Source of the DNA: Alphaproteobacteria bacterium
GTDB lineage: Bacteria > Pseudomonadota > Alphaproteobacteria > GCA-2731375
Assembly: GCA_965225945.1 (NCBI GenBank)
Contig: CBDDBZ010000034.1
Location: 224,001 to 288,000 of the forward strand
Length of the DNA stretch: 64,000 nucleotides
Direction of reading: 5' to 3'
Under the pieces are notes generated by a model. It saw only the letters and a program-made list of their open reading frames with translations, was not told the origin of the DNA and searched no databases. Of the stretch, positions 1 through 64,000 are shown piece after piece. How positions within the stretch are numbered: position 1 is the stretch's first letter; the number at the start of each line of letters is the position of its first letter. The position numbers and the translations under genes were made by a program.

Positions 1-239
1 CGTCGCCCGAGAGCAGGAGGGCCTGGCCGCTCAATCGGAGCGCGCCAGATGCGCCACGCGGCCGACCGAGCAGACCTCGCCCAACTGGTTGCGAATTTGG
101 AACTCGGTCCCGCCCTTGGCCAGCACGGTGATCTCGTCGCCCCAGAAGATCGCCCTGGGTCGCGTCATCCTCGCCACCTCTGTTTCGCCTCGTCGACGCC
201 AATGTGCCGCCCCGCCCGGCGCATCGCAAGTCGAGCCGG

Positions 240-1118
240 TCATTCATCCAACCGGCGCTGGCGCCAGATGATCAACAGGCCGGCGCCGACGATGGCGAGG
301 ACGCCGGGGAACAACCGCTCGACGGGCGCTTCGGCGAAGAATACCCAGCCGAGAATGAAGGCGAAGACGATGCCGAAGTATTCGAACGGCGCCACGTTCG
401 CCGGACGAGTCAGGCGATAGGCCGTGGTGAGGCAGAGCACGCCACCACCGCCCAGGACGCCCATGGCGACGATCCAGGCCCAGTCGCCCACGTCGGCGAC
501 CTTGACGAAGCCGCTGGTCACCGCCGTCAACGCCAAGGCGGCGAGGCAGGCGCTCAACTGGGTATGCAGGTTGAGGGTCGCGATCGGGACGCCCGTGTCG
601 ATTCGGCGCACGACGATGCTCGAGGCCGCGTAGCCCACCGCCGCGCCGAGCGGCATCAGGGCGTAATAGGTGAAGATGTCGCTCCCCGGTCGCATGATGG
701 CGAGGATGCCGAGGAAGCCGATCACCACCGCGCTCCAGCGCCAAGGGCCGACCCGCTCCCCCAGCACCGGCCACGATAGCGCGGTCAGGAACAAGGGCGT
801 CGCGAAGACCAGTGTCGAGGCGGTGGCGAACTCCAGATGGCTGAGCGAGACGTAGAAACAGAACTGCGCGAAGGTGGTGGCGAGACCGCGAAAGACACCG
901 TAGCGCCACTGTGCAAAGCCGAGACGGCGGCCCCCCCGATGCCACTCACGCGAAAGCAGCAGCAGGGCCGCCGCCGGCACCAGGCCGAAGAGGTTTCGCA
1001 GCATCGCGAGCTGGGGGGCCGGATAGGCCTGGCCGAGATGCTTGATGATCGCGCCCATGGTATCGAGCAGGAAGATGCCGACCAGGCTCAGCGCGATGGC
1101 GGTGATCAGCGGCCCCAT
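240..1118 (-). CDS. DMT/EamA family transporter
   Basis: 292 aa, ~10 hydrophobic segments, LGERVGPWRW and APFEY motifs. Confidence 0.9.
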   Translation of the reverse strand: MGPLITAIALSLVGIFLLDTMGAIIKHLGQAYPAPQLAMLRNLFGLVPAAALLLLSREWHRGGRRLGFAQWRYGVFRGLATTFAQFCFYVSLSHLEFATASTLVFATPLFLTALSWPVLGERVGPWRWSAVVIGFLGILAIMRPGSDIFTYYALMPLGAAVGYAASSIVVRRIDTGVPIATLNLHTQLSACLAALALTAVTSGFVKVADVGDWAWIVAMGVLGGGGVLCLTTAYRLTRPANVAPFEYFGIVFAFILGWVFFAEAPVERLFPGVLAIVGAGLLIIWRQRRLDE

Positions 1119-1247
1119 GGCATCGCCTCGGCAAATCCGGCGACGAGGCGCGCCAATTCACGTGCCCCCGACGATCAAATTGCACTCGAAACCGGTTTGC
1201 AACACCATCGGGTCGTAAACCCATCGCCACCGCCTCGGAGGACCGCC

Positions 1248-2024
1248 ATGGGCGACCAAAACGTCATCGTTACCGGCGGCGGAGCCGGCATCGGCCGCGC
1301 TATCGTCGAGGCCTTCCTGGAAGCCGGTGCCACCATACACGCCTGTGATCGCGATCCCGACGCCGCCGGTGACGTGGCCGCCTCCCACCCACGGGTCGAG
1401 GCCGAGGTCGTCGACGTCGGCGACGCAAGCGCGGTGGACCGCTTGTTCGAGACTGCGCTCGCCCGCTTCGGCGGGCGCCTCGACGTGCTGGTCAACAACG
1501 CCGGCGCCTCCGGCCCCACCGGCCCGATCGAAAGCCTGGACCCCGCCGCCTGGCGGGAGACCTTCGAGAGCAATATCCACGGCAACTTCAATTGTACGCG
1601 GCGCGCGGTACCGGCGATGAAGACACGCGGCGCCGGCGCCGTCATCAACATCTCCTCGACCGCCGGCACCCACGGCTATCCGCTCCGCACCCCCTATGCC
1701 GCCGCCAAATGGGGCGTCATCGGCATCACAAAGTCGCTGGCGATGGAGCTCGGCCCCGCCGGCATCCGGGTCAACGCGATCTGCCCCGGCTGCGTCGACG
1801 GCCCGCGCATGGCCGACGTCATCCGCCGGGAGGCCGAAGCCCGGGGCGGCGAGGCCCAGGCGCTCCACCGAGCCTATGTCGGCCAGGTCTCGATGCGAGC
1901 TTTCGTCCAAGCCCGCGACATCGCTGACGCCGCGGTCTTTCTCGCCTCGCCCCAGGCGCGCATGATCAACGGCCAGATCCTCGCCGTCGACGGCCATACG
2001 GAATCCTTGGCGACCGTCGATTGA
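1248..2024 (+). CDS. SDR family oxidoreductase
   Basis: TGGGAGIG, NNAG, YAAAK motifs; GGAGG RBS before ATG 1248. Confidence 0.92.
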   Translation: MGDQNVIVTGGGAGIGRAIVEAFLEAGATIHACDRDPDAAGDVAASHPRVEAEVVDVGDASAVDRLFETALARFGGRLDVLVNNAGASGPTGPIESLDPAAWRETFESNIHGNFNCTRRAVPAMKTRGAGAVINISSTAGTHGYPLRTPYAAAKWGVIGITKSLAMELGPAGIRVNAICPGCVDGPRMADVIRREAEARGGEAQALHRAYVGQVSMRAFVQARDIADAAVFLASPQARMINGQILAVDGHTESLATVD

Positions 2025-2113
2025 GCCATTGCGGCCGGGACGAAAACGCCCTTATCTAGGCCAACGATGCGGGGCGCGAGCCCCGGCCAATTCGAGCGGA
2101 GGGGATACCTGCC

Positions 2114-3904
2114 ATGACCGACTATGCCGCTCCGCTCAAGGACATGATGTTCACGCTCCGCCACATCGCCGATCTCGACGGGCTCTCGAGGCTCGCTGGG
2201 CTAGAGACGGCGGATGCGGACCTGGTCGCGCAAGTGTTGGGCCAGGGCGCGCGGCTCGCCGGCGAGGTGCTGGCGCCGCTCAATCGCTCGGGCGACCTGG
2301 AAGGCGCGGTGCTGGAGAACGGCGTCGTCCGCTCGCCCAAGGGCTTCGACGCGGCTTATCGCGCCTTCGCCGAGGGCGGCTGGAACGGCGCCACGGCCGA
2401 GCCCGAACACGGCGGCATGGGACTTCCCTGGCTCGTCGGCGTCGCCGCCATGGAGCTTTGGAACGGCGCCAACATGGGCTTCGCCGTCGGGCCGCTGCTG
2501 ACCCAGGGGGCGATCGAGGCGCTGCAGTCGCATGGCACGCTCGAGCAGCAGGCGCTCTACCTGCCGAAGCTGAACTCGGGCGAATGGTCGGGGACGATGA
2601 ACTTGACCGAGCCGCAAGCGGGCTCCGACGTCGGCGCACTACGCAGCCGGGCCGAGCCGGCCGGTGACGGCACCTGGCGGATCACCGGACAGAAGATCTT
2701 CATCACCTACGGCGACCACGAGCTGGCGGAGAATATTGTCCACATGGTTCTGGCTCGCACGCCCGACGCGCCGCCGGGGACGCGCGGCCTCTCCCTCTTC
2801 ATCGTGCCCAAGTACCTGCCCGACGAGAACGGCGCTCCGGGCCGGCGCAACGACCTTCGCGCCACCGGCCTGGAACGCAAGCTCGGCATCCACGCGAGCC
2901 CGACCTGCACCATGAGCTACGGCGACGACGGCGGCGCCGTCGGTTTCATGCTGGGCGAGGAGAACAAGGGCATGGCTTGTATGTTCACGATGATGAACAC
3001 GGCCCGCCTCGCGATCGGCGTGCAGGGGCTGGGGATCGGCGAGCGGGCCTATCAGCAGGCCCTCGCCTATGCGCTGCTGCGACGTCAGGGCCGGGCGCTG
3101 GGCGCTGCTGAGCCGGGTGCTTCCGCCATCATCGCGCATGCCGACGTGCGCCGCATGCTGATGACCATGAAGGCCCTGGTCGAGGCGACGCGGGCGGTAT
3201 GCTACGTCACGGCTGAGACGGTGGACCGCGCGCGGCGGGCCGAGAACGAGGCCGCGCGGGAAGCGGCGCGCGGCCGCCTGGAAGTGCTGACCCCAATCGC
3301 CAAGGCCTGGTCGAGCGACGTCGGCTGCCAGGTCACCTCGCTCAACATCCAGGTCCACGGCGGCATGGGCTTCGTCGAGGAGACCGGCGCCGCCCAGCAC
3401 TACCGCGATGCCCGGATCGCGCCGATCTACGAGGGCACCAACGGCATCCAGGCGATGGATCTGGTGATGCGCAAGCTCACCCTCGACGGCGGCCGCCCGG
3501 TGGCCGACCTGATGGCGGCGATGGCGGCGACGGCGGCCGGTGTCGGCGAGCTCGACGGCTTCGAGACCATGGCCGAAACCTTGGACTCAGGCCGCGCCGC
3601 CCTCGGGCGGGCGGGCGACTGGCTGGTCGCGCAATTGGCCCAGGCGCCGAACGCCGCCGCCTCGGGGTGCACGCCCTATCTCGAAATGTGGGGGCTGACA
3701 CTGGGCGCGCATCTGCTGGCCAAGGGGGTGCTCGCGGCCAAGGCGGGTCTGGAGGCGGAGGACGCGGACGGTGCGTTCCTGGGCGCGCGCATCGCCAGCG
3801 CGCGATTCTTCGCCGAACAGCTCCTGCCCCGCGCCGAGGCGCTACTACCGGCCGTCACCGGCGGGACCGAGCTGCTCTACGCCATCGATGAGGACGCCTT
3901 TTAG
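2114..3904 (+). CDS. acyl-CoA dehydrogenase (DmdC-like long form)
   Basis: MNLTEPQAGSDVG, GQKIFIT, QVHGGMG, IYEGTNGIQ motifs. Confidence 0.93.
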   Translation: MTDYAAPLKDMMFTLRHIADLDGLSRLAGLETADADLVAQVLGQGARLAGEVLAPLNRSGDLEGAVLENGVVRSPKGFDAAYRAFAEGGWNGATAEPEHGGMGLPWLVGVAAMELWNGANMGFAVGPLLTQGAIEALQSHGTLEQQALYLPKLNSGEWSGTMNLTEPQAGSDVGALRSRAEPAGDGTWRITGQKIFITYGDHELAENIVHMVLARTPDAPPGTRGLSLFIVPKYLPDENGAPGRRNDLRATGLERKLGIHASPTCTMSYGDDGGAVGFMLGEENKGMACMFTMMNTARLAIGVQGLGIGERAYQQALAYALLRRQGRALGAAEPGASAIIAHADVRRMLMTMKALVEATRAVCYVTAETVDRARRAENEAAREAARGRLEVLTPIAKAWSSDVGCQVTSLNIQVHGGMGFVEETGAAQHYRDARIAPIYEGTNGIQAMDLVMRKLTLDGGRPVADLMAAMAATAAGVGELDGFETMAETLDSGRAALGRAGDWLVAQLAQAPNAAASGCTPYLEMWGLTLGAHLLAKGVLAAKAGLEAEDADGAFLGARIASARFFAEQLLPRAEALLPAVTGGTELLYAIDEDAF

Positions 3905-3959
3905 ACCACATGTCCGTTTGAGGCGGGTCACCCCCGCCTCAAACGGACATGTGGTCTAA
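3901..3959. repeat. perfect 27-bp inverted repeat (REP/RIME-like palindrome or bidirectional terminator)
   Basis: TTAGACCACATGTCCGTTTGAGGCGGG-tcacc-CCCGCCTCAAACGGACATGTGGTCTAA between convergent genes; contains the upstream TAG stop. Confidence 0.85.
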
Positions 3960-3969
3960 GCCGTGTGAA

Positions 3970-5376
3970 TCAGTAACTCAAACTCTGAAAGCTCGCAGGC
4001 GCGTCCGAGACGACCCGGAAACCCTCGGGCGTGATCTCGATGACGGCGAGACCGCGCTCGCCGATGCCATCGGCGCGGAAACGGAAGATGCCGTCGTTGC
4101 CGGCGAAGCCGCTCGGCGCCGAGAGAGTTTCGGCATCGAAGCGGGGCGGACCCTCGCCGCCACCGAGCACGGCCGCCAGCGCTGTCGCGTCATAGGCGAG
4201 GCTGGCGATCCTGGGTGGCCGGCGCCCGTAGGTCGCCTGGAAGCGCTCGACGAAGCGCCGCCGGGCCTCCGGCGCCGGCGCGGCGAACCAACCGCCCTTT
4301 AAGGCCGGCTCCCGCCTCAGGCTCGGATCATCCCAGAGGCCGGTGCCGATCACCTGGACCTCGCCCGGCCCGAGGTCGTAATAGGGCAGCAAGGGCGCCA
4401 CCTGCCGCAGCACCTGTCCGCCCTCCGGCAGCAGCAAGACGTCGAAGGGAATTTTGCGTGGGTCGTTCTTGCGCACGACCCGGCCCCTGTTGATCCGGCC
4501 GCCCAGACGCTCGATCGCCTGATCGGCACCGCTGCCATCCACGCCATAGAACTCGATCGCATGGACCTGAGCGCCGAAGCGGGCCGTCGATTCCTCGAGT
4601 GCCCGAACCACCGCCCGGCCGTAGTCGCCGTCGGGCACCAGGGCGGCGAAGCGCCAGAGGCCCTGGCTGGTCGCGTGCGCAACGACGCGTTCGACCTGCT
4701 GCTCGGGCGTAAAGCCCATGAGGAAGGTATCGGCTTCCGCCACCCGGCGATCGGTCGAGAAGGCGACGACATTGACGCCGCGCTCGCGCGCCGGCGCCTT
4801 GACGGCGACGACGGCATCGCGGAACAGCGGTCCCAAGATCAGCGTCGCGCCCTCCGCCAGCACGCGCCGCGCGGCGGCCTCGGCACCCTCGGCGGTACCG
4901 CGCGTGTCGGCCGGCAGTAGCACGATTCGCTCCGTCCCCAATTCGAACAGCTTCAACAGCGCCGCGTCGCGCAGCGCCTGGCCCACCTCGGCGGCCCGGC
5001 CCGAAAGCGGCAGCAACAGTCCCACCTTGACCGGATCGTCGACCAGCGGCGGCCCCAGGCGGGTCCCTTCGTCCGCCGACGTCAGCTCGGCGGGCGGACG
5101 GTCGGCGTCCCGCCAGGTCTCGACGTCTTGCTCGCCGCTCGGAATCGGCGCGACGGCCATGTGCTCCTCCACCGCCTCCGCCGGCTGGGCGGCGGCGGGC
5201 GGCGGCGGTGGCGCGGCAGCTTGCTTCGGAGGTACGGTGGTCTCGCAGCCGAGCGACAGCACCATGAGCGGGAGCAGCGATGCCAGCCAAGCGACAGGGC
5301 GGCGCCCGGACGTCGCGCCGTGATTCGGCCCGCGCGTCGGCGCCGGGTTCCGCCGGAGATGTCTCACCTCGATCAC
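3970..5376 (-). CDS. penicillin-binding protein activator (LpoA/LppC-like lipoprotein)
   Basis: Lipobox-like LSLGC, VGLLLPLSG, ILGPLF, ASLAYDA motifs; divergent from rsmI; start uncertain. Confidence 0.82.
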   Translation of the reverse strand: MIEVRHLRRNPAPTRGPNHGATSGRRPVAWLASLLPLMVLSLGCETTVPPKQAAAPPPPPAAAQPAEAVEEHMAVAPIPSGEQDVETWRDADRPPAELTSADEGTRLGPPLVDDPVKVGLLLPLSGRAAEVGQALRDAALLKLFELGTERIVLLPADTRGTAEGAEAAARRVLAEGATLILGPLFRDAVVAVKAPARERGVNVVAFSTDRRVAEADTFLMGFTPEQQVERVVAHATSQGLWRFAALVPDGDYGRAVVRALEESTARFGAQVHAIEFYGVDGSGADQAIERLGGRINRGRVVRKNDPRKIPFDVLLLPEGGQVLRQVAPLLPYYDLGPGEVQVIGTGLWDDPSLRREPALKGGWFAAPAPEARRRFVERFQATYGRRPPRIASLAYDATALAAVLGGGEGPPRFDAETLSAPSGFAGNDGIFRFRADGIGERGLAVIEITPEGFRVVSDAPASFQSLSY

Positions 5377-6254
5377 CCTCCCCTTCCCTTCGCTCCAAAG
5401 GCGGCGAGACGGCGCCGGGCCGGCCCGCCCCCGGGCTGTACCTCGTGGCCACACCCATCGGCAACGCCCGCGACGTCACGCTCCGTGCCCTCGACGTGCT
5501 GGCGGCGGCCGACCTGGTCGCCTGCGAGGATACCCGAGTTACCGCCCGCTTGCTGGCGATCCACGATATCCGCGCCTCGCTCCACGCCTACCACGACCAT
5601 AACGCCACCACGGCGGGACCGAAACTGATCGAACGCCTGAAAAACGGCGACATCGTGGCGCTGGTGAGCGACGCCGGCACCCCCCTCGTTTCCGATCCCG
5701 GTTACCGGCTGGTGGGCGCGGCGATCGAGGCCGGCATTGCCGTCGTGCCGGTACCGGGCGCCTCTGCGCCGCTCGCGGCGTTGATCGTCGCCGGCCTGCC
5801 GACGGACCGATTTCTGTTCGCCGGCTTTCCCCCGCCGCGCCGGGCGGCCCGCCGGCGCATGCTGGCGACGCTCTCCGGGATAGAGGCGAGCTTGATCTTG
5901 CTGGAATCGCCGCGCCGCCTGGCACTCTCGCTCGCCGACATGGCCGAGGTGTTCGGCCCCCGGCCGGCGGCGATCGGGCGGGAGTTGACCAAGCGCTTCG
6001 AGGAGGTGACGCGGGGCGACCTCGCCACGCTGGCCGCCCGGGCGGCGGCGGCGGAGCCACCCAAGGGCGAGATCGTGATCGTCGTCGCGCCGCCCGAGCC
6101 GGCGGCCGGCGAGACCGGCGACCTCGACGCCGCCTTGCGCGCGGCACTCGAGGAGCTGAGCACCCGAGGTGCGGCGAGCGTCGTGGCCCATCTCACCGGC
6201 CGGCCCCGGCGCGCGATCTATGCTCGCGCGCTCGAACTCGCGGGCCGGCGGTGA
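5280..6254 (+). CDS. rsmI: 16S rRNA (cytidine1402-2'-O)-methyltransferase
   Basis: LYLVATPIGN, CEDTR, SDAGTPLVSDPG, RELTK motifs; start uncertain. Confidence 0.95.
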   Translation: MPAKRQGGARTSRRDSARASAPGSAGDVSPRSPSPSLRSKGGETAPGRPAPGLYLVATPIGNARDVTLRALDVLAAADLVACEDTRVTARLLAIHDIRASLHAYHDHNATTAGPKLIERLKNGDIVALVSDAGTPLVSDPGYRLVGAAIEAGIAVVPVPGASAPLAALIVAGLPTDRFLFAGFPPPRRAARRRMLATLSGIEASLILLESPRRLALSLADMAEVFGPRPAAIGRELTKRFEEVTRGDLATLAARAAAAEPPKGEIVIVVAPPEPAAGETGDLDAALRAALEELSTRGAASVVAHLTGRPRRAIYARALELAGRR

Positions 6255-6604
6255 GGCGCCGGCGCGCCTATCGGCAGGGGCGACGGGCGGAGGGCTGGGC
6301 CGCTTGGTGGCTGCGGCTCAAGGGCTACCGCATCCTGGCGCGGGGCTTCCGCGTGCCCGTCGGCGAGATCGATCTGGTCGCCGCGCGTGGCCGGATCCTC
6401 GCCTTCGTCGAGGTCAAGCGGCGCGCCCGATTGGCGGACGCGCTTGAGGCCGTCACCCCGCATCAGCGCCGACGCATCGAGCGGGCGGCGGAAGCCTTCC
6501 TCGGGCGCGAACGGCGTCTGGTGGGAAAACGCCTGCGTTTCGACGTCGTGGTGATCCGGCCCGGGCGCCTCCCGCGCCACCTCGCCGACGCCTGGCGGCC
6601 CTGA
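6251..6604 (+). CDS. yraN: YraN family protein (UPF0102)
   Basis: GEIDLVA, FVEVK, RFDVV motifs; overlaps the rsmI stop. Confidence 0.92.
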   Translation: MRRRRAYRQGRRAEGWAAWWLRLKGYRILARGFRVPVGEIDLVAARGRILAFVEVKRRARLADALEAVTPHQRRRIERAAEAFLGRERRLVGKRLRFDVVVIRPGRLPRHLADAWRP

Positions 6605-6734
6605 TGGTCGCCGACAGCCGCCGACAGTCGCCGAGGCGAAACTGTTTTCCCGGGCGGCTCAAGTCCTATAATGGTTTCGCGCGGCGACTGATTCGCCCGG
6701 GATGATTGGGGTGGATGCTCTCGTGTTTCGAAAC

Positions 6735-7340
6735 ATGGATGATTCCCTTCGCGCTCTTCTCGTCGCCACCGCCCTGTTGGCGCTGGCGGCAACACAGTCC
6801 GGTTGCGCCAGCATGTTGGTCGGTGCCGGTGCCACGGCAGGCGTCGCCGTCGCGCAGGAACGCTCCATCGGCGACGCGGTCGACGACAAGGCAATCCAAT
6901 TCCGGGTCAACGCCGCGCTATTGCATTACGACGAGGCGGTCTTCCGGCGGGTCGACGTGAAGTCGGTCGAGGCGCGCGTGGTGCTGACGGGCACCGTGGC
7001 GACCCCCGAGAACCGGCTGGAAGCGGCGCGGCTCGTCTGGCAGGTCGAGACCGTGAAGACGCTTGCAAACGAGCTGATCGTCCAGGACGAAACCTCCGTG
7101 GTCGACTTCGTCCACGACAGTTGGGTGACGACTCAACTCCGCGCCCGCATGCTCCGCGACGGCGAGATCCTCGACCTCAACTACACCGTCGAGACCGTGA
7201 ACGGCATCGTTTACCTGCTCGGCATCGCCCAGGACGAGAAGGAGCTCGACCGGGTCACGCGACATGCCCGCGCGATTCCCGGCGTCGAACAGGTGGTCAA
7301 CCACGTCCGCCTGAAGAACGATCCCGGACGGCGGACATGA
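6735..7340 (+). CDS. dual BON-domain lipoprotein (DolP/YraP-like)
   Basis: Lipobox QSGC, two BON repeats, rsmI-yraN context. Confidence 0.88.
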   Translation: MDDSLRALLVATALLALAATQSGCASMLVGAGATAGVAVAQERSIGDAVDDKAIQFRVNAALLHYDEAVFRRVDVKSVEARVVLTGTVATPENRLEAARLVWQVETVKTLANELIVQDETSVVDFVHDSWVTTQLRARMLRDGEILDLNYTVETVNGIVYLLGIAQDEKELDRVTRHARAIPGVEQVVNHVRLKNDPGRRT

Positions 7341-8155
7341 TCGAGCGCGCGGAGCTCGAAGCCGCGCTCAGGGCCATCGGCGAGGGGCCGGACGAGGCGA
7401 TCGATCTGGGCGAGGCGGCGCTGCTGCTGGCGGCGCTGGATCGCCCGCGCGTCGAGCTCGCCCACTATCGTGCCCGACTGGACGCGTTCGCCGAGGACGT
7501 GGCGAGAAAGCGCGGCGAGGACGATGGGCCCGAGGTGCTGGCGAGCGTGCTCGCCGCCGATCACGGCTACGGCGGCGACGATCGGACCTACGACGATCCG
7601 CAAAACGCCAACCTGATGCGGGTGATCGACCGGCGCAAGGGACTGCCGGTGGCCTTGGGCATTCTCTATATCGACGTCGCCCGGCGCGCCGGCCTGGCGG
7701 CCGAGGGGATCAATTTCCCGGCCCATTTCCTGATCCGCGTCCAGGCGCGCGAGCGGCGCGAGATCCTCGACCCCTTCGATGGCGGCCGGGCCCAGGGCAT
7801 CGCCGACCTCCGCCGCATGATCAAGCGTTTCGGCGGCGAGGAGGCCGAACTGACGCCGCAACACTCGGCCCCGGCCGGGGACCGGGGCGTCCTCCTCCGC
7901 TTGCTCAACAACCTCCGTTCCCGCGCCCTGCAAACGCGCGAACTCGAGCGCGCCGGCGAGATCGCGCGGCGAATGGTGATGGTGGCGCCGCTGGTGCCGC
8001 TGCTGAACCGCGAGCTCGCCCTGATCACCGCCAGCTCCGGCGAGATGGACGAGGCGATGCAGGCGGCCGAGCGCTATCTGCTGTTGGCGGAGGACGAACG
8101 CCAGTCGCACGATGCCGCCTCCCTGCTGCAACGCCTCCGCACCCAGACGAACTGA
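7337..8155 (+). CDS. SirB1 / transglutaminase-like TPR protein
   Basis: RRKGLPVALG, INFPAHF, DPFDGG, RLLNNL motifs; ATGA overlap with the BON gene. Confidence 0.87.
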   Translation: MIERAELEAALRAIGEGPDEAIDLGEAALLLAALDRPRVELAHYRARLDAFAEDVARKRGEDDGPEVLASVLAADHGYGGDDRTYDDPQNANLMRVIDRRKGLPVALGILYIDVARRAGLAAEGINFPAHFLIRVQARERREILDPFDGGRAQGIADLRRMIKRFGGEEAELTPQHSAPAGDRGVLLRLLNNLRSRALQTRELERAGEIARRMVMVAPLVPLLNRELALITASSGEMDEAMQAAERYLLLAEDERQSHDAASLLQRLRTQTN

Positions 8156-8181
8156 CGTCAGCGCGCATAATACCAACTGAC

Positions 8182-9404
8182 CACAGTACACGACTCGTTC
8201 ATGCTGGCTTTGGCCTGGGCACCTGGACTGGTGGTTTTCCGGGGACGAGGAAACGAATCAGCTCAATGGCTTGACGCCTGTCGATAGGATTGACGAGCTG
8301 TCGCCTTATCCACTCGAAACCGTATCGGAAGATGGATTTTGCCATCCTTTTGTGGGTTTTGAGGCGGATCGGCTCGGCCTCGTGGAGCCAATCGCCGACT
8401 TTGTGCGCCCAGCAGAAGGTGATGGAAAGGACGGCGGTGAGCTTGGAGATGCGCTCCGGGTCGGTCATGTGGGTGTCTTCGAGGTTGAAGCCACGGGTTT
8501 TCAAGGCGGCGAAGAGGGTCTCGATTTGCCAGCGCTGGGCGTAGATGGCCAAGGCCTCCTCGGGCGCGTCGTTGGTCACGACGATCAACAGTTCGCCGGT
8601 CTTGAGATGGAGCGCGGCGACGAAGACGGGCCTGGCCTTGGGTTTTCTGGCCTCCGAGAGGCGCCTGGCGTTGGAGAGGATGCGGCTTTCCCCGGGTTTG
8701 AGGTCGCGAAACAGCTCCCTCGCCTTGACCATGCGACCACGCGTGTTGGCGATCTTGATGTTGGATCGGATGCGGATGTGAAAGGGGATGGCCTTTTCCT
8801 GCAACCATGCCAGCCAGGCGTCGCCGATGAATTCCCGGTCGGCCAGGAGGCTGGCGATCTTGTCGACCCCGAAGAGCCGGAGGACGTGTTCGAGGATCGC
8901 GATCCGCTCCTTGGTATTGGAATTGCCCGCCTTGTCGAGCACCCGCCAGCACACGGGAATGGCGATGGCGCGGTTGACGATGCCGATCATCAAGATGTTG
9001 ACGTCGCGGCGACCCAGCCGCCAGTTGGTCCGGTCCATGGTCAGCCGCCACGGCCCCGCCTGGAGCCCCATCATCGCGACCAGGAACTCGGCGAGGCGAT
9101 CGTAATCGAAATCGACTTGCTCGAAAAACCGTTGCAGGCGCCGATAGTTGGAGCTGGATCGCGCGCGCCCCGGAAAGTGGCAGGCCAAGTGAGAGAGGTT
9201 CACCGTCCGGGCGACGAACACGCCGAAGACCAAGACGCAAAGGCTCTCCAGACGGCTCTTGCGAAAGGCGAAGCCGCATCGTAGCGTCTCACGCAGGGCG
9301 TTGATCGGGTTGTCTCGCATGATTTCCCTCTTGACTCGTCGTGGAGTGAATCGGGAATTCTACAACCTTTTCAACGTCCTACGTAAATGCCGTCGTGTAC
9401 CATG
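8182..9404 (-). mobile_element. IS4 family (ISAba1-like) insertion sequence, copy 1, 1223 bp
   Basis: Ends CATGGTACACGAC / CACAGTACACGAC; 9-bp TSD CCAACTGAC at 8173-8181 and 9405-9413. Confidence 0.95.
8199..9320 (-). CDS. IS4 family DDE transposase
   Basis: DRTNW, ADREFIG, RWQIETLF..LKTRGFNLEDTH motifs as in ISAba1-like transposases. Confidence 0.95.
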   Translation of the reverse strand: MRDNPINALRETLRCGFAFRKSRLESLCVLVFGVFVARTVNLSHLACHFPGRARSSSNYRRLQRFFEQVDFDYDRLAEFLVAMMGLQAGPWRLTMDRTNWRLGRRDVNILMIGIVNRAIAIPVCWRVLDKAGNSNTKERIAILEHVLRLFGVDKIASLLADREFIGDAWLAWLQEKAIPFHIRIRSNIKIANTRGRMVKARELFRDLKPGESRILSNARRLSEARKPKARPVFVAALHLKTGELLIVVTNDAPEEALAIYAQRWQIETLFAALKTRGFNLEDTHMTDPERISKLTAVLSITFCWAHKVGDWLHEAEPIRLKTHKRMAKSIFRYGFEWIRRQLVNPIDRRQAIELIRFLVPGKPPVQVPRPKPA

Positions 9405-9641
9405 CCAACTGACATAAGTCCCAGCCGCCCCGCTCCCTCGGTCCAGGTGGTCAACAGGCAGTTCGCCGCCTCGTAAAGTTAATGGCGCGCCATGGCGTCG
9501 CCCGGCTTGCTAATTTCCCCGGCGATGTCCGGTTCACCCGAGTGGTGGCGCATGGGCCTCCGGACGCAGATAGCGGCCACGCTGGCGGCGGGGGGCGACG
9601 GCTGCTACCCTCCGCCGCGCCGTCGATGGGCGAGGAGGATC

Positions 9642-10166
9642 ATGACTGAAACCGAAGACGGCCCTCCCTGGGCGCATGAGCTCTACGACCACCTCAAGGC
9701 CAACGAGGTGACGATCTTTTCCCATGTGCCCGACGCGGGGCACAAGGTACTGATCTCGCGTTCCGGCGCCGATCCGGACGTCGAATCGATCGTGCTGACC
9801 ACCGAGGAGGAGGGCGTTGCGCTCTCCGCCGGGGCGCATCTCGGCGGCCGCCGCTCGGTCCTGCTGGTGCAGTCGAGCGGTGTCGGCAACTGCATCAACA
9901 TGCTGTCGCTGACTCGGATCGGCCGCTTTCCCTTTCTCGGCATCGTCTCCATGCGCGGCGAATTCGGCGAGGGCAATCCCTGGCAGATGCCGATGGGCCA
10001 GGCGACGCAACCGGTGCTGGAGGCCTGCGGCGTGCTCTGCCTGAAGGCGGAGACGCCGGCGGACGTGATCCCTTGCATGACCGCGGCGACGACCATGGCC
10101 TACAAGTCGGACCAGGCGACGATGGTGCTGCTCTCGCAGCGCCTGATCGGCGCCAAGGCATTTTAG
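9642..10166 (+). CDS. ThDP-dependent decarboxylase alpha subunit (sulfopyruvate/phosphonopyruvate decarboxylase-like)
   Basis: VPDAGH, TTEEEGV, QSSGVGNCIN, NPWQ motifs; GAGGAGG RBS. Confidence 0.82.
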   Translation: MTETEDGPPWAHELYDHLKANEVTIFSHVPDAGHKVLISRSGADPDVESIVLTTEEEGVALSAGAHLGGRRSVLLVQSSGVGNCINMLSLTRIGRFPFLGIVSMRGEFGEGNPWQMPMGQATQPVLEACGVLCLKAETPADVIPCMTAATTMAYKSDQATMVLLSQRLIGAKAF

Positions 10167-10176
10167 GAGCGGGCGA

Positions 10177-10773
10177 GTGAGGGAAGCACGAGACGTGGGC
10201 ACGCTCGATCGCGGCGAGGCGGTACCGCGGTTGCTGGGCGATCTCGACGATTTTCTCGTCGTCACCGGACTCGCCGGGCCGGCCAAGGATGTCGCCAACA
10301 TCGCGCGCGGCAAGCCCAATTGCTTCTACCTGGCCGGCGCCATGGGGGGCGCCGTGGCGATGGGCCTGGGCCTCGCATTGGCTTGGCCGGAGAAGCGCGT
10401 GCTGGTGGTCACCGGCGATGGCGAGCTGTTGATGAACGTCGGCTCGCTGGCGACAGTGGCGGTGCGCAACCCGGCGAACCTCGCCATCGTCTGCGTCGAC
10501 AACGGGCACTATGGCGAGACCGGCTACCAGTTGAGCCATACGGCGCTGGGCACCGACCTCGCGGCCATGGCGTCGGGCGCCGGCATCGCCACGGTCCGGA
10601 CCGTCCGCGACGATGCGGAGATCGACGAGGCCTCCGGTGTGCTCCGGCAACCCAACGGCGTCGCCTTCGTCCTGCTCAAAGTCTCGACCGCCGTGCCGCC
10701 GAAGTTCCGCCGCTCGCTCGACGCCGTGGCCAACAAGATTCGCTTCCGCGAGGCGCTGCTCGGCGAGGCGTGA
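10177..10773 (+). CDS. ThDP-binding decarboxylase beta subunit (ComE-like)
   Basis: GAMG and GDGELLMN...DNGHYGETG ThDP motif. Confidence 0.82.
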   Translation: MREARDVGTLDRGEAVPRLLGDLDDFLVVTGLAGPAKDVANIARGKPNCFYLAGAMGGAVAMGLGLALAWPEKRVLVVTGDGELLMNVGSLATVAVRNPANLAIVCVDNGHYGETGYQLSHTALGTDLAAMASGAGIATVRTVRDDAEIDEASGVLRQPNGVAFVLLKVSTAVPPKFRRSLDAVANKIRFREALLGEA

Positions 10774-10806
10774 TCGCCTGCCCGCGCCCCGAGGGGAAGG
10801 ACGACC

Positions 10807-11739
10807 ATGACCGTGCTGCTGTTTCACTCCCCCAATGATCCGGTGGACCTCTGGGTGCCGGAATTGCAACGCGAGCTGCCGGAGGTGGAGATCCGGGTGA
10901 CGCCGGAGATCGGCGAGCCGGCCGAGATCGACTACGCGCTGGTCTGGAAGCCACCCACCGGCATGCTGGCGAGCCTACCGAACCTGCGCGTGACCTTTTC
11001 CCTCGCCGCCGGTGTCGATCACATCCTGGAGGATGCGGAGCGGCCGACGCATGTGCCGATCGTCCGCATGCTGGACGACAATCTGCGCGACATGATGAGC
11101 GAATACGCCATCCTGGGCGTCCTGCACTTTCACCGCTACATGCTGGAATACATCGCCGAACAGCCGAGCGAGAAATGGGACCGGCGCTGGCCGATCTACA
11201 CGCCGGAGACCCATGTCGGCGTGCTGGGCCTGGGCGCCATCGGCCTGGACGTGGCGGAGAAATTCCGCGTGCTCGGCTTCCAGGTGCACGGCTGGAGCCG
11301 GACGCCGAGCGAGGTCGCCGGCATCACCTGCCATCACGGGCCCGAGGGATTGACGGCAATGTTGCCGCTCTGCCGCTATCTGGTTTGCGTGCTGCCGCTG
11401 ACCGACGCGACCCGGGGCATCATCGGCGCTGAGACGCTGGCCGCGCTGCCGGAGGACGCGGTGGTGGTGAATCTCGGCCGGGGCGGCCACGTGGTCGACG
11501 AAGATCTGCTGGCGGCGCTCGATTCGGGCCGGCTCCGGGGCGCCTTCCTGGACGTCTTCAACGACGAGCCGCTTCCCGCCGACCACCCTTATCGGCGCCA
11601 CCCCAAGGTGGTGATGACGCCGCACGTCGCCGGCGAGCTGGTGCCGAAGTCCTGCGCCCGCTCGATCGCGCGCAACTTGCGCGACCACCTGGCGGGAGAG
11701 CCGATGCGCGGCGTCCTCGATCTCGAACGCGGCTACTGA
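10807..11739 (+). CDS. ghrA: glyoxylate/hydroxypyruvate reductase A-like 2-hydroxyacid dehydrogenase
   Basis: AGVDH, GLGAIG, NLGRG, LDVF..EPLP, TPHVA motifs. Confidence 0.85.
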   Translation: MTVLLFHSPNDPVDLWVPELQRELPEVEIRVTPEIGEPAEIDYALVWKPPTGMLASLPNLRVTFSLAAGVDHILEDAERPTHVPIVRMLDDNLRDMMSEYAILGVLHFHRYMLEYIAEQPSEKWDRRWPIYTPETHVGVLGLGAIGLDVAEKFRVLGFQVHGWSRTPSEVAGITCHHGPEGLTAMLPLCRYLVCVLPLTDATRGIIGAETLAALPEDAVVVNLGRGGHVVDEDLLAALDSGRLRGAFLDVFNDEPLPADHPYRRHPKVVMTPHVAGELVPKSCARSIARNLRDHLAGEPMRGVLDLERGY

Positions 11740-11792
11740 GTTGATCGTGTAACAGTCCGTCGCTTCGCCGAGGGGCTTGTTCTTCCGATCAA

Positions 11793-12686
11793 CTACCGAC
11801 GGGGCGCCGTTCGGCGCTCGACTTCCGACCAGATGCGCCGGGCCGCCCGCGCCGGCGCGCCCTCGGCCCGGGCACGATCGACGACGTCGCTCAGCCGTTG
11901 CACCGAGACCGCCATGTCGTGCGCGTTGGCGTGCAACAGGCGCCAACCGTCGAGCACGATGCCGACATGGCCCGGAAAGAACAACAAGTCGCCCCGACGG
12001 AGCACCGAAAGATCTTCCGGATGGTCCAGGATCGCGCCGACGACGGCCTCCTGCTGATCGCTGTCGCGCGGTGGCGTGAGGCCGGCCCGCTGCAGGACGA
12101 TCTGCAGGAAGCCCGAACAGTCCATTCCGTCGATGCCGCGACCGCCCCAGAGATAGGGCACGCCGACGAGCGACATGCCGGTCGCGATGTAGTCCGCCTG
12201 GCTCGCCTCGCGCGGCGCCAGATGATCGGCGAAGATCCAGCCGCCGCCACCGACCTCGACGAACGCCCCGTCCCGCCGGCCCCCGCCGCCGACGACCAGG
12301 CTGGCGAGCGAAAGACGCAGCGGCGCCGGAGACTTGAGATCCGGCGCGCGATAGAGATAGGTCGCCGGGACCACCACCTCATGGCTCGGCGTGCCGATAT
12401 CGGCCCCCAGCGCGTCGGCCGCGACCCAGCCGACGTAGTAATCCCGTGTCGCCTGACCCCAGGCCCAGCCGTCTTGCTCGTCGTAGACGATGAATCCTTC
12501 GCCGAAGAGGAGCTCGCTCTCCCGTCGCGCGTGCGCGCCGGGAGAGAAGGCGATCATTGTGCGCCCCCGGATCACGCGGCGGAGGTCGCCCTGGGCTTGC
12601 TTCGGTCTCGGATAGCGGTCGCGCAAATGGTGCGCGACCAGATCGTCGCGCACCGGCGTCACCCGGGGATCGAAATCGTCGCTCAT
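11793..12686 (-). CDS. NlpC/P60 (C40) peptidase with N-terminal SH3-like domains
   Basis: PYLWGG, DCSG, PRDSD, GHVG, LHAN motifs. Confidence 0.92.
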   Translation of the reverse strand: MSDDFDPRVTPVRDDLVAHHLRDRYPRPKQAQGDLRRVIRGRTMIAFSPGAHARRESELLFGEGFIVYDEQDGWAWGQATRDYYVGWVAADALGADIGTPSHEVVVPATYLYRAPDLKSPAPLRLSLASLVVGGGGRRDGAFVEVGGGGWIFADHLAPREASQADYIATGMSLVGVPYLWGGRGIDGMDCSGFLQIVLQRAGLTPPRDSDQQEAVVGAILDHPEDLSVLRRGDLLFFPGHVGIVLDGWRLLHANAHDMAVSVQRLSDVVDRARAEGAPARAARRIWSEVERRTAPRR

Positions 12687-13033
12687 CCCATCGCCTCCTT
12701 TCGCGCCCCCTCGATCGTCTGGGCGAACTCGCTTAAGAAGACCGCGCCCTTGACGGTGCGGTGCACGAGTACGCTACGCCGATCCGCGTCGTCCACCCGG
12801 CGGCAGGCAAAGTCGAGACGGGTCAGTGCGTCGATCGCGCGAACCACGGCCGGCTTGGAAATCCCGAGACTCCGGGCGAGAGCCCGCACGGTGTGCGGTG
12901 GCGGCTCCAGATAGACCGTCAGCAACAGGGCGAGTTGGCGTGAGGTCAAGTCCGGGCCGGGTCCGGCGACGGCAGTCCTGAGGACTCTGTGCCAGAGCCC
13001 CAGCAGCGCCTCCCTTTCCGCCACCACGGCCAT
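12683..13033 (-). CDS. MarR family transcriptional regulator
   Basis: TVRALARSLGISKPAV HTH, DRRSV motif. Confidence 0.88.
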   Translation of the reverse strand: MAVVAEREALLGLWHRVLRTAVAGPGPDLTSRQLALLLTVYLEPPPHTVRALARSLGISKPAVVRAIDALTRLDFACRRVDDADRRSVLVHRTVKGAVFLSEFAQTIEGARKEAMG

Positions 13034-13109
13034 CGTCGGCTTCCCAATTCAATCTAGAGGCTTATCGTTCCGGATACGGAGCGAAATGGCAAGCCGTGGG
13101 GCCCGGCCT

Positions 13110-14480
13110 TCAACCGTAACGTTCTGCGATCACCTCGAAGAGCGCGCGTATGGTTTGGGCTTCGCCGCCGCGCGGACGGCCGGGCCGCGACTTGTCGTTC
13201 CAGGCGTACATGTCGAAATGCATCCAGGTCGCGCTCCGCTCCACAAACGACTCGAGGAACAGGGCGGCGGTGACGGCGCCCGCCATCGGACCGTCGCTGA
13301 CGTTGTTGAGATCGGCGATCGGGCTCTTCAATCCCTCGGCGTAGGGTCGGTGGAGCGGCAAGCGCCAGAGTGGGTCGACGATGCGGCGAGAGTGGCGGAG
13401 CGTCGCCTCGGCCAGAGCCTCGTCGGCGGTGAACATCGCCGGCAATTCGGGCCCGAGGGCGACCCGGGCCGCGCCGGTGAGAGTCGCCATGTCGATGACC
13501 AGATCGGGCGCCTCCTCGTCCGCCAGCGCCAGCGCGTCCGAGAGGATGATGCGGCCCTCGGCGTCGGTGTTGCCGATCTCGACTGAAAGGCCCTTGCGGG
13601 TAACGATGACGTCGCCCGGACGGAAGGCGTTGCCGGCGATCGCGTTCTCGACCGCCGGGATCAACACCCTGAGGCGCACCGCCAGACCGGCGCCCATCAC
13701 CAAGGAGGCCAGGCCCAACACGTTGGCGGCACCCCCCATGTCCTTCTTCATCCGCAGCATGCCGCTCGACGGCTTGATGTCGAGGCCGCCGGAATCGAAG
13801 CAGACCCCCTTGCCGATCAGTGTCAGCTTCGGCCGGGCCGCATCGCCCCAGTGGATATCGACCAGCCGGGGCGCGCGGGCGGCGGCGCGCCCGACCGCGT
13901 GGATGGCCGGAAAGTTCCCGGCCAAGAGCTCTTCGCCGACCGTCACCGTCGTCTCGGCCCCGTGCTCGGCGGCGAGCGTGGTGGCGGCCAGCGCCAACTC
14001 CTCCGGCCCCAGGTCCTCCGCCGGCGTGTTGACGAGATCGCGAACCAGGCCGACCGCGGCGGCGACGCGGCGGATTTGGGGGGCATCGACCGACGGCGGC
14101 CAGACCAGGCGGGCCACCTCGTCGTCCGCCGTCCGGTAGCGATCGAAGGCATAGCCGCCAAGCGCCCAGCCGAGCGCGGCGGGCGCCGCCAAGTCGTCGG
14201 TCAGGCCGGACAAACGATAGACGCCGCCCGGCAGTCCCCTGGCGAGACCACCGAAGCACCAGAGGTCCGGTGCCGAACCGAGGCCCAGCGCAACGCCCGC
14301 AAGGCTACCGTCGGTGGCGGGAACGAGGCGGATCTCGCCGGCCTCCGCCTTGAAGCCGGTGGTGGCGAGCCAGGTTCGCTGTTCCTCGGGACGCGTGCGC
14401 GACCAAGCCTCGAGGGCGTCCTCGGCAACCGACCAGACGGGCGTCGCCTCGTCGGACGACTCGATCAATATCTCCGGCAC
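13110..14480 (-). CDS. M17 leucyl aminopeptidase family protein
   Basis: GKGVCFDSGG, MKKDMGG, NTDAEGR, ATLTG motifs; GTG start after GAGGAGG. Confidence 0.94.
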   Translation of the reverse strand: MPEILIESSDEATPVWSVAEDALEAWSRTRPEEQRTWLATTGFKAEAGEIRLVPATDGSLAGVALGLGSAPDLWCFGGLARGLPGGVYRLSGLTDDLAAPAALGWALGGYAFDRYRTADDEVARLVWPPSVDAPQIRRVAAAVGLVRDLVNTPAEDLGPEELALAATTLAAEHGAETTVTVGEELLAGNFPAIHAVGRAAARAPRLVDIHWGDAARPKLTLIGKGVCFDSGGLDIKPSSGMLRMKKDMGGAANVLGLASLVMGAGLAVRLRVLIPAVENAIAGNAFRPGDVIVTRKGLSVEIGNTDAEGRIILSDALALADEEAPDLVIDMATLTGAARVALGPELPAMFTADEALAEATLRHSRRIVDPLWRLPLHRPYAEGLKSPIADLNNVSDGPMAGAVTAALFLESFVERSATWMHFDMYAWNDKSRPGRPRGGEAQTIRALFEVIAERYG

Positions 14481-14577
14481 CTTCACCCCTCCTCGGCGGT
14501 TGCGAGTTCCCTTGCTCGCGCGATGGCCAGACCTAGCATGCCGACGGGAGCGCGGGGAGTCGCCAGTCAGGGCGGTA

Positions 14578-14845
14578 CTACCGGCGACGTGCCGTCGGCA
14601 GCGCCTCGGCGAATTCGACCAATCCGGCGCCCCGCGCGGCATCGGTGACGAATGCCGGCGGTGGATCGAGTGGGTTCGCGTGATCGCGCAGGTTGGCGAC
14701 GCCGACGCTCGAGGGAAAGCGCGCGAATATCGGCGCATCGTTGGGGGAATCGCCGATGAAGGCGACACGCGATCGGGTGGACCGGTCGGGTCGGAGAAAA
14801 GCTCGGTGGCCGAACGAAATGTCACCATCGGCGACTTTCGAGTCG
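14578..14845 (-). pseudogene. C-terminal remnant of a HAD-IIB family hydrolase
   Basis: Manual translation RVAFIGDSPNDAPIFARFPSSVGVAN...FVTDAARGAGLVEFAEAL*; no N-terminus or start. Confidence 0.72.
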
Positions 14846-14850
14846 GGTTC

Positions 14851-15666
14851 TCAGTCGAAAAGAGCGTCGATATCAGCCTGGTTGGCGGTGGTGGCGGGCG
14901 GGCTCGACTTTGTTTCCTCGGCCGGTGCCGGCTCCGCTGGCGCGGTCTCCGCCGCGCTCGGCGCTGCCTCGACCGCGACCACCCTGGGCGTTTCGAGCGG
15001 CACGACCGCGCCGAACAGATCGTCGACCGCGTCCTGGTCGTTGCCCTCGCCTCGCAAGGCCGGGCCGTTCAGCAACAGGGAATCGTCGTCGACGCAGGGC
15101 TCGTCCTCCGCATCGTGATCCTGGTCGTCGATGTTCGGTCCCCAGGCCCTTTCCAGCTTGTTGAGGCGGTCCTCGATGAAGGTGAAGGTCGAGACCACCT
15201 TGGAAATGCGCTAGCCGGTGATGTCCTGGAAGGAGCAGGCCTCGAAGATCCGCATGCAGGCGTCGTTCACACTCCGCGTGCCCTCGGGCGTGCTCATGTC
15301 GGTGCTCATGATCTCCTCGGCGGCGTCCATGATCGAGCCGGTCGCCTCCTCGGTCGACTGAACGATCGCCTCGAGCTCGCGCCCCGCCGCCGGAATCCTC
15401 TTGCTCTTCAACTCGTTCGGCCGGAGTTGCGAGATCTCCTCGCGGGCGTCCGCAATGTGATCGATGATCGCGCGAAACTCGCGACAGACCGCCGTGTTGA
15501 TGGAGCCGAAGTAACGCTCCATCGTGCTGATCAGCATCTCGGACACCGCGGCGACGTCGCCGAGCGACACATCCCGCGAGCGATCGGCCCGGAATTTGTC
15601 GACCAATTGCTCGATGTTGGCGCTGATCTGGCTGGTTTCCAGCCCTGACCGTTGAAGTAAGGACAT
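14851..15666 (-). pseudogene. cheZ: CheZ-like CheY phosphatase with a nonsense mutation
   Basis: ELEAIVQSTEEAT...IFEACSFQDITG*RISKVV; in-frame TAG at 15211-15213. Confidence 0.88.
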
Positions 15667-15744
15667 GGTATCAACCGATCTCAAAATTCGCCGATCACGG
15701 AGCACATCTTGGTTTTCAGCGTGGCCGCGTTGAAGGGCTTGACG

Positions 15745-16967
15745 CATGGTACACGACGGCATTTACGTAGGACGTTGAAAAGGTTGTAGGATTCCCGATT
15801 CACTCCACGACGAGTCAAGAGGGAAATCATGCGAGACAACCCGATCAACGCCCTGCGTGAGACGCTACGATGCGGCTTCGCCTTTCGCAAGAGCCGTCTG
15901 GAGAGCCTTTGCGTCTTGGTCTTCGGCGTGTTCGTCGCCCGGACGGTGAACCTCTCTCACTTGGCCTGCCACTTTCCGGGGCGCGCGCGATCCAGCTCCA
16001 ACTATCGGCGCCTGCAACGGTTTTTCGAGCAAGTCGATTTCGATTACGATCGCCTCGCCGAGTTCCTGGTCGCGATGATGGGGCTCCAGGCGGGGCCGTG
16101 GCGGCTGACCATGGACCGGACCAACTGGCGGCTGGGTCGCCGCGACGTCAACATCTTGATGATCGGCATCGTCAACCGCGCCATCGCCATTCCCGTGTGC
16201 TGGCGGGTGCTCGACAAGGCGGGCAATTCCAATACCAAGGAGCGGATCGCGATCCTCGAACACGTCCTCCGGCTCTTCGGGGTCGACAAGATCGCCAGCC
16301 TCCTGGCCGACCGGGAATTCATCGGCGACGCCTGGCTGGCATGGTTGCAGGAAAAGGCCATCCCCTTTCACATCCGCATCCGATCCAACATCAAGATCGC
16401 CAACACGCGTGGTCGCATGGTCAAGGCGAGGGAGCTGTTTCGCGACCTCAAACCCGGGGAAAGCCGCATCCTCTCCAACGCCAGGCGCCTCTCGGAGGCC
16501 AGAAAACCCAAGGCCAGGCCCGTCTTCGTCGCCGCGCTCCATCTCAAGACCGGCGAACTGTTGATCGTCGTGACCAACGACGCGCCCGAGGAGGCCTTGG
16601 CCATCTACGCCCAGCGCTGGCAAATCGAGACCCTCTTCGCCGCCTTGAAAACCCGTGGCTTCAACCTCGAAGACACCCACATGACCGACCCGGAGCGCAT
16701 CTCCAAGCTCACCGCCGTCCTTTCCATCACCTTCTGCTGGGCGCACAAAGTCGGCGATTGGCTCCACGAGGCCGAGCCGATCCGCCTCAAAACCCACAAA
16801 AGGATGGCAAAATCCATCTTCCGATACGGTTTCGAGTGGATAAGGCGACAGCTCGTCAATCCTATCGACAGGCGTCAAGCCATTGAGCTGATTCGTTTCC
16901 TCGTCCCCGGAAAACCACCAGTCCAGGTGCCCAGGCCAAAGCCAGCATGAACGAGTCGTGTACTGTG
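15745..16967 (+). mobile_element. IS4 family (ISAba1-like) insertion sequence, copy 2, 1223 bp
   Basis: Same IRs as copy 1; 9-bp TSD GGCTTGACG at 15736-15744 and 16968-16976. Confidence 0.95.
15829..16950 (+). CDS. IS4 family DDE transposase
   Basis: 373 aa, identical translation to copy 1. Confidence 0.95.
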   Translation: MRDNPINALRETLRCGFAFRKSRLESLCVLVFGVFVARTVNLSHLACHFPGRARSSSNYRRLQRFFEQVDFDYDRLAEFLVAMMGLQAGPWRLTMDRTNWRLGRRDVNILMIGIVNRAIAIPVCWRVLDKAGNSNTKERIAILEHVLRLFGVDKIASLLADREFIGDAWLAWLQEKAIPFHIRIRSNIKIANTRGRMVKARELFRDLKPGESRILSNARRLSEARKPKARPVFVAALHLKTGELLIVVTNDAPEEALAIYAQRWQIETLFAALKTRGFNLEDTHMTDPERISKLTAVLSITFCWAHKVGDWLHEAEPIRLKTHKRMAKSIFRYGFEWIRRQLVNPIDRRQAIELIRFLVPGKPPVQVPRPKPA

Positions 16968-17405
16968 GGCTTGACGATATAGTTGTTGACGCCGGCTTTC
17001 TTGGCGGCGATTACGTTCTCGGTCTTGGATTCCGCCGTTACCATGATGAAGGGCGTCTCCGACAGCTTGGCGTCGGAGCGAACCTCCTTCAACAGTTGAT
17101 AGCCGGTCATCGGCTCCATGTTCCAATCGGAGATCACCAAGCCGTATCCTCGGTGGCGCAGCTTCTCTAAGGCTTCCGAGCCGTCCGTCGCCTCGTCGAC
17201 GTTGTCGAAGCCGAGCTGCTTCAAAAGGTTGCGAACGATCCGCAGCATCGTCTTGTAGTCGTCGACGATCAGGATCGACATAGTGAGGTCCACCGCCATT
17301 GTCCGGTTCCTCTTGCTTCATTGCCCCAAGTCGTTGCCGCCGAACGGAACCGTTGTTTGTTCCGCCGCGGCGCGTGTCGATGGCGGGATTATTCCCATGG
17401 CCCGC

Positions 17406-17420
17406 CTAAGAAAGCGTTAA
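17406..17420 (-). promoter_or_regulatory. possible CtrA box upstream of cheY
   Basis: TTAA-N7-TTAG on the minus strand, 1 mismatch to TTAA-N7-TTAA. Confidence 0.4.
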
Positions 17421-17530
17421 ATGCGGTCGCTCGCCCGTCGAGCCCTCGGTTGCGGGGTCGCGCGCCGAGTCATATATTGCGCCGCAACATTCGGCCGCTC
17501 GCGCCGACGCCCGCCGAAAGGAAGTCACGC

Positions 17531-18007
17531 ATGTCCCAAACGCTCGCGGCCGACGCGACGCCGATCGACGCCTACGAGGAGATCCACGGACACGAATTCG
17601 AGGATCTCGCGCCCGGCATGTCGGCCTTCCACGCTCGGACCGTGACCGAGGCGGACATCGTGCTCCTCGCCAGCGCCTCCGGCAACTTCGACCCGCCATA
17701 CCTGAACCGGGAATTCGGCGAACGCTTGCAATTCGGCGGTGGTATCGCGCAGGCCATGGTGACGGCGAGCCTGAACTCCACCGTGGCCGACACCAAGCCG
17801 CCGGGACCGGGCGGCAATTACATGAGCCAGGACATCCGCTTCACCGCGCCGGTCCGCGCCGGCGAAACGGTCACCGCCGAGGCCAGCGGAGTGGAGGTCG
17901 ATCGCGAACGGCGGCGCTGCCGGTCGAGCACGGAATGCGCGCTCGAGGGCGAGCGAGTGGTCACCGGCGAGGTGCTGTTGGTGGTGCCTTCGCGCGAGCG
18001 ACCCTAG
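17531..18007 (+). CDS. MaoC/PhaJ family dehydratase, catalytic residues degenerate
   Basis: FEDL.PG, RTVTEADI, PGPG, FTAPVR.GET motifs; SGDxNPxH reads SGNFDPPY. Confidence 0.78.
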   Translation: MSQTLAADATPIDAYEEIHGHEFEDLAPGMSAFHARTVTEADIVLLASASGNFDPPYLNREFGERLQFGGGIAQAMVTASLNSTVADTKPPGPGGNYMSQDIRFTAPVRAGETVTAEASGVEVDRERRRCRSSTECALEGERVVTGEVLLVVPSRERP

Positions 18008-18020
18008 GCCCGTTCCCTCG

Positions 18021-18995
18021 ATGCGTCTGCTGCGCGATTACCGGAACCCGCCGGCCGCCCTTCGCGGCGCGGTGGTCGCGATCGGTAACTTCGACGGCGT
18101 CCACCGCGGCCATCAGGCGCTCCTCGCGGACTGCCGCCGGAAGGCGGAGGCGCTGGGCCGGCCGTTCGTGGTGCTGACCTTCGAGCCCCACCCACGCCGC
18201 GTCTTCAATCCGGACACCCCTCCCTTTCGCCTGACACCCTTCCGTACCCGCGTGCGTCGGCTGCGCGCGGCGGGCGTCGAGGCGCTCTTCGCGCTCAGGT
18301 TCAATGCAACACTTCACGGCAAGACGGCCGAGGAATTCGTCCGTGACGTCCTGATCGACGGCTTGGCCGCCCGCCACGTGGTCGTCGGCTACGATTTCGT
18401 CTTCGGCCACCGACGGAGCGGCGATGCCGACTTCCTGCGCCGGGCCGGCGAGCAACACGGCTTCGAGGTGACGGTGCTGGAGCCCGTCACCCACCAGGAC
18501 GACGTCTGTTCCTCCACCATCGTCCGCGTCAACCTGGAGAGCGGGCGGGTACGCCGCGCCGCCGAGCTCCTGGGCCATTGGTGGGAGCTCGAGGGCCGGG
18601 TGCGCGGCGGCGACCAACGTGGCCGCCAACTCGGCTTTCCGACTTTGAACCTACATCTCCCGGCCGACGCCCTGAAACCGTCGCTCGGTGTTTATGCGGT
18701 GCATGTCTCGATCGTCGGCGAGGACGGTTCGGACGACTGGCGCGCGGGCGCCGCCAACCTCGGCCGCCGGCCGACCTTCGACGGCACGGGCGTGATCCTG
18801 GAGGTGCATATCCTCGACTATTCCGGCGATCTCTACGGTCGCCGCGTGCGCGTCGCCTTCGTCGAGCATATTCGCCCCGAGAGGAAGTTCGACGGGCTCG
18901 AAGCGTTGAAGGCCCAGATCGACGCCGATTGCCTGGAGGCGCGGCGCATCCTGGCGCCGCCGGAGAACGCGGTGGGCGCCTTCGACGACGAATAG
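18021..18995 (+). CDS. ribF: bifunctional riboflavin kinase/FAD synthetase
   Basis: GNFDGVHRGHQ, TFEPHP, GRQLGFPT, LEVH motifs. Confidence 0.96.
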   Translation: MRLLRDYRNPPAALRGAVVAIGNFDGVHRGHQALLADCRRKAEALGRPFVVLTFEPHPRRVFNPDTPPFRLTPFRTRVRRLRAAGVEALFALRFNATLHGKTAEEFVRDVLIDGLAARHVVVGYDFVFGHRRSGDADFLRRAGEQHGFEVTVLEPVTHQDDVCSSTIVRVNLESGRVRRAAELLGHWWELEGRVRGGDQRGRQLGFPTLNLHLPADALKPSLGVYAVHVSIVGEDGSDDWRAGAANLGRRPTFDGTGVILEVHILDYSGDLYGRRVRVAFVEHIRPERKFDGLEALKAQIDADCLEARRILAPPENAVGAFDDE

Positions 18996-20468
18996 TCAAT
19001 CTCGCTGGAAGCAGGCCACCAGCTCCACATGCGCCGACCAGAGGAACTGGTCGATGGGCGTCACCTCTTGCAGCCGGTAGCCGCCGTCGACGAGCAAGCG
19101 GGCATCGCGGGCGAAGGTCGCCGGATTGCAGGAAAGCGCGACGATGCGCGGCACCGTCGAGGCCGCGAGCGCCGCCGATTGCGCGCGGGCGCCGGCGCGG
19201 GGCGGATCGAAGACGACGGCCTCGAACCCGGCGAGCTCCACATGCGCCGACCAGAGGAACTGGTCGATGGGCGTCACCTCTTGCAGCCGGTAGCCGCCGT
19301 CGACGAGCAAGCGGGCATCGCGGGCGAAGGTCGCCGGATTGCAGGAAAGCGCGACGATGCGCGGCACCGTCGAGGCCGCGAGCGCCGCCGATTGCGCGCG
19401 GGCGCCGGCGCGGGGCGGATCGAAGACGACGGCCTCGAACCCGGCGAGCTCCGCCGGCGCCAGCGGGCGGCGCATCAGATCGCGCGCCTCGACCGAGAGC
19501 CGGCTCGAACGATCACTGCCCCGCGCGGCGGCCACCAACGCCGCCAGCATCTCCCCGTCTTGGTCGATCGCCGTCACTTGCGCGTGCGCCGCGAGCGGCA
19601 GGCTCAACATGCCGAGCCCGGCGAAGAGGTCGGCGATCCGCCGGGCGCCCGCAAGGTGGGCCGTGGCTAGCTGGATCATCCACGCTTCCGATTCGCCCGT
19701 GGCCTGGAGGAAGGCGTGGGCCGGCGTGGCCACCTCGACCCCGCCGATGCGCACGATCGGGCGGCGGCGCTCCACCAGTGTCTCGGGCCGATCCCGTCCC
19801 CAGGAGAGCCGCGCCAGGTCCGCTGCCCGGGCGAATTCGGCGAGGCGGGCAAGCAGGTCCGGATCGAGCGGGGAATCGTCGCCGATCCAGAGGTCGACCC
19901 CCCGATCACCGGCCGTCGCGGTGATCTCGACTTCCGCGCCGCTCGCCAATAGCTCGCGCATGAGAGGCGTCAGAAAGCCCGGCAGGCGCGCCAGCTCGGG
20001 CCGCAGCACGGGGCATTCACCGATCGGCGTGACGCGCTTTCTCAACCGCTCGTGAAAGCCGACGACGACCCGACCGCCCCGACGGTACGCCGTGAAGCGG
20101 GCGCGGCGGCGGCTTTCGGGCGGCACCGATCGGGCCGCCCGGACCCTCGCATCACCGAGCCCCACGCGGGCCAAGGCCTCGACGATCCGTTCCCGCTTCC
20201 AGGCGAGGTACGGCGCGTCTTGCCACTGCTGCAGGCTGCAGCCGCCGCAGACGCCGAAATGCGGGCAAGGCGGCGCGCGGCGCTCGGGCGAAGCGAGCAG
20301 AAGTTCCCTCGTGTGACCTCGGATCCCGTGGCGATCACGCGCGGCGAGCCGGAGCCGATGGCGCTCGCCCGGCAGCGCGCCGGCGACATAGACCCGCGTA
20401 CCGGCGTAATCGCCGACGCCGTCGCTCCGGGCGCCGACGGCGGTGATGTCGACTTCCGGTTCACCCAT
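18996..20468 (-). CDS. RlmD/TrmA family RNA (uracil-5)-methyltransferase with duplicated C-terminus
   Basis: CPHFGVCGGC, FLQA, DLFAG, DPPRAG, SCNPATFARD, DQF..HVE motifs. Confidence 0.9.
   Translation of the reverse strand: MGEPEVDITAVGARSDGVGDYAGTRVYVAGALPGERHRLRLAARDRHGIRGHTRELLLASPERRAPPCPHFGVCGGCSLQQWQDAPYLAWKRERIVEALARVGLGDARVRAARSVPPESRRRARFTAYRRGGRVVVGFHERLRKRVTPIGECPVLRPELARLPGFLTPLMRELLASGAEVEITATAGDRGVDLWIGDDSPLDPDLLARLAEFARAADLARLSWGRDRPETLVERRRPIVRIGGVEVATPAHAFLQATGESEAWMIQLATAHLAGARRIADLFAGLGMLSLPLAAHAQVTAIDQDGEMLAALVAAARGSDRSSRLSVEARDLMRRPLAPAELAGFEAVVFDPPRAGARAQSAALAASTVPRIVALSCNPATFARDARLLVDGGYRLQEVTPIDQFLWSAHVELAGFEAVVFDPPRAGARAQSAALAASTVPRIVALSCNPATFARDARLLVDGGYRLQEVTPIDQFLWSAHVELVACFQRD
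19021..19452. repeat. 213-bp exact in-frame tandem duplication
   Basis: Units start at 19021 and 19234; 6-bp microhomology AGCTCC at the junctions. Confidence 0.93.
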
Positions 20469-21204
20469 CGTCACGCGCGGCGGCGACGAGGAATTCCCGA
20501 TTGCCCGCCGGCCCCGCAATCGGGCTCGGCACCAAGCCCAATACCCGCCAGCCCGGCAAGGCGTCGAGCCAATCGCGGATGGTCGCCGTGACCTCGTCGT
20601 GGAGCGCCGGGTCGCGCACCACGCCACCCTTGCTGACACGGCTGCGACCGACCTCGAATTGCGGCTTGATCAACGCCACCAGCCAGGCGCTGGGACGGGT
20701 CAGTGCCAGCGGCGCCGGCAGGATCGTCCTGAGCCCGATGAAACTGGCGTCGCAGACGACGATGTCGAGCGGCTCGCCGATCGTCTCGGCCCCGAGGTGG
20801 CGGGCGTTGATCCGCTCGTGCACGACGACGCGGTCGTCGTTGCGCAGCTTCCAGGAGAGCTGACCGTGACCGACATCGATCGCATGAACCCGGGCGGCCC
20901 CCTTCGACAACAGCACGTCGGTGAAGCCGCCGGTCGAGGCGCCGACATCGAGCGCCACCCGGCCCTCGGCCGAGATCGGGAAGGATTCGAAGGCATGCGC
21001 GAGTTTCATGCCGCCCCGGCCGACCCAGGGATGCTCGCGGCCCCGGACCTGGAGGGCTGTGTCGTCGGCGATCAAGTGACCGGCCTTATCGAGACGGCGA
21101 TCGCCGGAATAGACCAAGCCGGCCATGATCAGGGCCTGGGCGCGGCTTCGGCTCTCCGTCAAGCCGCGTGCGACCAGGATCTCGTCGAGCCGACGCTTGC
21201 CCAC
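20461..21204 (-). CDS. tlyA: TlyA family rRNA methyltransferase
   Basis: S4 domain, DVGASTGGFTD, SFI, LIKPQFE motifs. Confidence 0.94.
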   Translation of the reverse strand: MGKRRLDEILVARGLTESRSRAQALIMAGLVYSGDRRLDKAGHLIADDTALQVRGREHPWVGRGGMKLAHAFESFPISAEGRVALDVGASTGGFTDVLLSKGAARVHAIDVGHGQLSWKLRNDDRVVVHERINARHLGAETIGEPLDIVVCDASFIGLRTILPAPLALTRPSAWLVALIKPQFEVGRSRVSKGGVVRDPALHDEVTATIRDWLDALPGWRVLGLVPSPIAGPAGNREFLVAAARDDG

Positions 21205-21229
21205 GGCGCCGCCCGGGACATTCGCCGAA

Positions 21230-23152
21230 TCAGGCGAGGCGCGGCGCCTCCACCGCCTGCGCGCCGTCGAGCGCGGCGACCGCCGTCTGGACGATGTGCG
21301 GCGCGTTCAGGCCGGCGACGTCGTACATCTTCTCCGGCTTGTCATGGTCGATGAAGATGTCGGGAAAGTGCATCGGCCTGACCTTGAGCCCGTTCTCCAG
21401 CAGCCCGGCATGGGAGAGATAGTCGAAGACATGCGCGGCGAAACCGCCGATCGAGCCTTCCTCGATGGTGATCAGTACTTCGTGCGTCGTCGCCAGGCGA
21501 TGCACCAGTTCGTGGTCGAGCGGCTTGCAGAAACGGGCATCCGCGACCGTGGTGGAGAGCCCCTTGGCCGCCAGCTCGTCGGCGGCGATTTTCACTTGCT
21601 CGAGCCGGGCGCCGAAGGACAGGATCGCCACGGTCGAACCTTCACGCAGCACCCGGCCCTTGCCGATCTCGAGCGGCTCCGGTGTCTCCGGCATCTCGAT
21701 GCCGATGCCCTCGCCGCGGGGATAGCGGAAGGCCGAGGGCCGGTCGTCGATGGTGACCGCGGTCGCCACCATGCGCGCCAGCTCCACCTCGTCCGCCGCC
21801 GCCATGACGACGAAGCCCGGCAGGGTCGCCAAATAGGTAATGTCGAAGGAGCCCGCATGAGTCGGTCCGTCGGCGCCCACCAGGCCGGCCCGGTCGATCG
21901 CGAAGCGCACCGGCAAGCCCTGGATCGCCACGTCGTGCACGACCTGATCGTAGCCGCGCTGCAGGAAGGTCGAATAGATCGCGGCGAAGGGTTTGTAGCC
22001 CGCCGCCGCGAGGCCGGCGGCGAAGGTCACGCCGTGCTGCTCGGCGATGCCGACGTCGAAGCCGCGATCGGGAAAGCGCTCGGCGAACAAATTGAGGCCC
22101 GTGCCCGACGGCATGGCGGCGGTGAGGGCGCAGATGCGGTCGTCCTTCTCCGCCTCGGCGATCAGCGCCTGGGCGAAGACCTTGGTGTAGGCCGGCGCGT
22201 TCGGTGTCGACTTGGCCTGGGTACCGGTGATGACGTCGAATTTGGAAACGCCGTGATACTTTTCCGTCGATTCCTCCGCCGGGGGGTAGCCGGCGCCCTT
22301 GCGGGTCACCACGTGGATCAGCACCGGCCCGGCGGTCGGCGTATCACGCACGTTGCGCAGCACCGGCAACAGATGATCGATGTTGTGTCCGTCGATCGGC
22401 CCGACGTAGTAGAAGCCGAGCTCCTCGAACATCGTGCCGCCGGTGATCAAGCCGCGGGCGTATTCCTCCGCCCGCTTGGCCGTCCGCTCCACCTTGCCCG
22501 GCATATGGCGGGCGAGCTGGCGGGCGACGTCGCGAAGCTTCAGATACGAGCGCGAGGAGATCAGCCGCGAGAGATAAGCACTCATCGCGCCCACCGCCGG
22601 CGCGATCGACATGTCGTTGTCGTTCAAGATCACGATCAGCCGCGTGTTCCGCGAACCGGCATTGTTCAGCGCCTCGTAGGCCATGCCCGCGCTCATCGCG
22701 CTGTCGCCGATGACGGCGATGACGTTGTGCTCCTCGCCGGAAAGATCGCGCGCGACCGCGTACCCGAGGGCGGCGGAAATCGAGGTCGAGCTGTGCGCCG
22801 CGCCAAAGGCGTCGTATTCGCTCTCCGCCCGCTTGGTGAAACCGGAGAGGCCGTCGCCCTGGCGCAAGGTGCGGATCCGATCGCGCCGACCGGTCAGGAT
22901 CTTGTGCGGATAGGCCTGGTGGCCGACGTCCCAGATCAACACGTCCTTCGGCGTCTCGAAGACGTGGTGCAACGCCACCGTCAGCTCGACGACGCCGAGC
23001 CCGGCGCCGAGATGGCCGCCGGTAATCGAGACCGCGTCGATGGTCTCATAGCGAAGCTCGTCGGCGAGCTGGCGGAGATCCTTGGGGTGGAGTTTGCGAA
23101 GATCGCTCGGAAACACCACCTGATCGAGAAGCGGGGTCTTGCTGTCGGTCAC
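21230..23152 (-). CDS. dxs: 1-deoxy-D-xylulose-5-phosphate synthase
   Basis: [32 protein letters not shown] motifs. Confidence 0.97.
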
Positions 23153-23201
23153 TTCGTCACCCAATTTGTTTTTTCCACGCGCCAGTACGCGGCGCCGCGA
23201 C

Positions 23202-24089
23202 TCAAGAACGCCGCGTGACCACGAAATCGGCCAGAGCGCGCAGAGCATCCGCTCTTTCGCCAAATAATTCAAGGTGCGCAATAGCTTGGTCGGAAAGCAT
23301 CCGAGCCCGCTCCCGCGCAGCCTCCAAGCCGAGCAGGGTGACGAAGGTGGCCTTGCCCCGAGCGACGTCCTTGCCCGCGGTCTTGCCGAGTTCTTCCGTC
23401 GCGCCGGTGACGTCGAGGATGTCGTCGGCGATCTGAAATGCGAGGCCGAGATCGTGCGCGTACATGCGGAGCGCCTGGCGCGCCGCCGGCTCGGCCCGCG
23501 CGAGGATGGCGCCGGCCTCGCCCGCGAAGGCGATCATGGCGCCGGTCTTCAACCGTTGAAGGCGGATGATCTGGGTTTCGTCCAGCCGCTCGTTCTCGGC
23601 CCAGAGGTCGATCTTCTGCCCGCCGACCATGCCCGAGGCACCGCTCGCGCGCGCGAGCCCCGTCACCAACGCCACGCGGGCGGTGGCTTCGGACGCGGTC
23701 GTCTCGTCGCCCAACACGTCGAAGGCGAGGGAGAGCAGCGCGTCACCCACCAGCACGGCCGTCGCTTCGTCGTACTTGACGTGCACCGTGGGCAGGCCCC
23801 GGCGCAGCACGTCGTCGTCCATGCACGGCAGGTCGTCATGCACCAGGCTGTAGCAGTGCACCAGCTCGACCGCGGCGGCGACCCGGACCGCGTTGCGCTT
23901 TGGCGCGTCGAAGATATCCGCGCCGGCGATGACCAGGAAAGGACGCAGGCGCTTGCCGCCGCCGAGCGTGGCGTAACGCATGGCCTCGCCGAGCTCGCCC
24001 TCGGGCCCGTCGCCGGCCTTCGGCAAGATGCGATCGAGTTCCGCCTCGACCGCTTTAGCCGTCGCTTGAAGGGCATCCTCGAAACGCAC
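23202..24089 (-). CDS. ispA: farnesyl diphosphate synthase (geranyltranstransferase)
   Basis: [29 protein letters not shown] motifs. Confidence 0.95.
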
Positions 24090-24100
24090 CCGACCCGCCT

Positions 24101-24373
24101 CTACTCGACATCGGCCGATTCGGTCGCCTGAACCTCGCCGTCCGATCCCACCACCAAACGCTCCACCTTTTCGGCGGCGGCCCTGAGCTTGGCATCGCAA
24201 TGCTGCTTCAACAGGGCGCCGCGTCCATACATGGCGATCGACTCCTCGAGCTCGACCTCACCGCTCTCCAGGCGGCGGACGATCTCCTCCAACTCACGCA
24301 TCGCGACCTCGAAGCCGAGCGCCTCGACACCCTCGCGCTCAGCCTCCTCGGCCTCGCCGCCCTCGGCCGTCAT
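24101..24373 (-). CDS. xseB: exodeoxyribonuclease VII small subunit
   Basis: FE.AM.ELE.IV..LESG...LEESI; xseB-ispA-dxs synteny. Confidence 0.94.
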   Translation of the reverse strand: MTAEGGEAEEAEREGVEALGFEVAMRELEEIVRRLESGEVELEESIAMYGRGALLKQHCDAKLRAAAEKVERLVVGSDGEVQATESADVE

Positions 24374-24453
24374 GTCGATTTCTCCCGCCTGTCCGGCTCG
24401 CGCCGACGACAACGGAGTCTAAAGCTTCGATCGGGGCGCCGGCAAGGCGGCGC

Positions 24454-25377
24454 TCACGCCATCAAGGCGCCGACATGGGCCGCCGCGCTCGCCGCCAGCG
24501 CCTCCAGATCGTAGCCGCCCTCGAGGGTCGAGACGATGCGGCCCGCCGCGTGCCGCGCGGCGATTTGCCCGAGTTCGCCCGTGATCCAGGCATAGTCGTC
24601 CTCGACCAGCGCCAATTGCGCCAAGGGGTCGCGCAGGTGGGCGTCGAACCCGGCGGAAATCAGCACCAATTCCGGCCCGAACGCATCGAGCGCCGGCAGC
24701 AGCCATTCACGAAAGACGGCGCGAAACGCGTCGGAGCCGCTGCCCGGCGCCAGCGGCGCGTTGAAGATATTGCCGACACCCCGCATCGAGGCCGGCCCCG
24801 TTCCCGGATAGAGCGGCGATTGATGGGTCGAGAGGTAGACCAGGTTCGCGTCCTCGCGGAACGCCGCCTCGGTGCCGTTGCCGTGATGGACGTCGAAATC
24901 GATCACGGCGATTCGCTCGAGCCCGTGCGCGGCGCGGGCATGCAGCGCGCCGACGACGATGCTGTTGAAGATGCAGAAGCCCATCGAGCGCGCCGGCTCG
25001 GCGTGGTGGCCCGGCGGGCGGGTGGCGCAAAAGGCGTTGTCGATCTCAGCCCCGATCACCGCGTCGACGGCGGCGACCACGGCGCCCGCCGCGCGTCGCG
25101 TCGCCTCGAGCGAGCCCGGCGACATGACCGTGTCGGGATCGAGCCGGAGCGATTCCTCGCTCGGCGCCAATTCGAAGATCTGCTCGACATAGGCCTGGGC
25201 GTGGCCGCGCGCGAGCTGTTCGCGGCTCGCCTCGGGCGCCTCAGCCCGATCGAGCTCGCCGAATTCGTCCCCCTCGAGGGCCGCCAGCACCGCCCGCAGG
25301 CGATCGACCCGTTCCGGGTGTCCCGGTCCGGTATCGTGGTCGAGACAGGCGCCGTGGCTATAGAGGCGGGTGGTCAT
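24454..25377 (-). CDS. histone deacetylase family (acetylpolyamine amidohydrolase-like) protein
   Basis: HPE, RPPGHHA, GFC, DFDVHHGNGT, SAGFD, LEGGY motifs. Confidence 0.94.
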   Translation of the reverse strand: MTTRLYSHGACLDHDTGPGHPERVDRLRAVLAALEGDEFGELDRAEAPEASREQLARGHAQAYVEQIFELAPSEESLRLDPDTVMSPGSLEATRRAAGAVVAAVDAVIGAEIDNAFCATRPPGHHAEPARSMGFCIFNSIVVGALHARAAHGLERIAVIDFDVHHGNGTEAAFREDANLVYLSTHQSPLYPGTGPASMRGVGNIFNAPLAPGSGSDAFRAVFREWLLPALDAFGPELVLISAGFDAHLRDPLAQLALVEDDYAWITGELGQIAARHAAGRIVSTLEGGYDLEALAASAAAHVGALMA

Positions 25378-26168
25378 GCGGCGGCCTGCGCCTCGACCTC
25401 CGCCAAAAATTCGGCGATCGAGCGGTTGAAGAGATCGGGCCGTTCCAGATTGGCCAGGTGGCCGACGCCGGGAATCGAGTGATGGCGCGAATTGGGGATC
25501 CGCTGCGCCATCCGTGCCATGCCCTTGGCCGGCGCCACCTCGTCCTTGGCGCCGGAGAGCAGCAGGGTCGGTGCGGTGATCCGGCCGAGGTCGTCGCGCC
25601 GGTCGAAGCTGACGAGGCATTGGAGCGCGGCCCGGTAGGTCGCCGCCGGGATCGTGGCCATCGCCTCGACGGCGCGGAGAATCGCCGCCTCTTCGGAAGA
25701 GTCGGCGAACATGGCCGGCATGGTTTGGGGCGCAATATCGGCCGGCGTCAGGCCGCGCTCGAGCGGCGCCAGGCGGGCCGCTAGGAAGTTTTCCTGAAAG
25801 CTTCCGTCGGCGCTGCCGAATCGGGCGGAGGTCGCCGACAACACCAGCGCCGAGACCCTCTCGGGTCGGCGGATCGCCAGCTCCTGCGCCACCATGCCGC
25901 CCATCGAATGGCCGACGATGCCTGAGCGCTCGACGCCGAGGTGATCCATCAATCGGACCAGCGCGTCGGCCAGGCCGGCCCAGGTCATCTCGTCCCCGAG
26001 GGGCGAGCCGCCGTAGCCCGGCATGTCCCAGGCGACCGCCCGCCACCGAGGGGCGAAGTGCGCGAGAGAGGCCTCGAAGCTCCCCCGATTGCCGCCGATG
26101 CCGTGCAGGAAGATCAGCGTTTGCCCGCCGCTTCCCTCGATCTCGTGCGTCGGAATGTTCGCGCCCAC
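25374..26168 (-). CDS. alpha/beta fold hydrolase
   Basis: LHGIGG, DMPGYG, GHSMGG, GH motifs. Confidence 0.92.
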   Translation of the reverse strand: MGANIPTHEIEGSGGQTLIFLHGIGGNRGSFEASLAHFAPRWRAVAWDMPGYGGSPLGDEMTWAGLADALVRLMDHLGVERSGIVGHSMGGMVAQELAIRRPERVSALVLSATSARFGSADGSFQENFLAARLAPLERGLTPADIAPQTMPAMFADSSEEAAILRAVEAMATIPAATYRAALQCLVSFDRRDDLGRITAPTLLLSGAKDEVAPAKGMARMAQRIPNSRHHSIPGVGHLANLERPDLFNRSIAEFLAEVEAQAAA

Positions 26169-26298
26169 ATTGTCCTCCCGATGGTTTCCGACGCGAAGCT
26201 AGCACCCGCCAGCGGGGGTGGCGAGCCTGGGAAACTTGAAAGCGGGCCTGAGAAGGCGACATAGTGAAGCGTGGAGGCCTCGACGAGCGAGGATGGAG

Positions 26299-26598
26299 AT
26301 GAACAAGAGACTTCGGGCCGCCGCGCTGGCGGCCGCGGTGGGGCTGTCGGCGGGCCTGCTGGCGCCGCCGGCCGTGGCGGAAGATCCAGGGGCGGAGGTC
26401 GAGCGTCTCGCCCGCGATGCGGCGCGCACGATCGTCGCCGCGCTGTCGCTGCTGGTCGCCTCGATCCCGCAGTACGAACTGCCGGAAATCATGGCGAACG
26501 GCGACATCATCATTCGCCGCAAGAACCCGAGCGGTTCCGTGCCGCGCGAGGCGCCGGAGCCGATGCCGGAGGAGCAAGGCGACTTCGACAAGACGTGA
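26299..26598 (+). CDS. small exported hypothetical protein
   Basis: Signal peptide ending AVA; conserved-looking IPQYELPEI.ANGDIIIRRK. Confidence 0.7.
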   Translation: MNKRLRAAALAAAVGLSAGLLAPPAVAEDPGAEVERLARDAARTIVAALSLLVASIPQYELPEIMANGDIIIRRKNPSGSVPREAPEPMPEEQGDFDKT

Positions 26599-26758
26599 CT
26601 CGGCACGGGGTTTGCGGGGCCACCGGCAAAGTTGATTGTGACCATCGCCCGTCGGCTTTCGCCGTCCACGACGTCGTTCGGGTCCGGGGGGATGGATTTC
26701 GGGCGGGATCGATGGTGAGCGGCGAAGCGCGAGCGATGGCGGCGCGGCGGGCGAGGCC

Positions 26759-28072
26759 TTGAGCGGCGGCGTGGTCGGCTGGCGCGCGGCGAGCGCGGTC
26801 TATCTCGATCGCCGCCTATTCGCCATCCTCTTCCTCGGTTTCTCCAGCGGCCTGCCGCTGCTGCTCACGTTCTCCACGCTTTCCGTCTGGCTCGCCGAGG
26901 CCGGCGTGACCAAGACGGCGATCGGCCTCTTCGCGCTGGTCGGCCTGCCCTATGCGACGAAGTTCCTCTGGGCGCCGTTGATGGACCGGGTGCGGCTCCC
27001 CTGGCTCACCCGCCGTTTCGGCAGGCGGCGCGGCTGGGCACTGGTGACCCAGGCGATGTTGATGATCGGCGTCGTCGGGCTCGGCCAGGGCGATCCCGCC
27101 GTCGATCCGGGGAGAATCGCGGTCTGGGCGCTTTTCGTCAGCTTCGCCTCGGCCAGCCAGGACATCGTCATCGATGCCTACCGGGTGGAGATCCTGGAGG
27201 AGCGGCAGTACGGCGCCGGCGCGGCGATGATCGTCGGCGGCTATCGCTTAGGGCTGCTGGCCGCCGGCGCCGGCGGCCTCTACCTGGCCGAGGCGATCCC
27301 CTGGTCGGCCGTCTATGGGGTGATGGCCGCCCTGATGCTGGTCGGCGTCGCCACGGTGCTGGCGAACCCGGAGCCGACGAGCGACGCGGCGGTGGGCGAG
27401 GCGGCGGCGGGCCCGCGCGAGAGCGGCCTCGAGGAATGGCTGCGCGAGGCGGTGGTAGCGCCCTTTGTCGACTTCATGGGGCGGCGCGACTGGGTGGCGA
27501 TCCTGCTCTTCGTCGCCCTCTACAAGTTCGGCGACAGCCTGGCCGGCGTGATGGCCAACCCCTTCTATATTGAGATTGGCTTCTCCAAGGTGGAGATCGC
27601 CAACATCTCGAAACTCTTCGGCCTGGTCGCGACGCTGCTCGGCGTCTTCCTCGGCGGCATCATGGTGGTCCGGCGCGGCATCATGTGGAGCCTGCTGGTC
27701 TGCGGCGTGGCTCAGATGCTTTCCAACCTGTTGTTCGCGGTGCAGGCCGTGGTGGGCCACGACCTCGCCATGCTGACGGTGACCATCGGCGTCGAAAATC
27801 TGGCCGGCGGCATGGGCACGGCCGCGTTCGTCGCCTATCTCTCGGCGCTCTGCAATTTCCGCTATACGGCAACGCAGTACGCGCTGCTGTCGTCGTTCAT
27901 GGCCTTCGCGCGAACCACGCTCTCGGCCGGCGGTGGCTGGATGGCCGATCATGCCGACTGGACGACCTTCTTCGTCGCGACCACCATCGCCGCGCTGCCG
28001 GGCTTATTGTTATGGTTGTGGCTGGAGCGGCGCGGGCACGCGCCCCGAGCGCCGTCGAGGGAGCGCGGATGA
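26759..28072 (+). CDS. ampG: AmpG family muropeptide MFS transporter
   Basis: [34 protein letters not shown] motifs. Confidence 0.94.
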
Positions 28073-28593
28073 GCGGCGGAATCGACATCGTCGAGGGCGA
28101 CATCACCAAGCTGGAGGTGGACGCCATCGTCAACGCGGCCAACGAATCGTTGCTCGGTGGCGGTGGCGTCGACGGCGCGATCCATCGCGCGGCGGGGCCC
28201 TCGCTGCTGGCCGAGTGCCGCGACCTCGGCGGCTGCCCGACGGGCGAGGCCCGAATCACTCGGGGCTACCGCCTGGCGGCGCGCCACGTCATCCATACCG
28301 TCGGGCCCCTCTGGCGCGGCGGCGGCGCGGGCGAGGCGGAGCTGCTCGCCGCCTGCTACCGCAACAGCCTGGCGCTCGCCGAAGCGGCGGAGGTCCGCTC
28401 TATCGCCTTTCCCGCGATTAGCACCGGCGTCTATGGCTACCCGCTGGCGCCGGCGACGAGGATCGCCGTGCGGTCGGCCCTGTCGCACCTAGCGGCGAAG
28501 CGAAACGTCGAGCGCATCACCTTCGCCACCTTCGGCGCTGAGGCGACGGGAATTTACCGCGACGTGTTGGCCGAAGCGGGCGGCGAAACCTGA
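28069..28593 (+). CDS. macro-domain O-acetyl-ADP-ribose deacetylase (YmdB-like)
   Basis: [31 protein letters not shown] motifs. Confidence 0.93.
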
Positions 28594-28700
28594 AATCGTC
28601 ATCGAGACGGTGCGAGATCATGGTTGACCCCACCTCGGACCCGCCTTACCTTTGTTCCGGCCAGGGCGAATGCCGCCCTGACGCAAGCAAGGAGACTCCG

Positions 28701-28880
28701 ATGCGCAAGGCGATCGTGCTCGCCGTCGTGGGCCTGTTCATGGCTTCCAGCGGGGCAATGGCCGCCGGCGGCGGCGGCTGTGGGGCCAAATCGGCGTCCA
28801 AGGACCAGACGGTGGTGCAGGACCAGGGCAAGCCCCAGACCCAGACACCGGCCCCGGCGGCGACGGAAACCAAGAGCTGA
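28701..28880 (+). CDS. small secreted protein (59 aa)
   Basis: GGAG RBS, signal peptide MRKAIVLAVVGLF...AMA, single Cys. Confidence 0.6.
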   Translation: MRKAIVLAVVGLFMASSGAMAAGGGGCGAKSASKDQTVVQDQGKPQTQTPAPAATETKS

Positions 28881-29049
28881 ATCCGAGCCCGTCGCGCGCG
28901 GCGGGTGGGCATTCAAAGTCCTTTCGAATGACGTCCGGGCGCATTCATTTGGCGCGCGCGGGTGTGGCGCGCCGCCAGAGGGCCGTCATTCGGCAAAGCG
29001 ACGGCACGGCTCGGGCCGTGACGCGAACGGCTTTTCAACAGGGAACTCG

Positions 29050-30027
29050 TTACGGGATGAAGACCGTCGAGCCGGTGGTCTTGCGGCCTTGCAGATCGCG
29101 GTGGGCCTTGGCGGCGTCCTTCAGGCGATAGGTCTGGTTGACCTCGATTCGAACCTTGCCGCTGGTCACCATGGCGAAGAGCCGCCGGGCGGAGAGTTCC
29201 AGGTCCGCCCGGCTCGCCGTGTAGGCCATCAGCGAGGGCCGGGTCAGGTAGAGCGAGCCCTTGGCTCCCAGCATGGCCGGCGCCATCGTCTCGACCGCGC
29301 CCGAGGCGTTGCCGAAGGAGACCATCATGCCGCGCGGCGCCAGGCAATCGAGGGAACCCTCCCAGGTCGACTTGCCGACCGCGTCGTAGACCACCGGCAC
29401 GCCCGCGTCTTTGGTGACCCGGCGGACCGCCTTGGTGAAGTCCTGCTTGGTGTAGTCGATCACATGGTCGTAGCCGTGCGCCTTGGCGAGCTTGCATTTG
29501 GCCGGCCCGCCCGCGGTGCCGATGACCGTGGCGCCGAGCGCCTTGGCCCACTGCCCGGCGATCAGGCCCACGCCGCCCGCCGCCGCGTGGATCAGGATGG
29601 TCTCGCCCCGCTTCACCGGATAGGTCCGGCTGAGCAGGTATTCGACCGTCATGCCCTTCAGCATCATCGCCGCGGCCTCTTGGTCGGTGATCTTGGCCGG
29701 CAGCTTCAGCAACTTGGCGGCCGGCATGTTGCGGGCCTCGGAATAGGCGCCGAGCGGGCCGCCCGAATAGGCCACCCGGTCGCCCGGCTTCACATGGCCG
29801 ACGCCGCGCCCCACGGCCTCGACCACGCCGGCCGCCTCGAGCCCGATGGGGCTCGGCATTTCCAAGGGATAGAGGCCGGAGCGATGATAGGTGTCGATGT
29901 AGTTGAGGCCGATCGCGGTATGGCGAACCCGGGCCTCGCCCGCCTTCGGTCTGCCGAGCTCCACGTTCTCCCATTTGAGCACCGAGGCGGGACCGGACTT
30001 GTGGAATCGAAATGCCTTGACCTTCAT
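29050..30027 (-). CDS. qor: NADPH:quinone oxidoreductase (zeta-crystallin family)
   Basis: GLNYIDTYHRSGLY, HAAAGGVG, FGNASG, KGSL..TRPSL motifs. Confidence 0.93.
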   Translation of the reverse strand: MKVKAFRFHKSGPASVLKWENVELGRPKAGEARVRHTAIGLNYIDTYHRSGLYPLEMPSPIGLEAAGVVEAVGRGVGHVKPGDRVAYSGGPLGAYSEARNMPAAKLLKLPAKITDQEAAAMMLKGMTVEYLLSRTYPVKRGETILIHAAAGGVGLIAGQWAKALGATVIGTAGGPAKCKLAKAHGYDHVIDYTKQDFTKAVRRVTKDAGVPVVYDAVGKSTWEGSLDCLAPRGMMVSFGNASGAVETMAPAMLGAKGSLYLTRPSLMAYTASRADLELSARRLFAMVTSGKVRIEVNQTYRLKDAAKAHRDLQGRKTTGSTVFIP

Positions 30028-30101
30028 GTATCGCTGCTCCCCGTGGGTTATATCCGGCGCCCTCGTGGGCGCGTTCCGCGCCGTCCTTCAGCCCCCCCCG
30101 A

Positions 30102-30800
30102 TCAGCCGAGGTGGGCCTGGAAGAGGTCGAGCGTGCGGCGGTTGGCGAGGTCGGCCGCCGCCTGGTCGTAATGTTCGCCGCCCCTGCGGCAGAAGGCGTG
30201 GTCCTGCTCGGCGTAAGTGTGGATCGAGACCTTGGCGTTGCCGGCCAGCCCCTCGCCGATCTGGGCCTGCGCCTCGGGCGGCACGAACTGGTCCTTGACG
30301 GCGACGTGCAGCATCACCACGCCTGTGAGGTTTGCCGCTTCCTCCAGATGGTCCTGGATGCCGACGCCGTAATAGCCGACCGAGGCGGCGGCATCGGTGC
30401 GGCAGCCGGTGAGGTAGGCCAGCAGCCCGCCGAGGCAATAGCCGGTCGCGCCGATCTTGCCGCTGCAGCCGGGCTGCGCGCGCAGCGCCGTCATCGTCGC
30501 CCCGATATCCTCGATCCCCTTGTCGACGGAGAAGCCCTGATAGAGCTCGAAGGCACGCTTCCACTCCGCTTCCGTTTGGTCGGTGATCTGGATGCCCGGC
30601 TCCTGGCGCCAGAACAAGTCGGGCGAAAGCGCGATATAGCCGGCGGCGGCGAACTGGTCGGTGATGTCGCGCATCACCTGGTTGACGCCGAAGATCTCCT
30701 GAATGACCACCACGCCGGCACCCGAGCCGCCTTCGGGCGTCGCCAGATAGCCGGTGAAATCGCCGTCGGCGCCGTTGATGGTGATGTCGCGTCCCGCCAT
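30102..30800 (-). CDS. dienelactone hydrolase family protein
   Basis: QEIFGVN, GYCLGG, YYG, HAF motifs. Confidence 0.93.
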   Translation of the reverse strand: MAGRDITINGADGDFTGYLATPEGGSGAGVVVIQEIFGVNQVMRDITDQFAAAGYIALSPDLFWRQEPGIQITDQTEAEWKRAFELYQGFSVDKGIEDIGATMTALRAQPGCSGKIGATGYCLGGLLAYLTGCRTDAAASVGYYGVGIQDHLEEAANLTGVVMLHVAVKDQFVPPEAQAQIGEGLAGNAKVSIHTYAEQDHAFCRRGGEHYDQAAADLANRRTLDLFQAHLG

Positions 30801-31020
30801 GGTGTGCCTCCCCTCGCGCGCGTCCCACCCCGGAGACGCTCCCCCGCCAGCGACTGTAGCCCCTGGGCGCCGGCCTTGTCACGCGGGCGCGGGTGGCCAC
30901 AGTCTTCGACGATCGCCGCTCGCGCGGGGGAGCGGGCGGGCCGGGCCATGCCATGCCGAAGGCGTGGCGACAAAGACTCGCGGGGCAGCGGGCCGGACTG
31001 GGTAAATTTCGAGTCAGCCC

Positions 31021-31467
31021 CTACAGCAGCGCGCCCTCGAGGCGCAGCAGCGCCACCTTGGTATCGAGCCCGCCGTCGCCCGAATAGCCGCCGAGACCGC
31101 TGGCCGCCACCACCCGGTGGCAGGGGATCAGGATCGGGATCGGATTGGCCCCGCAGGCGGTGCCGACGGCCCGCGCGAAGCCGCCGATGCGCTGGGCGAG
31201 CGCACCATAGCTCTCCGTCGCGCCGTGCGGGATCTCTCGCATCGCCCGCCAGACCGCCTGCTGGAACGCGCTGCCGGCGGGCCGGAAGGGAAGCTCGAAG
31301 TCCGGCCCGTCGCCGTCGAAATAGGCCTCCAACAGATCGCGCGCGCGGGCGAGCAACGGCGTTTCCGTCTGGTCGCGGCCCCAACCCCAGTCGAGCGCGA
31401 CGATATGGCCGTCGGCCTCGCTCACCGTCAGATCGCCCACCGGACTGCGCATCGAAAGCTGTGGCAT
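31021..31467 (-). CDS. ogt: methylated-DNA-protein-cysteine methyltransferase
   Basis: RAVG.AC..NP, IPCHRV active site. Confidence 0.93.
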   Translation of the reverse strand: MPQLSMRSPVGDLTVSEADGHIVALDWGWGRDQTETPLLARARDLLEAYFDGDGPDFELPFRPAGSAFQQAVWRAMREIPHGATESYGALAQRIGGFARAVGTACGANPIPILIPCHRVVAASGLGGYSGDGGLDTKVALLRLEGALL

Positions 31468-31554
31468 GTCGGGCCTCCGGGCATCGTCGAGGCGTGGATC
31501 ATAACGCAATTCGTGGCGCCGGGGCGGGTCGAGACATCGCGATCGGTCGCGACC

Positions 31555-32169
31555 TCACTCGTACCTTCCCTCCCGCGCGGCGGCGGCGAGGCCTCGGACG
31601 TAGATCGCGATCAGCGTGTGGGTCAGGGCCTCGACGGATTCGCGGGGGTCGAGCTTGCGGCCGGCCTCCAGCGAGCAGATGCCGTGCAGCGCCGACCAGA
31701 AGACCCGGGCGGAATGTTCGCGCTCCCCCTCCCGGCCCTCGGGAAAGAGCGGAGCGAGCGCGCCCTCCAGCAGGCTCAGCAGGCGATTTCTCTTCTCGCC
31801 ATGCCACTCGGGAAGCTCGCGCCCCTCGGGCAGGTGATGCTCGAACAGCAACGACCAGCGGGCGGCGTGCCGGCGGGTGAAGGCGATATAGCCCTCGGCC
31901 AGGCGGTGCAACGCCGCCTCCGGGCCGCCGTCGAGCGGGATTGGCCGGAGCGCCGCGTAGAGCGCATCGAGCGTCCGGCCGCTCAGATGGACGATCAGAT
32001 CGTCGAGATCGATGAAGAGGTTATAGAGCGTGCCGTGCGAATAGCCGATCCGGCCCGCCACCTTGCGCACCGTCAGGGCAGCGAGCCCATCGGCCTCGAC
32101 GATCGCCTCCGCCGCCTCCAGCGCCAGGGCATGGAGCTCCTCGCGGCTGTGATCCGAACGCCGACCCAT
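31555..32169 (-). CDS. TetR/AcrR family regulator with WHG C-terminal domain
   Basis: N-terminal TetR HTH; FWSALHG motif. Confidence 0.92.
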   Translation of the reverse strand: MGRRSDHSREELHALALEAAEAIVEADGLAALTVRKVAGRIGYSHGTLYNLFIDLDDLIVHLSGRTLDALYAALRPIPLDGGPEAALHRLAEGYIAFTRRHAARWSLLFEHHLPEGRELPEWHGEKRNRLLSLLEGALAPLFPEGREGEREHSARVFWSALHGICSLEAGRKLDPRESVEALTHTLIAIYVRGLAAAAREGRYE

Positions 32170-32196
32170 GCCCCAAGCCTAACTCGAAAGGTCATC

Positions 32197-32261
32197 TGAC
32201 CATATGTCAAAAAAACTATTGACCATTGGTTATTTCTCTGTATATAAATGACCAATGGTTA
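32197..32261. promoter_or_regulatory. three palindromic operator boxes, probably for the adjacent TetR
   Basis: TGACCATATGTCA (32197), TGACCATTGGTTA (32220), TGACCAATGGTTA (32249) in an AT-rich divergent promoter. Confidence 0.75.
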
Positions 32262-32291
32262 ATTATGTCAAACAAGGGAAAGGTCGAGGCC

Positions 32292-32570
32292 ATGACCGTC
32301 GAAGCACAATTCGTCGAAGTCGCGGTTTTGACGCTCCGGGCGCATTTGGGCCCGGCCTTGCTGGTCGTGGCGGTCGCGATCTACCTGGCCGAGATCTGGT
32401 GGACGTCGCGGGCCGATACGGCGACAGGTGAAATCGTCGCACGCCGTTTTCGCAACGAGGCGCTCGACCAGGAAAGCCAATGCCATGGTGGCGAGATTTC
32501 CACCGGCGAGACGGCGACGTCCGGTAGCGAAGGCGGATTCGATGGTCCGGGCGGTTTCGGACTCTTTTAA
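32292..32570 (+). CDS. small membrane protein, probably degraded (DUF3592-like N-terminus)
   Basis: TM segment followed by RADTATGEIV; downstream part looks frameshifted. Confidence 0.4.
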   Translation: MTVEAQFVEVAVLTLRAHLGPALLVVAVAIYLAEIWWTSRADTATGEIVARRFRNEALDQESQCHGGEISTGETATSGSEGGFDGPGGFGLF

Positions 32571-32633
32571 GCGCGCCGACACGACGGGCACCGTAGCCCG
32601 CCGGCGGTCGGCAAGTTCAGCGGAGGCAAGGCA

Positions 32634-32798
32634 ATGGCCCACGAAACCGATGTTTTCGATGTCCTCGGAATTGCGCCGCTCGGATGGCTCGAGCTCTCGC
32701 TGCTCGCCTTCGTCGTGATTTTCTGCCTGGCCAGCATTCGCTGGGGCTGGTGGCTGGCGTCGCCGGCCGACACCACCGGCGAGGACGACGGCGACTAG
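32634..32798 (+). CDS. small membrane protein (54 aa), probably a remnant
   Basis: GGAGG RBS; MAHETDVF...LLAFVVIFCLASIRWGWWLASPADTTGEDDGD*. Confidence 0.45.
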   Translation: MAHETDVFDVLGIAPLGWLELSLLAFVVIFCLASIRWGWWLASPADTTGEDDGD

Positions 32799-32944
32799 CG
32801 CGTCGAACATTCCTGCAATCAACCCGACGGATGTTAGCGGTGGTTCCAGGGTGCGCTTATATGGTGCTCTTTTTGAGCGGTCGGTGGCGGTTGGCTGACG
32901 GGATGCTTTTGGGCTTGGCTGATTTTGTTTCGCGCTGTGGCTAT

Positions 32945-33835
32945 TCAGTCGAGGGGCCGGTCATCGATCTGGAGCGGTTCGCCGGCGCGGTCGCGCATGA
33001 GCATGTCGTTCCAGTCCAGGCCGTCGAGGGCAGGGCGCAGGCGGACGACCCTGCTGTCGTTTCGGATGAGCCGTGCCGCGGCGTCATCGCCCTGGCGGGT
33101 GGCGTCGTAGGCGCAGAAGATCCGGCCGGGGTTCCAGGCCTCGATCCATTCGGGGAGGCTTGCGGTGGCGCCGCCGGTTGAGACCACGGCGCATCCCTTG
33201 CGCCCGGCCGGGACGAGGTGGAGGGAGAGGACCGACAGGGCGTCGATTGCGTTCTTGGCGAGGATGACGGAGTTCGGCCAGTCGGGTTCCCACGACATCC
33301 AGAAGCCGCCGCGCGCGGCGGCGCCGGTCGGCGCGAGGCGGCGTGGCGCCGCGGCAGGGACGATCTCGGCGCCGAGAGCCTCGCCGGCCGCGTTTCGGCG
33401 GACGAACACGGCGTTGCCGTGGCGGTCGGCGTAGAGCAAGCCGAGGTCGCGGCACAGGGCGACGAGCACATCCGCGAGGCCGCGCTGCTCGACGAGGTAG
33501 CTCTGGATGGCGGGCCAGTGGCGGTCCGGGCACGGCGGCTTCGGGTGGCGATCGGCCGGGAACCGGTCACGGCACGGCAGTTCCGAGAAGAAGCCGAGGG
33601 CCTCGGGCACGGTGCACCGGCAGGCATGGATTACCAGGTCGATCGCTCCGCCCCCGCCGCGCAGATGTTCGTAGAACATAAAGCCGTTGATGCTGACGAC
33701 GGATCCGGGACGCCTCCAGCGCGCGGCATCGGTGGGATCGCGGCGGTAGCCGAGGCGGCGGACGACGTCTTCGAGGGGATAGCCTCGCAGGGCCTCGGCC
33801 CGCACCCGCCGGTCCCAGAGGCGGGGACCATCCAT
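32945..33835 (-). CDS. DUF3991/Toprim (primase-like) protein inside the IS21 element
   Basis: GGGAIDLV.H, YL...RGL, AIDALS, AYDA..QGD, RP...DWND motifs. Confidence 0.75.
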   Translation of the reverse strand: MDGPRLWDRRVRAEALRGYPLEDVVRRLGYRRDPTDAARWRRPGSVVSINGFMFYEHLRGGGGAIDLVIHACRCTVPEALGFFSELPCRDRFPADRHPKPPCPDRHWPAIQSYLVEQRGLADVLVALCRDLGLLYADRHGNAVFVRRNAAGEALGAEIVPAAAPRRLAPTGAAARGGFWMSWEPDWPNSVILAKNAIDALSVLSLHLVPAGRKGCAVVSTGGATASLPEWIEAWNPGRIFCAYDATRQGDDAAARLIRNDSRVVRLRPALDGLDWNDMLMRDRAGEPLQIDDRPLD

Positions 33836-33837
33836 GG

Positions 33838-34626
33838 CTACGCCGGCGGCGGTTCCCCGCGGTCCTGCGCGCCGGCCTTGCCGGCTCGCCGCCGGCGGCG
33901 CTCGGCGCTGCGCTGCTTCTGGCGTTCCTCGGCCTCCTTGCGGCGCCAGGACTCGGCGTCGATGGCGATGATCTCGGCGTTGTGGACGAGGCGGTCGACC
34001 AGGGCGACGAGGCAGGCGGCGTTGGGGAAGGCCTCACCCCACTCGGCGAAGGGCCGGTTGGTGGTGATTATGGTGGAGTTCTGCTGGCTGCGGCTGGAGA
34101 CGATGTTGAACAGCAGATCGGCATGGCGGTTGCTGTAGGACAGGTATCCGACCTCGTCGATCACCAGCAGGTGCTGGCGGGCGTAGAAGCGCAGCCTGCG
34201 CTGAAGCAGGGTGTCGCTGTCGAGGGCGGCGAGCTCGCCGAGCATGCTGGCCGCGGTGGCGAAGCGCACGGTGTGGCCCTCGAGGACGGCGCGGTGGGCG
34301 ATATTGGCGGCGATGGTCGACTTGCCGACGCCGTTTGGGCCGACCAGGACGACGTTGGCGGCCTCGTTGAGGAACTCGAGGCTCATGAGATCCTCGACGG
34401 CCATGCGGTCGCAGCGGCGCGGCCATGCCCAGTCGAAGTCGGCGAGCGGCTTGAACTGTCCGAGGCGGGCGTCGCCGAGGCGGCGCTTGAGGCTGCGGCT
34501 TCGCCGTTCCTCCTCTTCCCAGGCGACCAGCGCAGCGGGCCAGTCATGCCCGGCGACCTCGCCCCAGTGGGCGGCGAGGCCGTGCAGGCCGAGCGCCCGG
34601 GCACGGCCCATGAGGGTATCGTTCAT
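33838..34626 (-). CDS. istB: IS21 helper AAA+ ATPase
   Basis: [13 protein letters not shown] Walker [17 protein letters not shown] motifs. Confidence 0.95.
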
Positions 34627-36128
34627 TGCTCGCTGTCCTCCTCGGGTTCGCCGGCCAGCCCGTCGTATCCGACGAGGTCGTGATCGCGGACAGTGATGTC
34701 GCGCACTCTCGGATCGCCGGGCAGTTCGACGGGGATGGGCGGGGGTTGGTGCCGCAGCTCGCGCCGCCGGGTCAGGCTCAGGCGCACGGCGTTGGGATGG
34801 GGAACGTCCCGCTTCAGGGCCTCGTCGATGGCCGCCTCGAGCTCGGCGGCGCCGTAGGCGTCGAGGAGGCGCAACAGGGCGGCGACGGTGGCGCCTATAT
34901 AGCCGCCGCGCTGGGCGGCCTCGGCGAGCAGGCGCTCGCTGTTGGGCGCGGCCTGGACCAGCCGGTCCTGGCCGCGAAGGCGGCGGGCATGGCTCTTGCG
35001 CCTGACCAGCTCGGCGATGTGCTCGGGGTTCTCGATGCGGGCCGCCTTGTCGAAGCTGCGCGGATGGCTGGCGATGACGTCCACACCGTCGAGGATGCGC
35101 ACCTCGTCGAGCGTCGCGACCACGACGAGGGTGCGCCGCACATGGGTGTGCGGCACGCTGTAATCGTTGAGATCGAAGCGGGCGTAGGGGGTCTTGCCGA
35201 TGGCGACCTCGACCCGGTCGTGGTCGGGGAAGGGATCGCCGGGCAGCGCGATGAGAGAGCCGCGTTCCCGCTCGAAGGCCTCGCGCACGGTGATCGAGCG
35301 GTCTTCGGGCCAGGGGCGGTCGGCGGCGATGCCGTGGCACCAGGCCAGGGCCTGGGCGTTGAGATCGTCGATATCGCGCCACCGGCGGGCGGCGAAGAAG
35401 CTGGTCCGGACATAGCGAATCGCCCGCTCCACGCGCCCCTTCTCGTTGCCGCGCGCGACCGCGACGGGCTTGGGCAGGAAGTGGTAGTGGCCGGCGAGGT
35501 CGAGGATCCGGGGATTGAACCGGATGGCGGCGCCGCGGCGCTCCAGCACGACGCTCTTCAGGTTGTCGTACCAGAGCTCGCGGGGCACGCCCTGCCACGC
35601 CTCGAAGGCTTCGACATGGCCGCGCAGGAAGTTGCTCATCCCGGCGTCGAGGTAGAAGCGCAGGAAGATCCGCCGCGAGTAGCTGAGAACCATCACGAAG
35701 CCCATCAGGCGGCGCTCCGCGCGGCCGATCGTCACCTTGCCGAAGTGTCCCCAGTCGACCTGGGCCTGCTCGCCGGGAAGGGTCTTGAGGCGCAGATAGG
35801 CCTCGGCCACGGGCCTGGGCCTGAAGTGGCTGAGCAGATGACGGAAGTGGTCGCCGCCGCCCGGATAGCCGCGTTCGCGCACCATCTGGTAGAGCCGGCT
35901 GGCGGGCAGCGTCGGCCAGGATGCCAGCGTCTCGGCGATGAACGGCACGTATGGATCGATCATCGACGGCCTGGGCGACCTCGCGTCCCGGGGCTCGCCG
36001 GCCGCGGTGAGGAGGCGCTCGACGGTGTAGCGATGCACGCCGAGCTGGCGTGTGATCGTGCCGACCGTCCACTTCTCGACGTGATACAGGCGCAGGATCT
36101 CCGCGCGGGTCTCCTTGTCGATGGTCAT
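34623..36128 (-). CDS. istA: IS21 family transposase
   Basis: [24 protein letters not shown] motifs. Confidence 0.95.
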
Positions 36129-36565
36129 CTCACCCCCTTTCCCGTCGGGCGCAGCCCCGGATAGACCGCCTGCCCGCAGAACCGGCCGCAGCGATCGCAG
36201 CGGAAGACCCTGGCGGGCCGCTCGTGCCCGAAGGGCCGTGTTCCGGGACGCCCTGCCGGCGTCCGCGCCACAACAGGACGCCGCCGCGCGGCGGTCAAAG
36301 GGTGATGCGTCACTTCCTGCCCGCGGCGCCGATTCACCGGCGTCCGGCGCCGCCGGCGTTCGCGATAGCGCCGCTGGCGCTCAGCATGCTTGTGACGGCC
36401 CCGCCGGCTGTTCTGGTAGCGCTGCCCGGCATGGCGCTGCGATCGCCGGCGCACCCGATCGCTGCAGCTCCGTGAACAGTAGATGTTGCCGTGGTCGCAG
36501 TGCCGGCAGAGAACCACCTGTTGATGGCACGAGGCGCAGTTGAACAGGCGGGCGGTGTTCTTCAT
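36125..36565 (-). CDS. Cys-rich basic (zinc-finger-like) protein coupled to istA
   Basis: CASC, CRHC, CSRSC, C-terminal CDRC; Arg-rich; ATGA overlap with istA. Confidence 0.75.
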
Positions 36566-36979
36566 CGCGCAGCCGATGAGAACGGGGTGGACCCACGCCC
36601 AAACCCGCACGATACTGCGCATATGGGTCGTGCCTTGCATGGCTCGGGGGGTGCGGTGCCGGTCGTTGCCAGCAAGCAAACGGGGCCGGCGCCGCATCGT
36701 TCTCAGCGGCCCGAGTGTACTCCCGCGGCTCCCCTTGTCAGGTCCGCGGAACCGCCGCCGCCAGCCAGCCAAAACAGGAATCGAGACGCCCGCCCGCGGT
36801 GGATAAGCAGCCCGCCGCCGCCAGACTCTTGGCGGTCGCCGCGGCGGGCTACTTACCCACCGCTGCGCCGAGCCAACTCCCGCCTGCAAACCACGCAGCT
36901 ACAGCGCCACGATGCCCGATGTCGCTGAAATCACCATCTAAGCGCGGTTTTTCATCGCCACCGACAGACGGAGGACGAC

Positions 36980-38038
36980 ATGACGGGACCCATCGAAGAC
37001 AAAGCAATCTCGACGGCGGCGAGCGCCGCGACCGGCACGGCAAGGCAGCGGGACCGCGCCCTATTGGGCGAGCTTCGCGGCCGACTGGAGCGGGCCGGCT
37101 GCTTCCGCCCGGCGCCCTGGAGCTATGCCGTCTGGATCGCCCTGGTGGGGGCGGCCGGCGCCATCGGCACCCTCGGACTATTGGCCGACCCCGAACCGGC
37201 GGCACGCATCGCGCTCCTCGTGTTGCTCGCCTTCGCCACCGTGCAGGCCGGCTTCCTGGCGCACGATGCCGGCGACGGCGGGATCACGGGCAACCGGCTG
37301 GTGAGCCATGGCCTCGAACAGTTTCTCATGAGCTTCGTTTCGGCCTTGAGCAGCAGCTATTTCCGATACCTCCACAAGGTCTATCACCTGACCTTGCAGC
37401 GGGGCGCCGGTGGGCGTGGCCGAGATGCCCTCGCCGTCAATCCGCACGAGATCGCCTGGTTCAAGCGGCTGGTGGCCCGCAACGGCGTGCTCTTCCTCGT
37501 CGCCACGACATGTTTGCGCGGCCTGACCTTCAAGCTGGAGAGCCTGCGCTACGTCCTCGCCAACCCGCGCGAGACCCGCCTCGATCAGGTTCTGATGGCG
37601 CTGCACGGGCTATTTTGGCTGGTCCTGCCGCTGCCCTTCATCGGCCTGCTCGACACGGCCATCAATTATGGCCTGATCACGCTCATCGTCGGCCCCTATG
37701 TCGGCACCGTGCTGATCTTGAACCACGCGGGCATGTGCGAGGCCAGAACCCAGGGCCATCTGCCGATGATGGCCCGAATCACCGCCTCGACCCGCAATCT
37801 CGATCCCTCGCGCTGGAGCGACATCCTGCTCGGCGGCGTCAACAACCACATCGAGCACCACCTGTTTCCGGGAATTCCGGCGGCGCGGCTGCGCCGGGCC
37901 CGCGCCATCACCTGGGCCTTCTGCCGCGAACACGCCATCCCCTACCAGCAGACCAGCTTCGGCCGGGCCCTGCTCGAGGCGATGCGCCACTTCCGCGCCA
38001 CGCCATCCAGCCGTCTCGCCGTCGAGGCGCTCTCCTGA
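36980..38038 (+). CDS. fatty acid desaturase family protein, His boxes partly degenerate
   Basis: HDAGD, HKVYH, NNHIEHHLFP boxes plus TM segments. Confidence 0.82.
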   Translation: MTGPIEDKAISTAASAATGTARQRDRALLGELRGRLERAGCFRPAPWSYAVWIALVGAAGAIGTLGLLADPEPAARIALLVLLAFATVQAGFLAHDAGDGGITGNRLVSHGLEQFLMSFVSALSSSYFRYLHKVYHLTLQRGAGGRGRDALAVNPHEIAWFKRLVARNGVLFLVATTCLRGLTFKLESLRYVLANPRETRLDQVLMALHGLFWLVLPLPFIGLLDTAINYGLITLIVGPYVGTVLILNHAGMCEARTQGHLPMMARITASTRNLDPSRWSDILLGGVNNHIEHHLFPGIPAARLRRARAITWAFCREHAIPYQQTSFGRALLEAMRHFRATPSSRLAVEALS

Positions 38039-38109
38039 GCGGCGGGGCCGGATCTCCGGGGACAGTCGTCCCCGGATAACCGTTGTTCGATACGCCGGTC
38101 TAGGAAAGG

Positions 38110-40521
38110 ATGAGAACGATGATACGCAAGATCGCCATGGGTATCGCATCCCTGATCGTCGTGCTGTCGGCGATCGGGGTGGGCGCGTTCATTTACTTGC
38201 GTGGCTCGTTGTCGCGGACCAGCGGATCGATCACGCTGACCGGGTTGAGCAAACCCGTCGAGATCTTTCGCGACGCCAACGGGGTGCCACACGTCTTCGC
38301 CGAGAGCGCCGAGGACGCCTATTTCGCGCTCGGCTTCGTGCATGCCCAGGACCGGCTCTGGCTAATGGAGTTCACGCGCCGTCTCGGTGCGGGCAGGCTG
38401 GCCGAGGTCCTGGGGGAGCCCACGCTCAAATTCGACCGCTTCTTCCGCACTCTGGGCCTCTACCGGCTCGCCGAAGCGAACTACGAGCAGCTGTCGCCTG
38501 AAGTGCGGGAGGCGTACGACGCCTATGCGGCGGGCGTGAATGCTTGGCTGCGTGCCCGCAGCGGTGCGCTTCCCTTGGAATTTCTGCTCCTTGGCGTTGA
38601 GCCGGAACCATGGCGGCCAGCGGACTCTCTGGTTTGGGGCCGCCTCATGGCGATTCGGTTGGGGAAAAACTGGCGCACGGAAGCGCTTCGGGCCCAGATA
38701 CTCAATGTGCTGGTCGCTAAGGGCCTCCCGCGCGAACGGCTAGACCAGTTATGGCCCGGTTCGAACGGCGCCAACCCATCGACGATCGAAAGCGCCCGTC
38801 GTGCCGCGCGGCTGTCCGAGAGCCTCCTTGCATCGATACCCACCGACGAGGTGTCCGGTGGCGCATCCAACGCTTGGGTACTTCATGGCACCCGGACAAG
38901 TACAGGTAAGCCGCTCTTGGCAAACGATCCTCACCTCGCATTCGGTGTGCCAATTCTGTGGTATCTGGTTCGCATCGAGACGCCCGATCTGAGTGTCACT
39001 GGTGTTACGCTGCCGGGTGCGCCCCTCACGATATTGGGCCACAACAACCGCATCGCCTGGGGCATCACCAATGGCTACGGAGACAACGAGGACCTATTCG
39101 TCGAGACGATCGACCCGGGAAACGCCGATGCCTATTTGTCGTCGACCGGCCCACGCGACTTCGATATCCGGGAGGAGACGATCCCGGTCGAGGATGGCGA
39201 GCCAGTCCGCTTGAGGGTCCGCGAAACATACCACGGCCCGGTCATATCGGGCGTATCGGAGGATGCGGCGAAAATAGCCAAGAAAGGCACTGTGATCGCC
39301 TTGGCTTCAGCGGCGTTACGTGAGGACGATTCTACGGTCGAGGCGTTATACGCTATTAACCGTGCCGGAGACTGGACTGATTTTCTTGCGGCTGCCGCTC
39401 GGTTTCACACGCCTCAACAGAATCTCATGTTCGCGTCGAGGGATGGACACATCGGCTTCATCGTCGCGGGCCGCCTTCCGTTGCGCAGATCCGGCGATGG
39501 CCGTTTTCCCGTTCCCGGCAAGGACGGCACCCACGACTGATAAGGATTCATTCCGCCGCACGCATTGCCGCGAGTTCTCAATCCGCCTTCGGGCCATTTC
39601 GTCAATGCCAACAATCGAAGCGTGCCCGAAGACTATCCTTACCTCGTTACCAAGGACTGGCCGCCGCCCCATCGCGCCAATCGCATCCTCGAGTTGCTGG
39701 ACGCCATGAAGGCGCCGGGAGTCGACGACATGGCAGCGGTGCAGGACGACGTTCGATCGCCGGCGGCCGAGCGCTTGCTGCCGCTGATGTTGAGCTTCGA
39801 GCCGCGCGAGGCGCGCTCTCGGCAAGCCATCAAGCTGCTCTCCGATTGGGACTTTTCGATGCTGCGTGATCGAGCGGAGCCGCTCATCTACACGGCATGG
39901 TTGCGGCAATTTATCGTGGCGCTGATCGATGACGAGATTGGCTTCGGACTGGTCGATGGTTATCTAAAGTTGCAAGAATATCCCGGGCTCGGCTTGGTCG
40001 AGGCCACGCTGACCGACAATCCACAGTGGTGCGACGATATTGCGTCTTCTGAACGGGAAACCTGCGGCAACCTGCTCGAGATTGCTCTTCAACGGGCCCT
40101 TGATGAAATTACCGCCGAGCTCGGCGGGGACATCGATGATTGGCGCTGGGGTGATTTACATCGCGCGACCTTCACACATCGCGTACTCACGCGTGTTCCC
40201 ATCGTTCGATGGTTCGCCGATCTCTCGATCGAGTCGGATGGCGGTGATCATACGGTCAACCGCGGCAATACGCCGCGCGCCCGGCCGGGCAACTCGTTCA
40301 AGCAAATGGCTGGCTCCAGCTTTCGGGCAATCTACGACTTGGCGAGCTTCGACGACAGCCGCTTCATCATACCCATGGGCCAGTCCGGAAACCTCCTTTC
40401 GCCGCATTATTCGGACCTCTTAGAGCGCTGGCGTGACGGCAAATACATTCGAATTGCCGGCTCGCGTGAGGAGTTGATCGCGGCATCGCGAGATCGTTTG
40501 GTGCTCGAGGTTTCTAGATAG
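38110..40521 (+). pseudogene. penicillin acylase (S45) family with two consecutive in-frame stops
   Basis: AQDRL, SNAW nucleophile, ANDPHL, NANN, GQSG motifs; TGA TAA at 39538-39543, same frame resumes. Confidence 0.9.
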
Positions 40522-40597
40522 GGGCCGGCGTCGATGGGCTCGATGTTCGCGGGCATCGGCGCCGTCATCTTCCTCGACGGCTTCTAGGGAGACGAAA

Positions 40598-40783
40598 ATG
40601 AGCCAAGAGAACGCGACACGGTACTTCTCATCCACCTACGGGGAGGCGCGAAAAAGGTTTCGCGATGCTGCACAATCCACAAATGCCGAATTGGTGTCCT
40701 TTGAAAATCCGAAGGAGGGAGTTGCCGGGGAACGACTCTTCTCGGAAGTCGCGCTGTTGGGCCCCATGACCGGAGTCACCTGA
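40598..40783 (+). pseudogene. N-terminal stub of a DUF2817 / M14 metallopeptidase-like protein
   Basis: FSSTYGEARKRF.DAA...GERL..EVALLGP, cut at the start of repeat copy 1. Confidence 0.6.
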
Positions 40784-40793
40784 AAGCCGAAAC

Positions 40794-41539
40794 CTTGCCT
40801 ATCCGGTTATCACCCACACCCACTATATGTAGTGTGCACCCATTTTCCTGAGTAAAGCTCGGTGCAGGTCGAAGCGGAGATATCTCCGGCGATGCCGAGC
40901 AGGGACTCGGACGGCATTGTAGCGGCTTTTAGGCGACACTTTAGCGTGGTGGAAATCCTAATCATTGAGTCGGATTTGGCAAAACGCCACGTTGCATAAA
41001 GGACCGTCACTTCATTGAAATTTATCTGAAATCGGAGGTGAACGACACCGATGGAATATTCCAGGAAATCAGAGCTTCATTGAATTGTAGGATTCGAGTG
41101 CCGGATTATTCACAAATAGCTCTGTGAACTGGTTTTCAAGTTCGCTCAATACGTCATATGAAGTAAACGGATTGAGGATCACGTTCTTGCGTGTCGCTTC
41201 GTCTTCGCTGCGACTCAAAACGCGCAGGAGACTAACAGGCGCGGACGGGTTCTTCGCAACGATTCGTGCCAGCGCGTCGCTTTCTTCGACTAGTGCCGTC
41301 AATCGCTCAGACGATGTCGTTTCATCAGCAGCTTCCCGTCTGGCCGTGGGTTTCTTCGTTTTTCCCTTGGTCGCCACCGTTCCGTCCCCCGATGTTAAGT
41401 ACGTGACGCTCCGGTTCGGTTTTCAGAACAATCAAGAATTAGCCGGATCGCCTCCTCAATGCGCCTGCGCCGGCCCTTGCCTGCAGTCCAAGGAGACACA
41501 CTACATATAGTGGGTGTGGGTGATAACCGGATAGGCAAG
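40794..41539. mobile_element. non-autonomous IS1595-family (ISSod11-like) cassette/MITE, 746 bp
   Basis: 43-bp perfect terminal IR CTTGCCTATCCGGTTATCACCCACACCCACTATATGTAGTGTG; 8-bp TSD GCCGAAAC. Confidence 0.85.
41069..41377 (-). CDS. small leucine-rich-variant/HEAT-like repeat protein (passenger)
   Basis: VAKNPSAPVSLL..L, VILNP.T...VL..L, FVNNPAL repeats. Confidence 0.6.
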   Translation of the reverse strand: MATKGKTKKPTARREAADETTSSERLTALVEESDALARIVAKNPSAPVSLLRVLSRSEDEATRKNVILNPFTSYDVLSELENQFTELFVNNPALESYNSMKL

Positions 41540-41837
41540 GCCGAAACTCCGTCACTCGTGGCGGGAGAATATGCCGTCTGGCGCGCTTGTGCATAACCCG
41601 TTGTTTTGAAGGGGGTTTTGTGACGTCACGTAGACCACCGTTTCTGTGAACCTACCGAGGCGGGAACATCTTGCCTCGGTCCGGTGAGGGGAGATGTCCG
41701 GAGCTGGTGAAAGCAGACGATCCATGGCCGCCAGCGTCGAGTCGTGGTATAGCTATAAGCGGAAATTTGGAACTGGTCCATCGTCTGTAGATTGCGAGAT
41801 GGTTTGTCGTTAAGGGTTCTCGGCAGGGAGGAGTTCA

Positions 41838-42647
41838 ATGTCAGACGCCAACCTATGGCATCTTAGTGGTAACGCCGCAGAGCAATACGAGAAGATTTCA
41901 GCTCGATATATTTTGGGACCATGGGCTCCCAGTCTTATCGAGGCGGCAGAAATTCAGCGCGATGAGAGAGTATTGGACATCGGTTGCGGGACAGGTGTGG
42001 TTACGCGTGCTGCGGCGAAAAAACTTGGTCCGGCAGGTCACGTTACGGGTCTAGATTTGAACAAAGGAATGCTAGAAGTCGCTAGATCATTGGGAGTTTC
42101 CGGCAGTGACAATATCTCCTGGGTACAGAACAGCGCGATTGAAATCGAGTTTCCCGACGACAGTTTTGATGTTGTCTTGTGCCAACAAGGTTTACAGTTT
42201 TTTCCAGATCAAAGGAAAGCTCTGCGAGAAACGTATCGCGTTCTACGAGGTGGCGGTCGGACGTACTTTAGCGTTTGGCGCGGAGCCAGTCCCTATAACG
42301 ATGCGTTGGGCGGTGCACTCTCGCAGCACATTGATCAGGATACGTCACAGAGATATTTAGCCTCTCGCGAAGTGCCCGATGCCAATGCGCTCCAGTCGAT
42401 GTTTAATGAAACAGGCTTTAGGCAAGTGAGCATCACGCCTATTGAAATGGAGGTGCGTTTGCCCGAGATCGACCAATTCATTCTGGCGCACCTCCGAGGA
42501 ATGCCTGTTTCTGGCGCGGTCGAAGCACTTTCTGAAGGTGCACAATCTGCATTCGTGGAGACAGTCGTTAGAGACCTTTCAAAATTTACGGACGGCTCTG
42601 ATGTGGTTGTGCCTGATAGTATAAATCTTGTGTCGGCAAGAAAGTAA
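41838..42647 (+). CDS. class I SAM-dependent methyltransferase (UbiE-like)
   Basis: VLDIGCGTG, GLDLN.GML, CQQGLQFFPD motifs; GGAGGAG RBS; visibly AT-richer than the backbone. Confidence 0.92.
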   Translation: MSDANLWHLSGNAAEQYEKISARYILGPWAPSLIEAAEIQRDERVLDIGCGTGVVTRAAAKKLGPAGHVTGLDLNKGMLEVARSLGVSGSDNISWVQNSAIEIEFPDDSFDVVLCQQGLQFFPDQRKALRETYRVLRGGGRTYFSVWRGASPYNDALGGALSQHIDQDTSQRYLASREVPDANALQSMFNETGFRQVSITPIEMEVRLPEIDQFILAHLRGMPVSGAVEALSEGAQSAFVETVVRDLSKFTDGSDVVVPDSINLVSARK

Positions 42648-42712
42648 AGGCTGGCTCGGAGCCAAGCTAACTTCCGGGGTAGGTCAAACCACGACGAACC
42701 ATGTGCAGACCA

Positions 42713-42949
42713 CCCATGACCGGAATCAGCCGGAAAGCCGAAACTCGGTCACTCTCTGATGGAGTATACCTCGCTCGGAACACCTGTGGATAACCAGTTG
42801 TTTCGAATGGGTTTTTGTCACGTCGCGTAGACCACCGTTTGTGAGCACCTACCGGAGCGGGAATATCTTCAGACACAGCAACGAGGGGGAATGTCCGTAG
42901 CTGGTGAAAGCAGACGAACCGAGCCCCGGGCGCCGAGTCGTGGTATAGC
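42713..42949 (+). repeat. ~237-bp diverged non-coding repeat, copy 2
   Basis: Colinear with copy 1; TGTGGATAA at 42785-42793; ends in TGGTATAGC. Confidence 0.88.
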
Positions 42950-43035
42950 CAACTCCAGACTCCGACAGGCCGGGTGTCGCGTCCGTCCAGGGACACTGTA
43001 GGATCATTCGGATCAACTGGACCAGGGAGGCGTTG

Positions 43036-43437
43036 ATGACGCAGCTTGAAGATTTCATCCTCGATTACGCGCGATCCTACGAGACCTACGATCCAGACAA
43101 GGTCGGCGCTTTTATCAACACTCCGTGCACCTTCTGCCTGGGCGACAACTTGGTGCTCCTCGATACGGAGGACCGGATCAAGGAGTTCATGCAAGCGGGA
43201 CTTGCAGCCTACAAAGCTAATGGTTGCGTATACTTCAAAGCACGTTTGCACGGCGAACGTCGGATCGGCTCCAGCTTTGCGATGATCGACGTCGAATGGT
43301 CACCGGAGAATGCCGACGGTGAGCGCACCATGCACTTCTCGACGTCCTACAATCTCGTGAAGCACGCCGGTTCCTGGAAGGTCGTGTTGATCACCCGACA
43401 CGACCCTCAGATCCTAACAGGCCCCGTCCCTCGCTAA
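43036..43437 (+). CDS. NTF2/SnoaL-like protein
   Basis: 133 aa, Y...Y...D N-terminus, YNLVKHAGSWKV C-terminus; GGGAGG RBS. Confidence 0.72.
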   Translation: MTQLEDFILDYARSYETYDPDKVGAFINTPCTFCLGDNLVLLDTEDRIKEFMQAGLAAYKANGCVYFKARLHGERRIGSSFAMIDVEWSPENADGERTMHFSTSYNLVKHAGSWKVVLITRHDPQILTGPVPR

Positions 43438-43447
43438 CATTGATGCT

Positions 43448-43826
43448 TCAGGGACCGAACTGAACCGGCGTGGCGCCGGCACTGGACGCATGGTAGCGTG
43501 GCAGCTCGTCAGCGACATCGAACCATCTCAGCTTCTCACTGTAGAACACATGACGGTCCGGCAAGACATTCTCCGGTCGGTCGAGCGTGCCAACATGAAA
43601 CTCGACGATGATCTTTCCGCCCCACTCGCCTTCGTAGGTCAGAGAAGTGCCACAGTCAGCGCAGAACGCTCGTCCGACGCCAGGCGATGATTCGTAGATC
43701 TTCCTTTCGCCCTCGGCGAAGCGGACCTGGTCTTTCTCGAACATTATGAACAGCACCGCCGGAGCACCGGAGGTACGTCTGCAGGATTCGCAGTGGCAAT
43801 AGGGCACATAAACCGGATCGCCCGTC
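43448..43826 (-). pseudogene. GFA (CENP-V) family protein lacking its N-terminus
   Basis: CHCESCRR, RAFCADCGT, GTLD, HVF motifs; no start or first CxC motif. Confidence 0.8.
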
Positions 43827-44215
43827 GCCGAATATGTCCTCGTCCTCGATGACGATATCGCCGAGGTTGACGCCGACGCGGTACTGGATGCGACGATCGT
43901 CCGGCACCTCGGCTTCGCGTTCCGCCATCGCCCGCTGGAGCGCCACGCCACATTCGACGGCGTCGACGACGCTGGCGAACTCCACCAGCATGCCGTCGCC
44001 CATGAGCTTGACGATGCGGCCATGGTGTTTCGCGATCATGGGGTCGATCAGCTCGGCCCGATGCGCCTTCTGCCGCGCGATGGTGCCGCGCTCGTCGGCC
44101 TCCATGAGCCGGGAATACCCGACCATGTCGGCGGCAAAGATCGCGGCAAGTCTGCGTTGTTCGCCCTGGTCTGCGTTGTTCGCCCTGGTCTGCGTTGTTC
44201 GCCCTGGTCGGCCAT
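43821..44215 (-). pseudogene. class III adenylate/guanylate cyclase, truncated and frameshifted
   Basis: RRLAAIFAADMVGYSRLM, KLMGDG, RVGVNLGD, DIFGDG, then an abrupt junction. Confidence 0.88.
44150..44209. repeat. 19-bp tandem repeat x3
   Basis: (GTCTGCGTTGTTCGCCCTG)x3 plus GTC. Confidence 0.93.
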
Positions 44216-44466
44216 GTTCCCCATCCGACGCCAAGCGGGCCGAGCCTAGCAGAGACAGCAAGTCCAATCCATCAAGGCGCCGAGACATGCCGAGCCATGG
44301 AAAGGGGACGCGGAGACCTATCGACGACGGTCGTGAACCGGGCGAGGGCCGACCTGGCCGTTCCGGCGCCGACCATCATGCTCCGCCGGCCCAGAGAGCG
44401 CCGGCCTTTGCGCCCCGGCCGGGCTGGGGTACATCTGTCGCCGGGTCGCCACCACGGGAGCAGCGC

Positions 44467-45018
44467 ATGGCCAGGATCGAGATACTGACTCGCGAAGAGA
44501 TGACCGAGGAGCAGGGCCGGATCGCCGACGAGATCGCCACCGGGCCGCGCGGCCCCGTCCGGGGGCCGTTCCAGCCCTGGCTCCGCAGCCCGGCGCTCGC
44601 CGACCGGGCGCAGAAACTGGGCGCGTTCTGCCGCTTCGACACCTCCCTCGCACCCCGGCTCTCGGAACTCGCGATCCTGGTCACGGCGCGGCACTGGACG
44701 GCGCAGTACGAGTGGTACGCGCATGCCCCGATCGCCCTCGAGGCCGGCCTCGCCGAGGCGATCATCGAGGCGATCCGCACACGCCGGACGCCGGAATTCA
44801 GCCACCCCGACGAGGCGCTGGTCTATCGCTTCGCCAGCGAATTTTACGCCAGCCATCGGATCGACGAGGCGACCTACGCCGAGGCGGTGAAACGCTTCGG
44901 CGAACACGGCGTGGTCGAGCTGGTCGCCATCATGGGCTATTACGGCCTGGTGGCGATGACCTTGAACGTCTTCGAGCTGGACCTGCCCGAGGGCGTGTCG
45001 CCACCGCTGGAGCTTTGA
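44467..45018 (+). CDS. carboxymuconolactone decarboxylase (AhpD-like) family protein
   Basis: GPF..WLRSP, ELAIL..AR, YEW.AH, GYY motifs. Confidence 0.88.
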   Translation: MARIEILTREEMTEEQGRIADEIATGPRGPVRGPFQPWLRSPALADRAQKLGAFCRFDTSLAPRLSELAILVTARHWTAQYEWYAHAPIALEAGLAEAIIEAIRTRRTPEFSHPDEALVYRFASEFYASHRIDEATYAEAVKRFGEHGVVELVAIMGYYGLVAMTLNVFELDLPEGVSPPLEL

Positions 45019-45030
45019 GGCGGGATTGCC

Positions 45031-46257
45031 ATGAACGCCGAGGCCAGCTTCGTCGTGGTCGGCGCCGGCCAGGCCGGCGGGCGCGCCGTCGAGGCGATGC
45101 GAGGCGCCGGCTTCCAGGGCCGCATCCACCTCTTCGGCGACGAGGCGGAGCAACCCTACGAACGCCCGCCGTTATCGAAGAAGCTGCTGACCGGGGCCGC
45201 CGTTGACGCCTCGGCCCGAATTCTCGGGCCCGAATTCTACGCCGAGAAGGCGATAGAGCTGCGCCTGGGCGAGCCGGTCGCGACGATCGACGCCGAGGCC
45301 CGGGCGATCACCACCATGGCGGGCGAACGCCTCGGCTACGACAAGCTGCTGCTGACCACCGGTGCCCGGGTTCGCCTGGCGCCGTTCGCGGGCGCGGAGC
45401 TCGCGGGCGTGCACTACCTGAGGACGCTCGGCGATATGGTGGCGCTGCGGGCCGAGCTCGCCCGCGCGCGCCGGCTGGTCGTGGTGGGGGGCGGCTATCT
45501 GGGCCTGGAGATCGCGGCGAGCGCGCGGAGCCTCGGCCTCGAGGTCACCGTGGTCGAGCTGGAGGCGCATCTGGTGGCGCGCGGCGCGCCTCGCGAAGTG
45601 GGCGAATTCCTGGCCGGCCTGCACCGCGAGCACGGGGTCGACATACGCACCGCCACCCGGGTCGAGGCGCTCGACGGCGCCGAGGGGCGGGTGGCGGCGG
45701 TGGCGCTGGCCGACGGCGAACGCCTGGCCGCCGACGTCGTGGTCGTCGCCATCGGCATCTTGCCCAACGTCGAGCTGGCGGCGGCGGCCGGCGCCGAGGT
45801 GAATGACGGCATCGTCGTCGACGCTTCGGGGCGCACCAGCTTGCCCGAGGTTTACGCCGCCGGCGACGCGACGCGCCATCCCAACCCCTACTTCGGCGCC
45901 ACCGTCCGGCTCGAAAGCTGGCACAACGCCCAGGAACAGGCGAAGCACGCGGCCCGCGCGATGTGCGGCGAGGCTGTCGAATATGCGCTCGTGCCCTGGT
46001 TCTGGTCGGATCAGTTCGATCTCAACATGCAGCTCGCCGGCGACTTCACAAGAGCCGACGAGATCGTCCGTCGCGGCGAGGCGGCGGGTCCCCACGCGCT
46101 GTTCTATTTCCGCGCCGGCCGCCTGATCGGCGTCGCCGCCTTCAACCAGGGTCGCGACGTGGCCGTGGGCCAGCGCCTGATCGCGCGTGGCCTCGCCGTC
46201 ACGCCAGCCCAGGTGGCGGACCCGGCGAGGAAGCTCAACCGCTTGCTGAAAGGCTGA
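45031..46257 (+). CDS. FAD-dependent ferredoxin reductase (HcaD-like)
   Basis: GAGQAG, PYERPPLSK, GGGYLGLE, AAGD, RLESW.NA, PWFWSDQ motifs. Confidence 0.92.
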   Translation: MNAEASFVVVGAGQAGGRAVEAMRGAGFQGRIHLFGDEAEQPYERPPLSKKLLTGAAVDASARILGPEFYAEKAIELRLGEPVATIDAEARAITTMAGERLGYDKLLLTTGARVRLAPFAGAELAGVHYLRTLGDMVALRAELARARRLVVVGGGYLGLEIAASARSLGLEVTVVELEAHLVARGAPREVGEFLAGLHREHGVDIRTATRVEALDGAEGRVAAVALADGERLAADVVVVAIGILPNVELAAAAGAEVNDGIVVDASGRTSLPEVYAAGDATRHPNPYFGATVRLESWHNAQEQAKHAARAMCGEAVEYALVPWFWSDQFDLNMQLAGDFTRADEIVRRGEAAGPHALFYFRAGRLIGVAAFNQGRDVAVGQRLIARGLAVTPAQVADPARKLNRLLKG

Positions 46258-46554
46258 TACCACGCCTCCGTTTGGCCCGAGAAACACTCAGATACCTGGG
46301 CAATTACGTGACCTCTTGAAATAACGGAATGGATTTCTCGTCCACGGACGCTACGTTTCGTGCCTTGCCGGCTCGAGCCTGATTACACCGACACCGCCGT
46401 TCGACGGCTGCCTTGAATATTCGGAATTTTGCGCCGAATGTGCCAAGATAGCCCCGCGCGCGGCGTGCCAGAGTATCGCCACGACATTCACGATCGCCGC
46501 CGCGCAGGGCGACGAGGGGCGCCGCCGCCGCGCGGTGGAAGGGATGGGAATGGG

Positions 46555-48609
46555 ATGATCAGAATCGGCATCGATATCGGCGGCACCTTCACCGACTTCG
46601 CGGTCTGGCGCGATTCGGCGGAAGGCTACACCAACATCACGAGCTTCAAAGTGCCGTCCACGCCGCCGACCTTCGCCGACGCCGTACGGACCGGCCTGGA
46701 CGAGATCGTCGAAACCGCGAAAATCGCGCCCGACGAGGAAATCCTCCTGGTCCACGGCACGACCGTTTCCACCAACGCGGTGATCGAACGCTCGGGTCCG
46801 CCCATGGCGCTTTTCGTCACCAAGGGGTTCGGCGACCTGTTGAATATCCAGCGGCTTCGGCTCGACAAGCCGATCGACATGTTCAACCGCCGAACGACGC
46901 CGCTGGTGGCGCGTGAACATGTCTTCGAGATCGACGAGCGCCTGCTGTCCGACGGCGCGGTCGAGCGGGCGCTGCCGTCGGACGAGGTCGCCCGCGCCAC
47001 CGCCCAGGCCAGCGCGGCTGGGGCCGAGGCACTCGCCATCTGCTTTCTGCACAGCTACCGCAACCCGGCGCACGAGATCGCCGCGCGCGACGTCGTCGCG
47101 GCCCAGGGCAACGGCCTCGCCGTGACCCTCTCCAGCGAAATTTGGCCGCAGCAGAACGAATATGAACGCTGTGTCGTCGCGGTGCTCAACGGCTATGTGA
47201 AAAAGATAATCGCGGCCTATATCGGCGAGATCGAAACCTACTTGGCGAAAAAACTACCGGGTGCCCGGCTGTTCATCACCAAGTCGAACGGCGGCGTCAT
47301 GGCGTGCGAGGTTGCCTATCGTCACCCCGTGCACACGCTTCTTTCGGGGCCGGCGGCCGGCGTCCAGGCGGCGCAGTTCGTCGGCGACTTGCTGGAGATG
47401 CCGGATCTCCTGACCATGGACATGGGCGGCACGAGCACGGATATGTCGCTCATTCGCGGCGGGCAAGTTCAGGTATCGGCCCAAGCCGAAGTGGGCGGGT
47501 TTCCCTTGATGATGCCGGTGACCGCGATCGAAGCGATCGGCGCCGGCGGTGGCTCCATCGCCCGGATGGACGGTCCCGTGCTCAAAGTCGGCCCCCAAAG
47601 CGCTGGTGCCCGGCCAGGTCCGGCCTGTTACGGCCAAGGCGGCGGGGCGCCGACTTTGACGGATGCCTATCTTGTCTGCGGCTACATCAATCCGGACTAT
47701 TTCCTCGCCGGCCGGATGGTGCTGCGGCGCGATTTGGCCGAGCAAGCCATGGCGCCGATCGCGGAGTCGATGGGCGTCGATGTGGTGAGCGCGGCGGAAA
47801 GCTGCATTACCGTCGGCACCTCCAACATGCTGACCCGGGTGCTGCCCTTCCTCGCCCGGCTCGGCGTCAGTCCGCGCGAGCTGACGCTGGTGCTCTATGG
47901 CGGCGCCGGCGCGGTGCATGGCCCGCTGTTGGCGGAGGAAATCGGCATCGAGCGGGTCTTGGTGCCGCGCACGCCATCGGTGTTCTGCGCCTTCGGCGGG
48001 CTGGTGTCGGATTTGATGCATGACGCGGTTCGCACGGTACATGGGCTGGCGCTGGACGGCCCGCTGTTGCGCGACATCTTCGAAGAACTCGCGGGCGAGG
48101 CGCGGGCGTGGCTGACGGCTCAGGCGGACCCCCGCTGGCTATCGGGTACGGACGTCTACTCTTATGCGGAGATGCGTTATCTGGGGCAATCCTTCCAGGT
48201 CGATGTGACGCTTGACCCGGCGCTCGTCGCCCGCGCCGACATGGCCGCTATCGCCGACGCCTTTCACGCCGAGCATCTACAGCTTTACAATCATGCCGAT
48301 CCTGGAGCGCCGATCGAATTTCAGCAGCTTCGAATCAGAGTGGTAAGCCGTATGACCAAGCCCGAACCCGCGCCGCTCGAGGCCTCGAGCACCGGCGTCG
48401 AGGGTGCTTGGCTGGAAAATCGGCGCCTGCGGCTGCTGGGCGTCTGGCACGACGATGTGCCTGTCTACCGCCGCGATGCGCTGGGGCCCGGGCATCAAAT
48501 TGACGGGCCGGCCATCATCGAGCAAGGTGACGCGACGATACTGGTACCCGCGAGCTATTCGGCCGAGACCGGTAAATTCGGCGATCTCACGCTGTCGAGG
48601 GAGGGCTGA
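46555..48609 (+). CDS. hydantoinase/oxoprolinase subunit A
   Basis: DIGGTFTD, HGTT..TN, SGPAAG, DMGGTSTD, GAGGGS motifs. Confidence 0.94.
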   Translation: MIRIGIDIGGTFTDFAVWRDSAEGYTNITSFKVPSTPPTFADAVRTGLDEIVETAKIAPDEEILLVHGTTVSTNAVIERSGPPMALFVTKGFGDLLNIQRLRLDKPIDMFNRRTTPLVAREHVFEIDERLLSDGAVERALPSDEVARATAQASAAGAEALAICFLHSYRNPAHEIAARDVVAAQGNGLAVTLSSEIWPQQNEYERCVVAVLNGYVKKIIAAYIGEIETYLAKKLPGARLFITKSNGGVMACEVAYRHPVHTLLSGPAAGVQAAQFVGDLLEMPDLLTMDMGGTSTDMSLIRGGQVQVSAQAEVGGFPLMMPVTAIEAIGAGGGSIARMDGPVLKVGPQSAGARPGPACYGQGGGAPTLTDAYLVCGYINPDYFLAGRMVLRRDLAEQAMAPIAESMGVDVVSAAESCITVGTSNMLTRVLPFLARLGVSPRELTLVLYGGAGAVHGPLLAEEIGIERVLVPRTPSVFCAFGGLVSDLMHDAVRTVHGLALDGPLLRDIFEELAGEARAWLTAQADPRWLSGTDVYSYAEMRYLGQSFQVDVTLDPALVARADMAAIADAFHAEHLQLYNHADPGAPIEFQQLRIRVVSRMTKPEPAPLEASSTGVEGAWLENRRLRLLGVWHDDVPVYRRDALGPGHQIDGPAIIEQGDATILVPASYSAETGKFGDLTLSREG

Positions 48610-48610
48610 C

Positions 48611-50626
48611 ATGGACCCCGTTCGCACCGAAGTGATGACGAACCGCTTCGCGGCCATCGTCGAGGAGGCCTCGCAGATCGCCTACCGCACGGCCCATACC
48701 ACCTTCGTCAAGATGACACAGGACTACCAGGTGGCACTGGCGACGCCGGAGGGTGAATTTTTCGCCTATCCCTATATGTCCGGAGTGACAGCCTTCATCG
48801 GATTGTCGCTGAAGGGCGGCATCGAGGCGATCGGGTTGGAGAATTTCGCCCCGGGCGACGTCGTGATCTGCAACGACCCCTTCGGCAGCGACGGCATGTG
48901 CACCCATACGATGGATGTCCATCTGCTGCGGCCGATCTTTCACGATGGACGCATCATCGCCTTTGCCTGGGCCTTTATCCATTCATCCGATATTGGCGGC
49001 GCCGTGCCCGGCAGCATTTCACCGACCAGCTCCGATGTGTTCCAGGAAGGCATCCGCCTGCGCGCCGCCCACCTCTTCCGAGGCGATGAGCTGAACCAGG
49101 AGCTGCTCGACGTATTGTGGGACAATTGCCGCATCCCGGATCAAAACTGGGGCGACCTTCAGGCCATGATCGCCGCGCTCAAGACCATGGAACGACATCT
49201 GCACGAACTTTGCGACAAGCACGGCGTCGGCGAAGTCGAAGCCGGCATCCGCGATACGATGGACTATGCGGAGCTGAAGGTGCGGCGTGTCCTGGAGGCG
49301 ATTCCCGACGGCGAGTACCGCTTCTCCGACTACCTCGAAGGCGTCTGGGACCCGAGCGGCACGATATTCATCAATGCCCGGTTGGTCGTCGAGGGAGACG
49401 AAATCCTGCTCGATTTCACCGGCAGCGACCCGCAGATTCCAGCCGCGCTGAACTTCATTACCGGCGAGGGTCCCCACCCCTTCCTGGCTCTGGCGATAAT
49501 CAATTACGTTCTCACGATGTCGCCGGATATCCCGACCAATGGCGGCGTCGTGCGCCCCATGCGCACCATCGCGGCCCGGGGTTCGATCATGAATTGCAAC
49601 TTCCCGGCCGCGATGGGCAATCGTTGGGTCACGGTGATGCGGATTTACGACGCGGTGCTCGGTTGCCTCAATCAAGCCCTGGACGGCGGGCCGGTGACCG
49701 CCGGGGCGGGCCAGGGCGGCATCATGCTCTGCGCGTTCAAGGAGCCGGCGAGCGGACTCAGCCGTGCCGCCGTGGTGCAGCCGATGATCGGCGGCTCGGG
49801 CGCGCGCTGCAATGGCGATGGAGTCGATGGCGTGGATGGGCCGTTCGGATTCCTGCGATCGACCCCGACCGAGAGCGTCGAGGTCGAAACGCCTCTGATC
49901 GTGCGCCAGTTCCGCCTCATGGAAGACACGATCGCCGCCGGCTATCACCGCGGCGGCGCGGCCGTCGTCATCGATGTCGAGAATACCGATGTCGAGGTGA
50001 CCTTCACCGTGCGCGGGCTCGACCGCTATGTCTTGCGGCCCTGGGGCACGAAGGGAGGCCATCCAGGCACTTGTGGCAGTGCCTGGCTCAATCCGGACGG
50101 CCCCGGCGAAGAGAATATCGGCAAGATCAAGGTGATCACGCTCGGCCATCGCGACGTTCTGCGAATGATCACGCCAGCCGGCGGCGGCTATGGCGACCCG
50201 CTTGATCGCGAGCTGGATCGGATTTGGCGGGATGTTTGTTCCGGCCTGTTGTCGCGCGACAAGGCGGCGCGGGATTACGGAGTCGTCTTCGGCGGCGACG
50301 GCATCGACGCCGAGGCCACGGAGGCACGGCGAGGCGAGATGCGCGCCGAGCGAGCCGCCCCGGCGGCGTTCGAATTCGGCCCCGAACGCGAGGAACACGA
50401 CCGCGTCTGGCCCCCGGCCATTCGCGCCGAGCTCGCGCGCGCGGCGATGAAAATGCCGGCGTCCCTGCGCCATAATCTGCTGTCCGACATCCGCGCCCGG
50501 ATGAATGAAGCCGGCGAGACGGTGAGCGAGGCGAGCCTTGAGGCCGCCGTCGCCGATTGGATCGCACGTCACGGCGGCACGCGGGCGGGGTCCTTCGACA
50601 TGCCGGTCGACCAGGCGGCGGAGTGA
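48611..50626 (+). CDS. hydantoinase B/oxoprolinase
   Basis: NDP...THxxD, H..DIGG, FQEG, GGGGYGDP motifs. Confidence 0.94.
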   Translation: MDPVRTEVMTNRFAAIVEEASQIAYRTAHTTFVKMTQDYQVALATPEGEFFAYPYMSGVTAFIGLSLKGGIEAIGLENFAPGDVVICNDPFGSDGMCTHTMDVHLLRPIFHDGRIIAFAWAFIHSSDIGGAVPGSISPTSSDVFQEGIRLRAAHLFRGDELNQELLDVLWDNCRIPDQNWGDLQAMIAALKTMERHLHELCDKHGVGEVEAGIRDTMDYAELKVRRVLEAIPDGEYRFSDYLEGVWDPSGTIFINARLVVEGDEILLDFTGSDPQIPAALNFITGEGPHPFLALAIINYVLTMSPDIPTNGGVVRPMRTIAARGSIMNCNFPAAMGNRWVTVMRIYDAVLGCLNQALDGGPVTAGAGQGGIMLCAFKEPASGLSRAAVVQPMIGGSGARCNGDGVDGVDGPFGFLRSTPTESVEVETPLIVRQFRLMEDTIAAGYHRGGAAVVIDVENTDVEVTFTVRGLDRYVLRPWGTKGGHPGTCGSAWLNPDGPGEENIGKIKVITLGHRDVLRMITPAGGGYGDPLDRELDRIWRDVCSGLLSRDKAARDYGVVFGGDGIDAEATEARRGEMRAERAAPAAFEFGPEREEHDRVWPPAIRAELARAAMKMPASLRHNLLSDIRARMNEAGETVSEASLEAAVADWIARHGGTRAGSFDMPVDQAAE

Positions 50627-50821
50627 GAGCAGCGGACATATGTCCCGGCCGTCCCAATCGCCCGGCCAACGGGTTGTTCGTCGCCACGCGCCCGGGTGGC
50701 ATGGCCCGGCCGGCCCGCTCCCCCGCCCAACCAGATGGGATAATTCCGGTGTCCGCCCTACCACGTGATGAAAGATGGCCTCGGGTGGTTGGGCCGTAGC
50801 GAACCGCCAGGAGTCGAAACC

Positions 50822-51763
50822 ATGTCCAAACGCCGTCTGACCGGGTCCTTCGTGGCCCTGATCACGCCCTTCAACCAGGACTACAGCCTGGATTTCGAGG
50901 GCTTCCGCGTCCTGCTGGATTTCCACGCGGAGAACCACACCAGCGCCGTGCTGATCATGGGCTCGAGCGGCGAGGTCTCGATGCTGACGGCCGACGAGCG
51001 CCACGCCGTGGTGCGCGAGACCCTGAAATTCCGCCGAGACGGCATGGAGATGTGGTACGGCTGCACCGGTCCCACGACCGAGGCGACGATTGCTTATGTC
51101 GCGCAAGCGGCCGGCGAGGGCGCCGATGGCGCGGTGATCGCGGCGCCGCCCTATATTTGCGCCCCCAATGCCGACATCGTCCGCTTCTTCCTCGAAGTGG
51201 CCGAGGCCTCGGCCATCCCGCTCGGCATCTACAACAATCCGCCCCGGGTGACGACCGACCTGACGGCGCCCGACGTGCTCCGGATCGCCGCGCATCCGAA
51301 CGTCCTGGTGCTGAAGGAATCGACCGCGCGCGTCGCCCAGGTGGCCGCGATCGCCGCCGCCGCGCCGGACCTGAGCCTGATGTGCTGCTGCTCGCCCAAC
51401 CTCGGACTGGTGGTGGCGACGATGGCCTTGGGCGGCCACGGCACCGCCAACATGACCGGCAACATCATCCCGCGCGAGATGGCGGTGATCTCCAAGCCCT
51501 GGGAGAGCCACGCGGACACGATCGCCTTCCGCGAGGCCTGGCTGCACAACCTGGAGATGCTCCATTACGCCTATTCGGCGGTCAATCCGGTGCCGATCAA
51601 GTCGCTGATGGCGGCGGTGGGCCTGCCGGCGGGGCCGCTCAGGAAGCCGCTCACCGCCTACCAGGGCGCGGAGCTGGAGCAGGGCCTCGAAATCGCCCGC
51701 GATCTCGGCCTCGAGCGAAGCTACGGCTTCGACCTCGGCCAGGGCCTGCGGGCGGCGGAATAG
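50822..51763 (+). CDS. DapA (dihydrodipicolinate synthase) family lyase
   Basis: ALITPF, GSSGE, YNNP, LKES, NPVPIK motifs. Confidence 0.9.
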   Translation: MSKRRLTGSFVALITPFNQDYSLDFEGFRVLLDFHAENHTSAVLIMGSSGEVSMLTADERHAVVRETLKFRRDGMEMWYGCTGPTTEATIAYVAQAAGEGADGAVIAAPPYICAPNADIVRFFLEVAEASAIPLGIYNNPPRVTTDLTAPDVLRIAAHPNVLVLKESTARVAQVAAIAAAAPDLSLMCCCSPNLGLVVATMALGGHGTANMTGNIIPREMAVISKPWESHADTIAFREAWLHNLEMLHYAYSAVNPVPIKSLMAAVGLPAGPLRKPLTAYQGAELEQGLEIARDLGLERSYGFDLGQGLRAAE

Positions 51764-51864
51764 GAGGCCTCTCCCGCTCCCCCGCCGTTCTTTGTCGATG
51801 GCCGCTCGCGCGGCCCGTCGGAGGAGCGGGCCGGCCGGGAAGTCGACGCCTATGGCGGTCGGGA

Positions 51865-52330
51865 TTATAGCCCCAGGTCGCTGAGGCTCGGATGGTCGTC
51901 CGGCCGTCGGCCGAGCGGCCAGTGGAATTTGCGTTCGCTCTCGGCAATCGGCAGGTCGTTGATGCTTGCCAGGCGCAAGCGCATGAGACCGTGCTCGTCA
52001 AATTCCCAGTTCTCGTTCCCGTAGGATCGAAACCAAAGGCCACCATCGTCGTGCCACTCATAGGCAAAACGTACGGCGATGCGGTTGTCGAGGAAGGCCC
52101 AGAGCTCTTTAGATCAGGCGGTAGTCCTGCTCGCGCGCCCATTTGCGAGTCAAAAACGCCTCGATTTCGTCGCGTCCCCGCGGGAACTCGTTGCGGTTCC
52201 GCCAACGGCTGTCGAGCGTATAGGCCTGTGCAACCCGTTCGGGATCGCGGGTATTCCAGCCGTCCTCGGCGAGACGCACTTTTTCCGCCGCGCTTTTCGC
52301 CGTGAAGGGAGGGAGCGGTGGACGGTCCAT
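51865..52330 (-). pseudogene. DUF1348/NTF2-like protein with a +1 frameshift
   Basis: RPPLPPFT...DYRLI, one extra T, then KELWAF...[11 protein letters not shown]...LSDLGL*. Confidence 0.88.
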
Positions 52331-52497
52331 GGCGCCGATCCTTGCCAGGCGTTATCCCGGGTTAAGAGGAGGTGAAACTATATACTGGGCCTTGCGACGA
52401 TGGCGACCAGCGATTCCGGTGGATCGCGGCCGGCGAGACGGTGCCCGGCAAGAGGTCCATCTCCGCGCCGCCGTCTGCTTCGGATTTTTTCGAGCTC

Positions 52498-54774
52498 TCA
52501 GCGGAAGACGTAGATCGGGCTGCTCCAGGCCTGGAAGCCATCCTCGGTGGTGACCCGGACCCATAGCGGATTGTCGCCCGAGGCCTCGAGCGGCACCTCG
52601 ACCTCGGCGCTGAGCTCGCGGCTGGTCAAGCTCTCCGGCAGGCGAGAGATCCGCAGCTCGCGGCGCAGCCCACCGGCGCCGAGAATCAGATCATCGTGGC
52701 CGATCTCGGCCAGCGCCATCTCGCTGGAGACGTGGTTGGTGGCGAGTTGCAGCCGCGCCGCCGGGCCTTCCTCCAGCCAGACGTCGAAGCCGCCGAAATT
52801 GCCGGTGGTGATCGCCTCCCACGTCACCAGGTCGTGGCCGTCGACTTCGAGCCGGCGTTCGTGGTTCCAGGCGTTGATCTTCGCCATGGCGAGGATGCGG
52901 CAGTCGTGGAAGCGGGCGCTGCCGCGCCAGGTGGTCTGGCGGCCCCGGCCGCGATACTCGGCGCCGCTCCAGATCCGCTGGCCGAGGTCGCTGGGCCCAT
53001 GGCCGCGCAGCGTCTCGACCGGCCGGTGGCCGTTCAGCACGTCGATCCGCAGAATCGCCGTGGCGGCGGCGGCGGCGATCTTCAACTTCACCGCGCCTGC
53101 GCTCTGGACGATGTCGCCCATCATCGCCTCCGCCACCATCCGGCCGGCGTCCTGGTAGAGCTTCGGATCGCGTTCGTGGAGCCGTCCGCCCTCGGCGAAT
53201 TCGGCGCGGACGTCCAGATGCAGGCGGTTGCCGGTGGTGCCGTAGTGATGGCGCCGGCGCAGCGCCTCGAAGAGGCTATCGCGGTCCAGCCGCTCGGCGA
53301 GAAAACAGGTGAGCCCGCCATAGGCCCCGAAGGTCGCCGCGCCCGGATAGCTGGCGCCCGGCCGGCCCTTGTGGCCGTCGCTGTTGCAGACCACGCCGAC
53401 CCGGTGGCCGAGCTCGAAGCAGTCCTCGATCAGCCACTCGAAGGTGCCCCAGGCGGAGTGGATTTCCATCGCGGTCTCGAGCCGGCCGTCGTGGGCATAG
53501 CTGACGTCGGCGTAGCGGCCGCCGACATGGGCGTAGACCACCGCGTCTTCCTCGGCCAGCGCCTCGAAGAGGGCCGAAGCCGTCGGTGCATCGGTCTCGA
53601 TGTCGGCGCGATCCGGCAGCAGGGCATGGGAGGAGCGATGGATCGCCCGGCCCTCGGTTCGGAAATAGACGTTGCGATCGCCGCCGACGCCGGTGTTGCC
53701 GGACCACTCGTAGCCGGGGAAGGTGACGAAACGACCGTCCTCGTGGAACTCGAGCGACAACGCGTTCAGTTGGCGCCAGAAGGCGTTGTTGATTTGGAAA
53801 TCGTTGGCCTGATGGCTGCAAGCGTCCAGGAACGCGGCCTCGCGGGCGAAGCTGTAGTATTCGAAAGCCGTGTTGATGCCGATCGATTCACCACTCTGGC
53901 CATGCAGGTCGGCCCAATATCCCGACACCCGGCCGTCGCGGATCAACAGCGGGTTGCTCTCGGCCACCAGGGCGCCGGCCTCGTCCAGCACCCGAATGGT
54001 CAACCGTCCCGGTTCCGCCACCGACAAGTCCTCGATGGTGGTCGCGCGCCGTCCCGGTCCGTGCTCGACCCACTCCCCGAGACCGGCGACCGGCAGGCTC
54101 GCCTCCAGGCGGAAGCGGCCCTGGGCCTGGGGCGTCGGATTGCCCCACTTGTCTTCCGCCAACAGGCCGAAGTGGAAGCGCTCGCCCGGGCGGCGAAGCG
54201 TCGGCAACACGGCGCGCCAGAGGTGCGGCGGTCCGGGCACGATGGAGATCGAGGGGGTGTCGGGAATCGGCACGAAATGGCCGGTGGCGCAGACGTCCGC
54301 CAGCACCTTGAACTCGAAGCCGCTCTCGACGAAGGTCTGCAACTGCATGCCGGGGCCACCGCCGGAGGTATCGCCGAAGACGATGGTGATCCGCTCGCCC
54401 TCGCCGATGAAGCCGCCGCGCACCGCGACCTCGAGGCATTTGAAGAAGGGCCGCTGCCCGCCCCGGGTGCGGTATTCGAGGCTGAGCGGATTGCCGCTGC
54501 TGGCCGAGACCGTGACGTAGTTCGCCGCGCTTCGATCCTCGCTCTGAAGAGCGCCCCAATCGCCGAAAACCCGGAAGACGACGCGGATCGCGCCGCTATC
54601 GTCGAGCCCGTAACGCCCCGCCGTATAGGTCAGGTGAAAGGTCTGCAGGCTCCTCGCCTCGAAGGCGCCGCTCGGCGTCAACTCCACATGACCGTAGAGC
54701 ACGGCGGCGTCCCCCGGGCTCGCCGCCGGCCAGACCGCGCCCATGACCTCATGTTCGACCGGACCGCCCCTCAT
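52498..54774 (-). CDS. DUF3604 (PHP-like metal-binding) domain protein
   Basis: WADLHGQS, PGYEWSG, EIHSAWG, NSDGH, AWSSPI motifs; GGAG before ATG 54774. Confidence 0.82.
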   Translation of the reverse strand: MRGGPVEHEVMGAVWPAASPGDAAVLYGHVELTPSGAFEARSLQTFHLTYTAGRYGLDDSGAIRVVFRVFGDWGALQSEDRSAANYVTVSASSGNPLSLEYRTRGGQRPFFKCLEVAVRGGFIGEGERITIVFGDTSGGGPGMQLQTFVESGFEFKVLADVCATGHFVPIPDTPSISIVPGPPHLWRAVLPTLRRPGERFHFGLLAEDKWGNPTPQAQGRFRLEASLPVAGLGEWVEHGPGRRATTIEDLSVAEPGRLTIRVLDEAGALVAESNPLLIRDGRVSGYWADLHGQSGESIGINTAFEYYSFAREAAFLDACSHQANDFQINNAFWRQLNALSLEFHEDGRFVTFPGYEWSGNTGVGGDRNVYFRTEGRAIHRSSHALLPDRADIETDAPTASALFEALAEEDAVVYAHVGGRYADVSYAHDGRLETAMEIHSAWGTFEWLIEDCFELGHRVGVVCNSDGHKGRPGASYPGAATFGAYGGLTCFLAERLDRDSLFEALRRRHHYGTTGNRLHLDVRAEFAEGGRLHERDPKLYQDAGRMVAEAMMGDIVQSAGAVKLKIAAAAATAILRIDVLNGHRPVETLRGHGPSDLGQRIWSGAEYRGRGRQTTWRGSARFHDCRILAMAKINAWNHERRLEVDGHDLVTWEAITTGNFGGFDVWLEEGPAARLQLATNHVSSEMALAEIGHDDLILGAGGLRRELRISRLPESLTSRELSAEVEVPLEASGDNPLWVRVTTEDGFQAWSSPIYVFR

Positions 54775-54912
54775 CGCCGCTCTCCCACGTCCTGTGCCCT
54801 CGATCGAATCTAGTGGCAATCGCGCGGTGCCGCCAGCAGTTGCCCGCGCGCCCGACCAGCGATAGAACCAAGGCGCGAGAGCAACTCGTGATGCGCCGGG
54901 GGGACTTCGAGC

Positions 54913-55830
54913 ATGGCCAGAAAATCTCGTTTCGCGACCGCCGATCTCGGCGGCATTATCCCGCCGATCACCACGCCCTTCACCGCCAGGGGCGCGATCG
55001 ACGAGCGGGCCTTTCGCGCCCAGGTGAAGTTCATGCTCGGCGCCGGCGTCCACGGCGTGGCGGTCGGCGGCAGCACCGGCGAGGGCCATGCGCTCGACGC
55101 CGAGGAGGTGCCGAGGCTGGTCGAGATCGCGGTGGAGGTAGCGGGCGATTCCGTGCCGGTCATCGCCGGCATCATCGTCAATTCGACGCGCGATGCGATC
55201 GCGCGCGGGCGAGCGGCCGAGGCGGCGGGCGCGGCGGCCTTGCAGATCACCCCGGTCCACTACCTCTTCCGGCCCGACGACGGCCATATGGAGGCGCATT
55301 TCCGGACCGTCGCCAAGGCGGTCTCGGCGCCAGTCCTGATTTACAACGTGGTGCCCTGGAGCTATCTCTCGCCCGAACTGCTGGTCCGCATCATGCGCCG
55401 CGTGCCGGGCGTCGTCGGGGTCAAGCAGAGCGCCGGCGACCTCAAGCTGTTCGCCGATCTGATGCAGTCGGCGCCGCGCGGGTGCCGCATCTTCAGCGCC
55501 GTCGACGCCCTCATGTATCCCTCCTTCACCCTGGGCGCGCATGGCGCCATCACCGCAATCCTGACCGCGGCGCCGCACGCCTGCGTCCGGCTCTGGGACG
55601 CGGTGCGGGCGGGCGAGTACGGAAGCGCGCTCCGCCTGCATGGCCGACTGCTCAAGCTCTGGAACGCCATGCACGCCGACATGGCGCCGGGCTCCAACAA
55701 TCTGCCGGCGGCGACCAAGTGCGCCTTGACGCTCCAGGGGCTGAAGGGCGGCGCGCCCCGGGCACCGATGCCCGCCGCCTCCCAGCGTCAACAAAAGGCG
55801 ATCGCCGGCGCGCTCAAAGCCCTGACATAG
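54913..55830 (+). CDS. DapA family lyase/aldolase
   Basis: TTPF, GSTGE, YNV, GVKQS motifs. Confidence 0.9.
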   Translation: MARKSRFATADLGGIIPPITTPFTARGAIDERAFRAQVKFMLGAGVHGVAVGGSTGEGHALDAEEVPRLVEIAVEVAGDSVPVIAGIIVNSTRDAIARGRAAEAAGAAALQITPVHYLFRPDDGHMEAHFRTVAKAVSAPVLIYNVVPWSYLSPELLVRIMRRVPGVVGVKQSAGDLKLFADLMQSAPRGCRIFSAVDALMYPSFTLGAHGAITAILTAAPHACVRLWDAVRAGEYGSALRLHGRLLKLWNAMHADMAPGSNNLPAATKCALTLQGLKGGAPRAPMPAASQRQQKAIAGALKALT

Positions 55831-55973
55831 ACGTCATCCCTCAGACGTCGGCTACGGCCCGCGATGACGCGGCTCTAATTGGCGAAGGCCCGTTGTGCTA
55901 AGATCGCCGGCAACTGGGAGAGCGATCTCAGGAGTTCCGTCTGAAAGGGTGGGTTGAGGCAGAGTATTCAAAG

Positions 55974-56810
55974 ATGATTAACGAAGACATCAAGACGGCA
56001 GTCAGCGAACGCTACTCGGAAATTGCCAAGAGCGGCCGCAGCAGCCTCGATGAAAAAACCCGATCTGTCGCCAAGGCGTTCGGGTATTCCGAAGCCGAAC
56101 TCGAGAGCATTCCGGCGGAAGCGAATATGGGCGTGAGCTGCGGCAATCCAACTGCCATGGCGAGCCTTCGCGAGGGGGAAATTGTCGTCGATCTCGGCAG
56201 CGGTGGCGGGCTCGACGTCTTCCTGGCGGCGCGGAAGGTAGGGCCGACGGGCAAGGCCATCGGCATCGACATGACCGAAGAAATGATCCGACTGGCGCGG
56301 CGCAACGCCGAGAAAATGGGCCTCGAGAACGTCGCGTTTCATCTCGCCGAAATCGAAGACATGCCGCTTGCCGACGAAAGTGTGGACTGCGTGGTCAGCA
56401 ACTGCGTCCTGGTCCTGGTTCCGGACAAGTTGGATGCCTTCAAGGAAATATACCGCATCTTGAAGCCGAGCGGGCGGCTGGCGATCAGCGATATGGCACT
56501 CAAGAAGACGTTGCCATCCGAGCTTGCCGAAAGCGTCGCCGCCTATACGGGCTGCGTTGCCGGCGCGTTGCAGATCGAGGACTACGAAAGGCTTCTTGGT
56601 GAGGCCGGCTTCGCAGCGGTCCAGATCATCGACACCCGGTCGGATCTCAACGTCTACAAAGAGAGCGAAAAGGCCGGTGAGGCGGCGATCTCATGTTGTG
56701 GCGGTCCGGACACGGAAGCAAAGGGCGTATCGACCACGGCAGCCCTGCGACTCTCGGATGTCGATGTCAACGACTATGCCGCAAGCGTAAAGGTGTTCGC
56801 TCACAAGTAA
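55974..56810 (+). CDS. arsM: arsenite S-adenosylmethyltransferase
   Basis: [27 protein letters not shown] motifs. Confidence 0.9.
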
Positions 56811-57307
56811 CGGCCCCGATTTACTCGACATTTTCTCGAGGTCTCTGTCCGGCAGAGACACCACGGCAGCGCGATTGCCATCTGCCATGCGATGAGCAGT
56901 AGGATGCCGCCGCCCTCGTAGAGCGCGAACGCCGCGACCTCAGTCTTGAACTCGATATCGTGGACAAGACCTTGAAATGACCCTTCTTACGTCAACTTGC
57001 TGACATAATCCGGATCGTAGTATTGCTAATATAGCAGGAGAGGGTACGTAATGATAATCCTCGCGCTCGAGCATTTCATCGTGTAAATTGTATTATTCTC
57101 ATCTAGATAATATCATTAACTGTATTGTCTGCCTACGAAAGCAATGCAACTACGCCCAACCTCGGCCGATCGATGAAAAGGTGATCTGGACCCCAGCCGG
57201 AGCTTCGCCGTCCATTCAGCCTATCGAGTGATGGCCATCTCTTTCGATCCGCACCTCCAGCACCAGATGTAATGACGAGGCCCGGGGAAGGCTAGCCCGA
57301 GAGGACC

Positions 57308-57943
57308 GTGGAAATGATCATGCCGTCACGTCGCACAATCGTTACCGCCGCCGCCGTCTTCATGCTGTCCTTCGGCAATGTCGCCGCCGAGGCGCCGCCT
57401 GAGCAGGTCCAGGGTGCCGCTCGGTTCATCGCTTCGCTGGGCGATCAGGCGATCACCGCCCTGCGCGCCAACAGCCGCGGCTTGGAGCGGCGCGAGGCGA
57501 CCTTCCGCGGGCTCTTGGCACAGCGCTTCGACGTCCCCTTCATCGGCCGTTTCGTGCTGGGCCGGCATTGGCGCCGGGCCAGCGCCGAACAGCGCAGCGA
57601 CTACCTCGCGCTGTTCCGCGAGTTCCTGCTGAAGACCTACTCTCGCCGGCTCGGAGGCTCTACCGGTGGGACGTTCACCGTCACGGGGGCACACCCTACG
57701 GGCCGGCAACACATCATCGTCAGGACCCAAATCGAGCGCGCGATCGGGGCGCCGATCGAGGCCGACTGGCGCGTCAGGGTGATCGACCGGCAGTATAAAA
57801 TCATCGACGTCGCGGTCGAGGGTGTTAGCATGGCCGCGACGCAGAGGGCGGAGTTCACGACGGTCATCCGGAACCATGGCATGGACGGCTTGCTACAGGC
57901 GCTTCGCCTGCGCACGCAAACTTATACCGCTAAGGCGTCCTGA
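57308..57943 (+). CDS. MlaC/Ttg2D family periplasmic binding protein
   Basis: Signal peptide, RFVLGRHW, IIDVAVEGVSM..TQR.EF motifs. Confidence 0.9.
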   Translation: MEMIMPSRRTIVTAAAVFMLSFGNVAAEAPPEQVQGAARFIASLGDQAITALRANSRGLERREATFRGLLAQRFDVPFIGRFVLGRHWRRASAEQRSDYLALFREFLLKTYSRRLGGSTGGTFTVTGAHPTGRQHIIVRTQIERAIGAPIEADWRVRVIDRQYKIIDVAVEGVSMAATQRAEFTTVIRNHGMDGLLQALRLRTQTYTAKAS

Positions 57944-58147
57944 CGCCGCCGTCGGATACCGCTTTCCACCAAGCGCCGATCGAGTTCCAAGACGGCGGGC
58001 GCTTTGCCTCCCGCCGTCCCGGCCAGCGACCTTCTCGTCACCGCCACCGCGGCTAACGACCTCCAGGATGGCTACGAAGCCTAGGTGGATCGTCAATTCA
58101 CGTCGAACTGAGCCGGCACAGACTCTCGCCGATTTCCCGAATTGACA

Positions 58148-58600
58148 ATGCCGACCGATACTTACAGATCGCTCGCCGTGGCCTTGTTCCTGCTCCTTGC
58201 GGGCTGCGGAACGAATGTCAAGACGCTGCTCGAGGAAGATGGCCGGCTCTTCTGGCAGGCGGATCCGATCGTTATGGCAGCAGAAGATCTGGACCGCGAT
58301 CTCGTCGAGCCGTTCAATGCAGCCGAAACGGCAAAAATCGAGGCCTGCGATGCTTTGTATTCCGCAGCGGAGGAGAGCATCGAAGAGAACGAAAGGTCAC
58401 GCGTGGCGGAATTTTGGTCAGACGTCACCATGCTCTTCGTTCGCGTCTTCCCAGTGGAATCGGTGGAACGATGCGCTCGAGCACACGAGCGATACAGTCA
58501 GGAGCTCGATGTCTTGCGCAAGCTCCTCGAGGAGGAGGGCGTCTATGTCAACGGCGGCGCAAAATTGGGCCAGTTTGGCGGCGCAAAAAGGGAGCCCTGA
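58148..58600 (+). CDS. hypothetical lipoprotein
   Basis: Lipobox LLAGC, acidic helical body. Confidence 0.65.
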   Translation: MPTDTYRSLAVALFLLLAGCGTNVKTLLEEDGRLFWQADPIVMAAEDLDRDLVEPFNAAETAKIEACDALYSAAEESIEENERSRVAEFWSDVTMLFVRVFPVESVERCARAHERYSQELDVLRKLLEEEGVYVNGGAKLGQFGGAKREP

Positions 58601-58756
58601 GGGTTGGAGAGCTTGGCCACGTCGTCCAGCGGAGGGCCCCGCGGGCGGAGCGACGTGCCCTTCAAGCGGGTAGACGGCGCCCGGGCGACGCCATGACAGT
58701 GCTGTCGCCCCGCCCTAATCTTTGTTCCCTGGAGACTTGCACCGAGGAGAATCGAT

Positions 58757-59605
58757 ATGGGACCACAGCTGGTCGACTATCTGCTGTACGAAAAGGAGGA
58801 AAGCGGCATCCTCTGGATCAAGTTCAACCGGCCGGAGAAGATGAATGCGCTTTACGGCACGGCGGAGGCGCTGGGCACGGTCGCCAAGGTCGGCGAGTAC
58901 ATGCGGGCGGGGGACGACGATCCCGACGTCAGGGTGATCGTGCTCACCGGCGTCGGCCGCGGCTTCTGTTCCGGCGCCGACCTCAAGAGCCGACTATCGG
59001 TGGACGAGATCGGCCCCAATGTGGAGGGTGCTCGCGGCGACCACGAAGGGCCGGACGTGACGCGCCAGCACTTCTATCACGGCTTCACTAAGCTGCACCG
59101 CGACATCTCCGTCATCCGCAAACCCACCATCGCCATGATCAACGGCGCCGCCGTCGGCTCCGGCATGGACATGGCGCTGCATTGCGACATCCGCATCGGC
59201 TGCGAGAACACCCGTTTCATCGGTTACCAGCAGGTGGGTCAGATCATCGAGAACGGCGGCTCCTACTATCTGCCGAAGATGGTCGGGCTCGGCCGGGCGC
59301 TGGAATTTGCCTATACCGGCTCGTTGACGGCAGAGCGCGCCTACGAGTGGGGCCTGCTCAACCACCTGGTCTCTTCGCACGAGCTCGAGACGACGACGCG
59401 GGAACTCTGCGAGCGGATCATCGCCCAGCCGCCGCTGGTACAGTGGACCAGTAAGCGGATCATGCGCGCCGCCCTCGACAGCACGCTCGAGACCACCATG
59501 GTGCTGACCTCGAACGCCGGCGGCATCCTACAGAGTTCGGATGACGCCAAGGAAGCCCGCCTGGCCTTCGTCGAGAAGAGGAAGCCGAGGTTCCGGGGTG
59601 TTTAG
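58757..59605 (+). CDS. enoyl-CoA hydratase/isomerase family protein
   Basis: NRPEKMNA, FCSGADL, INGAAVGSG, AFVEKRKP.F motifs. Confidence 0.92.
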   Translation: MGPQLVDYLLYEKEESGILWIKFNRPEKMNALYGTAEALGTVAKVGEYMRAGDDDPDVRVIVLTGVGRGFCSGADLKSRLSVDEIGPNVEGARGDHEGPDVTRQHFYHGFTKLHRDISVIRKPTIAMINGAAVGSGMDMALHCDIRIGCENTRFIGYQQVGQIIENGGSYYLPKMVGLGRALEFAYTGSLTAERAYEWGLLNHLVSSHELETTTRELCERIIAQPPLVQWTSKRIMRAALDSTLETTMVLTSNAGGILQSSDDAKEARLAFVEKRKPRFRGV

Positions 59606-59641
59606 CCCTTCACAATGGTTCCCGGGAGATAGGGAAAATCG

Positions 59642-60479
59642 CATGGTACACGACGGCATTTACGTAGGACGTTGAAAAGGTTGTAGAATTCCCGATTCAC
59701 TCCACGACGAGTCAAGAGGGAAATCATGCGAGACAACCCGATCAACGCCCTGCGTGAGACGCTACGATGCGGCTTCGCCTTTCGCAAGAGCCGTCTGGAG
59801 AGCCTTTGCGTCTTGGTCTTCGGCGTGTTCGTCGCCCGGACGGTGAACCTCTCTCACTTGGCCTGCCAGCGATCCAGATCGGCGCCTGCAACGGTTTTTG
59901 CAAGCGCCGATCCCTCGCCGAGTTCCTGGTCGCGATGATGGGGCAGGCGGGGCTGGCGGCGACCATGGACCGGACCACTGGCGGCTGGGTCGCCGCGACG
60001 TCAACATCTTGATGATCGGCATCTCAACCGCGAACGGGTGCTCGACGGCGGCATTCCTACCAAGGAGCGGACGATCCTCGACGTCCTCCGGCTCTTCGGG
60101 GTCGACAAGATCGCCAGCCTCCTGGCCGACCGGGACGCGGCGACGCCTGGCTGGCATGGTTGCAGGAAAAGCCATCCCCTTTCACATCCGCATCCGATCC
60201 AACATCAAGATCGCCAACACGCGTTCGTCGAGGGAGCTGTTTCGCGAAGAGCCGACGCCAGCCGAAAAGGTTCCGGGCGAACTGTTTAGCCCTTCACAAT
60301 GCCGTTCCCGTGGAGACCTAGGGACCGAAATCACCGCCGTTCCATCGAACACGCGCGGCTCCACGAGGCCGAGCCGATCCGCCTCAAAACCCACAAAAGG
60401 ATGGCAAAATCCATCTTCCGATACGGTTTCGAGTGGATAAGGCGACAGAATGACGATCGTCGAAGGTGCGTGTACTGTG
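59642..60479 (+). mobile_element. IS4 copy 3, garbled/collapsed (838 bp), possible assembly chimera
   Basis: Left ~220 bp matches copy 1, then many indels; right end GTGTACTGTG; no TSD; flanking DNA interleaved. Confidence 0.8.
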
Positions 60480-60600
60480 GGACGTTTCGAACACGCCGAA
60501 TGACGATTATGCGACTGCCGGGTAGGGCCCTGGTGGCGCCGTTGGTCTTCGCAACCTTGTCGCCGGCTGAACGAGAACGGCCCCACGCAAAGGACACTTC

Positions 60601-61830
60601 ATGAAACCCCTAGGCGACATCCGCGTTCTCTCCGTCACCGTATTCCTCGCCGGCCCCTTCCTTGGCATGACGCTCGCGCGCTTCGGGGCCGAAGTCATCA
60701 AGATCGAGCTGCCGGGAATCGGCGATCCGATTCGCAATATCGGACCCTATGCGGGCCCCATGGGCATAAGCGCGGAGCGAGAAACTGAAGAGGATCTCTC
60801 GATCCGCTTTCTCAAGCGCTCGGAAGGCGTGAAGAGCGTCACCTTGAATCTGAAGGACCCGGAGGGGGCGGGCATGTTTCTGGAGCTGGTAAAGGAGGCC
60901 GACGTCGTGATCGAGAACCTGTCGCCGAGCTCGATGACGCGCCTCGGACTCGGTTACGCGGACGTCGCCGAGGTCAATCCGGGCATCGTCTACTGTTCCA
61001 TTGCCGGCTACGGCCAGACCGGTCCCTACAAGGACCTGCCAGCCCACGACCATCAGGTCCAGGCGATGTCCGGCATCATGGATATGAACGGCGCTCCCGA
61101 CGGACCGCCGACACGGATCGGCATCTTCCTCGGCGATCTGGTGACGCCGCTTTACGCCGCCTATTCGATTCTCGGCGCCCTGCGCCACAAGGAGAAAACC
61201 GGAGAAGGCCAATATCTCGACGCCTCGATGATCGATACGCTGGCCACGTTGATGTTCATGGAACCGATGGAGCACATCCTCCACCAAGGCTTGCCGGTCC
61301 GAGCCGGCAACGACAGCCGCAACGGCGTCACCGGGCTCTATCGCCTCACGGATGGCGATGTGATCATTACGGTCGGGAACCTGCCGCGCTGGCAAAAGTT
61401 ATGCGAAGCGCTTGGCGCGGGTGAATTGCTGGAGAATCCTCGATACGCGACGGTCGAAGACCGGGAGGCGCATGTCGGGGAATTGCGGCGGGAGATTCAG
61501 GATCGTCTCGGCAGGCTCGGTTGCGAAGAAGGGATTGCGCTGCTGGAGAGCGCCGCTATCCCCGTCGCCCGAGTCCGGACTCTGCCCGAGGTCATGGCGG
61601 ACGAGCACTTCCGCGACCGCGGCACCCTGAAACCGATGTACCGTCAGGGATCGGAGGAGCCCGTGGAGCGCGGCATTGTCGCGGGTTTCCCCGTGACCTT
61701 CTCCGCTGGATCGTTACCGCGGCTCGAGGGTGGGGCAAGGCTTGGCCATCACAACGAGGAAGTCTACGGCCGGTTGCTCGACCTGGACCCGGCCGCGCTT
61801 GCCGAATTGAAAAAACACGGCGTCATTTAG
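60601..61830 (+). CDS. CaiB/BaiF family III CoA transferase
   Basis: LAGP, GAEVIKIE, ADVVIEN, GYGQTGPY, QAMSG, G.HNEEV motifs. Confidence 0.93.
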   Translation: MKPLGDIRVLSVTVFLAGPFLGMTLARFGAEVIKIELPGIGDPIRNIGPYAGPMGISAERETEEDLSIRFLKRSEGVKSVTLNLKDPEGAGMFLELVKEADVVIENLSPSSMTRLGLGYADVAEVNPGIVYCSIAGYGQTGPYKDLPAHDHQVQAMSGIMDMNGAPDGPPTRIGIFLGDLVTPLYAAYSILGALRHKEKTGEGQYLDASMIDTLATLMFMEPMEHILHQGLPVRAGNDSRNGVTGLYRLTDGDVIITVGNLPRWQKLCEALGAGELLENPRYATVEDREAHVGELRREIQDRLGRLGCEEGIALLESAAIPVARVRTLPEVMADEHFRDRGTLKPMYRQGSEEPVERGIVAGFPVTFSAGSLPRLEGGARLGHHNEEVYGRLLDLDPAALAELKKHGVI

Positions 61831-61976
61831 GAGCCAATGACCGGTTGGGATCAAGAACGAAACCGCTTTCAGCGGTAGTTCGTGGTGCCGGGCGGTGAGG
61901 TCGGTGGCGTAACGGATGGGTCGATCCTGTGTTGAGGTTTGGAGTTCCGAAGCTCACGCAACACGGGAGCAGACCC

Positions 61977-62882
61977 ATGACCGATAGTGACAAGACCATC
62001 AGCCCGCTGCGCCAGCGCATGATCGACGACATGGTGCTTCGCGGCTTCAGTGCCAACACGCAGCGCGGCTACATCAGTGCGGTGGCCGGCTTTTCCGACT
62101 TTCTCGCACGCTCTCCGGATCGGGCGGAGGCGGAGGATCTCAGGCGCTATCAAGTGCATATGCGCAAAGCAGGCGCATCGGCGACGACGATGAACGCGGC
62201 GGTCTCGGCATTGCGGTTCTTCTTCGGCGTCACGCTCGGCCGAGGCGACGCCGAGATCGGCATGACGACGGTGGCAATGCCGCGCAAGCTGCCGGTGATC
62301 CTGAGCGTCGAGGAAATGGCGCGGCTTCTCGATGCCGCCCCCGGTCCCAAATACAAGGCGGCCTTTTCGCTGGCCTATGGCGCCGGCCTGCGCGCTTCGG
62401 AGGTGGTCCATCTCAAGGTCCCGGACATCGACAGCAACCGCAAGACGCTTCGCATCGAGCAAGGTAAGGGCCGCCGAGATCGCTACGCCATGCTCTCGGA
62501 TCGCGCCGTCGAGCAGCTCAGGGTCTGGTGGTTGCTTGGCCGCGCCCGCGGCGTGATGCTGCCCGGCGGTTGGCTGTTTCCAGGCCAGAACCCGGTCAAC
62601 CCGTTGACCACCCGCCAGCTCCGTCGCGCCCTCGATGGCGCCAAGGCGGGGGCGGGGATCGAGAAGCGGATCTCGCTTCACACGCTGCGCCACTGCTTCG
62701 CCACCCATCTCCTCGAACAGGGCGTCGACATCCGCGTGATCCAGGTTCTACTGGGGCACAAGAAGCTGGAGACCACGGCTCACTACACCCAGGTCGCCAG
62801 CACCACCTTGCGGCGCGCCAAGAGCCCACTGGACCTGCTCGAGCCGCCGACGCCCAAGACCAAGCGCAAGCCGCCGAAGTGA
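61977..62882 (+). CDS. tyrosine recombinase/integrase with N-terminal SAM-like domain
   Basis: SPLRQRM, YGAGLR, GKG, HTLRHCFATH, LLGH, TTAHY catalytic set. Confidence 0.95.
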   Translation: MTDSDKTISPLRQRMIDDMVLRGFSANTQRGYISAVAGFSDFLARSPDRAEAEDLRRYQVHMRKAGASATTMNAAVSALRFFFGVTLGRGDAEIGMTTVAMPRKLPVILSVEEMARLLDAAPGPKYKAAFSLAYGAGLRASEVVHLKVPDIDSNRKTLRIEQGKGRRDRYAMLSDRAVEQLRVWWLLGRARGVMLPGGWLFPGQNPVNPLTTRQLRRALDGAKAGAGIEKRISLHTLRHCFATHLLEQGVDIRVIQVLLGHKKLETTAHYTQVASTTLRRAKSPLDLLEPPTPKTKRKPPK

Positions 62883-62895
62883 GCCGGCGGCCTCG

Positions 62896-63612
62896 GTGCC
62901 GCGTCCCGCGCTCGAGGTCCAGGACATCTTCCGCGACCACGGGCCCGGCTTCCGTCGGGCCCGGGCCGGTCGTCTGAGCCTCGGCCAACTGAAGGTCATG
63001 TCGGCGATCGAGTGTTGCCGCACCGCCGCGCTCGGCGGTCATGTCGCGGCCTGCGAGGACTGCGGGCAGAACCACATCGCCTACAATTCCTGTCGCAACC
63101 GCCATTGTCCCAAATGCCAAGGCCAGGTCGCGCGCGAATGGCTGGCGGCGCGAGAGGCCGAACTGCTCTCCGTCCCCTACTACCATCTCGTCTTCACCCT
63201 GCCAGCGGCGATCGCCGACATCGCCTATCAGAACAAGTCGGTGATCTACGATATCCTGTTCAAGGCGAGCGCCGAGACCATGCTCACCATCGCCGCCGAT
63301 CCCAAGCATCTCGGCGCCAAGATCGGCATCACCGCCGTGCTCCACACCTGGGGCTCGGCCATGACCCACCATCCCCACATCCACATGATCGTGCCGGGTG
63401 GCGGAATCTCACCTGACGGTAGCAGTTGGATCTCTTGCCGGCCCGGCTTCTTCCTGCCCGTCCGCGTGCTCTCGCGCCTCTTCCGCCGCCTCTTCATCGA
63501 GAAGCTCCTCGCCGCCCACGAGGCAGGGCGCCTGAAGTTCTTCACCGACCACACCAGCCTCGCCGAGCCGGCGGCCTTCCGTGTCTTCCTCGCACCGATG
63601 CGCAAACAAGAA
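62896..63612 (+). pseudogene. IS91 family transposase, cut by an IS1595 insertion
   Basis: CRT..LGGH, SCRNRHCPKC, HLVFTLP, LHTWG...HPHIH; similarity ends at MRKQE, before the YxxxY motif. Confidence 0.88.
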
Positions 63613-64000
63613 GGCTCAATTCGTGAATTGTATGCATTAGTGATAGAGTGCCTGGAACGTCAGGAGGTTGGGTTATGGACGGCAAGGGTCACGCAACCAG
63701 GTGTCAGCTTTCGGCAGGCGCGCGGGCTGACGCGCGCGCAGCGGCGCGAGGCGCTCGCGGTGCTGTCGGGCCGGAGCGAGGGCAGAGGCATCGAAGTTCC
63801 GCGATCGAGCGTTGGTGTGGACGAGGCCCGGCGCGGTGTCCGCGCTGCCGCGAGCGAAGGGGCGGAAAACTTCGCGCGGTATGGCGCGGGGTCTGCGGCG
63901 CTACCAGTGCAAGTCTCGCTGCCGCAGGACCTTCAACCGCGCTGAGCGGTACGCCGCTGTCGGGCTTGCACCACAAGGAACGCTGGCTGTCGTTCGGGGC
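63613..64000 (+). mobile_element. IS1595 family element, left part, frameshifted, runs off the window
   Basis: Fragments RGMARGLRRYQCK..CRRTFN and ALSGTPLSGLHHKERWLSFG (Zn-ribbon N-terminus); GGC start. Confidence 0.72.

Follow-up and report, generated by a model that had tools for sequence, protein, structure and literature searches.

A dispersed, non-coding repeat of about 290 bp found upstream of unrelated genes in an alphaproteobacterial genome

The repeats of integron cassette arrays were first seen as the Vibrio cholerae repeats. In such arrays, each attC site is an imperfect inverted repeat of about 60–140 bp with complementary outer core sites. Other non-coding repeats are scattered through bacterial genomes. 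The Correia elements of Neisseria are MITEs that carry expression signals, and the REP, BIME, ERIC and RIME repeats are genus-level, mosaic repeats of intergenic regions. Finally, rolling-circle elements that lack inverted or direct repeats can mobilise adjacent DNA, according to one report (PMC5714925).

The locus described here resembles each of these systems in part. The window, i.e., the whole stretch of 64,000 nucleotides that was analysed, contains two copies of a repeat, the module, each followed by a different gene. The layout is as follows.

40598..40783, plus strand: 5′ fragment of a DUF2817 gene (Pfam PF10994, profile positions 1–48 of 341), ending where copy 1 starts
40763..40792, plus strand: left piece of module copy 1, 83–93% alike to 42713–42744, without the family's first ~35–48 columns
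40793..41540, no strand assigned: 748-bp miniature element within copy 1, derived from the IS1595 family, with perfect 44-nt terminal inverted repeats
41069–41377, minus strand: ORF of 102 aa with an LRV_2 domain (LRV_2 match), carried by the 748-bp element
41541..41753, plus strand: right piece of module copy 1 (repeat search, genome search and alignment)
41838..42647, plus strand: SAM-dependent methyltransferase, passenger gene 1 (Pfam Ubie_methyltran / Methyltransf_11; 50–52% G+C)
42680..42949, plus strand: complete module copy 2, with the two ends of the family
43036..43437, plus strand: NTF2-like protein DUF6841, passenger gene 2 (Pfam PF20795)
43448..44288, minus strand: GFA-domain gene directly adjoining a truncated adenylate/guanylate cyclase gene (Pfam GFA, partial Guanylate_cyc match; G+C profile)

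A preliminary description of this DNA had recognised two colinear, diverged direct repeats, and they lie where it placed them. In a repeat search, 41537–41753 pairs with 42734–42949 in colinear blocks of 136 nt (77% alike), 38 nt (89%) and 27 nt (85%), and 40763–40793 pairs with 42713–42744 (83–93%). When the whole 6.27-Mb genome was searched with copy 2, copy 1 was recovered at E = 6.8e-32, so the likeness of the two is far above chance. The module had been taken to span 42713–42949. These positions are homologous, but the homology of copy 2 begins about 33 nt farther left, at ~42680. A comparison of copies shows that copies 1 and 2 are not each other's nearest relatives, which rules out local tandem duplication. 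A synteny search for an empty site found no counterpart of the region from 40.6 to 43.4 kb in two congeners, G001 and G002.

The start codons of the passenger genes lie 85 nt (methyltransferase) and 87 nt (DUF6841) from the module end, with AGGAGG-like and GGGAGG-like sites immediately 5′ of them, in agreement with the earlier claim of a different gene, with a strong ribosome-binding site, about 85 bp past each repeat. The methyltransferase region was also correctly seen to be richer in A+T than the backbone, its G+C being 50–52% as against 58–75% in the flanks; the right edge of the low-G+C stretch is at the GFA–cyclase gene pair. At the other side of the locus, the DUF2817-like gene is indeed interrupted at the start of copy 1. 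This edge had been read as a recombination or insertion junction. The remainder of the gene is absent from the whole genome, the fragment being its sole piece, and the left edge of copy 1 is thus a deletion junction instead.

Copy 1 is split by the 748-bp element, which has 60 full-length copies in the genome, 46 of them flanked by 6-bp direct repeats, and whose ends match ISAcr1-type IS1595 elements. The element is missing from copy 1 in two DNA sequencing runs, X2 and X4, where contigs join 40785 straight to 41540. It follows that copy 1 is a single unbroken module in other populations. An X4 contig with joints 41624->42891 and 42951->42894 was rejected as evidence of a deletion, since its intervening letters resemble the L060-type module copy of G002; it is read as probably derived from a different module copy.

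The module is far from confined to the window, as the preliminary description had allowed that it might be. About 18 copies or fragments are present in this genome, G000 (nhmmer), at least 13 places are occupied in G002, and there is one weak match in G001 (BLAST); the genes that follow the modules, once tabulated, vary. By BLAST, the module is absent from 30 other genomes of the order, i.e., it is present in 3 of 33, and it is present in 3 of 61 genomes of a second set. There is no match in 72,556 plasmids, nor, by nhmmer, in at least 118 genome-contig stretches listed for a 16-letter pattern or in 2 metagenome-contig stretches matching a 30-letter pattern. The copies are 65–81% identical in pairwise comparison, with no independent pair above ~81%. 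They occupy intergenic positions at unrelated loci, and many are truncated or split by insertion sequences. The places occupied in G000 and G002 are non-orthologous, and the flanks of the G002 modules match G000 on one side only, or via shared insertion sequences. Judged from its sequences, the module is a genus-restricted, dispersed, discrete, non-coding and old family of ~290 bp.

The family's ends are sharp. The 5′ end reads TGGGTCAT... and the 3′ end ...TAGCCA, and column conservation falls ahead of the former and directly past ...TAGCCA(A). Outside the module, the flanks of 10 copies have nothing in common, and the stretches from module end to start codon cannot be aligned among copies. 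That is, the homology ends at one identical nucleotide regardless of the gene downstream. The terminal inverted repeat is weak, matching at 13 of 16 positions in the G002 copy G2_L058 (equalled in 46 of 5000 shuffles) and consisting of an exact 8-mer in copy 2 (equalled in 148 of 5000). The two copies with both ends have no direct repeat at those ends that would mark a target-site duplication; some transposon families produce none. No autonomous parent with the same ends was found, and the 18 nhmmer hits bracket no transposase except those of later IS insertions. Within the module, conservation reaches 90% or more in 89 of 284 columns, and these columns are clustered (equally few runs occur in only 34 of 5000 shuffles), as expected from the block conservation noticed earlier. 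An internal duplication, the 5′ part matched against the 3′ part, was rejected, its score being no better than that of shuffles (943 of 2000 for the consensus and 99 of 2000 for copy 2).

Gene context was tallied for the 13 copies whose 3′ end is intact. In five, a Pfam-backed gene on the same strand begins 53–158 nt downstream; these genes encode a methyltransferase, DUF6841, an SDR-cyclase, a cyclase and a metallophosphoesterase. Two more are followed by same-strand ORFs, at 391 and 466 nt, that have no Pfam hit. The other six have no ordinary same-strand gene downstream: three abut insertion sequences, one abuts a reverse-transcriptase-like fragment, one faces a convergent HxlR gene, and one faces a DDE transposase gene on the opposite strand. 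Opposite-strand genes are also frequent after copies that retain the 5′ part only, so a simple promoter model is insufficient. Modules occur in clusters that share one orientation, and a single gene often separates adjacent copies. Such single-gene intervals occur once in the window, three times on contig C31, and at two places in G002, including L073–L070. The intervening genes are on either strand, and cyclase-family genes recur beside modules.

Two promoter-like patterns were noted within the module.

42763..42790, minus strand: sigma-70-like site (TCCACA, 16 nt, TATACT), directed leftward, the only one within a module (sigma-70 scan)
42860..42885, plus strand: candidate ECF-type promoter-like pattern (GGAAT, 17 nt, CGAG), with a copy 1 counterpart at 41663–41688 (our own reading)

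The scan of the region gave 2 sigma-70 sites against 1.8 expected, and the leftward site alone therefore carries no weight, though its TATACT block is kept in 10 of 14 copies. The module had been proposed to include a promoter. Its position and orientation fit such a role, but the scan finds no plus-strand sigma-70 site in copy 1 or copy 2. The ECF-like pattern has the form GAA[CT], a spacer of variable sequence and constant length (17 nt), and [CT]GA in 12 of 13 copies, the −10-like part being loose. In two metatranscriptome runs, only two contigs cover the region, X18 at 42408–42730 (depth 3.2) and X20 at 42861–42993 (depth 3.4), the latter with unmatched ends; the remainder is uncovered in both runs. 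Neither strand nor ends can be read from these contigs, which may represent carried-over DNA, and we draw no inference from them.

We propose, with slightly less than even confidence, that the module is an old, discrete, MITE-like element that may now serve as a 5′ control or leader module, a function that we infer from the sequences. The element would formerly have spread as a unit, in a MITE-like or other non-autonomous manner. Given that no independent copies are more than ~81% alike, it would no longer be active. The conserved blocks would have been retained through action in cis, as the 5′ control region or leader of the co-oriented gene 53–158 nt past the 3′ end. The array-like look of the window would then reflect neighbouring accessory genes of an IS-rich island that each carry their own copy, rather than integron-type insertion.

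The preliminary description had instead made the module the recombination site of an integron-like system, and this we do not uphold. There is no integron integrase genome-wide: TIGR02249 has 67 matches, the best at 101 bits against a cut-off of 265, and the best matches are IS91-associated integrases. The surroundings of the window array and of the C31 array are likewise free of recombinase ORFs. The repeat search found no inverted repeat inside either module, and end-to-end complementarity is limited to 8–13 nt, which agrees with the earlier remark that no canonical attC structure is visible. There is no common crossover point, as partial copies break throughout columns 98–255. The circular or empty-site junctions that such a system might leave were sought at the module ends, and the contigs of X2 and X4, which can miss rare forms, contain no excision, skip or circle joints.

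Gene capture of another kind is unlikely, though it accounts for several of the observations. The module would be the cassette boundary of a non-integron system, and its 3′ end, a hairpin followed by TAGCCA, would be the breakage-joining site, used by a trans-acting tyrosine recombinase or by IS91-type rolling-circle insertion or termination, such that gene-plus-module units are stacked. The one-gene spacing of co-oriented modules (in the window, on C31 and at L073–L070 of G002) is also expected from a cassette system, and the stop of homology at one exact nucleotide before unrelated genes fits it as well. Moreover, elements composed of IS91 plus an integrase insert at the module 3′ end (...TAGCCA), which is a hotspot for them. 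On contig C35, one such element, of type A, is placed exactly at the 3′ end nucleotide, and about 8 of ~22 distinct left junctions of these elements coincide with the 3′ terminus of either the module or a second repeat, “Y”. The Y repeat, of ~70–85 nt, is present in the same two genomes as the module, ends in TAGCCA, and shares with it the terminus of hairpin then TAGCCA. Homology between Y and the 3′ part of the module has modest support (13 of 2000 shuffles), and a Y profile found no match to module copies at E up to 0.1. A tRNA-like nature of Y was rejected, ARAGORN and Rfam being negative for 8 loci. Rolling-circle transposases reportedly run past their termination site and take adjacent DNA with them (PMC5714925). 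It is the hotspot that keeps the capture reading alive, at a low probability. Against it, neither array has a linked recombinase, the only integrase matches are far below the cut-off, the truncation points are scattered rather than marking a single crossover, the intervening genes are on either strand, and no skip or circle joint was found in X2 and X4. This genome has abundant, nearly identical IS91-family elements, but no IS91-like copy is within 18 kb of the window array, and the module ends are unlike those of IS91-like elements. In its fullest form, the proposal is a shade less probable again: the hairpin–TAGCCA terminus would be a dedicated breakage-joining site into which IS91-plus-tyrosine-recombinase elements insert, at which foreign single genes are joined at the same nucleotide, and from which co-oriented gene-plus-module stacks are built, i.e., a capture system that dispenses with both IntI and attC, in an alphaproteobacterium associated with a sponge.

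We also think it unlikely, to the same degree as gene capture in general, that the module is transcribed as a structured RNA, either a long cis-regulatory leader or a small-RNA gene family. A short hairpin (columns 166–168 with 173–175) keeps its pairing through two-sided changes in 2 of 3 pairs, and the 3′ part has a conserved GNRA-type loop (GAAA/GGAA). In helices that we named ourselves, 76.9% of cells pair versus 72.6% in shuffles, and covariation is 0.058 versus 0.032, neither value being attained in any of 500 shuffles; however, these helices came from the very sequences that were scored, so the test is inflated. Averaged over the copies, the fold z-score is a little lower for the plus strand (−0.57 versus +0.39), but only 2 of 9 copies beat shuffles at z < −2, and the predicted folds vary by copy. 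The RNAalifold consensus is nearly nil (−1.5 to −4.3 kcal/mol for sub-blocks under default scoring, columns 72–150 left out), and a ribosum-scored run gave similar energies on both strands. A global fold was discarded, as the gappy full alignment yielded 0 pairs. The 5′ hairpins are restricted to one subfamily, and the genes downstream have too little in common to share a single ligand-sensing leader. The module matches no known RNA family, a possibility raised in the preliminary description: Rfam has no match to 9 copies, Rfam 15 has 0 matches at the gathering score in the window and chance-level ones only at E up to 10, and in 7 further loci the modules are free of hits. Weak hits to mir-598, ClpQY_promoter (14.7 bits versus 42) and sR14 were set aside as chance. 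As to reverse transcriptase, a fragment of ~100 nt resembling it lies in G002 with a full module on one side and a second 3′ part on the other, and a similar one is found between two genes on contig C25. A group II intron or retron link was rejected, the fragment having no Pfam hit, no intron RNA match and no intact reverse transcriptase nearby; it is treated as debris.

A little less likely than an RNA is that the module was never mobile and serves a regulon as its common control region, comprising binding sites and a promoter, copied along with genes by duplication or recombination. Conservation in blocks with spacers of fixed length is what such a region would show, and the 10-bp palindrome GTGAnnTCAC in the majority of copies, a 9-mer in copy 2 that resembles a DnaA box when read on the minus strand, and the recurrent cyclase-family neighbours point the same way. 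However, the homology ends at one nucleotide before unrelated genes, which needs precise joining and not gene duplication. In addition, the G000 and G002 copies are at non-orthologous places, and 290 bp is lengthy for a common operator-promoter. Lastly, it is very improbable that the module arose by decay of a duplicated protein-coding sequence, for although 6 of 9 copies with a 5′ end open with an ATG behind a purine-rich stretch, and the ~12 initial codons are free of indels, stops follow after 16, 17, 37 or more codons, indels of 1–2 nt inside conserved parts shift the frames between copies, third codon positions show no excess of changes, and an ORF spanning a 3′ part has no Pfam match. 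The decayed coding duplication that the preliminary description had named as a possible outcome is thus not what the copies resemble.

The module therefore adds a narrowly distributed family to the dispersed repeats of bacteria, in a genome crowded with mobile DNA. The kind of element is itself unsurprising, and the family should be useful for annotation and for understanding how accessory islands are assembled in this symbiont lineage. A side result that stands by itself is the targeted insertion of IS91-plus-integrase elements behind a short motif, G[GC][TC]CA[AT], where structured repeats end. Should the exact 3′ terminus of the module prove to be a joining site, this would represent a second way of stacking single-gene cassettes, either integrase-independent or IS91-linked. 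To our knowledge, complete integrons are rare or absent in the Alphaproteobacteria.

In comparison with the described systems, the module arrays are like integron cassette arrays in that a diverged, co-oriented repeat stands between single, unrelated, mostly small accessory genes. They differ in having no IntI, attI, linked recombinase or R''/L''-L'/R' symmetry, in a repeat of ~290 bp rather than the ~60–140 bp of attC, in genes on either strand, and in the absence of excision joints. The likeness to ISCR/IS91-type capture is that abundant, near-identical IS91-family elements insert at the module 3′ end; here, however, neither array is flanked by an IS91-like element, and the module is unlike the ends of such elements. 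REP, BIME, ERIC and RIME repeats are likewise genus-level, structured, mosaic and intergenic, and are favoured targets of particular insertion sequences, as are the module and Y, but they are mostly short palindromic units 3′ of genes, whereas the module is long, non-palindromic and 5′ of co-oriented genes. Compared with the Correia elements, the module is larger, its inverted ends are weak, its conservation is block-wise rather than even, and it has no target duplication, no near-identical copies and no parent IS. It shares with these MITEs a small, non-coding, dispersed and intergenic nature, putative terminal inverted repeats and a plausible effect on the downstream gene and, as is characteristic of MITEs, it occurs in many copies (18 copies or fragments in G000, 13 or more in G002) with discrete ends at unrelated sites and in unrelated flanks.

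The ~290-bp non-coding module that precedes the methyltransferase and NTF2-like genes is present in many copies, not two. In this genome (G000), iterated nhmmer identified 18 complete or fragmentary copies: two in the window, five on contig C31, and others on C12, C19, C21, C29, C33, C35, C36, C37, and C39. When all 6.27 Mb of the genome were searched, window copy 1 was recovered at E = 6.8e-32. By BLAST, two relatives of the same genus carry the module, G002 at 13 places and G001 at one weak place; it is absent from the remaining 30 genomes of the order (present in 3 of 33), and adding class-level relatives leaves it in 3 of 61. No match was found among 72,556 plasmids, and the matches listed from two pattern scans of large public collections were chance ones only; the first pattern was too short, and the scans carry little weight.

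The window copies are, as first described, colinear direct repeats, with block identities of 77–93% (repeat search and reading of 40000–44200), and the passenger genes are those claimed. The window features are as follows.

40763–40792 and 41541–41753: module copy 1, two pieces either side of a 748-bp element
40793–41540: miniature element splitting copy 1, with perfect 44-nt inverted ends
41069–41377, minus strand: 102-aa ORF with an LRV_2 domain, in the 748-bp element in place of a transposase
41838–42647: SAM methyltransferase gene
~42680–42949: module copy 2, by alignment A1
43036–43437: gene for an NTF2-like DUF6841 protein
~61853–63612: IS91-family element in which a tyrosine recombinase gene precedes that of the transposase

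From module end to start codon is 85 nt for copy 1 and 87 nt for copy 2, and the methyltransferase stretch is indeed AT-richer (50–52% G+C, against 58–75% around it). Upstream, the DUF2817-like gene is cut off as reported, matching profile positions 1–48 of 341 only. The left edge of copy 1 had been taken for a recombination or insertion junction; since it truncates both gene and module, and the genome lacks the remainder of the gene, it is instead a deletion junction. The nearest relatives of the window copies are not each other, so a local duplication did not produce them. A nearby penicillin amidase gene (38110–40521) lies in two frames, 38110–39540 and 39565–40521, and is probably frame-shifted or broken.

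The element inside copy 1 has 60 full-length copies in G000, 748–757 bp long, 46 of them with 6-bp direct repeats at the ends; 40 scored copies are 99% identical. Plasmid-borne IS1595 elements of the ISAcr1 type match its first 69–127 nt, and the DNA and RNA contigs compared contain it in great abundance. In DNA contigs from two further runs (X2 and X4), position 40785 is joined directly to 41540. The site is empty there, so the insertion is recent; apart from it, copy 1 is a single unbroken module.

Alignment A1, of 21 module copies, places the family start in copy 2 at ~42680, ~33 nt left of the start first given; this part is missing from copy 1. Column conservation starts at TGGGTCAT and ends directly after ...TAGCCA(A). 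Homology between copies is limited to the module, with none in the flanks, and no alignment is seen among the spacers that lead from module end to start codon in front of five different genes. Copies are 65–81% alike. At least 90% conservation is seen in 89 of 284 columns, and these fall in clusters (34 of 5000 shuffles), in agreement with the claim of block-wise conservation; the variable stretches keep a fixed length. Two copies retain both ends. Both have a weak terminal inverted repeat, matching at 13 of 16 positions in one (reached by 46 of 5000 shuffles) and consisting of an exact 8-mer in the second (148 of 5000); no target duplication was found at either.

What follows the module varies, as tabulated here.

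Context of the 13 module copies with an intact 3′ end
5 of 13: Pfam-backed same-strand gene starting 53–158 nt downstream (methyltransferase, DUF6841, SDR-cyclase fusion, cyclase, metallophosphoesterase)
2 of 13: same-strand ORF without Pfam match, at 391 or 466 nt
3 of 13: insertion sequence
1 of 13: RT-like fragment
1 of 13: convergent HxlR gene
1 of 13: opposite-strand DDE transposase

Modules are clustered and co-oriented, often with one gene between them, on either strand. C31 has five in 7.3 kb, all in the same orientation, in the order binding-protein gene, module, MarR/TrmB-like gene (opposite strand), module, SDR-cyclase gene, module, 103-aa ORF (opposite strand), module; the second is interrupted by Mutator-family insertion sequences flanked by the 8-bp repeat AACGGAAA. 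Cyclase genes repeatedly adjoin modules, including the SDR-cyclase fusion on C31, and a 340-nt piece of the window's truncated cyclase, used as query, matches paralogs by the dozen in both G001 and G002. The adenylate/guanylate cyclase family is strongly expanded (window 43656–44288 and many places in G000, G001, and G002), and the truncated cyclase region contains an exact 19-bp tandem duplication (44150–44187; repeat search). Intergenic RT-like fragments (motifs FMDD and GFDFLGY) occur at loci L058 of G002 (1790–1885) and L219 of G000 (3388–3540; C25:158887–159039), with no intact RT gene near either; one has a full module on one side and a duplicated 3′ part on the other.

Directly observed are the existence of the family, its ends and position, and the fact that it is non-coding. 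The reading that we tentatively put first, while giving it slightly less than even weight, takes the module for an old, discrete dispersed element of MITE-like type, with conserved blocks that now act in cis as a 5′ control or leader module. The element would once have been mobile, and the blocks may act on the adjoining gene in cis. A sigma-70 scan gave no support for a regulatory role.

The preliminary description read the module as the recombination site and promoter of an integron-like gene-capture system. The recombination site is unsupported: no integron integrase was found in the genome (best score 101 bits against a cut-off of 265), nor any recombinase beside the window or C31 arrays; the repeat search detected no attC-like symmetry in the modules, in line with the earlier remark that no canonical attC structure is seen; breakpoints of partial copies scatter over columns 98–255; the X2 and X4 DNA contigs show neither excision nor circle joints where modules end; and the left edge of copy 1 is the deletion junction described above. 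That the module bounds cassettes of some other, non-integron capture system is unlikely. The recombination idea stays alive as a lead through elements encoding a Phage_integrase-family recombinase and then an IS91-type transposase (Zn_Tnp_IS91), in two types of 4 and ~20 copies, ~99% identical within type. These and a second, shorter repeat, Y, are located as follows.

C35:322403–325048; C26:9355–12000; C38:245945–248586: IS91-plus-integrase elements
C38:115389–118000: example of the type B element
C29:162718–162799; C36:361037–361118; C34:291064–291138: Y repeats, outside the window

In both types, the left (integrase-side) junction is always preceded by G[GC][TC]CA[AT]. In about 8 of ~22 cases the junction falls at a repeat's 3′ end, one exactly at that of the C35 module and ~7 more at Y 3′ ends. 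According to PMC5714925, IS91-type elements generate neither inverted nor direct repeats and can take adjacent DNA with them. Given these junctions and this behaviour, the nucleotide ending module homology is a real insertion hotspot. Evidence that passenger genes arrived by an IS91-type route was not found.

Y is non-coding, ~70–85 nt long, and ends in TAGCCA like the module, to whose 3′ part it bears modest similarity (13 of 2000 shuffles); its ends pair, GGCTATC with GATAGCC. With an E cut-off of 0.001 there are 42 matches in G000, and with one of 0.1 there are 57. By BLAST, Y occurs at 26 sites in G000 and 8 in G002 and is missing from the order's 31 other genomes; Rfam and tRNA searches gave no match. 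The genes downstream of Y are small and varied, and two kinds of insertion sequence use Y as an insertion hotspot. Five copies (C34:8746–8833, C33:199161, C19:8689, C37:331402, and C29:109729) are broken at one point, after GATAG, by an element whose product, read by eye, we take to be an IS110-family transposase. Stretches of 0.4–1.4 kb are 99–100% identical between G002 (L066, L067, L072, L073) and G000 (C3, C35, C37, C38), although shared genes are only ~80–83% alike, which suggests that the two species have recently exchanged mobile DNA.

A structured RNA is as improbable as the cassette boundary. Mean fold z-scores of the 3′ half lean towards the plus strand (−0.57, against +0.39 on the minus strand), and pairing and covariation of named helices exceed all 500 shuffles, these helices being derived from the same sequences; two-sided changes are convincing only in a 3-bp hairpin (columns 166–175). 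However, z falls below −2 in only 2 of 9 copies, predicted folds vary from copy to copy, RNAalifold yields almost no consensus structure, and nine copies had no Rfam match. A never-mobile control region of a regulon is a shade less probable again. Decayed coding sequence is very improbable, as 1–2-nt indels fall within conserved parts and frames and stop codons vary among copies.

The MITE-like dispersed element that we prefer is a new family of a kind already known, the dispersed intergenic repeats of bacteria.
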